DNA of 59,341 nucleotides, filler included, from Dirinaria sp. TL-2023a (lineage: Eukaryota): NCBI GenBank assembly GCA_051941275.1. It is 7 parts of 7 records of this genome, joined end to end, with 100 filler letters (N's around TTAATTAATTAA, not from the genome) between each part and the next. Parts side by side here need not be neighbours in the genome. Positions count along the whole stretch, not along the records: positions 1 to 8,408 come from JAVEBF010001185.1; 6 more parts are not named here. One strand, given 5' to 3'. Under the pieces are notes generated by a model. That model did no database searches. It saw only the letters and a list, made by a program, of their open reading frames with translations, and was not told where the DNA came from. A program made the translations under genes and the position numbers. This document shows positions 1-59,341 of this stretch, piece after piece. Numbering within the stretch: position 1 is the first letter of the stretch; each line of letters begins with the position of its first letter.

Positions 1-448
1 GCACCAAGGAGAATGAAGAATTCTCTTCTTTCTCTCTGATGACAAAGAGGCGATTTGCGGGCAGATTGCCATGCCTAGTTCAAGGACTTGCTGAACGGCG
101 ATTTACAGTGGAGAGATCCCCCTCTCGCTGGACGCAAGGGGAACGTTTTCCGCTTTCCTAAAATAGGATGAATAGAGTCACAGTACTCTTTTAAAATGTA
201 GACACGAGGATGGTCTATAGCATATTGAAAGGTCCTCTCCTACCTTTTGAAAACGTCTGTGGTTCATTATTAAGACTCGATACTTTCATATCCGTGATCC
301 GGACGGCTTAGCTACTTCCGGCAGATACCACCCTAAGCCTTGTGCCCGAGTGCAGAGGCACACATAATACTATACAGATTATCTCAACATCGCAGCATTA
401 TTAATCAGAAAAATTTTCCCTCCCCACACGCCTGACACCATCCATTGC

Positions 449-2778
449 TCACCTCCCGCGACGAGCTTGCCGAGCCCGATCGTCACCAGCCAGTTCGAAG
501 ATATGCTTGGCCGGAACCCGTGGCTTAGCATCGGAAGGCTGCTCAACGGTGGCATCCACTCTCGACCCTCGGGCGGATCTATCCGCGATCTCGGCCGCGG
601 TAGCGGAGCCGGGAAGCTCTTGCTTCGGTCGATCCACAGCCCTGTAGGCGGGTAAATCATGATCCCGATAGTTGCTCGTATCTAGCTCCAAGGGTCGGAG
701 GGCGTTGTTGTTGCTGTTGCCACGTTCGCGCTCGAGTCGCTCGAGCCGTTCTTCGAAACGATGCAGCGGCGAGGACGGGTCGGAGATCATCGTCATCGTG
801 GTGCCGTTCGTGGAATTAGGTTGCTCCTTGCGGCTGCTTGTAGGGCTGCTGGGCCACGATTCTTTGCCCTGCTCCGCCCCGTGAACGAGGGCAGACGACG
901 TTGTTTCTTGTTGACGGCTTCGCCGCTTTCGGAAGAACAAGAACAGGCAGAAAAGCACCAGCACGACTGCGATAACGACGCCGACGGTTATCCCTGCGAT
1001 GGCTCCTTTGCTTAGTTTGTTACCCCCGGTTTTGGCGGAGTCGGCTCCGGAAGTCGGGGTATTGGCAGCGGCTGAGGCATTGTGGTTGATCGTAACAATG
1101 TTGGTTTTTTTACCGCTGAAGTCGGCCTGCGAAATTGAGAAATTTCCAGCCTCGTAGTCGGCTAGGATATATGCTTCCTGAAGGAATGCCCGGCCGAGAA
1201 CAAACTGCGACGCATTCCGGGAACATTGCAATGGAAAGTAGTTTGTGCCGTTCGCGGTTATGGGCGCGGTGGTTTGGAGGTCAAACGCCTGATAAGATAC
1301 AGTGATGTTAACGGAATGGGTGGCTGATTGACCGAATTGGAAAGTCAGAGGCGGGTTCGCCTTGCGCAGCTTTCCGTGCACCGACGCATTAAGTTGGTAC
1401 AGATTCAGTGCCGGAATCCATGTAAGACCAAACGCGCTTTCAAATAAAGGGCACGCCGCCTGAGGAAGTTGGAGGAAAGGAAGTTCGGAGTCAATGGCTA
1501 CTGTGATATTGGAAGGGAGGAGCGTCACGTTGCCCCCTAGGGTACTTGAGGCGATTATGGATTGGAGTCCCGCTTCAAGCCTAGGCGCCGCGGCGCCAGA
1601 ATTGGAAATGGGGAAGGTCAAGTCATTAGGAATGAAGCGAGAAGAATCGTAGCCTCCGAGAGTGAGACTTCCCAGTACGCCTTGTTCTCCTTTTTGCAAG
1701 TCACGGTTAGTGGGGGGGAAATTTTCAAGAATGGATTCTTCTTTGCTCACTGTAGATTGCTCCTGCTGTATACCCAAAGGACATGCTAGGTATCAAACCT
1801 TCACTTTTCAGAACCGTCAATGCACTGGCCGCAGTTTTGTTGAAGTGAGAGCTGTTCGATGGCTGCAAACCTAACAGGCCCAGGAAAAAAGGTTCGATAG
1901 GAGCGCCTGATACGACTGTTTTCTGGTTCAAACTCAAGCCAGCAGCCGATGTTGGACCCAGGCCTACGACATCCATCCCAAAGCTACCGTCGTCAGGAGC
2001 ACGGAAGCTGGCCGGAAGCGCTTCGTCCAGTTGAACCGTGTAGTTGCCAACCGCATTCCATGTCGAAGATTGGGCTCCCCAAAATCCCAACGCCGCGGAT
2101 GGATTCGCGGCACCTGGATCTTTCGGCGAACTCGAAGCATCATAGTCGTCCCCCGTGCACGGGCAACCGATGTACGCCTGCGTGCAAAACCCACTGACTC
2201 CATTGCAGCCTGCTGAATTGCACGTTCCCGGGTTCGCGCCGCAACAATACTGGCCAGCGCAAGGTCCGGTCGTGCATTTGCCGTCGATCGAAACGCAGTA
2301 TTGGCACGATGGCCCTCTGTTCGCTGAGCATGTGAAACCGGCATCGAGGATCGAGACATTGGTGGACACAGCTGTCGAAGGAGACTTGAAAGGCTCAACG
2401 CCGCGAGCATTCCCGCAGTTGCTCACGCTGTTGGAGCAATTGAGAGGGAGAGGCACGTAAGTAATTGGGCTCGCGATCGAAGGTAGGACACGGAAATACT
2501 GTGACGGCGTGCCGATTCGGATCACGAATGTTGACCAAGCACCGTCATTGCCATCCCAATTTTGCGATGGAATAAATGAGAAAGCTTGCGGTGGTGAAGG
2601 AATCGAGGCGCGAGGGATGAGCTCGTTGACGTGACCGCCGAACATGGCTGTCACCTACAGAGTCATGCAAATGGCTGTAATCTGAAGAACATACAAAACA
2701 AAGAAAGCCCAGGGCGCGGCCGAGAATTAATGCTCCCGTCCCCTCTGTCTTAAAACCTGGAAATCTCATTCGCCCCAT
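449..2778 (-). CDS. Type I membrane pepsin-like (A1) aspartic protease homolog, probably catalytically inactive, with a Cys-rich insert; about 742 aa, 3 exons (2778-2695, 2654-1751, 1689-449)
   Basis: Family motifs WDGNDGAWSTFVIRIGTP, SMSFGYTAGA, GSLTLGGYD, IDS and FVLGRAFLQEAY..ADYE. Hydrophobic N-terminus and a TM helix GAIAGITVGVVIAVVLVLFCLFLFF followed by RKRR. GT-AG introns 2655-2694 (40 nt, weak branch site) and 1690-1750 join the ORFs in frame. Confidence 0.85.
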
Positions 2779-4911
2779 TGTACCTCGTTCAGGATAGCGG
2801 TACGAGCGGAGGCCGCCCATTCCTGAGTTGCTGTTAGGCATTTTTGGCAGATGCTCAGATTGAAGTCGAGGTGTGAGTTGATAACGGACCTGATTGGGAC
2901 GGCTAATCGAACATTCTACACGGATGTTGTAGGGACGAGCCGTGTTTCAGAACCTCCCACACCAATACTCCCCACTAGTGGATTTGTAATGGTCCAAGCA
3001 CCGTCCTATGGACGTATTATTGCTTGGCCAGCAAGTTCTCTCGGACGAGGCTTTTTTAGCTTCTCGCTGGCCTTCACTTCGTGTTCATTATTGTGTTATT
3101 ATCACCAGCTGGCAGCTACCTTCAAATGCTGCCATGTGGCACAGCACACTTGCTTCCATCTCCGCACCTGTGCCGATCGGAATGTTTTCTGGTGGGTCGG
3201 TCGTGAATCTCGAGATCGTCGAGCTTCAGTCTGCCCGGACCCATTAGGTGCCTGTGCTACACACTATGGGAGATATAAGTGTGACACCGTCACCTTAATC
3301 ATACCAAAATTAGTCCCACGAGCGGCCCGCTCGAGGTGACGCAAAAGTTCAAACCATCAGGGTCATGGAGAAGTACTAAGGTACCTTAGTACCTTACCTT
3401 AGATTGGCAATGTTGCATGTTTGCGCAGGTTCGATTGTTCCTGCGTCGGGGCCGAAACCTCGGTCTGAAACCAATCCCTGAATCAACAGCTGTAAAACAC
3501 AAGCGTACAGATATCATTTTTGAGTCTCGAGAGTTTGGGGCAGTATGATTTTGAGGGGCTTTGCGATATACCCTGTAGCCATCGATGCTTATGACGGAGC
3601 GTGTGAAAAGCGCCACGATTGACACGATTGTTACGATCATCGTCTAGATCAGCGGTACGTCGTCAGGCACATCCCCCGAAATGGGTACTGATTGACTTCC
3701 ATCACACTCCACCAATGAAGTTGTTGCGTAGGCGAGATCGGTTAGCTGCTTGGTCTAAGGGAGGTAGCTAACCGTATACGGAGTATAAGAATGCCCGCGA
3801 GTGATAACCCGGCCTTCTTACCTAACGTTTTCAAGACCCTTGGGAATAATAATGCTTTTATCTCAGAAGACTACTTCTTTTCGTCAATTTTCAATTGACT
3901 TGGGAATATATTATTATACTCAGTCGAAAATCTTTTTGCGTCTATGACCTATCGGAATCTGAATTTTGATAACTCTGTCAGGGTCTCTGCAAATGATGTC
4001 ACTACACTATTCTAGAAAATTTCGAAGCTTTTAAATTCGCTCTCAAATGTTGATGTTTTCATTCTTGCTGATGCTCGAAGACCAAGAAAAGGGTCCTGAA
4101 AACGCTCAAGTACCTACCTTAGGTAAATTGTGGGGGACAGGTAGGTAAGGTACCTTAGGTTTCTTAGGGTTCTTCAACCCTAAGGACTCGGTCTAAAGTG
4201 TCTGCCAACTTTGCTGGAAAAGCATTTGGTGGAAAAGCGTTCGCTTCTTCTGAATTACACCTTGCAGCATCTTAATGGCGTGGCTAGAATGTACTCTGCA
4301 GCGCTGCATGAAGATCAGTGCCTGCAACGCCGACTAAATTAGCTGCTCATAACCGAGCAGTAATTGCCTATCACGCTCCACTGAAGTCGATCATGATGAT
4401 CTCTCCAATCCAACAATAGCAGTGCAAAGATCAGTACATCGATTATCACTGCTCTTAATTGTATCTCGCTTTGAGACGACCGATTATACAGCACAATCTG
4501 GACAAGTATTGCGTGGTAAGTCTTGCTACGAGTTGAATCAGTGGATAGTGAAGAATGGGCATGACGTCTCTGTCAATGCCGTATGAGATGCAGCCTGTTT
4601 CTTGTTGTTCGCATTTTTGCATTCAGTATGATGCGCTGACACTATCGAATGTCTTGGACTTGGATTAATTCCAGTGCTGCCTTCTAGGCTTCAGTCCTTG
4701 CTTGAGATTACTGCCACTAGGCTGATCCTTCGCCAAGCATAAGTGCATAAAACCGTTGGACATTTCTTTTTTATACCTGAACCTATTGTGTATCTCGATA
4801 GCGGCACTGGAACACACGGCTCTCAGCTCTTGTGACTGTCTCGAACTATCTATAATACATTTCGAGAGAGCTTTGGTTGCCAAATCATCCTTTCCCCTAC
4901 AGAAAAACAGA

Positions 4912-7854
4912 ATGGAGTATAGCGGCAGCGTATACTCACAGATTCTAGACGATGTCACCAAAATAAAGCTGGAGGAGCTTGTAAAGAAGCGAGCGAGCTT
5001 TGAGGCCCAGCGACAACAGATCATTTCTGGTTCCGAAATCCATTATGATGTCACTAACGCCCGTGCCATTGAAAATCTCGCTCAGATGTTACAGAAAATG
5101 AGAATTTGCTTTGCAGTGTCGACCTCAGAGAGCCAAGTCTCCAGAAGTAGTTCCAACAGTCCAGGCCTAGAGAAAGATCTGGAGAAACATCTGAAGAATC
5201 TCGACCGATTCCTTGCGCAGGCACGGTATGATCCATCGGTGTCTCCAATGCTTCTGCAACAGTGGAGGCAGACTTTGCTTCGATATTTGAAGATACACTC
5301 ATTGAAGCTGGCTTATGCCACGTTATATGGCAATTTAACTGAGGAATGGCTATCTAATATGGGAGATTCTGTGAATGCAACTCACGAGAAGGACTCTGAG
5401 TTGGAAGACTTTGAATACGTTTCCGCTGGTAAACGGGTAGAGTATCGAGCCAATTGGGAGAAGTCAGTATTCGAGGCCTCGAACGTCGACCAAGCCGCCA
5501 TTACCGAGGCGCTTCGTGCTCTATTCGAATCCAAACCCCAAAATTCCAATCATCTCCTCAACGCTTTGACGCATTTGCGCGCAAGCGTAAAAAGCTTCGA
5601 GGAAGAGCTCGCAGAGCCGGAATACTTCACCATTGATACTCTTCAATGGGCAATCAAAGGCCTTATTGCCTCAGACCTCTTGCAAGAAGAGAAGCGTGCA
5701 ACCTTGCGAGACTTCGTTGGGAATGATTCGGTACTCAATGAGATAGCAGACGTACTGAACATGCGGATCGCCGCCCTTGATGATTGGTCGTGGGGCAAAG
5801 AAGTCCTGCTTGAGGAGCACCGCGAATTGAACGGGAATTTCACAATTCATATGCATGAGGACCTTCTACAGGCTATATTCCTTCAGGACATCGGCACCCG
5901 GTGGTCTGTCTTTTGGAAGCATGCCTTCGCGTCTTTTCGCAAACGTAAGGGCGTCTGGAAGATATCGCGGACTTCAGTCGACCACATAGCCAAGAAGCGG
6001 CAGGAGTCTTTCCTACTGGGTATGGACGTGCGTCCGAATTACAGTTCCAGAAAGCAAACTATCTATCGCGAAGGCTATTTTTTGTCACAACTTCTCGACT
6101 CCGAGACCGAAGAAGCGTTTTGCGAAGAAGGGGACGAAGAAGCTAATTTCGAGATGCATGTTGCAAAGCGAGCTATGCAGACAGCCCACCGGAGCACCGG
6201 CAGAAACGCGCCTCGAAAACAGCTAGCGAGTAAAGCTGCTCGGAAAGCAACTCCATCGACGGAGGATATACCGGAAGTTCTTGACGAGACGGAAGACGAT
6301 GACTATGACGGTTCCTATAGACCCAAGAGCAGGATGGAAGCCAAGCAGAACCTGCTTCATCTCCTATCCACGGAGATTCTTATCAAGACCCGGCTACATG
6401 GAGAACTTACCTGCTTTCGCTCCCAGATTGATAATCTATACCCGTCACTTCCACATCGCACCATTGAAACGATCCTTGAATTTTTCGGGGTTTCTAAGAA
6501 ATGGCTTCAATTCTTCGATCGTTTCTTGAAGGCGCCCCTTCGATTTAAGGATGATGAATCCGTAGAGGCTCGCCTACGCCAGAACGGCACTCCGGCATCT
6601 CATGTTCTGAGTGACGTTTTCGGAGAAGTCGTGCTGTTCTGCCTCGACTTTCAGACCAATCAGGAGACAGGAGGAGAACTGCTTTGGAGGATGCATGACG
6701 ATTTCTGGTTCTGGTCCTCTGATCATGCGACATGCGTCAAGGCTTGGGCAAGCATTGGGCGCTTTGGGAGGACGATGGGTATAGGAGTCAACAATGCACG
6801 CACTGGTGCAGTACGGATGCGGCGGAGTTCCAAAGAGGTGGATGATTTAGTGCCACTTGATGTTGGGAGCGAATTGCCTCGTGGACAGATCAGGTGGGGT
6901 ATGCTGTACTTGAATCCAACCTCAGGGCTCTTCGAAATCGACCAAAATATGGTCAATGAACATATTCTCGAGCTTAATCGGCAGCTTGCGAACAAGAAGG
7001 AAAATACCTTTGCATGGATACAAGCATGGAACAGCTACGCAGCGACGTTCTTTACTTCTAATTTCGGGAAGTCTGCGCAATGCTTTGGCCGTCAGCACGT
7101 GGATAACATGCTGGCCACTCACGAGCGCATTCAACGCCAATTTTTTCCATCTTCAGCAGAAAGAACAATCTCAGATGCGCAGGAAAACGGCGGTAGCGTC
7201 ATCGATTACCTAAGAAAGACGATCGAGCAACGCTTCGGAGTCAAAGATATACCCGATGGGTACTTCTATTTCCCATCCGAGCTTGGCGGGCTGGAGGTAC
7301 GTAACCCGTTCATCGGCCTACTGCAAATCCGGGACGCAGTACACGAACGACCCGGTAAACTGCTCGACGACTTCCTCGAGGCGGAGAAAGAGGCATATGT
7401 GCGCGACAAGGCCCGGTTCGAGAAGTTGCGCAGCGGCAATCCCACCACCAGACATCTCCATCCAACGCGGCAGGATCCCGGCTACGACGCCGAAGACACC
7501 TTCCTCTCTTTCAAGGAATACTCGAGTTATCGCGAAGAGCTCCATTACGGCTTCAAAAACGAGTTACTCGAAGTATTCACCACGCTGCTCGAAAGACCTG
7601 CGCCGAAAAGCATTGAGACGGCAGATAACGGGAACGTGAGGAACGCATTGAAGGCTCTTGGCGCCCGACCTGGTTTGCGTGGGGGTATACGGGCGAATTG
7701 GGACTTGATGGAACCGTACTGGAAATGGGTCGCGCAGTTGTACGGGCCGGAGATGATCGATGCTTTCGGAGGCTTTTGCGTCGTCGATCAGAGTTTGTTG
7801 CCGATGGGGTTATTGAGCATGCTGAGAAGTGGGAGGGTCAGTTGGCAGGAGTGA
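4912..7854 (+). CDS. rvt: Reverse transcriptase-related cellular protein (RVT family), 980 aa, intronless
   Basis: First in-frame ATG at 4912 ([27 protein letters not shown], coiled-coil N-terminus typical of fungal RVT). RT motifs: [27 protein letters not shown] (motif A region), [14 protein letters not shown] (motif B'), [11 protein letters not shown] (motif C, MHDD at 6691-6702), IRWGMLYL. C-terminal [15 protein letters not shown] and [10 protein letters not shown]. No gag, integrase, RNase H, endonuclease or LTRs are visible. Confidence 0.92.
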   Translation: [980 protein letters not shown]

Positions 7855-8408
7855 GAGTACTGCAAAATTAATGGTCCTTGCAACGATACGAAGAGAATAT
7901 TCAGTAGCAAAAAAACAGATGCAACTTCCCAAACTTGACACAAAAGTATTATATGTAGACTTTCTCCATCATATGTCATTCAACAGCCAAAAAATCCTCT
8001 CATCGATCAAAGGATCCCAAATATTATATCCCGACGTCTCACTTACTTACCTTACATCTCTGAATCCATTCACAAAAAGTGCAGTCGGAAGTATTCTAAT
8101 TCATGCTTGCACGGGTACTATACGGGCATCGATTAAATATTGACAGTGATTCTTAGAAATGAGGTGAGAAAAAGGATTCGCAAGCTGGAATCGGTGGTGT
8201 GGAGAGATAGAGTAGTGTACAGGTAGCGAGGTGGGTGTGTGGTAGTTTTAGAGATGTTAATTGAGAGAGAGGGAGCTTACTTGGAACGGATAATTTTACA
8301 GATATCTAGTCCGCTGTTCCATACTCGAATTCACAGCAAAACTGATTACAAACCATCGTCCGCTTATATACATTTCCAAGCTATGAGCTTCGTTTCTAGG
8401 TACCAATA

Positions 8409-8508
8409 NNNNNNNNNNNNNNNNNNNNNNNNNNNNNNNNNNNNNNNNNNNNTTAATTAATTAANNNNNNNNNNNNNNNNNNNNNNNNNNNNNNNNNNNN
8501 NNNNNNNN
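8409..8508. other. Artificial contig spacer (N44-TTAATTAATTAA-N44)
   Basis: Identical 100-nt linker with stop codons in all six frames, seen six times in the window. Confidence 0.99.
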
Positions 8509-9143
8509 GTAAATAAGCATGCTAAAACTAATAAATGCTAAGCCGAGCTCATGTTGTGCTCAAATTCCGTGTCGTAAGATGTGCAGATTCATCATCCAGA
8601 TGTGATGATGTGTGTTCTTCGTCGAAGGGCTTGTTGTGCCCGTAAAGATCAGTCGTGGCTGGATAGCCAAAGTAGTTCTTGAGGTGATTTTTGAAGTCAC
8701 CAGGCAACAACTGTTGCTCACAAAGACCGTCCGTCGCTCAAATCGTTCTTTTTCCAATCCAGGTCGATCGATCAATTAAGGCCAATCAAAGATCCATAAT
8801 CGTTGTGTCCATCTGCGTATCTCGAAATCGTGATAGCGGTGTCCAGATTAAGGGATCAAGTAAACCATGGATTCAAATCCGTATCGTAAAGTGCTGACCA
8901 TCCGCGTTTCCTGACAGCGATAGTCAGAAGATGTCGGCGATGGTGCCAGAGCTAAGCAAAAACTTTTGTCCAAGCCAATCGTTGCCAGATTGGAGTGCAG
9001 TAAGGAAAACTTGCTGAAAGGAAATGAGTGTCGTCTGTGTTCAAAGCCATAAAGATGCTATTCATGAGTCGTAACCTGTTTTGCTGAACCGTAACGCCGA
9101 TGAAATTCGAAAAGACGTAACGGAACTCTGTGGATTCCCATCT

Positions 9144-11785
9144 TTAGAAGTCGTTGCTGAGATTGGGGCTGTATATTTCATCGTCTTTAAGAGAGAAATC
9201 CGCCATCTCGCGCTTTGACTCTGGGACCTCTGCTAGGTCCATATCGATTGTGCGGGCAGTCAGAGCAAACCTCAGCTTGTCTGTGGGTTTTGCCGCATGC
9301 TGTGTTTATGTTAACACTGTCATTTTGTTCAACGTTCAGTGATCAGCTTACCTCGAAATACTGCTGTATTTCAGCACCATGCATGATGACATAGTCACCA
9401 TGCTTTAGTTTCATTTTCAAGAGAACCGGGCACTCTCTTCCACGGTTCTCCTTGGCGGTATCATTCTTCCACTTCGAATACAGCTCCATCTTCTCCTTTT
9501 CAAACTGGGTCTTGGAAACATGCCCGAATTTAGAGTTCAGATCCCGTCTCTCCTTCCAGAATTTTGACCCTTCAAGAACTATCTTGGCAGGATCGTATTT
9601 CTCGGGATCCGTCATCATCATTTTGGGCGACCAATGCCCGTCTTTCATTCGAAAGCTGAAATCGGCTTCTCCACCAAGAGACAAGGACCCAACCGTGATC
9701 CCTAGTCCTTTCTCTCCGTCATCGTGGTACTGAAAATATGATTAGAACGATCTAGATCTCTTTTGTGAAAGCCAGGACTTACGCCCATCTCGTTGCCCTC
9801 CTTGTATCCCACTGCCAACAGTTCATTGGGCTTTTCATATTCCGTGACTCCCAGCAGTCCGAGTGCAAAACTGCAAGCCCAAGTGATGCGGCCCAAAGCT
9901 TTCATGATAGGTTTAGGGGCTTCGCTAAAAGACAGCATGCCAACAGCAGCGACATACTTGTACTGCGCTCCCTGCACAAACATAAGCGAGCTGCAAGACT
10001 TTAGACGGCAGTAGAAGACTTACGTAGTTGACTGCAAAATGCTTGGTCAACAATCCTCCTTCAACTGCTAATGCATTAGTATGAGCTAAAGAAATAGGCT
10101 CAAAGGTCTTTACCAAGACAAGCACCAGACATCATATTCCGCTGCAAAGGAATTTCTTTGTTTCCTTGCATCGCCTCGAAGAGATTGTCAATGCCGATAT
10201 TCTCAGGATTACTAGCGTGGATATGGACGATATAATTGGCAGGCATGACTTGATAGATGCTGACAAGAAAGTTGCCGTGAATCTGATACGTCCATGCCTG
10301 GAAAGGATATCTGCAGAAGTTCTCGATCCTCGCATGTTTCCAATAACCCATTCCTTCATCAGGAAGGAATAGTGCTGCTGGTAGTATCGCTTTCTTGAGA
10401 GAGTACATCCAGTTACAGCCTTTGACATCGCATTTCCAATAATGCCAGTCTTTAGCGGCGATGCAGTTCCCACAGCGTTCACAAGGCACACCTCTCCATG
10501 CAGATCGACTAGCCCACAGAGTTGGGTTCTTCGCATCATCTTTGAGGGTGCTTGGAACCAACGCCGTCGATGGTTTGCGCTGCGGAACTTCGCGTTCGGC
10601 TAAGAAGTCAGGATTTAGGGCGAAATCCTGGACTTTAACGCCATTGATTTGGCAGTACTCCTCACAATGCTCGTTCAGGCATGTCCAACCGATGGTGTAT
10701 ATTTGCGAGCTTGTCTGACTGCAGAGATCACAGGATTGACGCAGAGCTTGGAAAGCGAAGTCTCGCACTTGTGGGGGTGATGGCGTCTTTTCTGCTGCCC
10801 ACCAACTCTTCTCTCCCAGATCGAGTTTCTGGAGCCGAACTTTGAAAGCGATTTTGCCCCCGTTTGGCTCGGGCCAAACATGTGTCACCACAAACCAACC
10901 CAAGACATTGTATCGATGCGGCATAGCAGCGGGGCAGTGAGTGTTACGTGACCCTAAGATCACGGCCAGAGGATCATTATTGTCCCAGTTCTTCAAGAAA
11001 GATTGTACAGTGGAATCAGTTCGCTTGTGATCCACAATTTGCTCGCGTAAAGCATCATTCGTGATTCGACAACCGCCGCCACTGATCAACTACATTAGCT
11101 TTGGATAATACCTGGGTTAGGAGAAGAGGCCTTACGTCTTGTGAATGATGATCTCCTCGTCCATGTATGCAGAATCATCAAGTGCATAGTCAAGCATGAC
11201 CCCATAAACTCTTCCACCGTGGGTGTAGGCCGATGATTGATAGGCCCGATAATACGGCAAGGATTCGCAGAGCGCTTGACGAGTTTCAGCGAACACTAGG
11301 GGCTTGCCAAAAGCACGTGGCTTGGCCGCGTTGATAGCGGCAGCACCGAGGAGTTTCGTGAGCATGGCTGATTCTTTCTTGGTTGGAGGGACCCAAGAGA
11401 GGGCCTTGTCATTAGGAAGCGCAGCAACAACTTCCGAGGAGGAGACGTCTGCACTTGTAGACAAGACTTGGGCAGATTGAGAAGTTGAGCTAGTAGAAAC
11501 AGCCCCTGGAGAACAGGCCTCGGCACTGGAAGACAGAGCTTGAGTAGAAATGTCTACGCTAGAAGAAGCATTGTTACGAGAGACCTCTTCATTAAGAGAC
11601 GGTGCTTCGTTCACAAAGATAGTAGCAGCATCGTTACCAGCAGAGACTTCTTCATTAAGAGACTGTGCTTTGTTCATGGAGGCAGTAGCAGCGCGGGTTG
11701 ATCGCTTGGTTACCGGCTGATCTGTTGCACTCGCCTTACGCTTTCTGGACTTGGCTGCCACTAGAGCAGCTTTCTTTGGTGGCAT
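9144..11785 (-). CDS. Fungal AlkB-like 2OG-Fe(II) dioxygenase with an N-terminal SRA/SAD-like region and Cys clusters (multi-exon)
   Basis: Spliced ORFs give the metal triad YHDDGEKGLGITVGSLSLG (about 9675-9730) followed by HGDYVIMHG..IQQYFE|HAAKPTDKLRFALTAR (HxD...H...RxxxxxR). Cys clusters CDLC..WTCLNEHC and CERC..WKCDVKGC. Basic NLS-like N-terminus (KSRKRK). Stop TAA at 9144-9146. Confidence 0.82.
11579..11676 (-). repeat. In-frame degenerate direct repeat with 63-nt (21-aa) period in the low-complexity N-terminus of the AlkB-like gene
   Basis: agagacctcttcattaagagacggtgcttcgttca at 11579 versus agagacttcttcattaagagactgtgctttgttca at 11642; peptides AQSLNEEVS and APSLNEEVS. Confidence 0.8.
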
Positions 11786-14011
11786 GATTGTAGCTGTCGA
11801 ACATTCTCGTCAGTATGTCTGGAACTCAAAAAGGGACATAGACAGCAGTGGAGTGGTAGGGTGCGGGTCAGATGCAGTGAGTGGAAGAACAATCGCTCAC
11901 CTCGAGACGATCGCCAAAACGATATCGAATGTTCCACACTCCACAGAGCCTGTGCAGCAGCTGCCGAGGAAGAGGATACTTAACTTGGATTGTGAGAGAG
12001 TCAAAACGGAGGCAGGTAGAACTGGGTATGGATGGTCAAGAGAGAGGAGAAGGTGGAGGGTGAAGTGGAAAGAGGAAGAGGAGGAAAGAGGAGGAAAGAG
12101 TGCGAGAGTGAGGATTAAATAGTGCGAGATGACGAATCCTCCACCGCGCTAAGTGAATTCGGGCTTGATGAAGAACGACGATGAAGTCGCCAATGTGCCT
12201 TCATCCGGTATGGCGAGGACGCCATTCACTTTAGTATCACTCGAGTGGAGCTTCAATCGCTCCACCACTGCCAAATAGTATGGATGGATGAAGACGCGAG
12301 AGCCGGAGCGGTGAAGTTTTGTCCTCTGTTGTGCTTGATAAGGAATTCTTGTCAATGGCCTAGTGAAGTAGTCTCGAGACGGCTTCACAAGGACCACGAT
12401 CACCAGACTCGGGGATAGCAGATTAGGCTCCACTGATGAATTCCGGCTGAGGCAATTCCGTGCTTTACCTTCAAATATGGCGGTGTGGCACTGGGATAGT
12501 TCACTGTATCGAGTAGCCCGAAGGGACTTGACAGTAGCAATGGTCACACAGAGCAAGGATGGAAGATGAACACCGGAAGACTCGGCATCCACAAACAGGC
12601 CCCACTGTCCTAATGTAATGTACTTTAATGCAATTGTGCAATGACAGTGGAGGGCAGCAGAGCTCATCCCGTTCCAGCTGTGTGTACTAAGGTAGACTTG
12701 TGCTACCTTGACCCAGGTAGGGTGTGCCTCGACACCGACAGCACTCCAGTTAGGAGGTGAAAGAGTAAAAGCTGGAAAAGGGAGAGGCCTAGAGAAACAT
12801 GATATGGGCCAGGGAAGGTAAAGGCAACAGTGACTGGAAGGAGTGTGGCCTCTGCTGAGAGATCTATCCTAGGTATTTACTATAAATACCATTGCAAGAT
12901 ACAACATAAGAGACCAATATGATGTATGAGTTCTATAGCTTACTTTCGTGTAGGAGCCTCCCCTACGGTCTGATGGGTTCCTTACCATTGCAGTCTTGAC
13001 AGCAATTATTTTACTTGAGTAATAGCCCCAGAAAGCCAACCAATATCACAGCGGGGTCCTCCGTCCTCGCTACAGTACCTTATAGTTAGATGCGTAGCCC
13101 TTAGCTTGAGGAAGCGAGGAATGGTAAAGATTGGCTATTTGCCTTACCTCCATGGACACGTGCTCATCGATCGATCACGGATGTCCGTTGGTCACCCAGT
13201 GCGGAGACTGGCACAGCAAAGAAATCATCAAGGCGAATTCTGCAACGCAAACTGCCTCAACGATCGAACACTCCCTCGAGTACCAAACCCAACATACCTA
13301 GCCACATTGGAGAAGCATGGCGCCAAGGTAGGTAGGGAGCAGTCGCTCTCAGACAGGCCAGACTCACACTGGGTTGTCATTGTTGCTTACCTTAAGGTAC
13401 GAGAGTGCTCTCTAGCAAAAGTGTGAGAAATGAGCGAGAAGGAGCGCTAGGCTCTACTAGTGAGGTGGGCCCCAGCTTGCCGAGACTAGAATCGCTACCG
13501 AGGTTCCGCTCTTTCCCCCCGTCAACACCAGCCAGTGGTTGCCCATCCTGGGTTACCTTAGCTTAAAGTACTACTCGACGACACTCGTGATTACCTACAG
13601 TAAGGTACCTAAGGTAGGTAGTTTCCGGTATTCAGGTATTGTGCTCGTACAGTCATCGCAATATCTACTTCAGCATCGCGTCGCCGGAGCTGGCCACCAG
13701 TTCAATTGCCTCATGGTCTTGGTAGGTCGTTGTGGCAAACGCGGCGGGGTGCGCGAGTACATCGCGTGCTCACGGGACGATGTCGCTACTACAGGATGGC
13801 GTCACTTTGTACCTGGCTAACGAGCCGCTTTCACAACTTTAGCCTAAGACAAATATCGTGCAAGGTGATGCAGAGAGATAGAAGAGCCTGACTCAGCACC
13901 CCTAGAGTCTTTGGTCTACTTCTGCTCACTCTCAAATCAAGTGGTGACCGACCACTCAGGTAGCTGGAGTTCAATCTCATTAACATTCCAGCCAGTGCTA
14001 TTCAATTCGCA

Positions 14012-16110
14012 ATGGTCTTCTATCCTCCGGCATGGGTTCCCAAGCTACCCTTTGACCCTCCGGACTCGATACCTATCAATGAATTCATGTTCAACGAAAA
14101 ATATGGTCGCCATCCTCTTGCTCAATCGAAGGCACCCTTCACTTGCGGCCTAGATGGCACCGAGTATTCGGCTATTGAAGTACGGGAGCGGGTTGACAAG
14201 CTAGCCCGAGCGCTTTCGCAAGAGTTGGGCTGGGCCGTCAACCAGGGAACGGAATGGGACAAGGTAGCGGCGATATTCAGTGTCAATACAGTATGTAGTA
14301 TGAAGAAAAGCGAAATTCGTAGGAATCGATAAGTCTAATACCACTGCTACACCTAGATCGATACTCTGACAGTATCCTGGGCAATCCACCGACTGTCTGG
14401 AGTATCATCACCAGTCAATGCTGCCTATTCTCGCTTTGAGCTTGTCCATCAGCTGAAATCGTCTGGTTCTAAAGCTCTCTTCACCTGTGCTCCTTTACTC
14501 TCTTTAGCTCTCGAGGCCGCATCCGAGTGCGGTATCCCCAGGAAGAATGTGTTCCTGTTCTCTTTACCAAAGGCGGCTACGGGCGGTGCAATCGCTGCAC
14601 AAGAGTTCAGGACCGTAGACGCAATGATCGAACTTGGAGCGAGCTTACCACCTTTGGAAGAGCTCAAGTGGGAGGAGGGTCAAGGTGCACGACAGACAGC
14701 ATTCCTGTGTTACTCTTCTGGTACTTCCGGCTTGCCTGTGAGTATCGTTCTTGCAGCTACTATCAATTGCTGAAGTTGAGCTTCCTCGAATACAGAAAGG
14801 GGTAATGATCTCTCACCGCAATGTCATCGCCAACGTGCTACAAATCTCAACCTACGAGTCGAAATATCGGCGATCCTTGATAAACAGCAAGTTCGACTCC
14901 CGGGAGAATATTCTTGGCCTTTTGCCAAACAGCCACATCTACTCGCTCGTGGTTATCTGCCACACGCACCCCTATCGCGGTGATCAAGTCGTAAATCTCC
15001 CCAAATTCGAGATCAATCAATTTCTCCAGACCATCGAAAGATTCAATTTAAACAGCTTATACTTGGTATGTTATCCAAGAAGGAAAAGGCCGGTGATAAG
15101 GATCGCTAATTCTCTGCAAGGTTCCACCCATTATCATCATAATGGCCAAGAACAAGAGCCTCTGCGACAAATATAATCTGCAGTCTGTTAGATCCCTCTT
15201 TACAGGTGCTGCACCTCTCGGGTTTGAAACGGCGGAGGAGCTGCAAAGGCAGTATCCCAGTTGGAAAATCAGGCAAGGCTACGGTAGGTATCAGTTGTTA
15301 AATGCCTACAGGAGAAGATTGGAATATCTAACAGTCATGGTAGGCATGACAGAGACAAGCACGGTGGTACTATCTTCTGCCCATGATGACATCTGGTTTG
15401 GATCAAGCGGAAGCATTATTCCAGCCGTCGAAGCCAAGATCATGTCTACCGATGGCAAGGAGATTACTGAATATGACAAGCCAGGCGAGCTTGTGATCAA
15501 ATCACCAAGCGGTGTCCTGGGCTACCTCAACAACGAAAAAGCGACACGAGAAACCTTCCAAGACGGTTGGGTGAGGACAGGTGACGAGGCTCTGGTCAGG
15601 GTGGGCCCGAAGGGAACAGAGCACGTTTTCGTTGTAGATCGCATAAAAGAGTTGATCAAAGTCAAGGCATGGCCCTGCTATCCTACCTATATACGTCTGT
15701 GTTGGTGCTAATTTAGCCCCAGGGACTCCAAGTGGCACCTGCGGAGCTGGAAGCGCATTTATTGGATCATCCCGCCGTCGCCGATGCCTGTGTGATTCCG
15801 GTGCCCGACGAAGCAGCGGGAGAAATACCCAAAGCTTACGTGGTCAAATCTTCCTCTGTGGGGTTGGAAGATAACGATCGTATGCTCATTCGTGACATCC
15901 AGAAACATGTAGAGAAGGAGAAAGCGCGACACAAGTGGTTGAAAGTACGCCAAATCAGCTCTTTTCTCGCACGTGGCACACACTGACCCTTTGTAGGGTG
16001 GAGTAGAGTTCATCGATGTCATTCCCAAGAGCCCTAGCGGCAAGATCCTTCGACGAATGCTGAGAGACAGAGACAGGGAAGCAAGGAGGCAAAAGGGGGC
16101 CAAGTTGTAG
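14012..16110 (+). CDS. 4-coumarate/phenylacetyl-CoA ligase-like AMP-binding enzyme, peroxisomal (PTS1 AKL); 7 exons
   Basis: YSSGTSGLP|KG AMP-binding motif, QGYGMTE, RTGD, VDRIKELIKVK|GLQVAPAELE and IPKSPSGKILRR. C-terminus ends GAKL-stop at 16110. Confidence 0.93.
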
Positions 16111-16569
16111 GCCAAATACGAGCAGAAGTGCTCGATGCTGCTACGGTAGCTGTTCCATGACTTGACCCAGTACGAGGGTAGCCGTACAGGAGCATATATC
16201 AAGGTACTTGGTGGTGAATATGATGAGACCAACGGCAGGTATTATTTGACGACTCGTAGGATTTATTGTGGATTTCTAATGAAGTAACCTATCAATGTAT
16301 ATCTACTCTCCCGAAGGCAATATTTTGCCGACTTGACTATCGCATCATACATTACATTAGTTGATCATGTCTCATTCTAGAAGTCTAGAACCCACGAACG
16401 CTAGCCCTTCCATAGAAGCGAAAAGATACCTGCTCAGTAAGCAATGTTGTAAGCCTTCTGTAAAGTACGATATAAAGCGTTGGCACAAACTTTTCCGTGA
16501 AAGGTCTCGATCCATGAGTAATCCAACTCGAAGACAAGACCAACTCCTCCCTACTAAAAACCCACAACA

Positions 16570-16915
16570 ATGACCACCCGCAACCCTCCTGCACAGCAAG
16601 ACGAAACGGCCGCCGCCGACGACGACGCTCTGCTCGATGCATCCGAAGCGGCCGAAGAGATCCCCACAGACGGAGACCACCCCATGGACTCCGACCCCTC
16701 CGACTCCGACCCAGAAGAAGAAGAAGAAGAAGAAATCCAACTCGAAAACAACTCCCTCGCGCACTTCGACGCACACACCGACTCCATCTTCTGCATCGCC
16801 CAACACCCGCTCGACCCCTCCCTCATAGCCACAGGCGGGGGCGACGACACAACGTACCTATTCTCCACCACACCCCCATCTCGACCTCTGCCCGCCTCCT
16901 ACGAAACCTCTCCTC
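16570..16915 (+). CDS. sqt1: Ribosome assembly WD40 protein Sqt1/AAMP, 5' part only (truncated by gap)
   Basis: Acidic N-terminus with DHPMDSD and EEIQLENNSLAHFDAHTDSIFCIAQHP..IATGGGDD, characteristic of fungal Sqt1. Confidence 0.8.
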
Positions 16916-17015
16916 NNNNNNNNNNNNNNNNNNNNNNNNNNNNNNNNNNNNNNNNNNNNTTAATTAATTAANNNNNNNNNNNNNNNNNNNNNNNNNNNNN
17001 NNNNNNNNNNNNNNN
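16916..17015. other. Artificial contig spacer
   Basis: N44-TTAATTAATTAA-N44. Confidence 0.99.
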
Positions 17016-17199
17016 ATGATATGTTTGACTGTATTTACAAGTCTGTTTTATGTATCTATGCTTCTATATGCGATTTTTCGCTTCGCTCACTGAATTCCTG
17101 TTTAATTCAGCTACCATGCAATGATCTAACTGCAACAATTTGTCTTAACAGGATAAACACCACCCTTATCAGCTTTTTTGGTTAAGCTATACTACCTTA

Positions 17200-18174
17200 T
17201 CATACAACGCTCCACTCTCCGAAATTCGGCCGACCCACTTGCCCTTTATCCAACAATCCATTGCCTACATGCATACGATCAACAAGCACTCCGATGCTCA
17301 CCTCACAGAACCTGCCGCGCGCCAGCATCCACGCTGGCATCTGCCTGACAGTTTCAAAGAGCCATCTATACTCAAAATAAGGGGCCCGTGTACGGATCGA
17401 ATAGGGCTCGAAGAGCATGGAAACCTGGGTCCCGGGAGTGCCTTTGATCTCCAAATACGTGGGCACGGTGTCGGTGATATCACGATCGGCGAGCCCAAAG
17501 AAGACGTTGTTCGCCATCAGGAACACGTCTGGGAGCGGGATCGTCTGGCTATCGGGACGTATGATGAACGCAGGCATCACGACCTCATTGGTTGCTGTGG
17601 CATTGATGATGGCTGTTGTTGTCGAGTTCGAAAGCGCTGCTGCAGCAGCGGCTGAGCCGGAGACATTCTGACGCGCCGCCGCCGTCTGTGGTTTTTCGTA
17701 GAATACTGTTGCAACAACCTGGTCATCCCATAGACAAGAGACATAGGCTTCGACAAAATTGCGACTGATGATAAGCTGGCCGAGGCCCCAGTGAACGCAT
17801 GACATCACCATCTCGTTCGTCTTCTCAGTCTGTGTGTTCGGGTTCAGAACCACGTCAATGATCACGCGCGGGTATGTGGCTGCGTGGAAATGCTCGTTGG
17901 TCGCTTCACCGTGGAAATCCCTCAGCGCAAGGGAATTCAGTGCCTCGATCCCGTTCATCATCAGGGAGATGGCATCAATGGGAGTCTGTGACACATGTAG
18001 TACCTGACCGAAGTGTGGACTGTAACCGCCCAGTCTCGTTTGCGAAACATTAGTATTAGCTGGCTGGATGATTGACGAGGTGCCGCCGCGATTCAATGCC
18101 GCTGCACTTCCGCTGGAAACGCCGTACACAGCTATAAGACCAACAACGTGGAGAATCATTGCTTGAACGATCAT
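17200..18174 (-). CDS. Hypothetical secreted protein (324 aa) built from two tandem homologous domains
   Basis: Signal-peptide-like N-terminus, several N-x-S/T sites, and an internal repeat separated by an Ala/Thr-rich linker. Confidence 0.7.
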   Translation of the reverse strand: MIVQAMILHVVGLIAVYGVSSGSAAALNRGGTSSIIQPANTNVSQTRLGGYSPHFGQVLHVSQTPIDAISLMMNGIEALNSLALRDFHGEATNEHFHAATYPRVIIDVVLNPNTQTEKTNEMVMSCVHWGLGQLIISRNFVEAYVSCLWDDQVVATVFYEKPQTAAARQNVSGSAAAAAALSNSTTTAIINATATNEVVMPAFIIRPDSQTIPLPDVFLMANNVFFGLADRDITDTVPTYLEIKGTPGTQVSMLFEPYSIRTRAPYFEYRWLFETVRQMPAWMLARGRFCEVSIGVLVDRMHVGNGLLDKGQVGRPNFGEWSVV

Positions 18175-18983
18175 GCTGCCTTAGCTTTCTGGTCCGGTAT
18201 TCGGATTAAAACCAATGAACTCAGCTATTAAAGGTGCGAGCGCCATCGCGTTTCTTATACAAGGCCGCTTGTCGCTTGTACCTCTCGAACGGGTCGCTTG
18301 GTTTGGAGTGACGTTGACTTTTTGCTATCTTTGCGACGCACGCGTTTCCATCCGTCTTCTAAGAAAAGTACTTCGTCAGCCATCTTCCCATCCACATCCA
18401 AGTGCGGCCGCGGCAGTAATAATGGCACCACACTGCTCTGAAATTCAAGTTAGATTTCCTTTAACAATATTAATAGCTTTTCATTGACTGCACATCCGAA
18501 TACTTAAGGTATCGTTACTGCAGGTTTTGTGGGCCTTCGTTGAACCTATCTGCCTGATGTTGCGATAGATTTGTTGTAAGACTGAGAAACTCACCACCAC
18601 TAAGAAATTGCCAAGATAGTTTGACAAAAGCGGTTATACTGTAGATAAGTCAGTACCTTAGACTCTGGGTATATACTGCCCACAAAAGTTCTTCCTTTAG
18701 TTTTTAGGCAATTGCATACCAATACACACACACATAGGTTCAATTCACTTCATAAACGCCTCCCAAATAATCTAAATTTGACATTTGTTGACATTTCTAG
18801 CTGGGTTAAAGACATAAGTATCGTCATATAGAGACCGTCGACGAGCGTCTCAAACGTAAAAAGCTGATGCCACCACTGTATTGCCGCTTCCATTATTTCA
18901 GTTGTCAGCCACGCTGACCTGCTCCCGTGCTCTCACTTCTAGCAGTCTATGTCGGAGAAGTACGTACAGTCTGTAGATAAAAG

Positions 18984-21101
18984 CTAGAAGCCTGCATCTT
19001 GGGGCGTAGCGGGAAAAAATGGCTTGTCGAGATTAGACGTACAAGCCTCTTTCCAGTTCTTCGGGGTAAATTTATCGCATATTGCTTTGAAAGCCTCCTA
19101 AAAAAGTCCTTAGCAAAGTGCAGCCCATGCAATAAGTGCTGGAATTGGGATACCAGAGTGCAAAAGCTCTCATTCCCGTCCAAGTGCTTTCCCTGCGGTC
19201 GGCAGCCAGGAACTGTCATCGGCCGGTCATTGTATCGTAGGCGCACGAAATACCCATCCATTTTCTCTTTTTCTGCGTTACCCAGGTTTTCCGTTGCTTT
19301 TCCTGATATACCTCCTTCGTCATTCATCGTGCTTTCCGTGCTTTCCGTACTCCAAAAGCTCGGCATTCGCGAACTCAACTTCGCTTTTGAAGTCGGTTTC
19401 TTGAGCTCTTGTGCGTCATCCCGCCGAAAGAGCTCCACAGCTAGATGGCTCGTATAAGGTGGCCATTTCTCACCTTCGAAAGTGCCTAAACTTGACAGCA
19501 TAGCGGCTAGTGTATGGTCGTGACACCCGCTCATGCCGAACTTGATACGTTGCTCGCCACTCCTACCTTGAGAAAGACCGCCGTCTTCATCTCCAGCCTC
19601 CAGTATATAATCGTCGCTCTCATCCAGGACACTTCTCATCATACCTGATTCGTCTTCAATCAATTCTATACTATACCAACGTGGGGTAGATACTTACGCG
19701 AAACGACGTCACCGACGAGAGCGCCAATGCCAACGGTCCTATACTCTTGACTTTCTTTGTAGCCGGAGTACCACCTAATTTTGTTACTACTTGACCAGCT
19801 TGACAAGGTGTACCACTCGCTCACTCTTCAACGGCAATCTTATCACCAATTTCTCTAACTTTAGTGTCGTAAAAGTTCGAGGGGAGCTTGGTCTTTGGGC
19901 CATGAGCTAAAGTAGAGTTGATGGTGTCCATAATGCCGCAGAGTCGAGGATGTGAGTCCACAGCCACATCGTGCGAACCATCTTCCTGCTCAGGCATCCA
20001 TTTTGATATGAGAAAGTTGATATAGGTCATCTCCTTTGTATCATTCCCTGGATGCCGGGTCAAGATTTTATTTCCTAGGGCGGATGTCCCGACTCACAGC
20101 GCTTTGCAGCACGTTGGGCGAAGGCTCTGCTGAGCTGATTGAATCGACGGCAATTGCTTTCATTCGGGAGCAATGTCTCATCGGCCGGTGTCCGCGTAAT
20201 GACAGTCGGCGGGGAGAAAGATGCCGTCCGAGCAGTGAGGGGATACATGCCCCAGAAACTTTGCTGTATGGATTCCAAGGCACGCGGCAGTGGTGTTGCT
20301 CTCAGATACATCATGTCCGCATTGGCGATTAATTTTGGCATGAAACCCAGCTGATCAACATACAGATGCCGCAGTCGCTGTCCTAGTGCAAGAGTCGTCT
20401 CACGCCCTTTATCGGTCAACTGGCCCAGGTCACTGAGTGTAAAATACTCAGCTTCTTTTCGCCTATAATCAGGTGAGGTGCTATTACCATACTGCATCGA
20501 CTTCTCCCTGAGGGCCGGTCGCAATGACTGGCCTGTCGTCTTTGCCGAAGGTCTCAAGCCGACGTCGCCATTTTAGCTGATCCCAGGACGACCAATTGTT
20601 CTTGTCCATCTGAAGACTTGTCATCTGTCTGGCAGCATTACAGTACGGCCAATCTACGCATATTAGTCGCAAAGATAGTGCGCACCGGGAAACCAGCGAC
20701 TGACAAGTAGGAAGACCGGTCTAGTCAATACCAATCAGCAATGTCAGTCGAGAATAACGTATATGTGGCGGCTTACATTTTCGAAACGGAAAGCCACCGG
20801 GCTTCTCTCGCCTTTTAATAGGACTCAGATTCATTTCAGTAGTAAAGCCGGCTTCTCCTAGGTTACGTACCATGGCGGAGCAACTGAAGATCGATTTTTG
20901 AATTAGTTGCGTTTAATAGCCATGGTGGATATTTTTTTTGCTCGCGAAAGAGAATAGCGGGATGCAATGATGATTGGAGGCAATAACAGCGAATCGGAGC
21001 AGTTTACTGACAATTTGCACCAGCTGAAGTTTGAGTCCTTGAGGGTAGAGGTCCTCGAGCTCACTGGGCGAATAAGGTTCCCTAGGTTGGAAAGTGGTCA
21101 T
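18984..21101 (-). CDS. Histidine acid phosphatase (clade 2; ACP6/phytase-like), multi-exon with micro-exons
   Basis: Spliced catalytic motif LQLVQI|LLRHG|ERSP (RHGxRxP), GQLTDKG, YLRATPLPRALES and GCHDHTLA (HD motif). Final exon EAFKAICDKFTPKNWKEAC...AGF-stop at 18984. Confidence 0.88.
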
Positions 21102-22583
21102 GGCGACGGCTACGGATCAGGCATTCAGGCCGTCAGCATCTACTGAGACCCATTGGAGACCGCTGAGAAGTTTAGGCAATAGTTTTCTTGTTTGAATTAG
21201 TAGCGAAATTCTTCTTCTTTGCCGGATGGTCTTATATGATCTCTGCGCTGCTAGACTAAGGACTTATTGATAAGGCAACTTGGTGGGGTGGAGCGCGGTA
21301 TCCTGGCTAGCAGGCTCACTCAAAATTCACCCGATCCCCATCTACTGGAAAAGTTCATTCACTTGGACGGTGCGCGAGGCTCTTCCCGATTCCGGATGAA
21401 AGTGCCCGATATCGAATCCCCGAGAATATCGATCGCGGGTTGCCGAATTATTGCTCTCGATTTGCGGCCTTAGGAAAAGAGACCCTCTGAGATGATGGCC
21501 TACGGGTTAGTGACCCAACTGAGCTTCGAATAGACTCGACTCATGTTGCGATGACCACGCCGTTTCCTAACACCAACAAATCTGCTATCTCAGGTTCGAA
21601 CTTATCTGCTCCGCAAAGGTTACACTGAAACGCCACGTTCGGGATGAGCATTGTGTACACTCTTGTGAAAAATAAGAGCGGACCTAGGTTCATCTGGCGT
21701 TGGACCGCCAATGAATCTGAAGGCATTCACCGAACTTATTGGCAGGATAATCAAACAAATCAGCAGAGGGAAGAAGCCAATATCTAACCCATTAAGGGAC
21801 CAATCGGGATTCATCGGGATCAATCGGGAACTGGATCATGGAGGATTTCTTTTGCCGTTCTCTGATTTTGAACCTTCCGAGCACTCCAATCGTATGGCGG
21901 AAATCCTGCCAGACATCCTCTAATGCCGTGGTAAGCGAGAACTCTCGATAAGCGTTCTCACGTATCTACAGTCGGCACAAGGAGGTTGTTGAAATTAGCG
22001 TTTTCGCCGTCCTGAAATTGATCTGACATTCGACCGCGATGACTGGGAAGACAAGGTAATGCCAGGTGTCAAGGGATATTTGGGGTTGTCGCGATGTCTG
22101 AAGTACTTGTACTCGTACGAGTAATCAAGGGACTTCGACTGCTCTAACCTGAATCGTAGATAGTCCTAAGGCGGGGAATCCATCCCACCACGCGGGAGTA
22201 CAATAGACTTAATGCATGTCTTTTAGCGTTGGATACATGAATTCGGGCATGGAGTAACTTACCTACGCATGAGTACAAAGCCAGGAATGAGAAATCCCGA
22301 GCCCTCCATAGGCGCTCTGCAAGCGCATCCGCGCTGATCGCCTTAGCCAAGGCCTTGGATGTGGTCCAGTGCCCGGGTAGGGGTAGAGGGGTCGAGGGGT
22401 CGTGCCTCGGTATTTGAACTAAGCGCGATCAATTCCGCTAGTGCCGCTGCGGCCCGGAGTGCCACCTGGAAAATTGTCACTCCGGCCATTCAGTTTGGTG
22501 CGTCTGGTGTACCTGTCGACTCTTAAGCGCATGGTCTGATCAATCAGTAAGAGATTACCATTGCTCGAGGGTCTCGATATCCG

Positions 22584-25157
22584 ATGAACGCTCAATATGT
22601 CTGTATTCGATGCCGGCCCCTACTTGCTTGTTCCAGTCTCCAGGTCCGACGAGCAGGCTTCGTCTCTCTTGGCAGACTGGTAGAAAACGAACACACTGAA
22701 CTAGCGCCGCAACATGATCGTAAAGAATCCGGAGAGAGAAAGCTGGGTAAGCCTACTCAGTATCGACAGCGACGGGATGACAAGCTACTTGAGGATCTTT
22801 TTACATCCAGCCGCCGGCGGACCCAGTTCTCATCGAGAGGTGACGTTGCCGAAAATGATGGCAACGCACGCTCAGTTCACGATGTTCCTGCAAGACAGTT
22901 GATTGACGAGCAAATCGCGACTCTGAAACATCGAATGCATGTTCAAAAAGTTCCCATTCCGGAGTTGTGGAAGGACTTTCGGCAGCTGGTCGGCTCTACT
23001 GCGTGGCAACTCATGCAATCTGAGGCTGGAGGTAGGGAAGAGGTCGTCTGTTCAGCGGAGCAACTGGACGTGTTCCGCGATATCTTGCTACAGGTAGCCT
23101 GTGTGCGGTCTCCTGAAAGCCATCGCCAAGCGATCCCCTCCATAACAAAAGCTATAAAGTTGTATCAGGAGCAAGGCCTGATGAGAAATTGGTTTGACCA
23201 AATCCTGTGGAAATTTATATCTCGCTACCTACGATTGAGCCCCGACTTCTTCCGCAATCACCGAAAAGCGAGCGCTGCTGCTAACGGAGTTGCAAACCAT
23301 GTGCTGATGGAGATCGTCCAAATTTGGCAGATGCTGACTGACGAATCGGCAGGGCCGTCGACAATGTCATCAAATATTGGCCCTGATTCTACAGCGCGCA
23401 AAAGAAGATGGAGCGCTCTGCGCGCGATTGATCGTGAAAGCGAATCCTTGCCCTCTAACATCTCTGAACGTCTCCCTGAATGCTGGCACCGTCATCGAAG
23501 CACGAGCCAAGGAAACACTGGTTTGACTGTTGCAACGATCATGACAGTTGACATCCTTTCAAGAATGAAGAAGACAGACCCATCGTACTTTCTGACTCGC
23601 TTGGATGCAGAACCTCTGCTTGAATTCCTTTCCCGTTTAATCCAAGGAGGTAGTATCCAGCGGAGTATTATAATGGATAGTATGCAAAGAGAAAGCATTC
23701 CACGGCCTGTGGCAGAAGAGATTATTCGAAAATGGCAGACGATAAATGTCACGGTAGTCGAAAACCCGGCCATTGCCAATGTGCTGACTGAAGGGCAAGC
23801 CGTAGCAAAGGAGCGCAAAATCTCCTTTGCCCCGCCACCAGGCTGCTCGAGTGAGCTACGTCGAGCCACGCAAAACGCTGATTCTGTTCAGATTACAAAT
23901 CTTTGGCGTGAATTTCAAGAGCAAGTTCACTCTAAATCGCTTGAGGAGGGGACTTGCAACGAGCTGTTTGCGCAATTTATTTCTGCTTTCTTCACAGCAC
24001 GCCGCCAGTCTGATGCCGTAGAGGTGTGGAATTTCATGGTCAGTACAGGGCACCAACCAACATTGAGCCACTGGAACTCCATGCTCAAGGGCTGCACAAA
24101 CGCGAGAGATATCACATCATTGCGTGAGGTATGGAACAATATGCATTCTGCAAGGATCAAACCTGACATCTCGACGTGGAGTATTTGGATCCAAGGCCTC
24201 ATGGCCTGTAAGGCCTTGCGACAAGGACTTCAAGCGCTTGACGACCTCGGAAAGATATGGAAATCTGAAAAGACAATCGATTATGGTCTCCTACCGACCA
24301 TCGCACCTGTTCAAGCTGCCCTGAACGGACTAGCGGCAAGGGACAACATGAGACTGGCCGACACCGTGCTCGCGTGGGCGAAAACGCACTCCATACGCCT
24401 CGATACCCAAACATACAACATCATTCTCCGCCCCGCTGTCCGTTCCAACGACCAAGACAAGGTGCAATCCATCCTCAACGAGATGAGTACCAAAAACTGC
24501 CACCCTGACATCGCAACCTTCACCATCATGCTGAACGGCCTCCTGAGCAACCCCAGCAGCACCTTCCACTCACAGTCGCCCGCGCAGCAACAAGCGGCCG
24601 TGCTCTCGATCCTGCGCGACGTCGAGCAGCACGGCCTCAAAGCAAGCAAATACACCTACAGCACCATCCTCGACGGCCTGCTCGACCCGAAAGTGAGCAA
24701 CATCCCCGCCGCGCACGCCGTGCTGCAGCACATGGCCCAGAACCGCATCAGGGCCTCCCCGCACGTCTACACCATCCTGGTCACGCACTACTTCTCCCTC
24801 TCCCCGCCGGATCTGCCCGCCATCGACTCCCTGCTGCGGCGCATCCAGCTCGAGGGAACCCCGCTCGACCCGGTCTTCTACGACCGCATGATCGAGCAGT
24901 ACGCCTGGGTCGGCGAAACGGAGAAGATGCTGCTGATGCTGCGGCGCATGCCCGAGCAGGGCAAGAGCCCCGGGTGGATGGCGCTGCTGGCGTGTCTCCG
25001 GGCGCTGGTCGAGGCCCGCGAGTGGGAGAGCGTGGCGGATTTGGTAAGGGATGTGGAGCGCGAAGGCGGCCTCTTGAGGCACGGCAATGGGCCGTGGAGG
25101 GGCAAGGATGATTTTTGGGAGCTGGTCCAGGAGGTGAAGCACGAGGCTGGCCTCTGA
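22584..25157 (+). CDS. Pentatricopeptide-repeat (PPR) protein, probably a mitochondrial RNA-binding factor, 857 aa
   Basis: Tandem ~35-aa PPR units: PTLSHWNSMLKGC, KPDISTWSIWIQGL, LDTQTYNIILR, HPDIATFTIMLNGL, SKYTYSTILDGL, SPHVYTILV. Arg-rich presequence-like N-terminus. Confidence 0.88.
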   Translation: MNAQYVCIRCRPLLACSSLQVRRAGFVSLGRLVENEHTELAPQHDRKESGERKLGKPTQYRQRRDDKLLEDLFTSSRRRTQFSSRGDVAENDGNARSVHDVPARQLIDEQIATLKHRMHVQKVPIPELWKDFRQLVGSTAWQLMQSEAGGREEVVCSAEQLDVFRDILLQVACVRSPESHRQAIPSITKAIKLYQEQGLMRNWFDQILWKFISRYLRLSPDFFRNHRKASAAANGVANHVLMEIVQIWQMLTDESAGPSTMSSNIGPDSTARKRRWSALRAIDRESESLPSNISERLPECWHRHRSTSQGNTGLTVATIMTVDILSRMKKTDPSYFLTRLDAEPLLEFLSRLIQGGSIQRSIIMDSMQRESIPRPVAEEIIRKWQTINVTVVENPAIANVLTEGQAVAKERKISFAPPPGCSSELRRATQNADSVQITNLWREFQEQVHSKSLEEGTCNELFAQFISAFFTARRQSDAVEVWNFMVSTGHQPTLSHWNSMLKGCTNARDITSLREVWNNMHSARIKPDISTWSIWIQGLMACKALRQGLQALDDLGKIWKSEKTIDYGLLPTIAPVQAALNGLAARDNMRLADTVLAWAKTHSIRLDTQTYNIILRPAVRSNDQDKVQSILNEMSTKNCHPDIATFTIMLNGLLSNPSSTFHSQSPAQQQAAVLSILRDVEQHGLKASKYTYSTILDGLLDPKVSNIPAAHAVLQHMAQNRIRASPHVYTILVTHYFSLSPPDLPAIDSLLRRIQLEGTPLDPVFYDRMIEQYAWVGETEKMLLMLRRMPEQGKSPGWMALLACLRALVEAREWESVADLVRDVEREGGLLRHGNGPWRGKDDFWELVQEVKHEAGL

Positions 25158-25416
25158 CGCTGACATAGGTGTTGTATATATAGCCCAATTGAGCTCTACT
25201 ACCTACTGCACTAGTCTATGACATAAAAATTATTCCACGCGCTTATAGGGGTATCTCAGATTTTCTATAATTTCCCGGGATTGTAGACATGTCCCCATCC
25301 CGTCCATCATAAATCTCACAACAACAAAAAAAAAAAAAACATCAATCATCCCTCACCCCCAAGCTCATCCCCAAGCTCATCTCCTCCCCCACTCTCCTCC
25401 CCCTCCTCCTCAATCT

Positions 25417-25516
25417 NNNNNNNNNNNNNNNNNNNNNNNNNNNNNNNNNNNNNNNNNNNNTTAATTAATTAANNNNNNNNNNNNNNNNNNNNNNNNNNNN
25501 NNNNNNNNNNNNNNNN
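25417..25516. other. Artificial contig spacer
   Basis: N44-TTAATTAATTAA-N44. Confidence 0.99.
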
Positions 25517-25918
25517 GGTTCTGGGGAGGATGATGCATGTCCGATCCACGATTACCTATCTTAAGGTAACGCTGGAAGAGAGATATTAGGGTTATTATAG
25601 GGTTTTAAGGTTCGATGCCACAGGAAAAGAAATGGGGGTGACTCGGGCTCGTCGGGATTCGTTTGCCGTGATGAACGGAGGGACGGGGACCGAGTTATTC
25701 TTTCCTCCATACAGTGGATTTCATATAAGATGCACCTTATATGGCTCATTCATTGTTTGTTGTTGATTTCAAGCCCGCATTATTTAACGATTTTATTTCT
25801 CTCCATAGGGTCAGATAAATCCTAAATCCTATTGTCATCATAGCGTCACTCAACGATTGATCTTGAAAGATTTTCCCCTTCTTTAATCCGAAAATCTTAA
25901 GTCCGCAGAACAGAAATA

Positions 25919-26253
25919 ATGCCGGAATCAGAACCAAGCCATTATTCCCAGGAGCGATATACGGCGGTCAGTAATCAGTTTGTGATAGAAAAAAACCCCC
26001 CCCACAGCAGTCTCCGCTGACTGACGATGAAATTCCCGCCCACCAGATCTTATGCAATGTGCGAAATGTGCGCCTGACCTGGGGTCAAGCCAGCGCGCAA
26101 TACAGGGACGCGGTCGCCATCGCGGTCGAGTATTTGCGGAGTCTGCAGAATAATGATGATGCCGCGGCGGGCACAGATGGGTTGTTGGCGGCGCTGGAGC
26201 AGCTTTCTATTTCTCAGCAGCATAGCCAGCGCTTTCCGGATCGGAACGGTTGA
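25919..26253 (+). CDS. Small spliced hypothetical protein, 84 aa (exons 25919-25966 and 26047-26253)
   Basis: ATG at 25919. An 80-nt phase-0 intron (GTCAGT donor, GCTGAC branch site, CAG acceptor) joins in frame to the GTG-start ORF 26059-26253, giving MPESEPSHYSQERYTA|ILCNVRNVRLTWGQASAQYRDAVAIAVEYLRSL...LLAALEQLSI. Confidence 0.6.
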
Positions 26254-26662
26254 TTTTCTGAGAGAACAGTAGTGGGTTGTAAGAAGAAATGATCACGAAG
26301 AAGGTGAGTAAGGTAGTTGTGGTGTCAAGCACTTTCATGAAAACAAGAAAAAAGAAAAGAAGCTAAAACAAACATGAATGCTCAGTATATTCAGACTGAG
26401 GTCCGAGGCCTCACATATTTGTCTTCCATCACAGCAGGGACGCTGAGGAAATAATCAGCGCCGTATACACTCCGACACCATTCATATCGCTGCCGTAAAT
26501 TTGCCAATTGCGTCCGAGGGAATCGCCAAAATGCAACCTAATTACAAGAAAGGTAAACCTCCCACGGAAAAACCTGCGCGATGCATGTTCGAAAACCGAG
26601 GAGCTGCCGATCCGCCGACGAGCCGCTTCTCATGTTTCTCGCCGCACGGAAAATCCATTGCC

Positions 26663-28007
26663 CTACTGGATCAGTGGCTTCCTTGTCGTCCCCACAAACG
26701 TGAAGCCTAGCGTGTGGAGGGCATTGTAATCGTTCATCTTTACTATCGTTGGGGCGGGCAACATTGGGTTGTCTGGCCGGACTGAGCGAGCGTCATTACA
26801 TGCCTGCTCGATAGCTTCCATTTCTTCTTTACAGCCGGTATGGTCGAGTGGGCAGACAACGATGGGTACTCGGAGGAGTATGTCTTTCGCAGAAGTCATG
26901 TGCGCCTGATGCGTTGGATCAGTGTGAATGATCTGGGGCCAGAGGCTGCGGAAGCTTACCTTGACAGTCAAATAGTACTCAATTTTATACAATCTCCCTT
27001 CAGTCGTAAAGCCAGGGAATGAGTACGTGGGAAAAGCCTGTTTCCCCCGGGGTATGATTCCATCGCTGTCCCGTGGATCTTTCGCGGGGAACACCAGCCC
27101 CAGACTTGTGAAATATCCCGCCTCTGGCATCCTGATACCGACGGGTTGGCTATTTTTGGTCAGACTTTTGACTTTCTTTTGGGGCTCGTCACCCTCGTGG
27201 TTGTAAGTGATTTCTTCATCAATACCGATCGTAATCTTCTGTATCGTTACCCGTTTCGCCTTGTTCAGCCAATCCGGATTGGGCGAGAGTTTGATGTAGA
27301 CGCTCACGGGGTCAAGAGGGCCGTACGACCATCGAGGTAACGAGATCCCGAGAGTGACGAGGTGGTCGGATACTTGCTCCGCTGATTCTGGCCGATTATA
27401 CATACCAAAGGTTGACAGCCTATCGTATCTCGATATAGGCACCGGAAAGGCATATTTCTTTTGCTCGGACTGGCTCTGCTGCACGGTGACGACCATTTCG
27501 TAGAACGTCTCTGCCGTCCTGCTGGGAAGCTGTAGACTCGCCGGTGGTAGTCTGCGTGCTGTCTCCTCGCCTCCTCGTCCGAACGGTATAAAGAGCACGA
27601 AGGGCAAGTCCATTGAAAAGACGTTCTCATACTCCTTGCCAGCCGGACATCGAAACAACAGCATCTCCTTCCCGACGATATCGGTGAGCTCTTTCCGTGG
27701 CGCTGCAAGGTGCTTTTTGGTGACCGAGTCTGCCGAAGGGTGTATGGTTTCGCGCCGCTGAAGCATGATGGTGACGAGGGATACCGAGACTGGGGCAGAT
27801 ACGCCATCCTTGGGCCTGATCTCGACCTTTCCTTCTATCCTAGGCTGTACAGAGACGCAAGTTAGTGCGAGGTTTCATTTATCACGCTGTTTAGCCGAGT
27901 TCTGCGACCGCACATGCGACCCGACTCACCAATGTCGCCGATATGCCTGGATACCCAACTACGAATGCTCCATTGGGAGGACCGCAGACACGGACGAAGG
28001 CTGTCAT
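26663..28007 (-). CDS. Arrestin-domain protein (S. pombe Art1-like); 3 exons
   Basis: MTAFVRVCGPPNGAFVVGYPGISATL|PRIEGKVEIRP, DLPFVLFIP, RYDRLSTFGMY, PRWSYGPLDP, GFTTEGRLYKIEYYLTVK|AH. Canonical GT-AG introns. Confidence 0.82.
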
Positions 28008-28587
28008 TGAGGCTCAAGACTGGGCTCAGCCAGGCCAGCGCATGCTTCGAGGGTCGCTCGATGCAAGCGCATCCACGACTGGCGCCGGCTTCGATCTCTG
28101 GTTTTGGTGTCCCTGCCAACTGCTCGCTTCAACACTGACGGATTGTTGTTCCGAGCAAATTTCTCCGTCGCTGGAGCTCTTGGATCGCGTGAAGCTGCGC
28201 GGGAACGCTGGGATAGTGGGGTACTTGACGGATTATGAGTGAGATCGCCAGTAGCAATTTGGTGAAGAAAAGTTACCTTGTAGACGGGATCTCATAAGGT
28301 AACCACTAACCAGGCCCGCAATCAGGCCGCTACCAAAGTCCAGATTAGGCGCCGCTTGGGCCCAGAATGATGCCAAGACACACGCTCTCTCCGCCTCGTC
28401 CACTCGGCTCAAAGACCTCAAAGTCGATCGGCACTGGATCATATGCGAGGCTGACGAATACTTTCCTTATTGCCCAACGTGTCAACGGTACATACCGTTA
28501 GGTACGTACCTTAGGTACCTCTGTTGGTACCATCGTCCTGACATTCCTCTCGCCCGCTGCCGGCGATGACGAAGACCCATCGGCGCC

Positions 28588-29153
28588 ATGTCCGTCACCC
28601 TCCATACCTCAGCAGGCAACCTCAAGATTGAAGTCTTTTGTGAGAGCGTCAGCAAGACGGCAGAAGTAAGTCTGCACCGCCCCTTTTTTACTCGCATGAA
28701 CAATTGACTCGTGAAGCATTGCATTACTGACCGGTTCCTTGGTAGAACTTCCTTGCACTCTGCGCTTCCGGTGCTTACGATGGATCGCCTTTCCATCGGT
28801 CCATTCCTTCGTTCATGATTCAAAGCGGCTCGCCTGCGTCCGCAGGTCCCAAGGTCAGCACCTCGATCTGGGGTTCGGACTTCGAAGACGAGATCCGACC
28901 AACATTGCGGCACAACGCGCGTGGAATAGTCAGTATGGCCAACAAAGGCCCGGGTACCAATGGAAGTCAATTCTTCATTTGCTACGCAGCAGCGCCGCAC
29001 TTGGACGGGAAGAACACGGTTTTTGGAAGGGTAATTGGAGGGATGGATACCTTGGATGTGCTAGAGGCAAAGGAGGTTGATAAGAAAGGTAGACCGAAAG
29101 ACAAGATGACGATCGAGAGTGTCACGATGCATGCCAACCCTCTCGCTGTGTAG
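28588..29153 (+). CDS. cyp10: Cyclophilin-type peptidyl-prolyl isomerase, PPIL3/Cyp10-like; 2 exons
   Basis: MSVTLHTSAGNLKIEVFCE..KTAE|NFLALCASGAY..FHR..FMIQSG, SMANKGPGTNGSQFFI, HLDGKNTVFGRVI and C-terminal HANPLA. Confidence 0.92.
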
Positions 29154-29603
29154 CAGAGATCGGAATGTCTTGGCTTCCAGATTGCGCCAATAACCAGTCT
29201 CCCGAATACATGGCTTCTCTTTGGCTATGTGATAGTCAAGTCTAATTCTAGGGATTTGACCAGTCATGTACGCGTGCACCCTGGATCGACGAGTCGGAGT
29301 ACAAATCATGTTGCTCCTCCGACTTACAAGGAACCATCCCTTGCATAGAACTGAGCCACCTGACGAATTCTCCGCCATCGTGAAGCCATTGTATGCACCG
29401 CTCAAAGTTCGAATATTGATTCATGCGTGGACGCTATCTTGATTCATGAGCGATTACCTTAATGAGTATTAGCATCTCTACTACTACCTATGACCTTGCC
29501 CTAGGGCTCTGCAGGCTCTTAGTGTTGCTGAAGCTTTCTATTGGTCCATCTGGCGTCCAAGTCCTGAAGTATCTGCTTGCTATGACCGTGACGCGAGAAA
29601 GTT

Positions 29604-31248
29604 TCAAGTCTCCTGCTCGTACTCTCCAGTCTCCTCGTTCAGTTTTGTCTTCATTTCCGCCAAACCCAATTCTTCCGATTCCTCTTCGCTCCTCATATAT
29701 TGTTCTATTACCAACTTCGAATCAGGATCTGGTGCTTGTAGGCTTTGAATGTAGCTATTGTCGAGAGGATCAGACATGATGAGTGTGAACGCCATTTTGC
29801 CGCTGATAGCATTGTTGAGAGTGGTGAAGAAGTCCTCCCATTCATGTCGCTTTTCGGAAGACATTGAGTCACCGGTCTCTTCTTTTGGCCGATCGGTGTC
29901 GAAAATGTCTCGTTGAAGGTCGTCACGCATTTGTGTCAGGATACCTTCAACGGTCGTGAAACGTCCGCCCATCGTTCCAGGAGCTATCTCAACTCTACAC
30001 TCCGGCACTAGCAAGGTGCAGTTCTCGGACTTCAGTAAGTCTCGGCTCAGGTCTTCGCTGTCCTTGACATGGAGCGTGATACGCTTTCCAAACTCAGGGA
30101 CTTCTCCTCCAGTTTTGACATCGTTGGTACGATAGCCGCAATGCTCACAGTTTAGAGAGGAAAGAATGACTTCCTTGAAATGCGGCACATTGACGGACTG
30201 TAGATTTATCCAAGCCTGCTTCATGCATCCTGGGCATGATGACTCAATTGAGTACACTGCATCTTTGTAAAGGTCAACATCGACGAGAGGATCTCCATCC
30301 TCCGCCTGGACCTGAGGCACCATATGAGCGTTGGTTTCGACCTTTGAATCAACGTTGTCTGTGCTGTTGGATGATTGGCCTAAACCAAGAGCAGCATTCT
30401 GCTCAGCAGTTCTTGGGTACTCTGAGCGGAAGTATTTGCCTTTGGTCTCGATGTCTTTTACAGATGGCTCAATCCAGGAGTTACCGGACGGATCATTCAA
30501 TGCGACAGTGAATGGCATACCTCGTCCAATCATCATGTCAATCAGCTTTTGTGTAATAGCGTCGATCTTTTCGAATACGTCTGGAAAGTTCTCCTTTCTA
30601 TCCTTTTGACCTGATTCGAGGTCTCGCAGAATCTTAGTGAGCAGGCCTTCGATGTTCGTAGTCTGGCCGGAGCCTGCTGGCATTTCAATATCAAGCTCTT
30701 CGATACGAAATATGGCTTCATCGGACTTAATGATGCTTCGCTCAAGGTCATCGGGGTGATGCAAAGTGAACAAGTACTTCGAGCCTTTCTCCTGAATCTC
30801 CCCAGCGTTCTGAATCGACGTATCGGAATGGCCGCAGTGAGAGCAAGAGAAGGACATAATAATTGTTTCTCGGAAAAATGGTATTTTGGTAAGGAGCATT
30901 CGTGTTTCGCCCTGCATATGCCTCGTAAGCCGATCATTGCCGACGAGATACCCCAATAGGAACTGGATGCCAGCCGAATTTGGGCAAAATCATGATACTC
31001 ACATTCTGCTGGCAATTCATGCATAGGCTTTCGATCTTTTCCACCACCTTATCACCAATCCAACGATACTCCTCGGGTTCATCTGTGCCACCTTCTTCTG
31101 TTTCGTGTCTGTCATTGCTTTTGAGCTCTAATTTCTGGACTTGCTGGCCTATGGTGTCGAAGACATCGTTGGTTGTAGGGTGTGGCGAGTCCGCCTGAAC
31201 CACGCCCTGGCTCTCAGCTGCATGGTTCGTGTCAGAGTGGACACTCAT
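29604..31248 (-). CDS. zpr1: Zinc finger protein Zpr1 (eEF1A chaperone); 2 exons
   Basis: Two ZnF/A-B modules: IESLCMNCQQN|GETRMLLTKIPFFRE..SFSCSHCG and SCPGC..PHFKEV..CEHCGYRTNDVKTGG. Also GRFTTVEG and DPSGNSWI. Confidence 0.96.
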
Positions 31249-32257
31249 GATGAACTTAATTTGAGGTATCAAGGAGCTTGGTCTCAAAGAAAAAATAGCA
31301 GGTCACTTCGCGAAATTTCTGCAAAGCGGCATTAGCCACGCGATTCATGACCTTAATATGAGTAAACTTTCGTTCTCGTCATTCAACTGCTGATGAGCAA
31401 TATTCAGAAGCAGGAAGAGACAAAAGAAATTGAGACCTTGGATAGACGCTGCTTCAACGAATGAATGATGTTATCACAAGTATAGAATGAATTGTATAAG
31501 CCAAGTGCCCAATAAATGTGTGAAGGGTACAAGCCTTAGGGCATCGCGCTGCATTAAGGTAAGGTAAGTAAAGTAAGGTCAGTTAGCTGTAAGAGCGACA
31601 GCCAAAAACGGAAAGGCCAAGGGCGTGACTGCTTTACGGAGAATGCGTGGTTTCCGAGCGGTAAATGATTATGAAGACCCAAATAGTGGCGCTTGGAGCT
31701 CTTGCTGTCTTCGATCACTCCTATTATGAATGTACTTTCGAAGCATGAATTGAAAGCGACTTGATGTCAAACAGAAAATTATCGCATCGTGCATTAAAAG
31801 TTTACCTTATCGATAATGCTGCGCTAGGGGAATCGGGCCTTCTGCCGACATATTTTGCTGCATGTGAAGGAATGAGATGCGAGGATGCTACAGGTAGATT
31901 GTTTCATGCCTTGATCACTTCGAGTGCTCTCTGTGATGTGATATTGCTACCTAACTTTCTGGGAAAAAGGTAATTGTCATTTTTGAGAGGCTTGCAGCAG
32001 TATTGAAAGCCGACATACCTCCTTTACTTAGCATCACTGTAAGTCCCAACTCGAAGCTCAATCTGGTAGCTCCTAGCTCTCGAAACTTGGCAAAGGAAAG
32101 CTCTACCTTATGATATGGATGCATCATAGTTGTCTCTTGATCAAAATATTTTGCCTTTATTCAAAGGAGCCAGTCTTCGATCCTTGAATCCCCATCGAGG
32201 CGACAGCGCTATTTCTCTCCCTCCCAGAACACCAAGGTGTCTTGAGCGTTGCGGAAA

Positions 32258-33915
32258 ATGCGTATAGCAGTCGAAGGCTGCGTCAGTGCTCTCTCTCCTA
32301 AAAGTCGTGTACACTGCGTCTAATTTCACACCAGGGTCACGGCACTCTCCATTCTATTTACGCATCTATAGCCAAAACATGTAAGGTCCATCATTGGGAT
32401 GGCGTCGATCTACTCATTATCGGTGGAGACTTCCAAGTACGCGCCCCAAATCCTATCTTCTTTACAGTCGTGAACTTACGTCCCATCCCCTCAAGGCTGT
32501 CCGCAATGCCCATGACCTCGCCACCATGTCTGTGCCAAGCAAATACCGTGCCATTGGCGACTTTCACGAATATTATTCCGGGGCCCGTCTCGCACCCTAT
32601 TTGACTATTTTCGTAGGCGGAAACCATGAATCATCAGCGCACCTACTCTCTCTGCCCTATGGTGGCTGGGTTGCGCCTCGGATCTACTATATGGGCTTCA
32701 GTTCAGTAGTCCGCTTTGGTGGCTTGCGGATCGCGGGCTTGTCCGGCATATGGAAGCGGTATAATTACAATCGACCGCACGAGGAGAGACTCCCGCTCAG
32801 CGCGGATGATATCAAGTCGATCTACCACGTCCGTGAGTGGGACGCCAGGAAGTTGCTGCAAGTAAGAAGGCAGGTCGACGTAGGGTTGAGTCACGATTGG
32901 CCCCGAGGCGTAGAGTGGAAAGGCGATTGGAAAAGCCTATTTAGGAAGAAGCAGGGATTTGAGGAGGATGCGAGGGCAGGAATTTTGGGAAGTGTGGCTG
33001 CGGAAAGAATTATGGAAAGATTGATACCGAAATGGTGGTTCAGTGCTCATCTCCATGTCAAGTTCGCCGCTGTGGTAGACTGGGATGACAAAAAGGACGC
33101 GAATGGGCCAACCGGTAATCCGAATCCGAACGAGATACCTCTCGACCTCCTAGATGGAGAAGAGCAACATTCACCGGGTGCAGAGACCGCCGGCCCTGTA
33201 CATAATGAAGACGAAATCGAGCTAGATCTCGACGAGGAGGAGGAGGAGGAGACCAAACCTGACCCAGAACCTCAAAGCGAGTCGCAGTCGACTCAAAACC
33301 AAGTGCCAGAAGCCATCCGGGACCAGCTTCCAGCCTCATTTTCCAAACCAGCCGAGAAACCCGCACCACCACCACCACCACCGCCGCCGCCGCCACGTCC
33401 AGACATCACCAACCAACGAACCCACTTCCTCGCTCTTGACAAGTGCCTACCGAACCGCCAATTTCTCCAGATCCTCGACATCGAACCTATCAGCCAACCC
33501 GGCACCGATTCCGACCCCAACTCCAACACGACCTCCTCACCACCCCAATTAACCTATGACCGTGAGTGGCTCGCCATCGAACGTGTTTTCGCGCGCGAAG
33601 GCAACCCCACCCAGCGCTTCTCCAGCACCCATGCCTTCCCACCGGACAAAGGCGAAGCATACTACGCGCCCCTGATCTCCGCGGAGGAAGAATGGGTCGA
33701 CGAAAACCTCGTGCGCGCGGGGAAGATGGCAGTTCCTGAGAACTTCGAGCTGACGGCGCCGGTGTATGATCCGAGCATCAGCATACAGACCCGGGAACAG
33801 CCGCGGGAGGCGCCGAACCCGCAAACGGCGGCTTTTTGTCACTTGCTGGATATCCCGGATTTCTTTCGGAGTAGTGAAGAGGAGATCGAGGAGAGGGTGA
33901 GGAGGGGGCCGAAGG
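32258..33915 (+). CDS. dbr1: RNA lariat debranching enzyme Dbr1 (3' end truncated by gap)
   Basis: MRIAVEGC|GHGTLHSIY, GGDFQ|AVRN, FVGGNHE, SHDWP, WFSAHLH and FLALDKCLP metallophosphoesterase/Dbr1 motifs. Confidence 0.95.
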
Positions 33916-34015
33916 NNNNNNNNNNNNNNNNNNNNNNNNNNNNNNNNNNNNNNNNNNNNTTAATTAATTAANNNNNNNNNNNNNNNNNNNNNNNNNNNNN
34001 NNNNNNNNNNNNNNN
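33916..34015. other. Artificial contig spacer
   Basis: N44-TTAATTAATTAA-N44. Confidence 0.99.
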
Positions 34016-34309
34016 GTGGCTTGTTTTTGAAAAGGAGGGGCGAGAGGGTTGGAGGATTTGGGAGAGTGGTTTAGATAATATTGTAGGGGGGTATGGAATT
34101 AGGTATGATATGACATGCAAAAGCGGAGGATAGCTGAAGCATCGAATATGGTAGTGCTCAACTTGGAGGTATTGATGCTGGAGGTGAGTGGAGAGAACGT
34201 ACAAATTACGGAATATTAACGAAGTTGCGCAAGGCAAGATTTGCTTAATACGCCTATCTTTCTCTAAGTACATCGAATCCTACCACACGGAGTACACAAT
34301 CAAACTCCT

Positions 34310-37300
34310 TCACCCCTTCATCCCGGCCATCCCCTCCAGCCTCTCGCCCAACTCCACAATATCCATCTCATCCCGCGCCATAGCTTCAATCTCCCTCTCA
34401 AAAAAACATCGAAGAGCAACTCCATCCCTACTCCACACCACAGAAATCAAAACCATCGAGACCAGTCCCTCATCACTGAGATGCTCGTTATAGCTATCGA
34501 TATTCCCCTTCAGCTTATCAATCGCATCGAGTGCCGTGTCCAACGCTTCCGAATACTCGATGCCCACACCGATGGAGTGCTGCTGTGCGCGTCGCTTTAG
34601 GTGAGACACCGAGGATGACAGTAGAGTAGCGCGACATATGCATGGAATGCCGTAGTAGAGGAGGATATATCTGAGAAGATAGGGGGCGCCATCGGAGAGC
34701 TGCTGCAGCTTTGAGATGGTGCGGCTTTGCTCTGTGTCGGAAAAGGCTTTACGCGTTTTGAGGCGTGGCCCGTGGTTCTGCCATTGCGCCCAGATGTATG
34801 AGGCTGCTTTCTTTTCTTTTGATTCTTGGGCGGCTTTTTCTGCGCCGGAGATTAGGGTTGGTAATGAGGCTTTGTGTGGAGTATGGAGATCTCTGAGATT
34901 GGATATTGTTGTAGTGGTTAGGTTATGCTCCTTTTGTAGATCTTGGAATGGGTGCCGCGGATTCTCTATGGTATGCACAATCTGAAGTGCGTTTTTGTCG
35001 TGATATCGCTCGTGCGACTTTATGAGCTTGCTGCACAATCCTTTCACATTGCTTTCGTTCTGCTGTAAATGGTGAGCATTGGTTGAAGGTAATCCAAAAA
35101 CGCTCATGACAGCTTGCCAATCGCGTTTGAGGACATTGGGTTTGAGGATTGCTGTTGCTGAAAGATTGACTAGGATAACTGCAAGCATGTCACAGTTCCT
35201 CTGTTGAAGAATCCTAGGAGGATAACTTCGACCGCAGAGAACAAATTTTTCGCCGTTCCAGATAGCGCGATCAATGAGATGGAAGAGGGCGACTAGTGCC
35301 TGAAGGAGTGAGCTTAATGCGTTCCCATAGATCGTACACTCATCGAACCGAGGAGCTGAGCTGAGATGATGTCTGCTGAACAGTGCTGGACAATGCAGAT
35401 CTAGCCACGAACGCGGGACTAAAATTGAGCTCTGAGATGTACGTAGGAGTAGATAAAGGGCGATGGATTCGAAATTAGCAGTATGGCAGTGAAAGGTCTT
35501 CAGGTCTTGCCACTCTGAATCCACCGTGCCTCCGAACCCTCTTAGATATCCTTCCAATGCATGATTATATCCAGCTGCATTGTCGCTTGTCATGTGAGTC
35601 AACATTGCATCAAGCCAGCTCATAGCAGCCCATGGTCGAGGATGCTGAAACGAGAGCTGAGCGCTGGTCCGCTGGAATAAGAAGCTCTTGAACTTCGAGC
35701 CCAGCAGAGCTGCGAAATCGAATTGCTCCAGAATGTAACCTAGGTTGGCATTCTCTCTCCATTCGGTGCGCGCTTTGTAGAATATATGGTCCTCTAAGCA
35801 CGAAGCGACCACTCTTAGGTCACTCTTTACGCGTAAATCTTGCGCAATTCCGTTGATTACCAAAGTGTCCTGCTCAAAACTTGATACGAAGGAAAGGGCC
35901 GCAATCAGGTTTTCTAGCCAGTATCTTCTGGAGGGCAAAAAGTTCTTTGAGATGGCTTCGGTCATCAATCGGGCGTAGTACAGCGTAGTAATCTCACAAA
36001 GTATTTGGACCACGGACATTAGATCATGCAATTGTTCAGCGTGTTGAGCCTTTGTGACGTGTTCATGATGATAGTCGCACCCATGACGTCTGCTCTGAGC
36101 ACGGCAACTGCCTTCTACAAGATAAAAGCTGCAACATGAAGGCCATTTCTCTCGGTACCACGGTTTCGAAAGTTCGTGTACATGCATAATGCTTTCGCTC
36201 GCTTGCTCAAAAACCAAACGTCTTGCGGCATTTTTCAGCGAGCTATCAGTGCTCAGCGCTTCTCTATTTTTGCGCAGTGTGGACCAATGTCGTAATCTGA
36301 ACTGTTGCGAATTGCTGAAGTCATGATAGACGCCCGAGAGAAGCAGGATAGATTCCTCAAGTACATCACGGCCTTCAATGTCCTGATCCTTGATCAGTTT
36401 TAAGGCGCGGTGTATTATTGCGAAGGGCATCTCATCGAATTTGGAGGCTTTCGTGACCTTTTTCACGTTGAGGGCAACAAATAATATGAGGAAGACCTTG
36501 ATGACTGATCCTTTCATACTCAAAACTTGCTCTTGCGATTTTGAGCAATCCCAAGTACGTAGAAGAATAAAAGCTTGTTGCCAAGACAAGTTCTCCTCCA
36601 ACCCTTGAGGAGGCTCTCCAGCGTTCGACTTGTCCAAGATAATGCGATCTACCCAAACGATAGCCAGTAAGTTCGATAAGCCATTTGGTCCTAAAACGGA
36701 TTTGCCATTGTCTGGCAGCAAAGAAGATATGTCGAGTGCCTCCTCTAATTTATCAAGCTGGAGAAGTAACTGCAGAAGTTTTCCGTTATCTTTCTTCTTC
36801 CGGTAGAGGATTTCAAGATCATCCAGCATACCATACTTCAAAGAGAAGCGTTCTTGATCATCTGTAGATCCAAGCAGTCCGATAGCCAGGGAACGATGGT
36901 CGAGGGATAGCATTTGCTGCTTTACCAAAAGCTTGACTTCTTGTTGGCTTCGGAGAAATTCTCGGCTGCATAGGTTGTCTTTATAGTTCGCGAGGAATCC
37001 TATCATCTCATCGAAAAGCTTGCCCTCACGTAGACAGGTAACTGCTTTATCGAAATTGCCGTTCGAGAGCCATGCTGTTGAGGCTTGCTCCCAGTGGTTA
37101 ATTCTCTGAAAAAGCCCGGCTGCCTCTGCGAACTGGTCATGTTTCAGGTGAAGCTTGGCGGCTTCCTCGAAGCGGTTGAGCTCCTGCAGCACTCTGACTG
37201 CATCTGGGACTAATTGAAGTTCTTCAAAGTGCTTTGCAGCCTGTTCCAAAGACGAACGCCATCCATCATCGTTTCCTTTTGTTTTAGACATTGCTGCTTC

Positions 37301-40300
37301 TTCTTCTTTCAGGTATGCCGTGGCTTTCTTCACTAATTCAAGTTCGTTGGCCCTGCTAAAACAAAGAGCTGCATCTCGGAAATAGCCTCGAGTCATAAGG
37401 TCTTTTCCATTGACGACCCAGCGATGAGCGTCATCTGTTCTCCGCGGTTGTAGCGCCACTAGTTTTTCGGCGTAATCTTCAGATGCAACTGACGTTACTT
37501 CGAGAACGGGCGGCCCTGAGCCAGAGTTCACCAGCTCCACAAAGGGTAGAGCCGTATTTTCCATAGGTTCCACTATCGAAAAGCTGATTCGTGCTCGCGT
37601 AGTGGCAACGTAAAGATGTTTCAGTTCCGAACAGAGACTGGCATGTTCAACGGCATCAAATGTCGAAGCTTCTTTGCTCACAGAACGTGCAAGACTCCTC
37701 CAGCCAGCCGGATCATATACGCCGGCGAAGAAGTTCCAGAGTATGACATCGTCGAATTCCATTCCTTTGCATTGTAGGACTGTCAAGATCAGCACCGTGT
37801 CACCCATCAATCTTTGCAGTTGCGATTTAGCAACTTCATCTCGTGTGATGATAACCTGTTCGGCGCCAAAGAGAATCTTGTGATCTGACGGGCCGCTGCG
37901 TTCAGCTTCAGGTTGATTTATCGCAGTTATATCACAACCCAAAAACAGGATAGGCGCTGGTCCGTTAAACATCCCTGTTTCAGGTTCCATTTTGTCTACC
38001 ATATCGGGAAAATGTTCCCAAAGCAATGCCATTACCGAAGCAGCAAGAGATACGATTCCTCTATGTGACCGGTAATTACGGCTGAGCGTGAAGATTCTCG
38101 GCCGAACCAGGTCCTTCTGACGTACGAGGGCACCGCGTGAATTGAAATGCTCGTACAACAACGTCTTCACATCCTGAAAGCGAAAGGTAGAATCCTGAGA
38201 AATAGCTTGCGCTGTGTCCCCACCGAAGTGATAACCTCGGGGATCGAGACCCAGTGTCAGTAATAAAGCAAGGTCAAGGCAACGCAGATCTTGAACTTCA
38301 TCCACATAGAATTCCTGTACACTGGAGGAAAGAAGCGACTTCAGATTCTCATCCTCGCGGAGTTGTCGGAGCAGATGAGTAATGAGATCGATATCATCTC
38401 GATCGCCAATTTTGTTTTTGCGCTTCTCATAAAGTTCGTACAGCCGATGAACTCTGACGCGGTCGTCAACTGTTGTTACATTTGGTGCTAAGCGAACACT
38501 TAGATCCTGATACTCGAGTGCTTGTAAATGCTTCAAAGTCCTGTACGTGTGAATGGAGCCTTTAATTACCCCCATTATCTCACTGAAGACCAGATGAGCC
38601 GAAAGTCCTTTGGTGAGCTCCTTGGGGAAATGAGGCCAATAGATGCTAGCAAAATTTCTAATATCTACCATGCGAGATAGGAAAGTAGAGTCGAGTGAGG
38701 TCTCTCTTGCAAGTAAGCCAACAGTATCTCCTAACATCCTAACAAATTGGTCGTAAGTGCAGACGAAAGGAAATTCCATTGGACTGAGATCCAGCAAATT
38801 GCGCTGACTCATATGTTCGCTTATCTCGGTGGGATTTAATGCTGTCTTTTGATTCGAAAGCGTCGCAACTAGCCTTCGTGAGTAGGTCCGAAGCTTTTCG
38901 GCGAGGGCATCCGAGCGAGTCATTAGAATCTTGCAAAGCTTAGTGATAGTACTTCAGACAAGAGAGCCCCCGGATTACAAAGAAGAGGGTAGAACATACC
39001 TGTTTGAACTGTCGCTCAGGTGATACATCGTTGAACGCGATGTACTTGGCCACCATCTTAAAAATGAGACAGGTGCTTTTCCCTGTACCACTTCTTCCCA
39101 TAATGAGAGTTGAAGCGTCGGAGTATCGGATAATCTGTGCTTCAGCGGGAGATAAATCAAAGGCGAATTCCGCTTCTAGGTCCCGAGCAACGATGGACTG
39201 TAGCATCGCTTGCGACAAGGTAAATGATCTGTTGAAAGTGTCGATAAAGTCTTGATTCACAACACGAATATCGAGATCTGCTTGAAGATGGATTTCTTCA
39301 ATAGCTGCGCTGGAATCAAAAACTTTCGGAATCCGGCTTCCTTGTAACGTATACCCTTCCTCAAGACACCGCATGACTTGCGATTCTGGGAGGCTTTCTT
39401 GATAGCGGCGTATCTCTAGCAACATAGATTCTAGATTTTCCAAAGAGCCTACAGTCCAAATTTTGACGACTTGCTGCTCCAAATCCGGCTTCGGTCCAGG
39501 TGCAATATCCACCTGCCAAAGGAAATAGTCTCCGACCCCGCATTTAGTTGCCTGTAAAGGTACCCTCGTTGACGCTCGAGTATTCTTCACACTTCGAAAC
39601 TTAGCCGCGCCCGAGGCTAGGCCAATAAGGGTTGACTTAAACTTTTCTCTCAGTTGAGCATGTCCCTTGTGGTACCTTAGGTTGTTGTATGCTCGAGACG
39701 AGAGAAGAACCTGCCAGACCCCGATGCTTTCATCCGCGGAGGCCAAATACCAGTCAAGATTATGGCTATAGATATCTTCTTCAACTGGTGTACCCTCGAT
39801 TCCTGTAACCGGGACTCCGTGATGGCAAAAATATTCGCAAGGCCTGCAGGGGAACGAAGTAAGAAGCTTCTTGAGTATCGTCAATGCCTCGCGTCGCGAT
39901 AGGATATCTGCATCAACTTGACACATTCTTTGCGACTGAGGCACGGGGAGACGGAAATCTGCAAAGAGCTGTAGAGTCTCACGGTCGAAGGAAGGCGCAT
40001 CGTCTGGAGATTTGATTTTCTGAAGTGCTGCTTTGAGGGACTTGAGCTTGCGCCAACGCTCCAAAGTCGTAGCTACTCCATGATTAATAGGACAGACCTC
40101 AATGAGATCTGTAAGCCCTTGCGTCCACGCGGCAAGGAGTTTTGTATCTACGTCATCGTTTTTGAATCCCGAAGCCATATTCAAGAGCAGAGCATGGCTT
40201 GATGCCGACACCGCTAGTAGCTGAAGAGTGTGATGGTCGGATGAAACCGTCTGGAGCAACCTCCATCGCTCGTGGTTTGTCGAGCACAATCGAAAGCCCG

Positions 40301-40595
40301 CGCAGACTAAATCGAGATATTCGGTCTGGCGGCATAGTTGCTGCGCATGCCCAACGAGCTGTGTGATGAAGCTTGTTGCATGGTTCCCAAGACGATTTTT
40401 ACCAGTCTCTTCTGTTCCAAGTATTAGTAATAACTTTGCAAGGCAAGACGCCTTGGTGACAATGAGGCCTAGTAGATCCTCAAATAATTCCTTCTCGAGT
40501 AACTCGGAAAGGAGAGCTGGCTGCTTCGCCAGTATAGACGCGGTACTCTGAAAAGCAGTGACTGAAGTATCATCGCCTGCTAGCAACTTTAGCAA
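34310..40595 (-). CDS. Large (~2,050 aa) TRANK1-like SF1/UvrD helicase with TPR-like repeats; intron 38930-38999; true start uncertain
   Basis: Walker A GRSGTGKST, motif Ia KQ|ILMTRS, Walker B YVDEVQD, motif III GDTAQAI, IV LSRNYRSH, V KGMEFDDV, VI LKHLYVATTRAR. These are followed by helical repeats (AALCFSRA, AAKHFEEL, AAGLFQRI). Confidence 0.88.
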
Positions 40596-42400
40596 AGGGG
40601 TGCGCAGTCATAGCTTGATCAATCCTTTGCTATGGATAGAATAGGATAGTGGAAGAGTGATGATAAACGGAAACCAAGTGAAAGGCAGATGAGGCGCGTC
40701 AGCGCGTTGGTCGCTAGTCTGCCTGCCTTCTGCCGATGTGATATCCCTTTTTTTGTTTGTGTGCGCATGCTCTCTAAGGGGCCACTGATCTGGGAGGCTG
40801 CATATCTTTATGCTCTTGCATGCCGCTATCCGGCCTTTTAATCTTCCTATCCGACATTTTTCCCATGTGGCTTGACTTCTGCTTTCTCGAGACATACACT
40901 TGCATTGCGTGAGAGATTGATCATCGTTGCATCCAATCCTTCGTATGCACACGCACGCCACTTCGCTGAGATGCCTGCTAAAGAATCAAGCTCGGTTCGT
41001 CAACGAGGTATCGTACGAGACCCCTGCTGGCAGCGGCTGCTGACAGTGACTCCTGACATAACAGTGTCTTACACCCAATATTATGACATCCTCAATACGC
41101 CAAGAGTACGCCAATACCAAATCTCCAGGCTAGCCAAGAATGGGGGCTCAAAGAGCACTTCTAGAGAATGGTCAAAGGAATGGCTTTGCCAATGTGGTTC
41201 ACGAAAGGTCCACAAGATGCTGTCCCAAAAGACATCTTTTAACGAGTGCGGTCTTGGCAATGAATTTGACGAGATATGGGCTTTCGTGACAGCATGGGAG
41301 ATCAAGGAAAGGTGTAGTGCAGTTTTCAAGGGCTTGACTTTGGTTTTGGGGGATCTAGACGGTTGGGTTCTTGGTGGCGAGGTATCACCGTGTATCACGT
41401 TTTGGGTAATCAAGATGGTAATTAGATTGAACATATGTTCGATCTAGGATTGCAACGCATCGAAAAATTGTGCTTGGTATTTCCGAAAAAGTCTGCTGGC
41501 ATATCTAACGAACCTTGAATAGGAGCTGAGAGTTGAACACCAAATCTGAACGTCATCAACATTCTACAGGATGAGCTGCGTAACTACTTGAACAAGCAAC
41601 GAATGCAGAAAGGAGAATTTCTCTTCAATTCTGAAGAGATCACAAAGTCTGAGAAGAGCCATCACATTCTGTACCATTACCGTGTTGGCCGGACATGTCA
41701 ACAGTCTTGCCCGCGGCTGAAGATTTCTTTGTGCGTCTCGCGGAAGAGTAATATCAAATATCTGCGAGATGTCAATATGGCTCCACGATTCCGTTCGAGA
41801 CAAGACAGTTCATCTAGGTTCTCCATCAGTATGGTCATAAAGCTCCGGATGAAGATCTAACGAGACTCACGCCTGCCAGAAGCCATCTCCGTCCTGAGAC
41901 GTGTGCACACCTCGTGGCTCTCCGCCCCGCCCAGCCGATCGGTATTGCTCAGGCCACCTACTGAGGTTAGCATGCATATCCTGATCCTCTGCTGCCGCGG
42001 TATGGATCATTCGCATACCTAATTCCCACGAAGCTCATTTTCAGGCAGTCTTAGATCCCAAGGTATGTCGACATTAGTGATCACTCAAGAGCGACTTGTT
42101 ACCGGTGTCGAGATTGTTGTGCAAGTGAGGTCGCTGATTGTTTGGGAATTGGCCTTATCATAGGGCTGAGCCGAGATATTGCCGTGATCCCATGTCTCCC
42201 GCGCAAGATGTATAAGGTACGCAGAGCAGAGAAGAGAAGAGCAGCACTAATCGGTTCGGATAATTCGAAGGGGATATAGGAGATCTTGACTTTCCACATA
42301 CTTAGCAGCAGATGAAAGCGAAGTCTCTGCGGAATCACTTGACGTAGCTATCCATGTAAATATTCAGCAGAGCATACGAAACAGTATCACCCCCTAACTC

Positions 42401-42500
42401 NNNNNNNNNNNNNNNNNNNNNNNNNNNNNNNNNNNNNNNNNNNNTTAATTAATTAANNNNNNNNNNNNNNNNNNNNNNNNNNNNNNNNNNNNNNNNNNNN
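42401..42500. other. Artificial contig spacer
   Basis: N44-TTAATTAATTAA-N44. Confidence 0.99.
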
Positions 42501-45500
42501 CAGAGTGGGGGAGGATGAGGTGGGAGTGAGGACGGGAAAGGGGTTTGAGGGTCTTTGTTGGCGGCGCCACAGAGTGAGGGATTTGGTCAGGAGGGATTGT
42601 TGGTGGGTTGTGTATGGAGTTTGCTGAGCGTCTGGAGGTGCGGATGGAGTGTTGGGAGTAGAGTCTCGGCGGTAGTTATTGAAGCGACTGAGGACGACTT
42701 TCGCGGCTTCGATGTCTAAATTGCGTTGCCGCTTGCGCTTTGAAAGGAGGTGGTCATGGATCAGATCGATGCCTCGAGGTTTCCAATTCCCCAGCAGTTC
42801 TTCGCCTTTGATGTAGTCGTGCGCTGAATCCATGCGCCAGATATCGCCAGCTCGCTTGGCGGATGCGGGCTTCAAAGCCACGGAGAAGATGCCAGACGTG
42901 CTATGGACGACCCTGGTGGTTTTCCATAGCTGCTTGAACAGAGACTGGGGTCGCAGCCAGCTGCGAGGGCGGATTTGTACATTTTGGTCGAGTTTGAATA
43001 GAAGAGGTGAATCAACGCGCGAGGAAAGGACCTCGATCGTGAATGTTATCTGCACCGTGTACCCATCGCTCGTAGGTCTATCCAGGAGAGTCGAGGAGTG
43101 CAGACTCGAATCCCATTGTCCGACGAGCGTCAGCTCTTTCGTGCCATTGCCGTTTTCAACCAACCTCGGCGCTTCTGCAAGCTTCAGTGAGACGTCGGCT
43201 TTTGGGCTGCTTGCGTGGGCAACAGTAGCTCCGGGGTCAAGTAGTCGTACATCTCCCGCTCGGAGTGATTTGATGCCAGTCCATTGCAGAGTCTCGCTAG
43301 AAGAATATGATAGACTGACGCTGATCCGCCGTTGCAAGCCTTGACGCAATTGATAGATGCCCGGATCCAGATTGCTGCTCTGCTCAACCTCTACTGGGAG
43401 GTATTCACCGCCTTCCGAAAGCTCCAAGATCTTCGCTTTAGCGAACACGTCGTGTTGCTCCTGTACATAGTACTCCCGCTCCGGCAGTCTAGCCTGTGGT
43501 CCTTTTCGATTGTGGAGCGCCTCTTCTTCGCTGGCCTGTTTCATCTCATCCCAGCTCAAAAGCTTATCCAGGTGCATCGTTGAAACTTTAGCGAAGATGG
43601 AAACGCGCAAAGATGCCGAATGCGGACTGTGAACGGGCAAGCTCATGCTATGAACGCTCTCGAAGCGGATTGGATTTTCCTCAAAATCGTTAATCATCTG
43701 CGTCGTCGTGGCGCCCCCTTCCTCACTTATGCGAGGGATAAACATCTGGGCATGCACATCGGTACCTTCTCGCTCGGCAAAGCCAACCATATCATGCAGA
43801 ACAACATTAAACTTGAGCATCGAGGATGGCGCTTGAGCGGTAGATGGCTCTATGGATAGCTTGATGATGCCGGCTGCTTCATGCGTGTGCGTGGATAGGA
43901 CCTCCAAGGTGTAGTCTTGGACCCGGGCCTCGAATACTGCAGCCAACGAAAGACTGGCTTCTCCAATCAAGGAGAACTGCGGCATGCAGAGCTCAGTGAA
44001 AGGGTTCTCTAACCGGAAGTGCTGGACAAGTTCTGGGCGGTCCAGGTACTGGTGTATTTGTCTCATGTCGTGGATTCGGGTCTGGAGCTTTTCCAATGAC
44101 CAGCAATGAACGATAGCATTCTGGTAGTCGAGCAAGCGAACAGCGACACAGGGTTTACTGCAATCTTCCAGTGCTTCATCATCGTCGCCGGAAACGCCCT
44201 TGAGTACCATGTCGTAGGATGAGCAAATATGTTGACTTTCTTCAATGATAGAAAATTGAAAGGTAACATTTTTGCCCATCACTTGGCTCATGATCTGTGC
44301 TTCCTTCAACAGAGAAGCATGCTGAAGCAACGCTTCAGCCATGTGTACATATCTTGTTTGACGCCACCTGGAAAGCCAATGTCTTACAATGCCCTTTTCT
44401 TCAGCAAGGAGCTTGGTGAATCCATCTTCAGTAACCCTCGGCGAACTCGAAATCTGCTGTAACTGTTTCTGAAAGGTTTCTTTCTGTTCCTCGATCCGCC
44501 GCTCGAAGTCCTCTTTCGCTATTCTTAGGGCCTCCTCCATCGTATCCTTCTCCTTCTCCTTTTCCAATAGTTGCGCATCCCAAGTTGAAGATGTTTCAGC
44601 AACATGCGGCTGCTCTTCACTGTCAGCGTTTCGCTCGTCAAGCTTCTCCTGCAACTCGTCGTGAAGTGTCCTCGACGCTTCCTCGTCGCTCTGACCTCCA
44701 TCAAAGCCATCTTGTGGCGGTGTGCTCGGCAGAGTAAGCGCAGTATCGAGTGAAAAGTTGTCAATTGTCCCATTTGGCATGTGCGTTTCGCGATAAGGAT
44801 ACGAGCTTAGAGACTCAAAATCTTCTTCCTCATGCCCGAAAAGTCTGGATTCGGGTCGGCCTTTGCGGACCGCTCGCACCCGTTGTACGTCGTCGAAGAG
44901 AGAGTCAAGCTCGTCATCTGTAAGATCATGGATCTTTTGATCAGGCCCCAAAAGAGCGCTTGCAGCTTCCCGCCGCGCATACGACCAGTCAGAGTCCCGT
45001 CCGTTCCTTTGAGGCAATGGTAACTCGGATCGATTTGCCTCACCTTCTGTATCGGAGTCGGCTCGGCTTATAGTTCGACTATGTGCGGGTCTCAGAGAGG
45101 GAGAACCGAGCTGGCTGCTGTTAACAGCATTCCATGTGACCGCGTGCTTTAATAGGCTCTGTTCTTTGCGCTCATCGCGTGCTTCCTGTGGGTGATTGAA
45201 CCTAAATATGTGAAAGTCCCCAAGGATGATTCGATTGCCGCTCCGAAGTCTTTGAGGCTTCTCAAGACGGACACCATTCACCATGACAGCAGCGCCATCC
45301 TTCGGTACAGCGGTAACCAAACCGTCCACGTTCTCAAACGTGCAATGATCAGGAAGTATCTTGGAGCCATTGAGCCTAATCTCAGACGTCGTATTCGGGT
45401 CATCAACATTACCAACAGACGTCGTTCCAGGCTTGATGTTATATACTAAGCATTCGGCCAACAATGGATCATCACTTAGATTGACAAGATGAGGCATTTT

Positions 45501-46949
45501 CTTGGGTGTAGACAAGCCAACGAAGCCTTTCTCGATGCTAATACCCAGCTCTTCAAGGGCGGCCTCGCGCTCCTTGTGAATTTGCTCGGTCTTCTGGAGC
45601 TTCTCCTCCCATGTCTGGTTCAAGTCTTCATAGAGTTTTTCAGACTGGTTTAATTGTTCGGCAATCTCAGCTTTCGAGACTTTCTTGACCGAGCCGTCTG
45701 GCTGAATGATTGATAAAATTTGTTTATCTAGTGGTGTATCAGGGGCGTATTGTTCTTCGGCAACGCCACCATTAGCAGCACCGCTGCTGAGCTTCGATCT
45801 TAATTGCGCTAGTTCTTCCTTCAATTCACGAATCATGCGAGCATTCGGATCTTCATTGACGACAGCGTGATTCTTGATGCGTTTCGCAGAGTCAGCATAC
45901 CTTAGAGTGCTCAAAGTTTCTTCAAAGTTGATGTCTGCTGGGGATATTGCGGCAATCATAGCTGTCATACTGTTGCCTCCTAAAGAGTCTTTCAGAAGCC
46001 ACGTCAGAACAGAATCTCGATAAGGGACCATGGACATATTCTTCTTCTTCCCAGTCGACAAGTCGGCCAGAGCAGCAATGACGCGGCCGAGCGTAGACAG
46101 AGAACGATTAATCTCAGCCCCTTCCTTCAATCGAGCTCCTGTAGCGCCGGTCGAAGTTGCTCGTTCAGAACCTGCCAAATCCACAAGACTAATCTTGGCG
46201 ACTTTCTCAGTATCCATGGCAGTCTCCACGTCATGCCTTTTCTGAGTCACAATAAGGGTGAAAACGGCGTGGGACCGGCTGGAAGTGTCATTCATGCTGG
46301 TTGCTGCTACAGTACGAGCTTTGTTGCCTTCATCCATAAGATGCTGAATCTCTGGAAAAGACCGTACGACGAGCTTGGCCAAATCTTCTACATAAGGGCC
46401 AGTGGACGGATGCTCTCGGACCTTGAGATTGCCTTTGGTGGACGGGTTCAGCAAGTCACGAACCCGCTCGTTGTAGATCTCCAGGTATGACACCTCCACC
46501 GTGTACTTGATGTTCCGGTCCTTTTGCAACTCCGTGATACGCTCGAACATGTCCTGGCAGATCCTTGGTATCACTCCCGACTCTTCACCGTACCCCATCA
46601 TGCTATACGACTTTCCTGACCCCGTCTGCCCGTAAGCGAAAATGCAATTGTTGTAACCTTTGAATGCATTGTCGAGCAAAGGCGCGCCGAGATCTTTGAA
46701 CAGGTGGTCTTGCCCGGAGAAGTGTGAATCTGCGCGATTGAAGGACCAGTAGCTTTTGTCGAAAGCGAACACTTTCTGCCCGTCCACTTTGCTCCCTTTC
46801 GAGTTCCGGAGGCGCTCTTCGGCATCGGGCGGCGGTATGAGGATCGTCTGCTCCTCCTTCATCTGTACCACGCATTTCGCCTTTCGATCGAGCTCGCGCC
46901 CATTGAAGGGTCGCACCCTCACGACGACCTTGATGTTTCCGCCAGCCAT
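42501..46949 (-). CDS. uncA: Kinesin-3 motor (Unc104/KIF1A/UncA), 3' end truncated by gap
   Basis: NIKVVVRVRP, P-loop GQTGSGKS, SSRSH, LVDLAGSER, VPYRDSVLTWLLK. FHA region (PHLVNLSDDP..RIILGDFHIFRFNHP) and KIF1-type tail (QLRQGLQRRI, WDSSLH). ATG at 46949. Confidence 0.95.
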
Positions 46950-47592
46950 CACGGACAAGGATAGGGTTCATCTGGTTGCTAAAAGCTTCTGTGAGTTACC
47001 GTAACAATCAACAAAGGGTCTGCCATAGCGCATGCCCAACCACAGCACAGCAAGGTGTGCTGCGAACGCGACGAGCAGAGTTCTTGGATTTCTGACAGCT
47101 GGCGCAAGAAACAGAGCCGGGTAAGGCAGGCAGATTCGGCAGGCAGTAGTAGTAGTTACCTTAGTCAGGAGTACGCGTACAGGCCATAGGGGTTTAGCTG
47201 GGTGTACTCGTACATAAGGTAGGCTAGGCTATTGGGGGCCTCGGGGCTTTATGATAGGGGTCCGGCCCGGGTATGAAGATCGATGCTTGGCCTGTGGCTT
47301 AGCCTAGAGACATGAGTAAAGAAAGGGCTGCGTTAGGTAAGGTAGGGATAGTAAGGTAGCGAGGGTGGGTAGGAGGTTAATGGTCAATGGTCATACTCAT
47401 ACCAAGACGTCACGCCGCGTATGCATGACTTTTATGTTTTGCTGAAAATTGGCCGCAGCAAAGGCCGCGTTGAAACCCCAGTTCGCCGTTGTTCTGCTTT
47501 CGGCGTCTGCAATTCATTTCTACACTTAGACACCCTTTGCTCAGCTTCTTTGATATTATTGTACTAGCAAAGACACGGGTACTGGCAATAAT

Positions 47593-50500
47593 ATGACTGA
47601 TCACACCCAAATCAAGGCCCTAGACGGCACTGTCAAACCGGTCAATGGCAATTCCACATCTCCATCAGAAGCAAATGGCTCACAATTACCTTCACGGCCT
47701 AAACCGGAGGCCACATCCTCACCAAGAGACTCCATCCCACCACTCGGTGCAACACTGACAGGAAAGCAAGAGCATTGTGAGTCTCCGTACCTTCTACGTA
47801 CCAGATACTGTGCGGTGACGAGACAAGACTGCGAAGCTGACCCGTTCCCAGACTTAAAAAGAGAGCTTCTCTCACAGCAAGTCAAATTTGAGATATCGGA
47901 GTTAGCCTCTACCACCGCTTTACAAAGATTTGGTGCGCCTTTCAAATCCGATTATGGCGAAGTGGCTCCGGTCGACTCCGAGTTCCCCATTCTCCGCTAC
48001 ATTTTCGTTCACCATGTCCGAAAATTTCCCTTCCTGGACCAAGCGAGAGAAAAAGAATTTTGGCAAGACAAATTGCAAGTGGTACGCATTGGGAAGCGCG
48101 CATACTGTGAGATTGGCTGATGGTGACTAGTTTCTGGAATCCTTCGCAAATAGACATATCTCATCCTCAGAAGACCGCCTGGAGGAAACGAAGCGGCGGA
48201 AGCTTGCCATGAAAGCGGAGAAACTGGTGGAGCTAATGATGGTCTCCGGCATACCCACCGCATCCGGCTACGAGGAACGAATACGGTTTTCTGAACTGGA
48301 AGTCGTGGATCGAGGGGCAAATGAACAGGGACTTCTCGTTAATAGTCCCGAGGGACATTCTATCAACGGCTGGGACGTCAATGTAGCCGGGGTAAGGACA
48401 ACGTCGGTCAAGCGGACTATCAGGTACCATCAGCATGCGGTAAGTGCCGGTAGCAGTAGTCCCCCTTTGATTCGACGATAGTGACTTGACGTAATCATAG
48501 GAGTTTGTTATTCGAGTCAGACAAGCGGGCAGGCCAGATTACTACGTCGGACGGCGCTATGGTGACTTTGCAAAGATGCACAAACGACTACGCACAGAGC
48601 TGCCAGGCAAGGTTCTACCTCCGCTACCGCGAAAGAATAAAAGCTCCACAACTTCCAATTTTCTGTCCACGGCGGGAGACGATGATGCTTCGTCTGTGTC
48701 ATCGGTATCTACCCAGAACACAACCCCTGATGGTTTGGGAGAAAGTGGCTCATTTCGCAATCTTGTGGGTCATCGCCGGTCAGGGTCTTTAGCCCGAAGC
48801 CACCATGGTTCGCCTCGAGCTTCTGGAGAGTACCCAAGAGAGAAGGTCATGCTCTATCGTGAAGATCAGCGCGTATCCCTTCGAGCCTTCTTACGAACCA
48901 TCCTACAAAATGAATTAGTTGCCGAATCAAAGGCGATGCAAGATTTCCTGACAGCTAACCCGATAAGGATGAATGAGGAGGAGATGGGAGATATTCAGAG
49001 GCGAAAAGAAATGGACGAGAAACGCCTCGAAGAGCAAAAGCAATTTTACGAGATTGCGAGACAACGAGCGAGAGAGCTAGATGTTTATATGGAGAGATTC
49101 AGGCGAGAGATTGTGGAGAGCAGTAAGCAGCCACCGTATAAAGTACTTCGTGGCTAATGCGAGCTCAGATGGTCTATCTAAACTATTCAAGGAAATAAAA
49201 GATAAAGAAAAGATAAAGGACCTCAGCATAGAGTATCAGAAGTTCGCGGAATGGTTGAGAATAGAGTTGGTCAGTCTTTACAGCAACAGAACGCCCACTT
49301 ACCTCCTATAGGGTTGCCGCGACCATATACCATCTTTTCCTTGCAGAAGACAATTCTCCCGAACTCTTCGCCCAAGCTAGACGCCTTCACTCCATGATAC
49401 CTTACACCGCTTTGAAGCAAGTCATTCGCTTTGCCAATCCCGCGGCTGTAATGAGCGGCGTTCTTGACCTGTTCCTTGCTCAACCCTTCGGCGCACGGTC
49501 ATTGGCGCAGAGAGCTTTCGGCCTTGCTCTAAATGATGGCATCAGGTCCTTTCAAAAATCAATTGACTCTCTTGTGGTGAAAGTTAATGATCAAGTTCTC
49601 TGTGAGAAGCTGAAACGATTCTGCAATGCGGATGAAGACATCAAAAATACCATAAGGGCAGAAGCAGCGTCCGAGGACGTCGATCTTATTGTTGCGATCC
49701 TACGTTCTGAACACTTCAAACCCGACCTCACCTCAGAACAGATCGGCAAGGTATTCAACGCATACGTGGCTTGGGTCAATGCCGTTGAAAATGTATGTCT
49801 TTCCCCACCCACCGAACCATTAAAGCCTCCTCTAACGCAGAAATAGACTGATGAGGAAATGAAAACCTCGGCAACCCTCTTCTCCCACCTCAAGTCCCTG
49901 CTGAAAATGTATACACGCCAACGCGACAAAGCAATGATGCTTTCTGTAATCGAAGAACCCGTAACACTGCACCTCTTCCGCGACCTCTTCACCATCTTCT
50001 ACGAGCCGCTCGTGCGCGTGTACAAGTCAGCCAACGTCTACTCCTCGGTGACCGATTTCTCCAACTTCGCCGACGACATGTTCCGCGTGCTCGACGCCGC
50101 GCAGCGGCAAGACGTCTCCGCGGACCCGAACCAAACCGTGCAAAGCTTCATCGACCTGTGCGCGCGGCACGAGGACAACTTCTACAAATTCGTCCACGAA
50201 GTGCACATCCACGACAACGGGCTCTTCACCTCGCTCATGGCCTGGCTGGAAGACATCCTCGAATTCCTGCGCCGCGGGCCCCAGGGCGGGAAACTGGACA
50301 TGAACGCCCTGTTCCAAGGCGGCGTCGACATGGGCCAGATCGACAAGGGGACCGCCATCGCCGAGATCAACGCCCTGATCAAATGGCAAGAAGACCGCAA
50401 GAAATGGCACGCGGACAAGACCCGCCAAAAAATGGCCGCCGACTCTACCACCACCACCTCCTCTTCCTCCCACAACCCCAATTCGGGCGGCGGCGGCTTC

Positions 50501-50788
50501 CAACCTCCCAGCAGCACCATGTTCCGCTCCAGCGATTTCGGGCTCAACGAAGCCGACCTCGCGGAGCTGCGGGACAGCGAAGCGTTCTCCTCCAGCGACG
50601 ACGACGGCGGCGGTGGTAGTGATGAGAGCGATATCGTGGATCCGCTCGCGAGCGAGCGCAAACGCCGCGCGAAGCGTCAAGACCATCTCCGCCGCACGGC
50701 GGGCGAGCCCGTGAAACCGCCCGTGACGGAGCTGGGGAAACTGAGAGAAGGGTTCTTGGCTATGTTGAGGATGGTGCTTGCGGATTAG
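47593..50788 (+). CDS. PX-domain protein with PX-associated domains (yeast YPR097W/Lec1-like); multi-exon
   Basis: LTGKQEH|YLKRELL..ALQRFGAPF; PX core GRRYGDFAKMHKRLRTELPGKVLPPLPRKNK..REDQRVSLRAFLR; IPYTALKQVIRFANP and FTIFYEPLVRVYKSA. Several GT-AG introns. Confidence 0.88.
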
Positions 50789-50814
50789 ATTATTTTAGAT
50801 CAGTGCTTTGTGGG

Positions 50815-50815
<1 letters not shown>

Positions 50816-50872
<57 letters not shown>
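50816..50872 (+). repeat. Poly(T) tract at contig end
   Basis: About 57 consecutive T ending at the gap; a similar T tract ends the window (about 59307-59341). Confidence 0.9.
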
Positions 50873-50972
50873 NNNNNNNNNNNNNNNNNNNNNNNNNNNN
50901 NNNNNNNNNNNNNNNNTTAATTAATTAANNNNNNNNNNNNNNNNNNNNNNNNNNNNNNNNNNNNNNNNNNNN
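50873..50972. other. Artificial contig spacer
   Basis: N44-TTAATTAATTAA-N44. Confidence 0.99.
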
Positions 50973-53900
50973 GGTGGGATGCCTTGCAATTTTAATCTCT
51001 TTCCGATTTATCTAATACATCTGTATGGAGTAGTAAGGTACTCTAGGTACCGCCGTACATAGCTTTCTCCCTATAATCGAAATTAGCACGACTATAAACA
51101 CCCTAGCAATGTCGAGCGGAGCTTCTTCATGCCATAAGAATGTAAGAATTTCTCATTGTTTGTACTTGAATACCTCAGAAGATCTCGACGTGAACACCTC
51201 TGCCGCAGTTCGGATACCTCTGGACCCGAATCGGTGGTATGAAACCTCATACAGTCTTCTGATAATACTCTCCCTTCAAAGAGTACATAGTCGGGTTGTG
51301 GCTCCCCCAAGCTATCCAGAAACCACTAAATCTTTGCGTGACTGATGGCGAGTTTGACCTGCTGCCGCTCCCACAGTGATGAAATATCGCAACTGATGAC
51401 TAGCCTTCTGAAGGAGTACATGGTGCTGAGTCACGAGCTGTCGAGTTCCGGGCCGAGGAACGCCTCCAAGCACTCTTCTTGCTACAATATCCGAAGATAT
51501 CCTGGACGGACCAATCTGAGTATTGTTACAATGATGCGTTCAGGTGTGGTTTATGATGCTCTCACAATCATCTCTGTACAATGTCAGAGTTGAACAGTAT
51601 GGTACCATATCGATGCTCGACTTTGTTCGGGTTACATACAGAGGTAGCGCTCTCAGGAATGATTCGACGCCGCCTGAGGTCTGCTGCAGGATGACCAGCC
51701 ATTCTGGGTTCAGGTTGCTTGTCCGAACCTGGAGCACAAGATTATTGGATATACAACATTTCCCGTGTAACTTATTGCAGTCAGGAAGGATGTCAATAAG
51801 AAGGTAGTCTTTTCCACCAAAGTGCTGTGTCCTAGTTCTTGCTTACTGCGTGCCTCCTCTCAAAGAAAAGCCTTGTTGCTCTCCTACCAGCCTTTCATAT
51901 TTTTAATCATAATTTCGCGCCTTGTACATGTATCATGAAGTAATTCCTAGAGAGCATTTACTGTCACTGCAATCTGTATGCAGAGCTCGGCGATTGAGCC
52001 TCGATGTTGGCTACCACGGCTTATGCAGCATCTACTTCCCAACTTCGACCTGTTCAGCGCTCAGAGTGGCACCATCTGCGATCTATGGGGCTATCCGTTT
52101 TCCTATTTGATGTATGGCTGAGCTAAGGGGATACTCTCATCACCTGAGCGGATCTGGCGCGTTGGAAGTTTTTCCGAATCCCCATACGCTTGCCGGCAAT
52201 TACACGAAGGAGTTACTTTATCATACCGTTGCAATTCTTCTAGACCCCGAGACAACTACTCAGAAGCTTGAATGCGAACGGCCTTCTCACGAAACGACAA
52301 CAAAAACAATATTTCAACCAACCTAGGATCGAATGTACCGTCCATTTTACCCAGCAAGTCATGCATGTCCATTCTTCACTACTTAAACTCAGACGGAGCT
52401 TACGTTCCAGCTTCGACATAATCGTATAATCATCGAGCCAATCGTTGCCGGGGCAAACAGAAATATTCAGTTCGAAGTCGACTGCCAAGTCGAACACTCT
52501 CAATACTTTATTCCACCAGCTCGCACTCCATTGCAACAGGTACAGCTACGCTTTACCGCTCCGTCAATTGGTCGACTCACCTTTCGACTTCCTCCTATAC
52601 TCAGCCGGACGCACTGGTGCTTTTCGAATAACCCCAGCATCTCCGACAATTTGACACTATTGCACATTATCTTGATCCTCTCAAGAACAGCATATCTCCG
52701 CAGCACAAGTGCGACTGCAGTGGCGTATGTGTGAACAGTGCACCGGATTACTACAATCCGATGTCCGAATTCACGGAATCCTCTATCAGTCTCATTGGCA
52801 CTTTGCTGTGGTGCCGCAACTAGGCGGAAAAGGTACCGCTATTCCAACAAATATTTCATCTCTACAACGATCCCTGAACCTTGCGACAGCGGTAGAAGGT
52901 CTCGATGATCGTGAGGCACCAGGAACTAAAGCCCGGTGGTGCGGACATGATATCGTGGGACTATGATCCACACTGATCGAACCGCCGGGCTCCTCGAGAT
53001 GCTCTTTAATCGATCATACGACAACAGTAAGATCGCAGAAGCTGCGAAAACTGCGATCATCCGTGACCGACATCCTGCGACCACTCGGCGACAAAGTTGG
53101 CGCCCTGTCCCACCGTACTGAAGTCGTTCCATACACCACGACCAAAGATCAGACAACATAGCTCAAGTCCCACCTTGGCCTGCAATATACCGGCTGCAGT
53201 CGCACATTACCCCAGTAAGATTGCACAAGATCCGGTGACCACCACAATCTTAAGAAGAATAGCTTGTACGACTCAAGGGCGGATCTTGAGCCGCAACAAT
53301 GTTCTCGTTACATGCAATAGCAACAATGCGCTAACCGTCGGCACAGTATCCGACCCGGGTTATCATCAACATAAAACAGGATGCCAAATCATCAGGACTA
53401 TCGAGTCAGCGTTGCTAGGCATGACTACCATTGGAAACTTACATCCTACGCCGTCGAGACCCTTCCTTTGAACCGCGGCTATCGGAACTAGTTGCTGGTC
53501 TCGCGGCGTTCGTAGCGCGCTGGACCGTTGAGCCTGCGTTGAGCCTGTGTTGCTAAGAGAGCATACGCCGGCAGCGAAGTGCGACTGACCCGGTAGCTGG
53601 AATCGCACATATGCAGCGAAGCGCATTTGGCTTGGCCATGCTCGCTTTCCAACCCCGGCGCGCCAATCGTTGCACGGCAGCCGTTGCATTTCGATTTCTT
53701 AGATCTGTGTGATCACGAATCGAGGTCAGCCAAAATTGTACGCGTGCATAGCAGGCTCAAAGCACTATGGAATTTCCGGTCAAGACTCCAGCCGTTCAAG
53801 CCAGGACCCACAAGAACAAGCACCCGCTTCCTGCAATCCCGTTCTTTCGCGATGTAAAGAAACGGAACGTAACAGCCATTACAGGGCAGCTGATTTCTGA

Positions 53901-55622
53901 TCTCATCGGCCACAACTTTCCCGGACAAAAGGCACTAACGTGCCACAATATTGTCGATCTCGACCAAGCCCAAGCCCCACTAGTGGCTCACTCGTGGCTT
54001 CCTTGCCCGACCCAGCATCCAGCGACCATGCATCTCAGAGCAGAGGATCGGGCACAAGGTACCTTGGAGTATATAAGTAGGTATCGTTGGCTTTGAACCT
54101 CTTAGTGATGCGCCGTACCTAATTGGTCACTCGACACATCACCTGAAGGGAGCCCGGCGGTAAGGGGTTCACCATAAAGCCGACAGGAATTCGAATCCAT
54201 GGGCCACTCCGCCCCTTCGCCGCTTCACTGCTTTTCCACTTTTTCAATTCCGGACAAGGATAAAGTACAGCCTGAACGACAGTTTCATAGGCCGCCGTCG
54301 ACACCGCTCCATCATGCATCAATTCGACCTTGGGTATATTTAGTCCTCCTACAATACCAAAATTACTAAGGTAAGGTAACCTACCTTAGCGGAGGGAACG
54401 TCCCATATGCATTCTCGGCAGCCGTGCATTGCCTTTCATTGATACCTCAAGTTCCGCTATAAGGAGATGGTGCCTTCAACTGTCCTATGACGACGGCCAC
54501 GCCCTGCCAATAATCCTGCCCATTGTCCCCACTCTGCCTTTCCGACGTCCGTTTTAGTGCTGCAGGTCGGAGTCCCGAAGGCGTTACACGGAGCACTTCC
54601 TTAGGTACATACAGTACCAACGTCAGCAGTTCATCGACGTAAGTTATGGAACCTTCGGTCAGCCCCCCCCTCGACAAAGAAGGTGCTGGCCTGAGGTGGC
54701 CTGAGGTGGCCCAACTTGATCCAGCCGGATCTCCACGAGAGAGCGCGGCTACTCTTCCAATCATTTTCCCGTGTACTACACCACGCATTGCGGCTGTTCT
54801 CAACACAGGAGCATCCTTACTTCCCTTGTGGGTGTCCCACATATTTCAAGCTTCCATTTTTTGTTCTTTCTGCCTTTGCCGCATTAACATCAATTCACGT
54901 GTCGCAGGCATCCCTTACATGTTGCCCACTTTCCTTGCACAATCACTTGAGCGCGGCCGATACTGTTAACCTCAGGCTTCCTTCGAGCGGTGCAATTGTG
55001 GGACAATGGTGTACTTACCCGATCGAGGTTGTGTTCAATGTATCGATATCGAATGACACGGATTCCGCAGCCTATTCGGTTGGGAGCAGCACCGATACTC
55101 CGTAACACATATTGCTTTCACTACTTGTGGACGCCCCACACGATCATAACGAGCGCAGTGTCAAAACCGGTTCCGATGAGTCCGGTACCCAAGACGAATC
55201 AGTACGACCCGACTGTTCTCGTGATGTTGAAGCTTTATAGATCAGCTCGCAAGACTTAAAGACGCACCTGCCTGGTCTGAACAGGATCTCTACTCACCTG
55301 GAGATTGCGGATTCACCCAGTATCTTCACACTCCTTCAATCAATACATTAATCGCGGATCGTATCATAGTAATCAGAGCATTGTGTTTCACGGCCTGTGA
55401 ACGTTCTCTAATAGCGTAGTCGTACTCGGTAGCATAAGTCACTGTTCATTTGCCATCACAGCAGAATAAGCAGTAAGTGTACTATTTGCTTGTCTCACGT
55501 TGCTACTTACCACCATCGACACGGCAATAGCTGCTAGCTATAGAAAAGATCTGAAACTCTTCTTGACTTACACTGATGCAATCATAGTTTTTCCCAGAAG
55601 ACTCTAGCAGTTATATACATCC

Positions 55623-57407
55623 ATGGAATCTCCAGAAAACAATAGCAGCCGCATCGAAACCGTTGAAAATTGTTCCGCTCCTGAGTCTCAGCTAGATGAG
55701 AAAAGATTGCACAGTTCAGCCGAGGCTACAGGAGAGCCCCTCAAGAGCGATGCGCAGGCTCTAGAGCCAGGTTCATCCCATCAAGAACCCCATGAGCATG
55801 ATGACACAAAGCCCACACCAGCGTACGATGTCTCGCTGGAGTATATTGACTTGGTTCGTGCCAAGTCTCTGGGATACCCAACCGAAGAGACTCCTTCACG
55901 GGACTCCCCAACGTCAAGTTTATCCTATCAGGATCTGGAGAAAGGTATCGGTGCCGATATCATACAACACCAGCTGGGTGCCAACGAGGTCGAGGAAGCC
56001 GACGATCTACCGTTCCGTAGACAGCTTGGTCACTCGAGGCAGCCGTTCAACGATACCGGGTGGATATCTGTGCCTCCCAAAAACTTACCACAGCTACCTC
56101 CAAAGCGCGCACGAAGAATCTGGAGGAGATTGCGCCACACCCTCTTCGCCGTCTACCAGAGACTCTTTAGCATCGTGTTGATTGCCAACATAGTCTCGAT
56201 TATCATCGTCCTGACTACACGCCGGAACAAGCAACCACCTGGCCCCTCGCTCGGCAACTTGGCTACAGCAACCGCGGCAAACCTCGCCGTTACTATTTTG
56301 ATACGGCAAGAAATGGTTATCAACGCACTATACACGATTTGTTGCTGGACCCCTTACTGGTTTCCACTGCGTATCCGACGTCTTGTCGCCAAAGTGTACG
56401 AGTTTGGAGGTGTACACAGCGGCGGTGGGGTATCGGCGACGCTCTGGTTCGTCTTATTTGTCGTATTCGCCACAAGGGATTTTGCACAGGAGGATTTGGA
56501 CGAGCCCGCGGTGCTTGCGCTTGCGTATATTATCCTTGGACTCCTCCTCGGCATCTGCACGCTGTCTTTTCCTCGATTTCGTGTGGTGTCGCACAATACG
56601 TTTGAGCGTGTTCATCGTTTCGCTGGGTGGCTAGGCGTGGCACTCTTCTGGGCCGAGCTTCTGCTCCTGGCGAAGGCTCAATCCAGAGTGCCAGGATCGG
56701 ATCGCGTCGGAATCCTCGTCATCAAAGCGCCAGCTTTCTGGTTCTTGCTCCTGATCACCTTCTACATTATCCTCCCATGGCTACGGTTGCGCAAGGTGGA
56801 TGTGGTCCCCGAAAAGCTGTCTGATCATGCGCTCAGGCTGCATTTCCGATACACCGATCTTGGGCCAGTCATGGGCATCCGGATTACGCATAGCCCTCTT
56901 AAGGAGTGGCACTCATTCGCTTCGATTCCTGGGCCGGACAAGACCTTCTCCTTGATCATATCTGATGCAGGAGATTGGACCAAGAAGCAGATCGCAGAAA
57001 CCTTGCCCAAATACTGGGTCCGGGGAGTGCCCGTAGCAGGAGTCTTGCGCATGGCTTTTGTGTTCAAAAGGATCGTGGTGGTGACGACGGGATCAGGCAT
57101 CGGCCCGTGCCTATCAATGCTCGTCTCATATCCCAAGTCGGCACGCATCCTTTGGTCCACGCCCGAGCCACAGCAGACGTACGGTGACACGATCGTGCAG
57201 GCAGTGCTCAACGAGGACCCGAACGCGATGATCATCAACACCCGAGCTTCTGGGAGGCCGGACATGGTCGCGCTGACATACCATCTGTTCATCGAATCCC
57301 AAGCGGAAGCAGTCTTCATCATTTCCAATCCGAGTTTGACGCGGAAGGTGGTCTATGGCATGGAGAGCCGAGGCATTCCAGCCTATGGGCCTGTGTTTGA
57401 TTCGTAG
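55623..57407 (+). CDS. Integral membrane ferric-reductase/FNR-like protein (594 aa, intronless)
   Basis: About 6 TM helices with conserved His (GGVHSG, SHNTFERVHRFAGW), FAD-site-like EWHSFA and AGDWT, NAD(P)-binding VVTTGSGIGP, and C-terminal GPVFDS. Confidence 0.8.
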   Translation: MESPENNSSRIETVENCSAPESQLDEKRLHSSAEATGEPLKSDAQALEPGSSHQEPHEHDDTKPTPAYDVSLEYIDLVRAKSLGYPTEETPSRDSPTSSLSYQDLEKGIGADIIQHQLGANEVEEADDLPFRRQLGHSRQPFNDTGWISVPPKNLPQLPPKRARRIWRRLRHTLFAVYQRLFSIVLIANIVSIIIVLTTRRNKQPPGPSLGNLATATAANLAVTILIRQEMVINALYTICCWTPYWFPLRIRRLVAKVYEFGGVHSGGGVSATLWFVLFVVFATRDFAQEDLDEPAVLALAYIILGLLLGICTLSFPRFRVVSHNTFERVHRFAGWLGVALFWAELLLLAKAQSRVPGSDRVGILVIKAPAFWFLLLITFYIILPWLRLRKVDVVPEKLSDHALRLHFRYTDLGPVMGIRITHSPLKEWHSFASIPGPDKTFSLIISDAGDWTKKQIAETLPKYWVRGVPVAGVLRMAFVFKRIVVVTTGSGIGPCLSMLVSYPKSARILWSTPEPQQTYGDTIVQAVLNEDPNAMIINTRASGRPDMVALTYHLFIESQAEAVFIISNPSLTRKVVYGMESRGIPAYGPVFDS

Positions 57408-59304
57408 TGTCGAGCGTTCATATGTTCAGCATGTACATGTATGCTTCAATATGTCCTGATTCGCCAACAGCATGTTCGGCCTTGCATGTAAGAGTTGCTG
57501 ACGGAGTACTGGATACTCGGGAGTCTGTCATCTAAAAGCGGCCCATAGCACGATAGCTACAATAGATTACGCATTTTAACGATCGAAAAAGCATCTTGGC
57601 TTGATTTCCAGATTATGCAATCCCAATTAAATCAAGGCTCTCCCTCTTCCTGTTCCCGAAATATCCACTTCATTCAAGCCATCTCCTAACCTGGCAATTA
57701 CTGCCAGAATGTGACTGCGTGGGTAGCTACTAGTCAAGTGCTTGCAAGCAGTTTTATCAGTAGATGGGAAGAGTGATGGAACCCGCGTTACGGGGTCCAG
57801 ACATAAGGTAGGAAGCACTAGATGGCCTAGCTGCCTACATATCATATCCATAAGGTACACTGAGTGAATGCTTGAATATTGAATGTTGGGGTGATGCATG
57901 TACGAGTACCAGCACTCGACCTCCAGGACTAGCAAGACTGTAGTGTTTGTAGGCTTGGTATCTATTTCCTCTGATTTTGGTCGGCAAGCGAGCCGCAATA
58001 TCATACCTACCTTAGCCAATCAGCGGCTGGATCCCTGTTCAAATTCTCATCAGTCGTCGGGATGATGAAAGCTGGCTTCGAACACTTCGAGTTGCAGCAA
58101 TGCCTGCACTCTGCTATTTTGATCTCCAATTTTGACGAGCAAATAATGGCTGATGTATATTCCATCACCTGCTGTGACGATGACGATGCGGCTACTATGG
58201 ACATCTGTCTGTTCTTTTTACCTCCTGTGAAGTTAGTTACTTGGACCAAGCCCAACTGTCAGCACCATGCCAGTGTCAAAATGTGGATCACTCGGGCTTT
58301 ATTTATTCTCGTTCCAACAGTAGATAGCTTGCAGGGCTAAATATGCCGGATCGAGTGTTAGGCATTACATACTTCTATAAGAATCACGGTCTCAAATGAT
58401 GGCCACTCTTCGGTGGTCAAACCTTCCTTTAGTCGATGTAGGTCTTACGCTCTATTAGACACCGTTCTTTAGTATGTGCTCAGTAATTTTCCCAAAAGAT
58501 CTTAGTTGTGGATATTCCCATCCACTTTCTTTCACTATATAATCATGTGATTGCCATTTCTTACTTCAAGTCAAAAAGAATTCTACCGAAAATATACAAT
58601 CTTCTTTTCCTACTTGAGCTAGAAAATTACTACCCAAAAGTCGCTATGGATAGCTAGCCTGTCTACCAACCCTTTGCTGAGGATTTTTCACTCCTTGCCT
58701 GATTTTAGACGATATTGGTTGCGCGAAGTCTCCGAAGACTTTGTCTGATGAGAACACGACTTACTCCCGAACCGCACCAGGTGTCGACTTCCTGTCCCCT
58801 ATGTCTTCGAAACTCCCCGATGCGAGACCCCGAAGAGCCCGGTATTTTTCCGCTTTTATCTAGCCATCCAGAGCCCGACATAGTAAACAGCTAAGAAATG
58901 TAGATCTTCATTGACTCCAGCGATTCTACTCGGTACATCACTTTCCAGAATGCACTGAGTAGTGTCAGGAATTTATCGCCGGCATTCGAATGAAAGGAAT
59001 GAAGGCTGGCGATTGTGTCTGTACACATTCATTCAATGATGGAAGTGTCAGATAGTATCTGTCTGTGATCAGAGAGTCTGCTTGGGAATGCAAAGTCCCA
59101 ACTTCGAACATCAATGGACATGCGTAGATTGGAGGCTCTCCGATCAGTCGTCCGAATCCTGGGGTATTGAGTGTGCAGATCTGGTAGATCTGGTAGTTGA
59201 CAAGGATGGATTCCATGGGGTGGCGAGTGTATTTAGAATCCTCTCAATTTTGGGAAATGGTCGCAATGTCACAAATATTTGTTCAGTTGGCATCAATTAG
59301 ACAA

Positions 59305-59338
<34 letters not shown>

Positions 59339-59341
59339 TTT

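Follow-up and report, generated by a model that had tools for sequence, protein, structure and literature searches.

The rvt genes are single-copy domesticated RT-like polymerases, and an N-terminal coiled-coil that multimerises is a trait of rvt / UG37 proteins. Gladyshev and Arkhipova are said to have presented rvt genes in 2011 as domesticated RT-related cellular genes. According to the excerpts of the rvt literature at hand, these genes are widespread, conserved and stress-induced, their cellular role is not settled, and non-templated polymerisation and protein priming have been reported for the Neurospora and bacterial RVT proteins. UG37 is equated with rvt in the available part of the text of Mestre et al. 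(2022; PMC9226505). A literature search, conducted on publications other than the text of the founding 2011 rvt paper, returned no published report of histone-like text in rvt proteins.

Short histone mimics include the ARSK motif of influenza NS1, the ARKT motif of G9a and the K27M-like peptide of EZHIP, and the AutoN element of the chromatin remodeller ISWI is a short intramolecular mimic of the H4 basic patch with a demonstrated autoinhibitory role. Further mimics described in the accessible parts of their sources are SARS-CoV-2 ORF8, H3 N-terminal mimicry proteins (PMC8166343), the cellular histone mimic NOP16 (bioRxiv 10.1101/2023.06.13.544862), and CODANIN-1, whose H3-mimic helix sequesters ASF1 (bioRxiv 10.1101/2024.07.10.602876). 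In the available portion of An et al. (2017; PMC5677370), Kap123 binds the H3 1-28 NLS, with residues 12-17 and 21-26 ordered, as well as H4 13-GGAKRHRK-20, with contacts to R17 and R19 and only a mild effect of K16A/Q.

The window, meaning the whole stretch of DNA that was analysed, comprises 59,341 nt, filler between its seven parts included, from Dirinaria sp. TL-2023a (assembly GCA_051941275.1), of which positions 1-8,408 come from JAVEBF010001185.1. Within this part lies an rvt-family gene with the following features:

4912-7854, plus strand: rvt-family gene, intact and intronless, 980 aa plus stop, identical to database protein P0002
6097-6330, plus strand: loop 2a, an insert of acidic-basic-acidic make-up that separates the N-terminal region from motif A, from the orthologue alignment
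6097-6153, plus strand: acidic tract 1, 19 aa, with an EEGDEEA core conserved family-wide, from the family alignment
6166-6261, plus strand: segment like the H3 N-terminal tail, corresponding to H3 residues 1-32, 23/32 identical
6208-6246, plus strand: exact copy of H3 residues 15-27, 13 aa, in non-histone-like codons, from alignment to P0475
6262-6309, plus strand: acidic tract 2, 16 aa, from the translation
6412-6456, plus strand: motif A-like stretch, 15 aa, with a conserved Asp, from the family consensus, assigned by position rather than by direct alignment
6583-6648, plus strand: RT motif B-like stretch, 22 aa, from the family profile aligned to the DRT9-type RT 9ioa_A (E 9.1e-8)
6679-6717, plus strand: RT motif C, 13 aa, with the catalytic Asp-Asp, aligned to the ..YADD.. 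motif of 9ioa_A

The open frame runs from 4756 to 7854 on the plus strand, and its first ATG, at 4912, agrees with the N-termini of the orthologues, which align over 100% of the 980-aa protein P0002. An earlier note on this DNA, made from the sequence alone, had named the host as an rvt-family RT-like protein, and this identification is borne out by the RT_UG37 profile of PADLOC, which matches P0002 at E 1.7e-50 (residues 89-801 on profile positions 61-657 of 778), together with the equation of UG37 with rvt in the excerpt cited above (PMC9226505). The same profile matches the orthologues P0116 and P0108 at E 2.7e-62 and E 1.8e-58. Motif C corresponds to the family profile stretch aligned over sRyaDDtiiWs of 9ioa_A, with D596 and D597 at least 90% conserved in alignment A1, and the motif A-like position is based on the RVT_1 match that begins just behind the loop in sister-subfamily members. 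Searched with Pfam at E up to 1, the window protein gave no relevant match, RVT_1 included; in ten chosen members RVT_1 rose above the cut-off once, in a sister-subfamily protein, and was found below the cut-off in one of the five histone-loop orthologues among them (P0116). NCBIfam produced solely weak group II intron RT or Drt3a matches far under the cut-offs, while the ESM Atlas, which has no model of P0002 or P0116, returned in a feature search first 'reverse transcriptase domain-containing' Ascomycota clusters and, below 0.9, telomerase clusters, and nothing else. The sole coiled-coil-type trace was a non-significant Pfam match to LRIM1_dimer (E 0.81). Positions 2500-10500 contain no direct repeats, the only pairs being a weak 28-nt inverted one and the artificial linker, and no second rvt copy was found on the 8.4-kb contig. 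The window gene resembles described rvt / UG37 genes in its RT_UG37 match, catalytic DD and large loop 2a, and it is a conserved gene without flanking repeats on its contig. Over the whole gene, pN is 0.20-0.32 against a pS of about 0.8. Very probably, the gene at 4912-7854 is a complete rvt (UG37) gene whose catalytic Asp-Asp is intact and whose loop 2a carries a descendant of a fungal H3 tail copy between its two acidic tracts.

The closest solved relative by sequence is the DRT9 antiviral reverse transcriptase (9ioa/9nlv/9vku, codes occurring in the available parts of DRT9 papers), whose palm motifs B-D align to the RVT family profile (E 9.1e-8). DRT9 makes protein-primed homopolymers, which parallels the non-templated polymerisation and protein priming that the accessible excerpts report for RVT. 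DRT9, however, is a bacterial protein of 499 aa; it acts together with a non-coding RNA and has no histone-like insert at loop 2a.

Loop 2a is a 78-aa insert just ahead of the motif A-like stretch and probably corresponds to the large loop before motif A called 'loop 2a between RT motifs 2 and 3' in the available text of PMC5718144. The earlier note had placed an insert with flanking acidic tracts upstream of motif A and the RT palm motifs, which is the arrangement found, with the tracts at 6097-6153 and 6262-6309. Among orthologues the loop varies in length and sequence between conserved anchors, and a small number of members, P0103 and P0142 among them, have deleted it; from this variability and from its composition, the loop is probably exposed. 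In contrast to the sister rvt subfamily, whose loop is short and acidic only (46-78 aa measured with anchors), the histone-like loop is confined to one rvt orthologue group.

The H3-like segment was compared with a genuine Ascomycota H3 N-terminus (P0475, residues 2-39). The alignment is ungapped, with 23/32 residues identical and H3 15-27 exact, so the in-frame peptide originally described at 6166-6261 as a match to H3 1-32 stands, and its list of kept and changed residues was correct as far as it went. The full set of changes is A1K, T3A, K4M, R8H, K9R, G13R, K14N, S28A and A29T; S22-K23-A24 is retained. Likeness to H3 stops at H3 residue 32-36, and no H4-like part was found in the window's loop. 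When a 42-aa stretch was searched against the PDB with phmmer, the best 60 matches listed were solely histone H3 chains or H3-tail chimeras (best E 1.8e-8). A tblastn search of the window with P0475 gave a sole match, at 6169-6270 (E 7e-7), and found no H3 gene, and Pfam at E up to 1 found neither PF00125 nor any other histone-fold match in the window protein. The codons of the segment (Arg as CGA/CGG/AGA, Ser as AGC/AGT/TCG, Leu as CTA, Lys three times as AAA) agree with their previous description as unlike those of a highly expressed histone gene.

Recurrence was assessed over a set of 234 Pezizomycotina orthologues that covers five classes (Lecanoromycetes, Dothideomycetes, Eurotiomycetes, Sordariomycetes and Leotiomycetes, confirmed by taxonomy), with loops extracted by alignment and the threshold set above all 500 shuffles. 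At the same position, 144/234 loops beat the 500 shuffles against true H3, and at least 20 residues are identical to H3 in 57 of the 234 and at least 25 in 29. Among members less than 75% identical to each other, 70/123 loops beat the H3 shuffles and 53/123 have no significant H3-likeness; 81 are histone-like, and 42/123 hold neither H3- nor H4-like text. Since these 42 have lost significant likeness, the module is dispensable in some lineages. Within the loop, the consensus of the family profile reads as an H3 tail (31 aa), and it can be aligned with H3 chains. When the loop was left out of the tree, every major clade still contained strongly H3-like rows, the two earliest branches among them; 24 state changes occur on the tree, and the six outgroup rows have a short acidic loop only. 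A copy of the H3 tail (about residues 1-36) was very probably present in the ancestor of this orthologue group, which spans the five classes.

An H4 tail-like stretch with a GGAKRHRK core follows just behind the H3-like text in 58/234 loops, each of these 58 beating 500 shuffles. Within H4-like loops, G14 (55/57), R17 (56/57), H18 (52/56) and R19 (56/56) are kept, and the K16 position is Met in 28/57. One H4-like loop piece searched against the PDB matched histone H4 chains in 59 of the best 60 matches listed, the best being 5w0v_C 'Histone H4 1-34' (E 0.0017). With high confidence, the H3 copy precedes one of the H4 tail (about residues 4-22) in many members. As in ISWI AutoN, the R-H-R basic patch of H4 is located in a non-histone enzyme, R17-H18-R19 being kept at 93-100% in RVT orthologues; however, the RVT text is longer, G(K/R)GLG(K/R)GGAKRHRK(I/V)L, belongs to an RT-like polymerase, and is absent from the window's protein.

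Over the 13-residue core, the window and orthologue L036 are identical at 13/13 residues, while 9 codons differ. Between orthologues, the H3-like codons have a pS of 0.47-1.1 and a pN of 0.1-0.5, with a dN/dS of 0.27 for the window against L001. Synonymous sites are thus saturated with residues unchanged, which argues for selection on the protein and makes a recent DNA capture unlikely. The earlier note had favoured protein-level retention over recent capture, a view that holds, and had proposed a check for recurrence at the same loop position under purifying selection; the segment does recur there, with 144/234 loops H3-like and residues kept through scrambled codons. The pN of the segment is close to that of the rest of the enzyme (0.19 vs 0.20 for L001, 0.28 vs 0.32 for L022) and in distant pairs lies below that of the rest of the loop (0.28 vs 0.47, 0.37 vs 0.56). 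In all likelihood, only the disordered tails were copied, without the histone fold, and the module has been held by purifying selection on the protein, with decay in some lineages.

Residue conservation, scored across 70 H3-like loops, is lowest at the lysines: K4 is kept in 41/56, K9 in 35/61, K14 in 33/65, K18 in 26/65, K23 in 35/61 and K27 in 26/57. The arginines R2 (49/52), R17 (60/67) and R26 (50/59) are largely kept, the pooled counts being 212/240 for arginines vs 196/365 for modifiable lysines, and the non-basic residues Q5, T6, A7, A15, P16, Q19, A21, S22, A29 and P30 are kept at 79-93%. The 169 lysine replacements include 54 R, 35 M and 32 Q, with K14 often replaced by Q. Since arginines are kept far above lysines, readings that rest on single lysine marks are weakened, and the specific enzymes first suggested for the segment (Set1 through K4M, PRC2 through K27, acetyltransferases through K18/K23) gain no support, as stated, from a pattern in which lysines are least conserved and K4M occurs in 7/56 loops only. 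An 'oncohistone-like' K-to-M change was also considered as a conserved feature and rejected, given the rarity of K4M, the occurrence of Met at L20 in 14/65 loops, and the enrichment of Met loop-wide (4.3% vs 2.2% in the rest of the protein).

Like the short histone mimics, RVT is a non-histone protein with text that derives from a histone tail or has converged on one. Known short mimics, however, span ~4-12 residues and one mark, whereas RVT holds about 30-36 H3 residues in register, often with ~18 residues of H4, within an enzyme and with the lysines least constrained. The account tentatively preferred as a whole, at somewhat less than an even chance, combines an H3-tail-derived loop module with a docking role. 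The loop may serve as a docking site for handlers of free H3/H4 tails, with histone importins as the likeliest, a role that is possible though doubtful. The exposed loop 2a module would let such handlers recognise RVT, with karyopherins that import new H3-H4, of the Kap123/Kap121 type, as leading candidates; the roughly 110-kDa protein would then reach the nucleus via the histone route, with the basic island perhaps masked by the acidic tracts on either side. Lysines drift to R/Q/M whereas arginines and small residues stay in place, so what a partner recognises would be the arginines and the unmodified backbone more than a modification of any one lysine.

Measured against the Kap123 tail NLSs as given in the available excerpt (PMC5677370), the pieces retained in RVT coincide with the H3 1-28/35 and H4 13-20 GGAKRHRK regions, and the H4 stretch contacted there is the exact conserved core of the RVT H4-like text. 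However, key lysines are often replaced in RVT (K14 33/65 and K23 35/61 kept; H4 K16 Met in 28/57), and in the window copy K14 is Asn and the H4-like part is lacking. The residues seen in the Kap123 complex in that excerpt do not include the N-terminal block that is kept best, R2-Q5-A7-R8 (85-94%), and thus an importin alone does not explain ~30 residues of identity. A K/R-cluster motif occurs somewhere in 56/81 histone-like loops, a count that shows no separate signal because the script did not exclude the histone-like text; in loops with neither histone-like text, a K/R cluster is kept in 26/42. A separate K/R cluster, if present, could be an ordinary NLS.

An alternative, which seems unlikely, is that the loop acts as a decoy, pseudosubstrate or regulator that draws writers, erasers, readers or chaperones away from real H3/H4 tails or is modified by them, thereby coupling RVT to chromatin state or titrating factors under stress induction. 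Near-identity over ~30 residues, including non-basic residues kept at 79-93%, exceeds what a generic basic signal needs, the replacements are mostly long side chains (R/M/Q) that could still fill lysine channels, and excerpts of the literature describe both cellular mimics that sequester chromatin factors (NOP16; CODANIN-1) and the stress induction of rvt genes. However, no single lysine is conserved above 73%, and therefore no single mark or enzyme is implicated; the Met enrichment is loop-wide rather than lysine-specific (L20M 14/65; 4.3% vs 2.2%). Many H3K4 readers require a free Ala1 amino terminus, which an internal segment does not offer. A narrower form, in which RVT is a stress-induced histone-tail decoy that occupies importins, tail-binding chaperones and modifying enzymes in competition with new H3-H4, is quite improbable. 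In that case, rvt would be strongly induced when translation or amino-acid supply fails, and the multimeric enzyme would join the histone import/chaperone route while displaying H3/H4 tail copies, in many of which R, Q or M, which cannot be modified, stands in for lysine. Also rather improbable is a charge module, in which the basic island between acidic tracts serves as an autoinhibitory latch or a nucleic-acid/primer grip near the active site, the histone origin being historical and exact H3 identity not what is read. The acidic loop does predate the histone-like insert, as the 46-78 aa acidic-only loop of the sister subfamily indicates, arginines are kept in 212/240 cases vs 196/365 for lysines, and K/R clusters persist in 26/42 loops without histone likeness, yet this leaves unexplained the uncharged residues and residue order retained over five fungal classes and the parallel retention of the H4 stretch GGA(K/M)RHRK(I/V).

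Patchy decay (53/123 members below 75% identity without significant H3-likeness), 24 state changes on the tree and loop deletion in P0103 and P0142 are compatible with a decaying relic, in which histone coding sequence was captured by chance long ago and is now functionless. This is very unlikely, as 20-31 residues remain H3-identical in five classes despite saturated synonymous sites, and the segment has the same pN as the remainder of the enzyme and, for distant pairs, a lower pN than the remaining loop (0.28/0.47, 0.37/0.56). A misassembly, a gene-model fusion, or a recent or recurrent gene conversion from an H3 gene deserves mention, given that, of the long database proteins with H3-tail text, most result from gene-model fusion and include a real histone fold. 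Here, however, the ORF is uninterrupted, Pfam detects no histone fold, and codons differ among orthologues and use CGA/CGG/AGA/CTA/AAA. An RNA-library contig from a related strain also spans 6068-6357 gap-free with 11 differences, and orthologues in many independent assemblies share the feature; a chimeric join, for which a check had been advised, is thus unlikely, and the artefact or recent-event reading is close to refuted. Three RNA runs from one lichen sample contain 12-17% of the sampled words, and of the gene's 30 bins, 8 to 15 are covered by contigs from these runs at 90-99% identity; bins without coverage are uninformative, and transcription is not proven because DNA can occur in RNA libraries.

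The kept H3-tail copy points, on sequence grounds, to a possible and unsuspected tie of the RVT enzyme to the histone-handling machinery. It would provide the first sequence-level pointer to RVT partners and compartment, namely the import, chaperone or marking machinery of free H3-H4, and would be the longest endogenous histone-tail mimic as far as known or found. If the decoy proposal were true, histone supply or chromatin state would be tied to the stress response, as perhaps would the site of RVT's untemplated polymerisation. The conservation pattern, with arginines and scaffold kept and lysines free, may be read as a natural mutational scan of how a tail-binding partner reads the tail. In these fungi, H3 N-terminus antibodies may also recognise a protein of ~110 kDa.

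The H3-like segment (nt 6166-6261, plus strand) lies in frame within a long ORF at 4756-7854, the sole one of its region, whose first ATG at 4912 opens a 980-aa protein identical to the database entry P0002 and matched by orthologues over its full length. The encoded peptide aligns without gaps to the N-terminus of P0475, a genuine Ascomycota H3 used as the reference, with 23/32 residues identical and H3 15-27 exact; the substitutions are A1K, T3A, K4M, R8H, K9R, G13R, K14N, S28A, and A29T. The H3 tail likeness claimed in the earlier note is borne out, as are the two acidic tracts said to enclose the peptide. A phmmer search of all PDB sequences with a 42-aa stretch returned H3 chains or H3-tail chimeras only among the 60 matches listed (best E 1.8e-8), and tblastn of P0475 against the window gave the H3-like segment as the single matching place, with no H3 gene found in the window. 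Judged at the sequence level, the H3 likeness of the peptide is significant. The segment is written with CGA, CGG, AGA, CTA, AAA, AGT, and TCG, codons unexpected in a fungal histone gene. Against a chimeric join, which the earlier note had considered, a close relative's RNA-library contig crosses the entire segment gap-free, with two residue changes, H8S (CAC>TCC) and K18R (AAA>AGA), and three synonymous codon changes besides; an artefact is very unlikely. The variable positions are as follows.

6187-6237: close relative or strain variants, from RNA-library contigs (runs X1-X3), 90-99% identical

No relevant Pfam domain is matched by the host protein at E up to 1, and the PADLOC profile RT_UG37 covers residues 89-801 with an E of 1.7e-50. 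UG37 is reported to correspond to the rvt elements (Mestre et al., 2022, PMC9226505). A family profile built from 64 members (alignment A1) finds as its best PDB match 9ioa_A, a 499-aa 'RNA-dependent DNA polymerase' (E 9.1e-8, motifs B-D), with the catalytic DD of the two aligned, and the H3-like insert sits immediately upstream of the motif A-like stretch. This place is named loop 2a in the literature and put between RT motifs 2 and 3 (PMC5718144). Codes of the 9ioa_A sequence group appear in work on DRT9, an antiviral RT whose products are described there as protein-primed homopolymers. For rvt proteins, template-free polymerization has been reported, and for their genes, induction by amino-acid starvation and translation inhibitors. 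The family counts 1672 representatives at 50% identity with profile E up to 0.001, or 746 with E up to 1e-30. The rvt gene of the window is intact and without introns, and no repeats were found flanking it on its contig (1-8408). Since the window joins seven contigs, genes across the linkers are not necessarily neighbors; the PPR, arrestin, ZPR1, DBR1, and kinesin genes, being on separate joined contigs, are not shown to be neighbors of rvt. Pfam, searched at E up to 1e-5, matches neither of the two ORFs upstream of rvt on its own contig.

449-2654, minus strand: two long ORFs (442 and 309 aa) on the rvt contig, upstream of that gene
8409-8508, 16916-17015, 25417-25516, 33916-34015, 42401-42500, and 50873-50972: linkers, N(44) + TTAATTAATTAA + N(44), an artificial all-frame stop
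15142-57407, other contigs: long ORFs that Pfam identifies as ordinary fungal genes (AMP-binding enzyme, PPR protein, arrestin-C, ZPR1)
15142-57407: further fungal genes by Pfam (lariat debranching enzyme DBR1, UvrD-like helicase, kinesin-3 type motor, PX-associated DUF3818 protein)

Recurrence of the segment and purifying selection on it, which the earlier note proposed to look for in orthologues, are both supported there. In an alignment of 234 proteins (the window protein's 119 best relatives and 115 more retrieved with a Sordariomycete query), H3-tail text occupies the same loop position in most, and 144/234 loops outscore every one of 500 shuffles of their own sequence with true H3 as the reference. 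Identical H3 residues number at least 15 in 109 loops, at least 20 in 57, at least 25 in 29, and at least 30 in 6; the loop of P0116 carries 31 consecutive H3 residues and that of P0148 29/30, while in P0108 and P0105 the H3-like text extends to STGGV(K/R). After thinning to members less than 75% identical pairwise, 70/123 loops outscore their shuffles, and the family profile consensus in the loop is itself aligned to H3 chains by HMMER. H3-like members occur in Lecanoromycetes, Dothideomycetes, Sordariomycetes, Leotiomycetes, and Eurotiomycetes.

In a FastTree tree of 81 members less than 70% identical and six outgroup rows, built with the loop excluded, strongly H3-like rows stand in all major clades, the two earliest branches among them, with 24 state changes of the trait over the tree. 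The outgroup is a sister subfamily of rvt proteins, about 850-940 aa long, and in 30/30 members examined it has only a short acidic loop at the same place; with anchors, the loop measures 46-78 aa there versus 103-132 aa in seven ingroup members. The simplest history is that H3-tail coding sequence was inserted once, long ago, into an existing acidic loop, then kept in many lineages and decayed elsewhere. Because the S22 and S31 states of the loop are of the fungal H3 type, as in P0475, its sequence suggests an endogenous H3 source. The loop (loop 2a) also differs in composition from the rest of the protein among the 81 members, being richer in Met (4.3% vs 2.2%), Gln (7.7% vs 4.7%), and Ala (12.1% vs 6.2%), with runs such as MQMAQMAQM in some.

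For comparison at the codon level, relatives' DNA was taken from metagenome contigs L001-L063. Between the window and L036, all 13 residues of the 13-codon core are identical and 9 codons differ; other distant pairs share 10-12 residues, of which 7-10 are encoded by different codons. Nei-Gojobori estimates for the full H3-like stretch give a pS of 0.47-1.1, mostly saturated, a pN of 0.1-0.5, and, where dS is computable, a dN/dS of 0.07-0.63 (0.27 for the window against L001), values to be read in light of the selection of segments by H3 likeness, which biases pN downward. In pN the segment is about level with the remainder of the enzyme (0.19 vs 0.20 for L001; 0.28 vs 0.32 for L022) and, in distant pairs, lies below the remainder of the loop (0.28 vs 0.47; 0.37 vs 0.56). 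A mere relic is unlikely. Conservation is uneven among residues; where lysines are lost, the main substitutes are R (54), M (35), and Q (32).

H3 residues kept in the thinned set (its 70 H3-like loops)
All arginines: 212/240
R2: 49/52
R8: 53/62
R17: 60/67
R26: 50/59
Q5, A7, A15, P16, Q19, A21, S22, A29, P30: 79-93%
All lysines: 196/365
K4: 41/56
K9: 35/61
K14: 33/65
K18: 26/65
K23: 35/61
K27: 26/57

A conserved 'oncohistone' K-to-M device was considered and rejected, since Met also replaces L20 (14/65 H3-like loops) and is generally enriched in the loop, at twice its share in the rest of the protein.

Directly behind the H3-like text, many orthologues carry a second stretch, G(K/R)GLG(K/R)GGA(K/M)RHRK(I/V)(L/I), resembling the H4 tail (for example P0136, P0192, P0173, P0150, and P0186, and on the relatives' contigs L027, at 183-239 and downstream, and L055); it is absent from the window protein. 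With one such segment as the reference, 58/234 loops and 13/81 thinned members outscore 500 shuffles. Histone H4 chains make up 59 of the best 60 PDB matches listed for a 31-aa piece of P0136, the best being 5w0v_C, 'Histone H4 1-34' (E 0.0017). As a caution, HMMER can align the short form GAKRHR to H3 33-40, but such an alignment does not account for the longer GLG-GG-AKRHRK-IL forms. Within the H4-like text R17, H18, and R19 hardly vary, whereas the position of K16 has Met in 28/57 and Lys in 20/57. Of the 123 thinned members, 57 have H3-like text alone, 13 H4-like text alone, 11 the two together, and 42 neither; a K/R cluster is kept by 26 of these last 42 and a short RTKQTAR remnant by several. 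A hybrid text, TTGAKRHRK(I)LASKACRKSAPSTGGV, is seen in P0134, P0137, P0138, P0139, and P0145, from the Fusarium solani group and relatives, where the H4 basic-patch stretch replaces H3 13-20 within an otherwise H3-like segment.

The copied parts are two disordered tails only, those of H3 and H4, which in fungi serve as nuclear import signals. Kap123 is reported to hold H3 1-28 through K14 and K23, the ordered residues being 12-17 and 21-26, and H4 through 13-GGAKRHRK-20, with contacts at R17 and R19 and only a mild effect of K16A/Q (An et al., 2017, PMC5677370). In the H4-like text of RVT, the conserved core is exactly H4 13-GGAKRHRK-20; in the H3-like text, H3 15-26 ranks with the best-kept blocks. 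On these two correspondences we tentatively prefer, as a possibility falling short of even, that the tail module of the RVT loop would dock to histone karyopherins. Several points count against such docking: K14 and K23 are each retained in only about half of the family, the window copy carries K14N, the R2-R8 block, although strongly kept, lies outside the Kap123 interface, and a K/R-cluster motif occurs in 56/81 histone-like loops, a count that includes the histone-like text itself. These points leave room for another protein that reads the tail, or for the decoy role proposed in the earlier note, both of which we consider unlikely; a charge-based role purely within the enzyme seems somewhat less probable again.

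NS1, G9a, EZHIP, and ISWI AutoN are short histone mimics centered on one mark. Other mimics reported in the literature (ORF8, NOP16, H3 N-terminal mimicry proteins, and the H3-mimic helix of CODANIN-1) are likewise described as short and of the one-mark type. In contrast, the RVT copy, carried by an RT-like polymerase, stays in register over about 30 residues of the H3 tail, and many species have an H4 copy next to it. No report of histone-like text in rvt proteins was found in the literature searched, of which the founding rvt paper and its supplement formed no part. Both rvt genes and histone mimicry are of known kinds; their combination appears new, barring earlier description in that founding paper.

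A search with the H3-like part alone returned, among proteins of 546-1740 aa, mostly gene-model fusions with a real histone fold. Near-exact H3-tail copies adjoining acidic tracts were also seen in non-histone proteins with no histone-fold Pfam domain recorded: the VIT/vWA fungal proteins P0450, P0453, P0473, and P0474, the SET-domain proteins P0447 and P0486, whose copies are of the T22 (non-fungal) type, and P0449, P0492, and P0448. H3-tail modules on non-histone proteins may be a wider phenomenon. In some of the non-histone carriers the copies are arranged in tandem.
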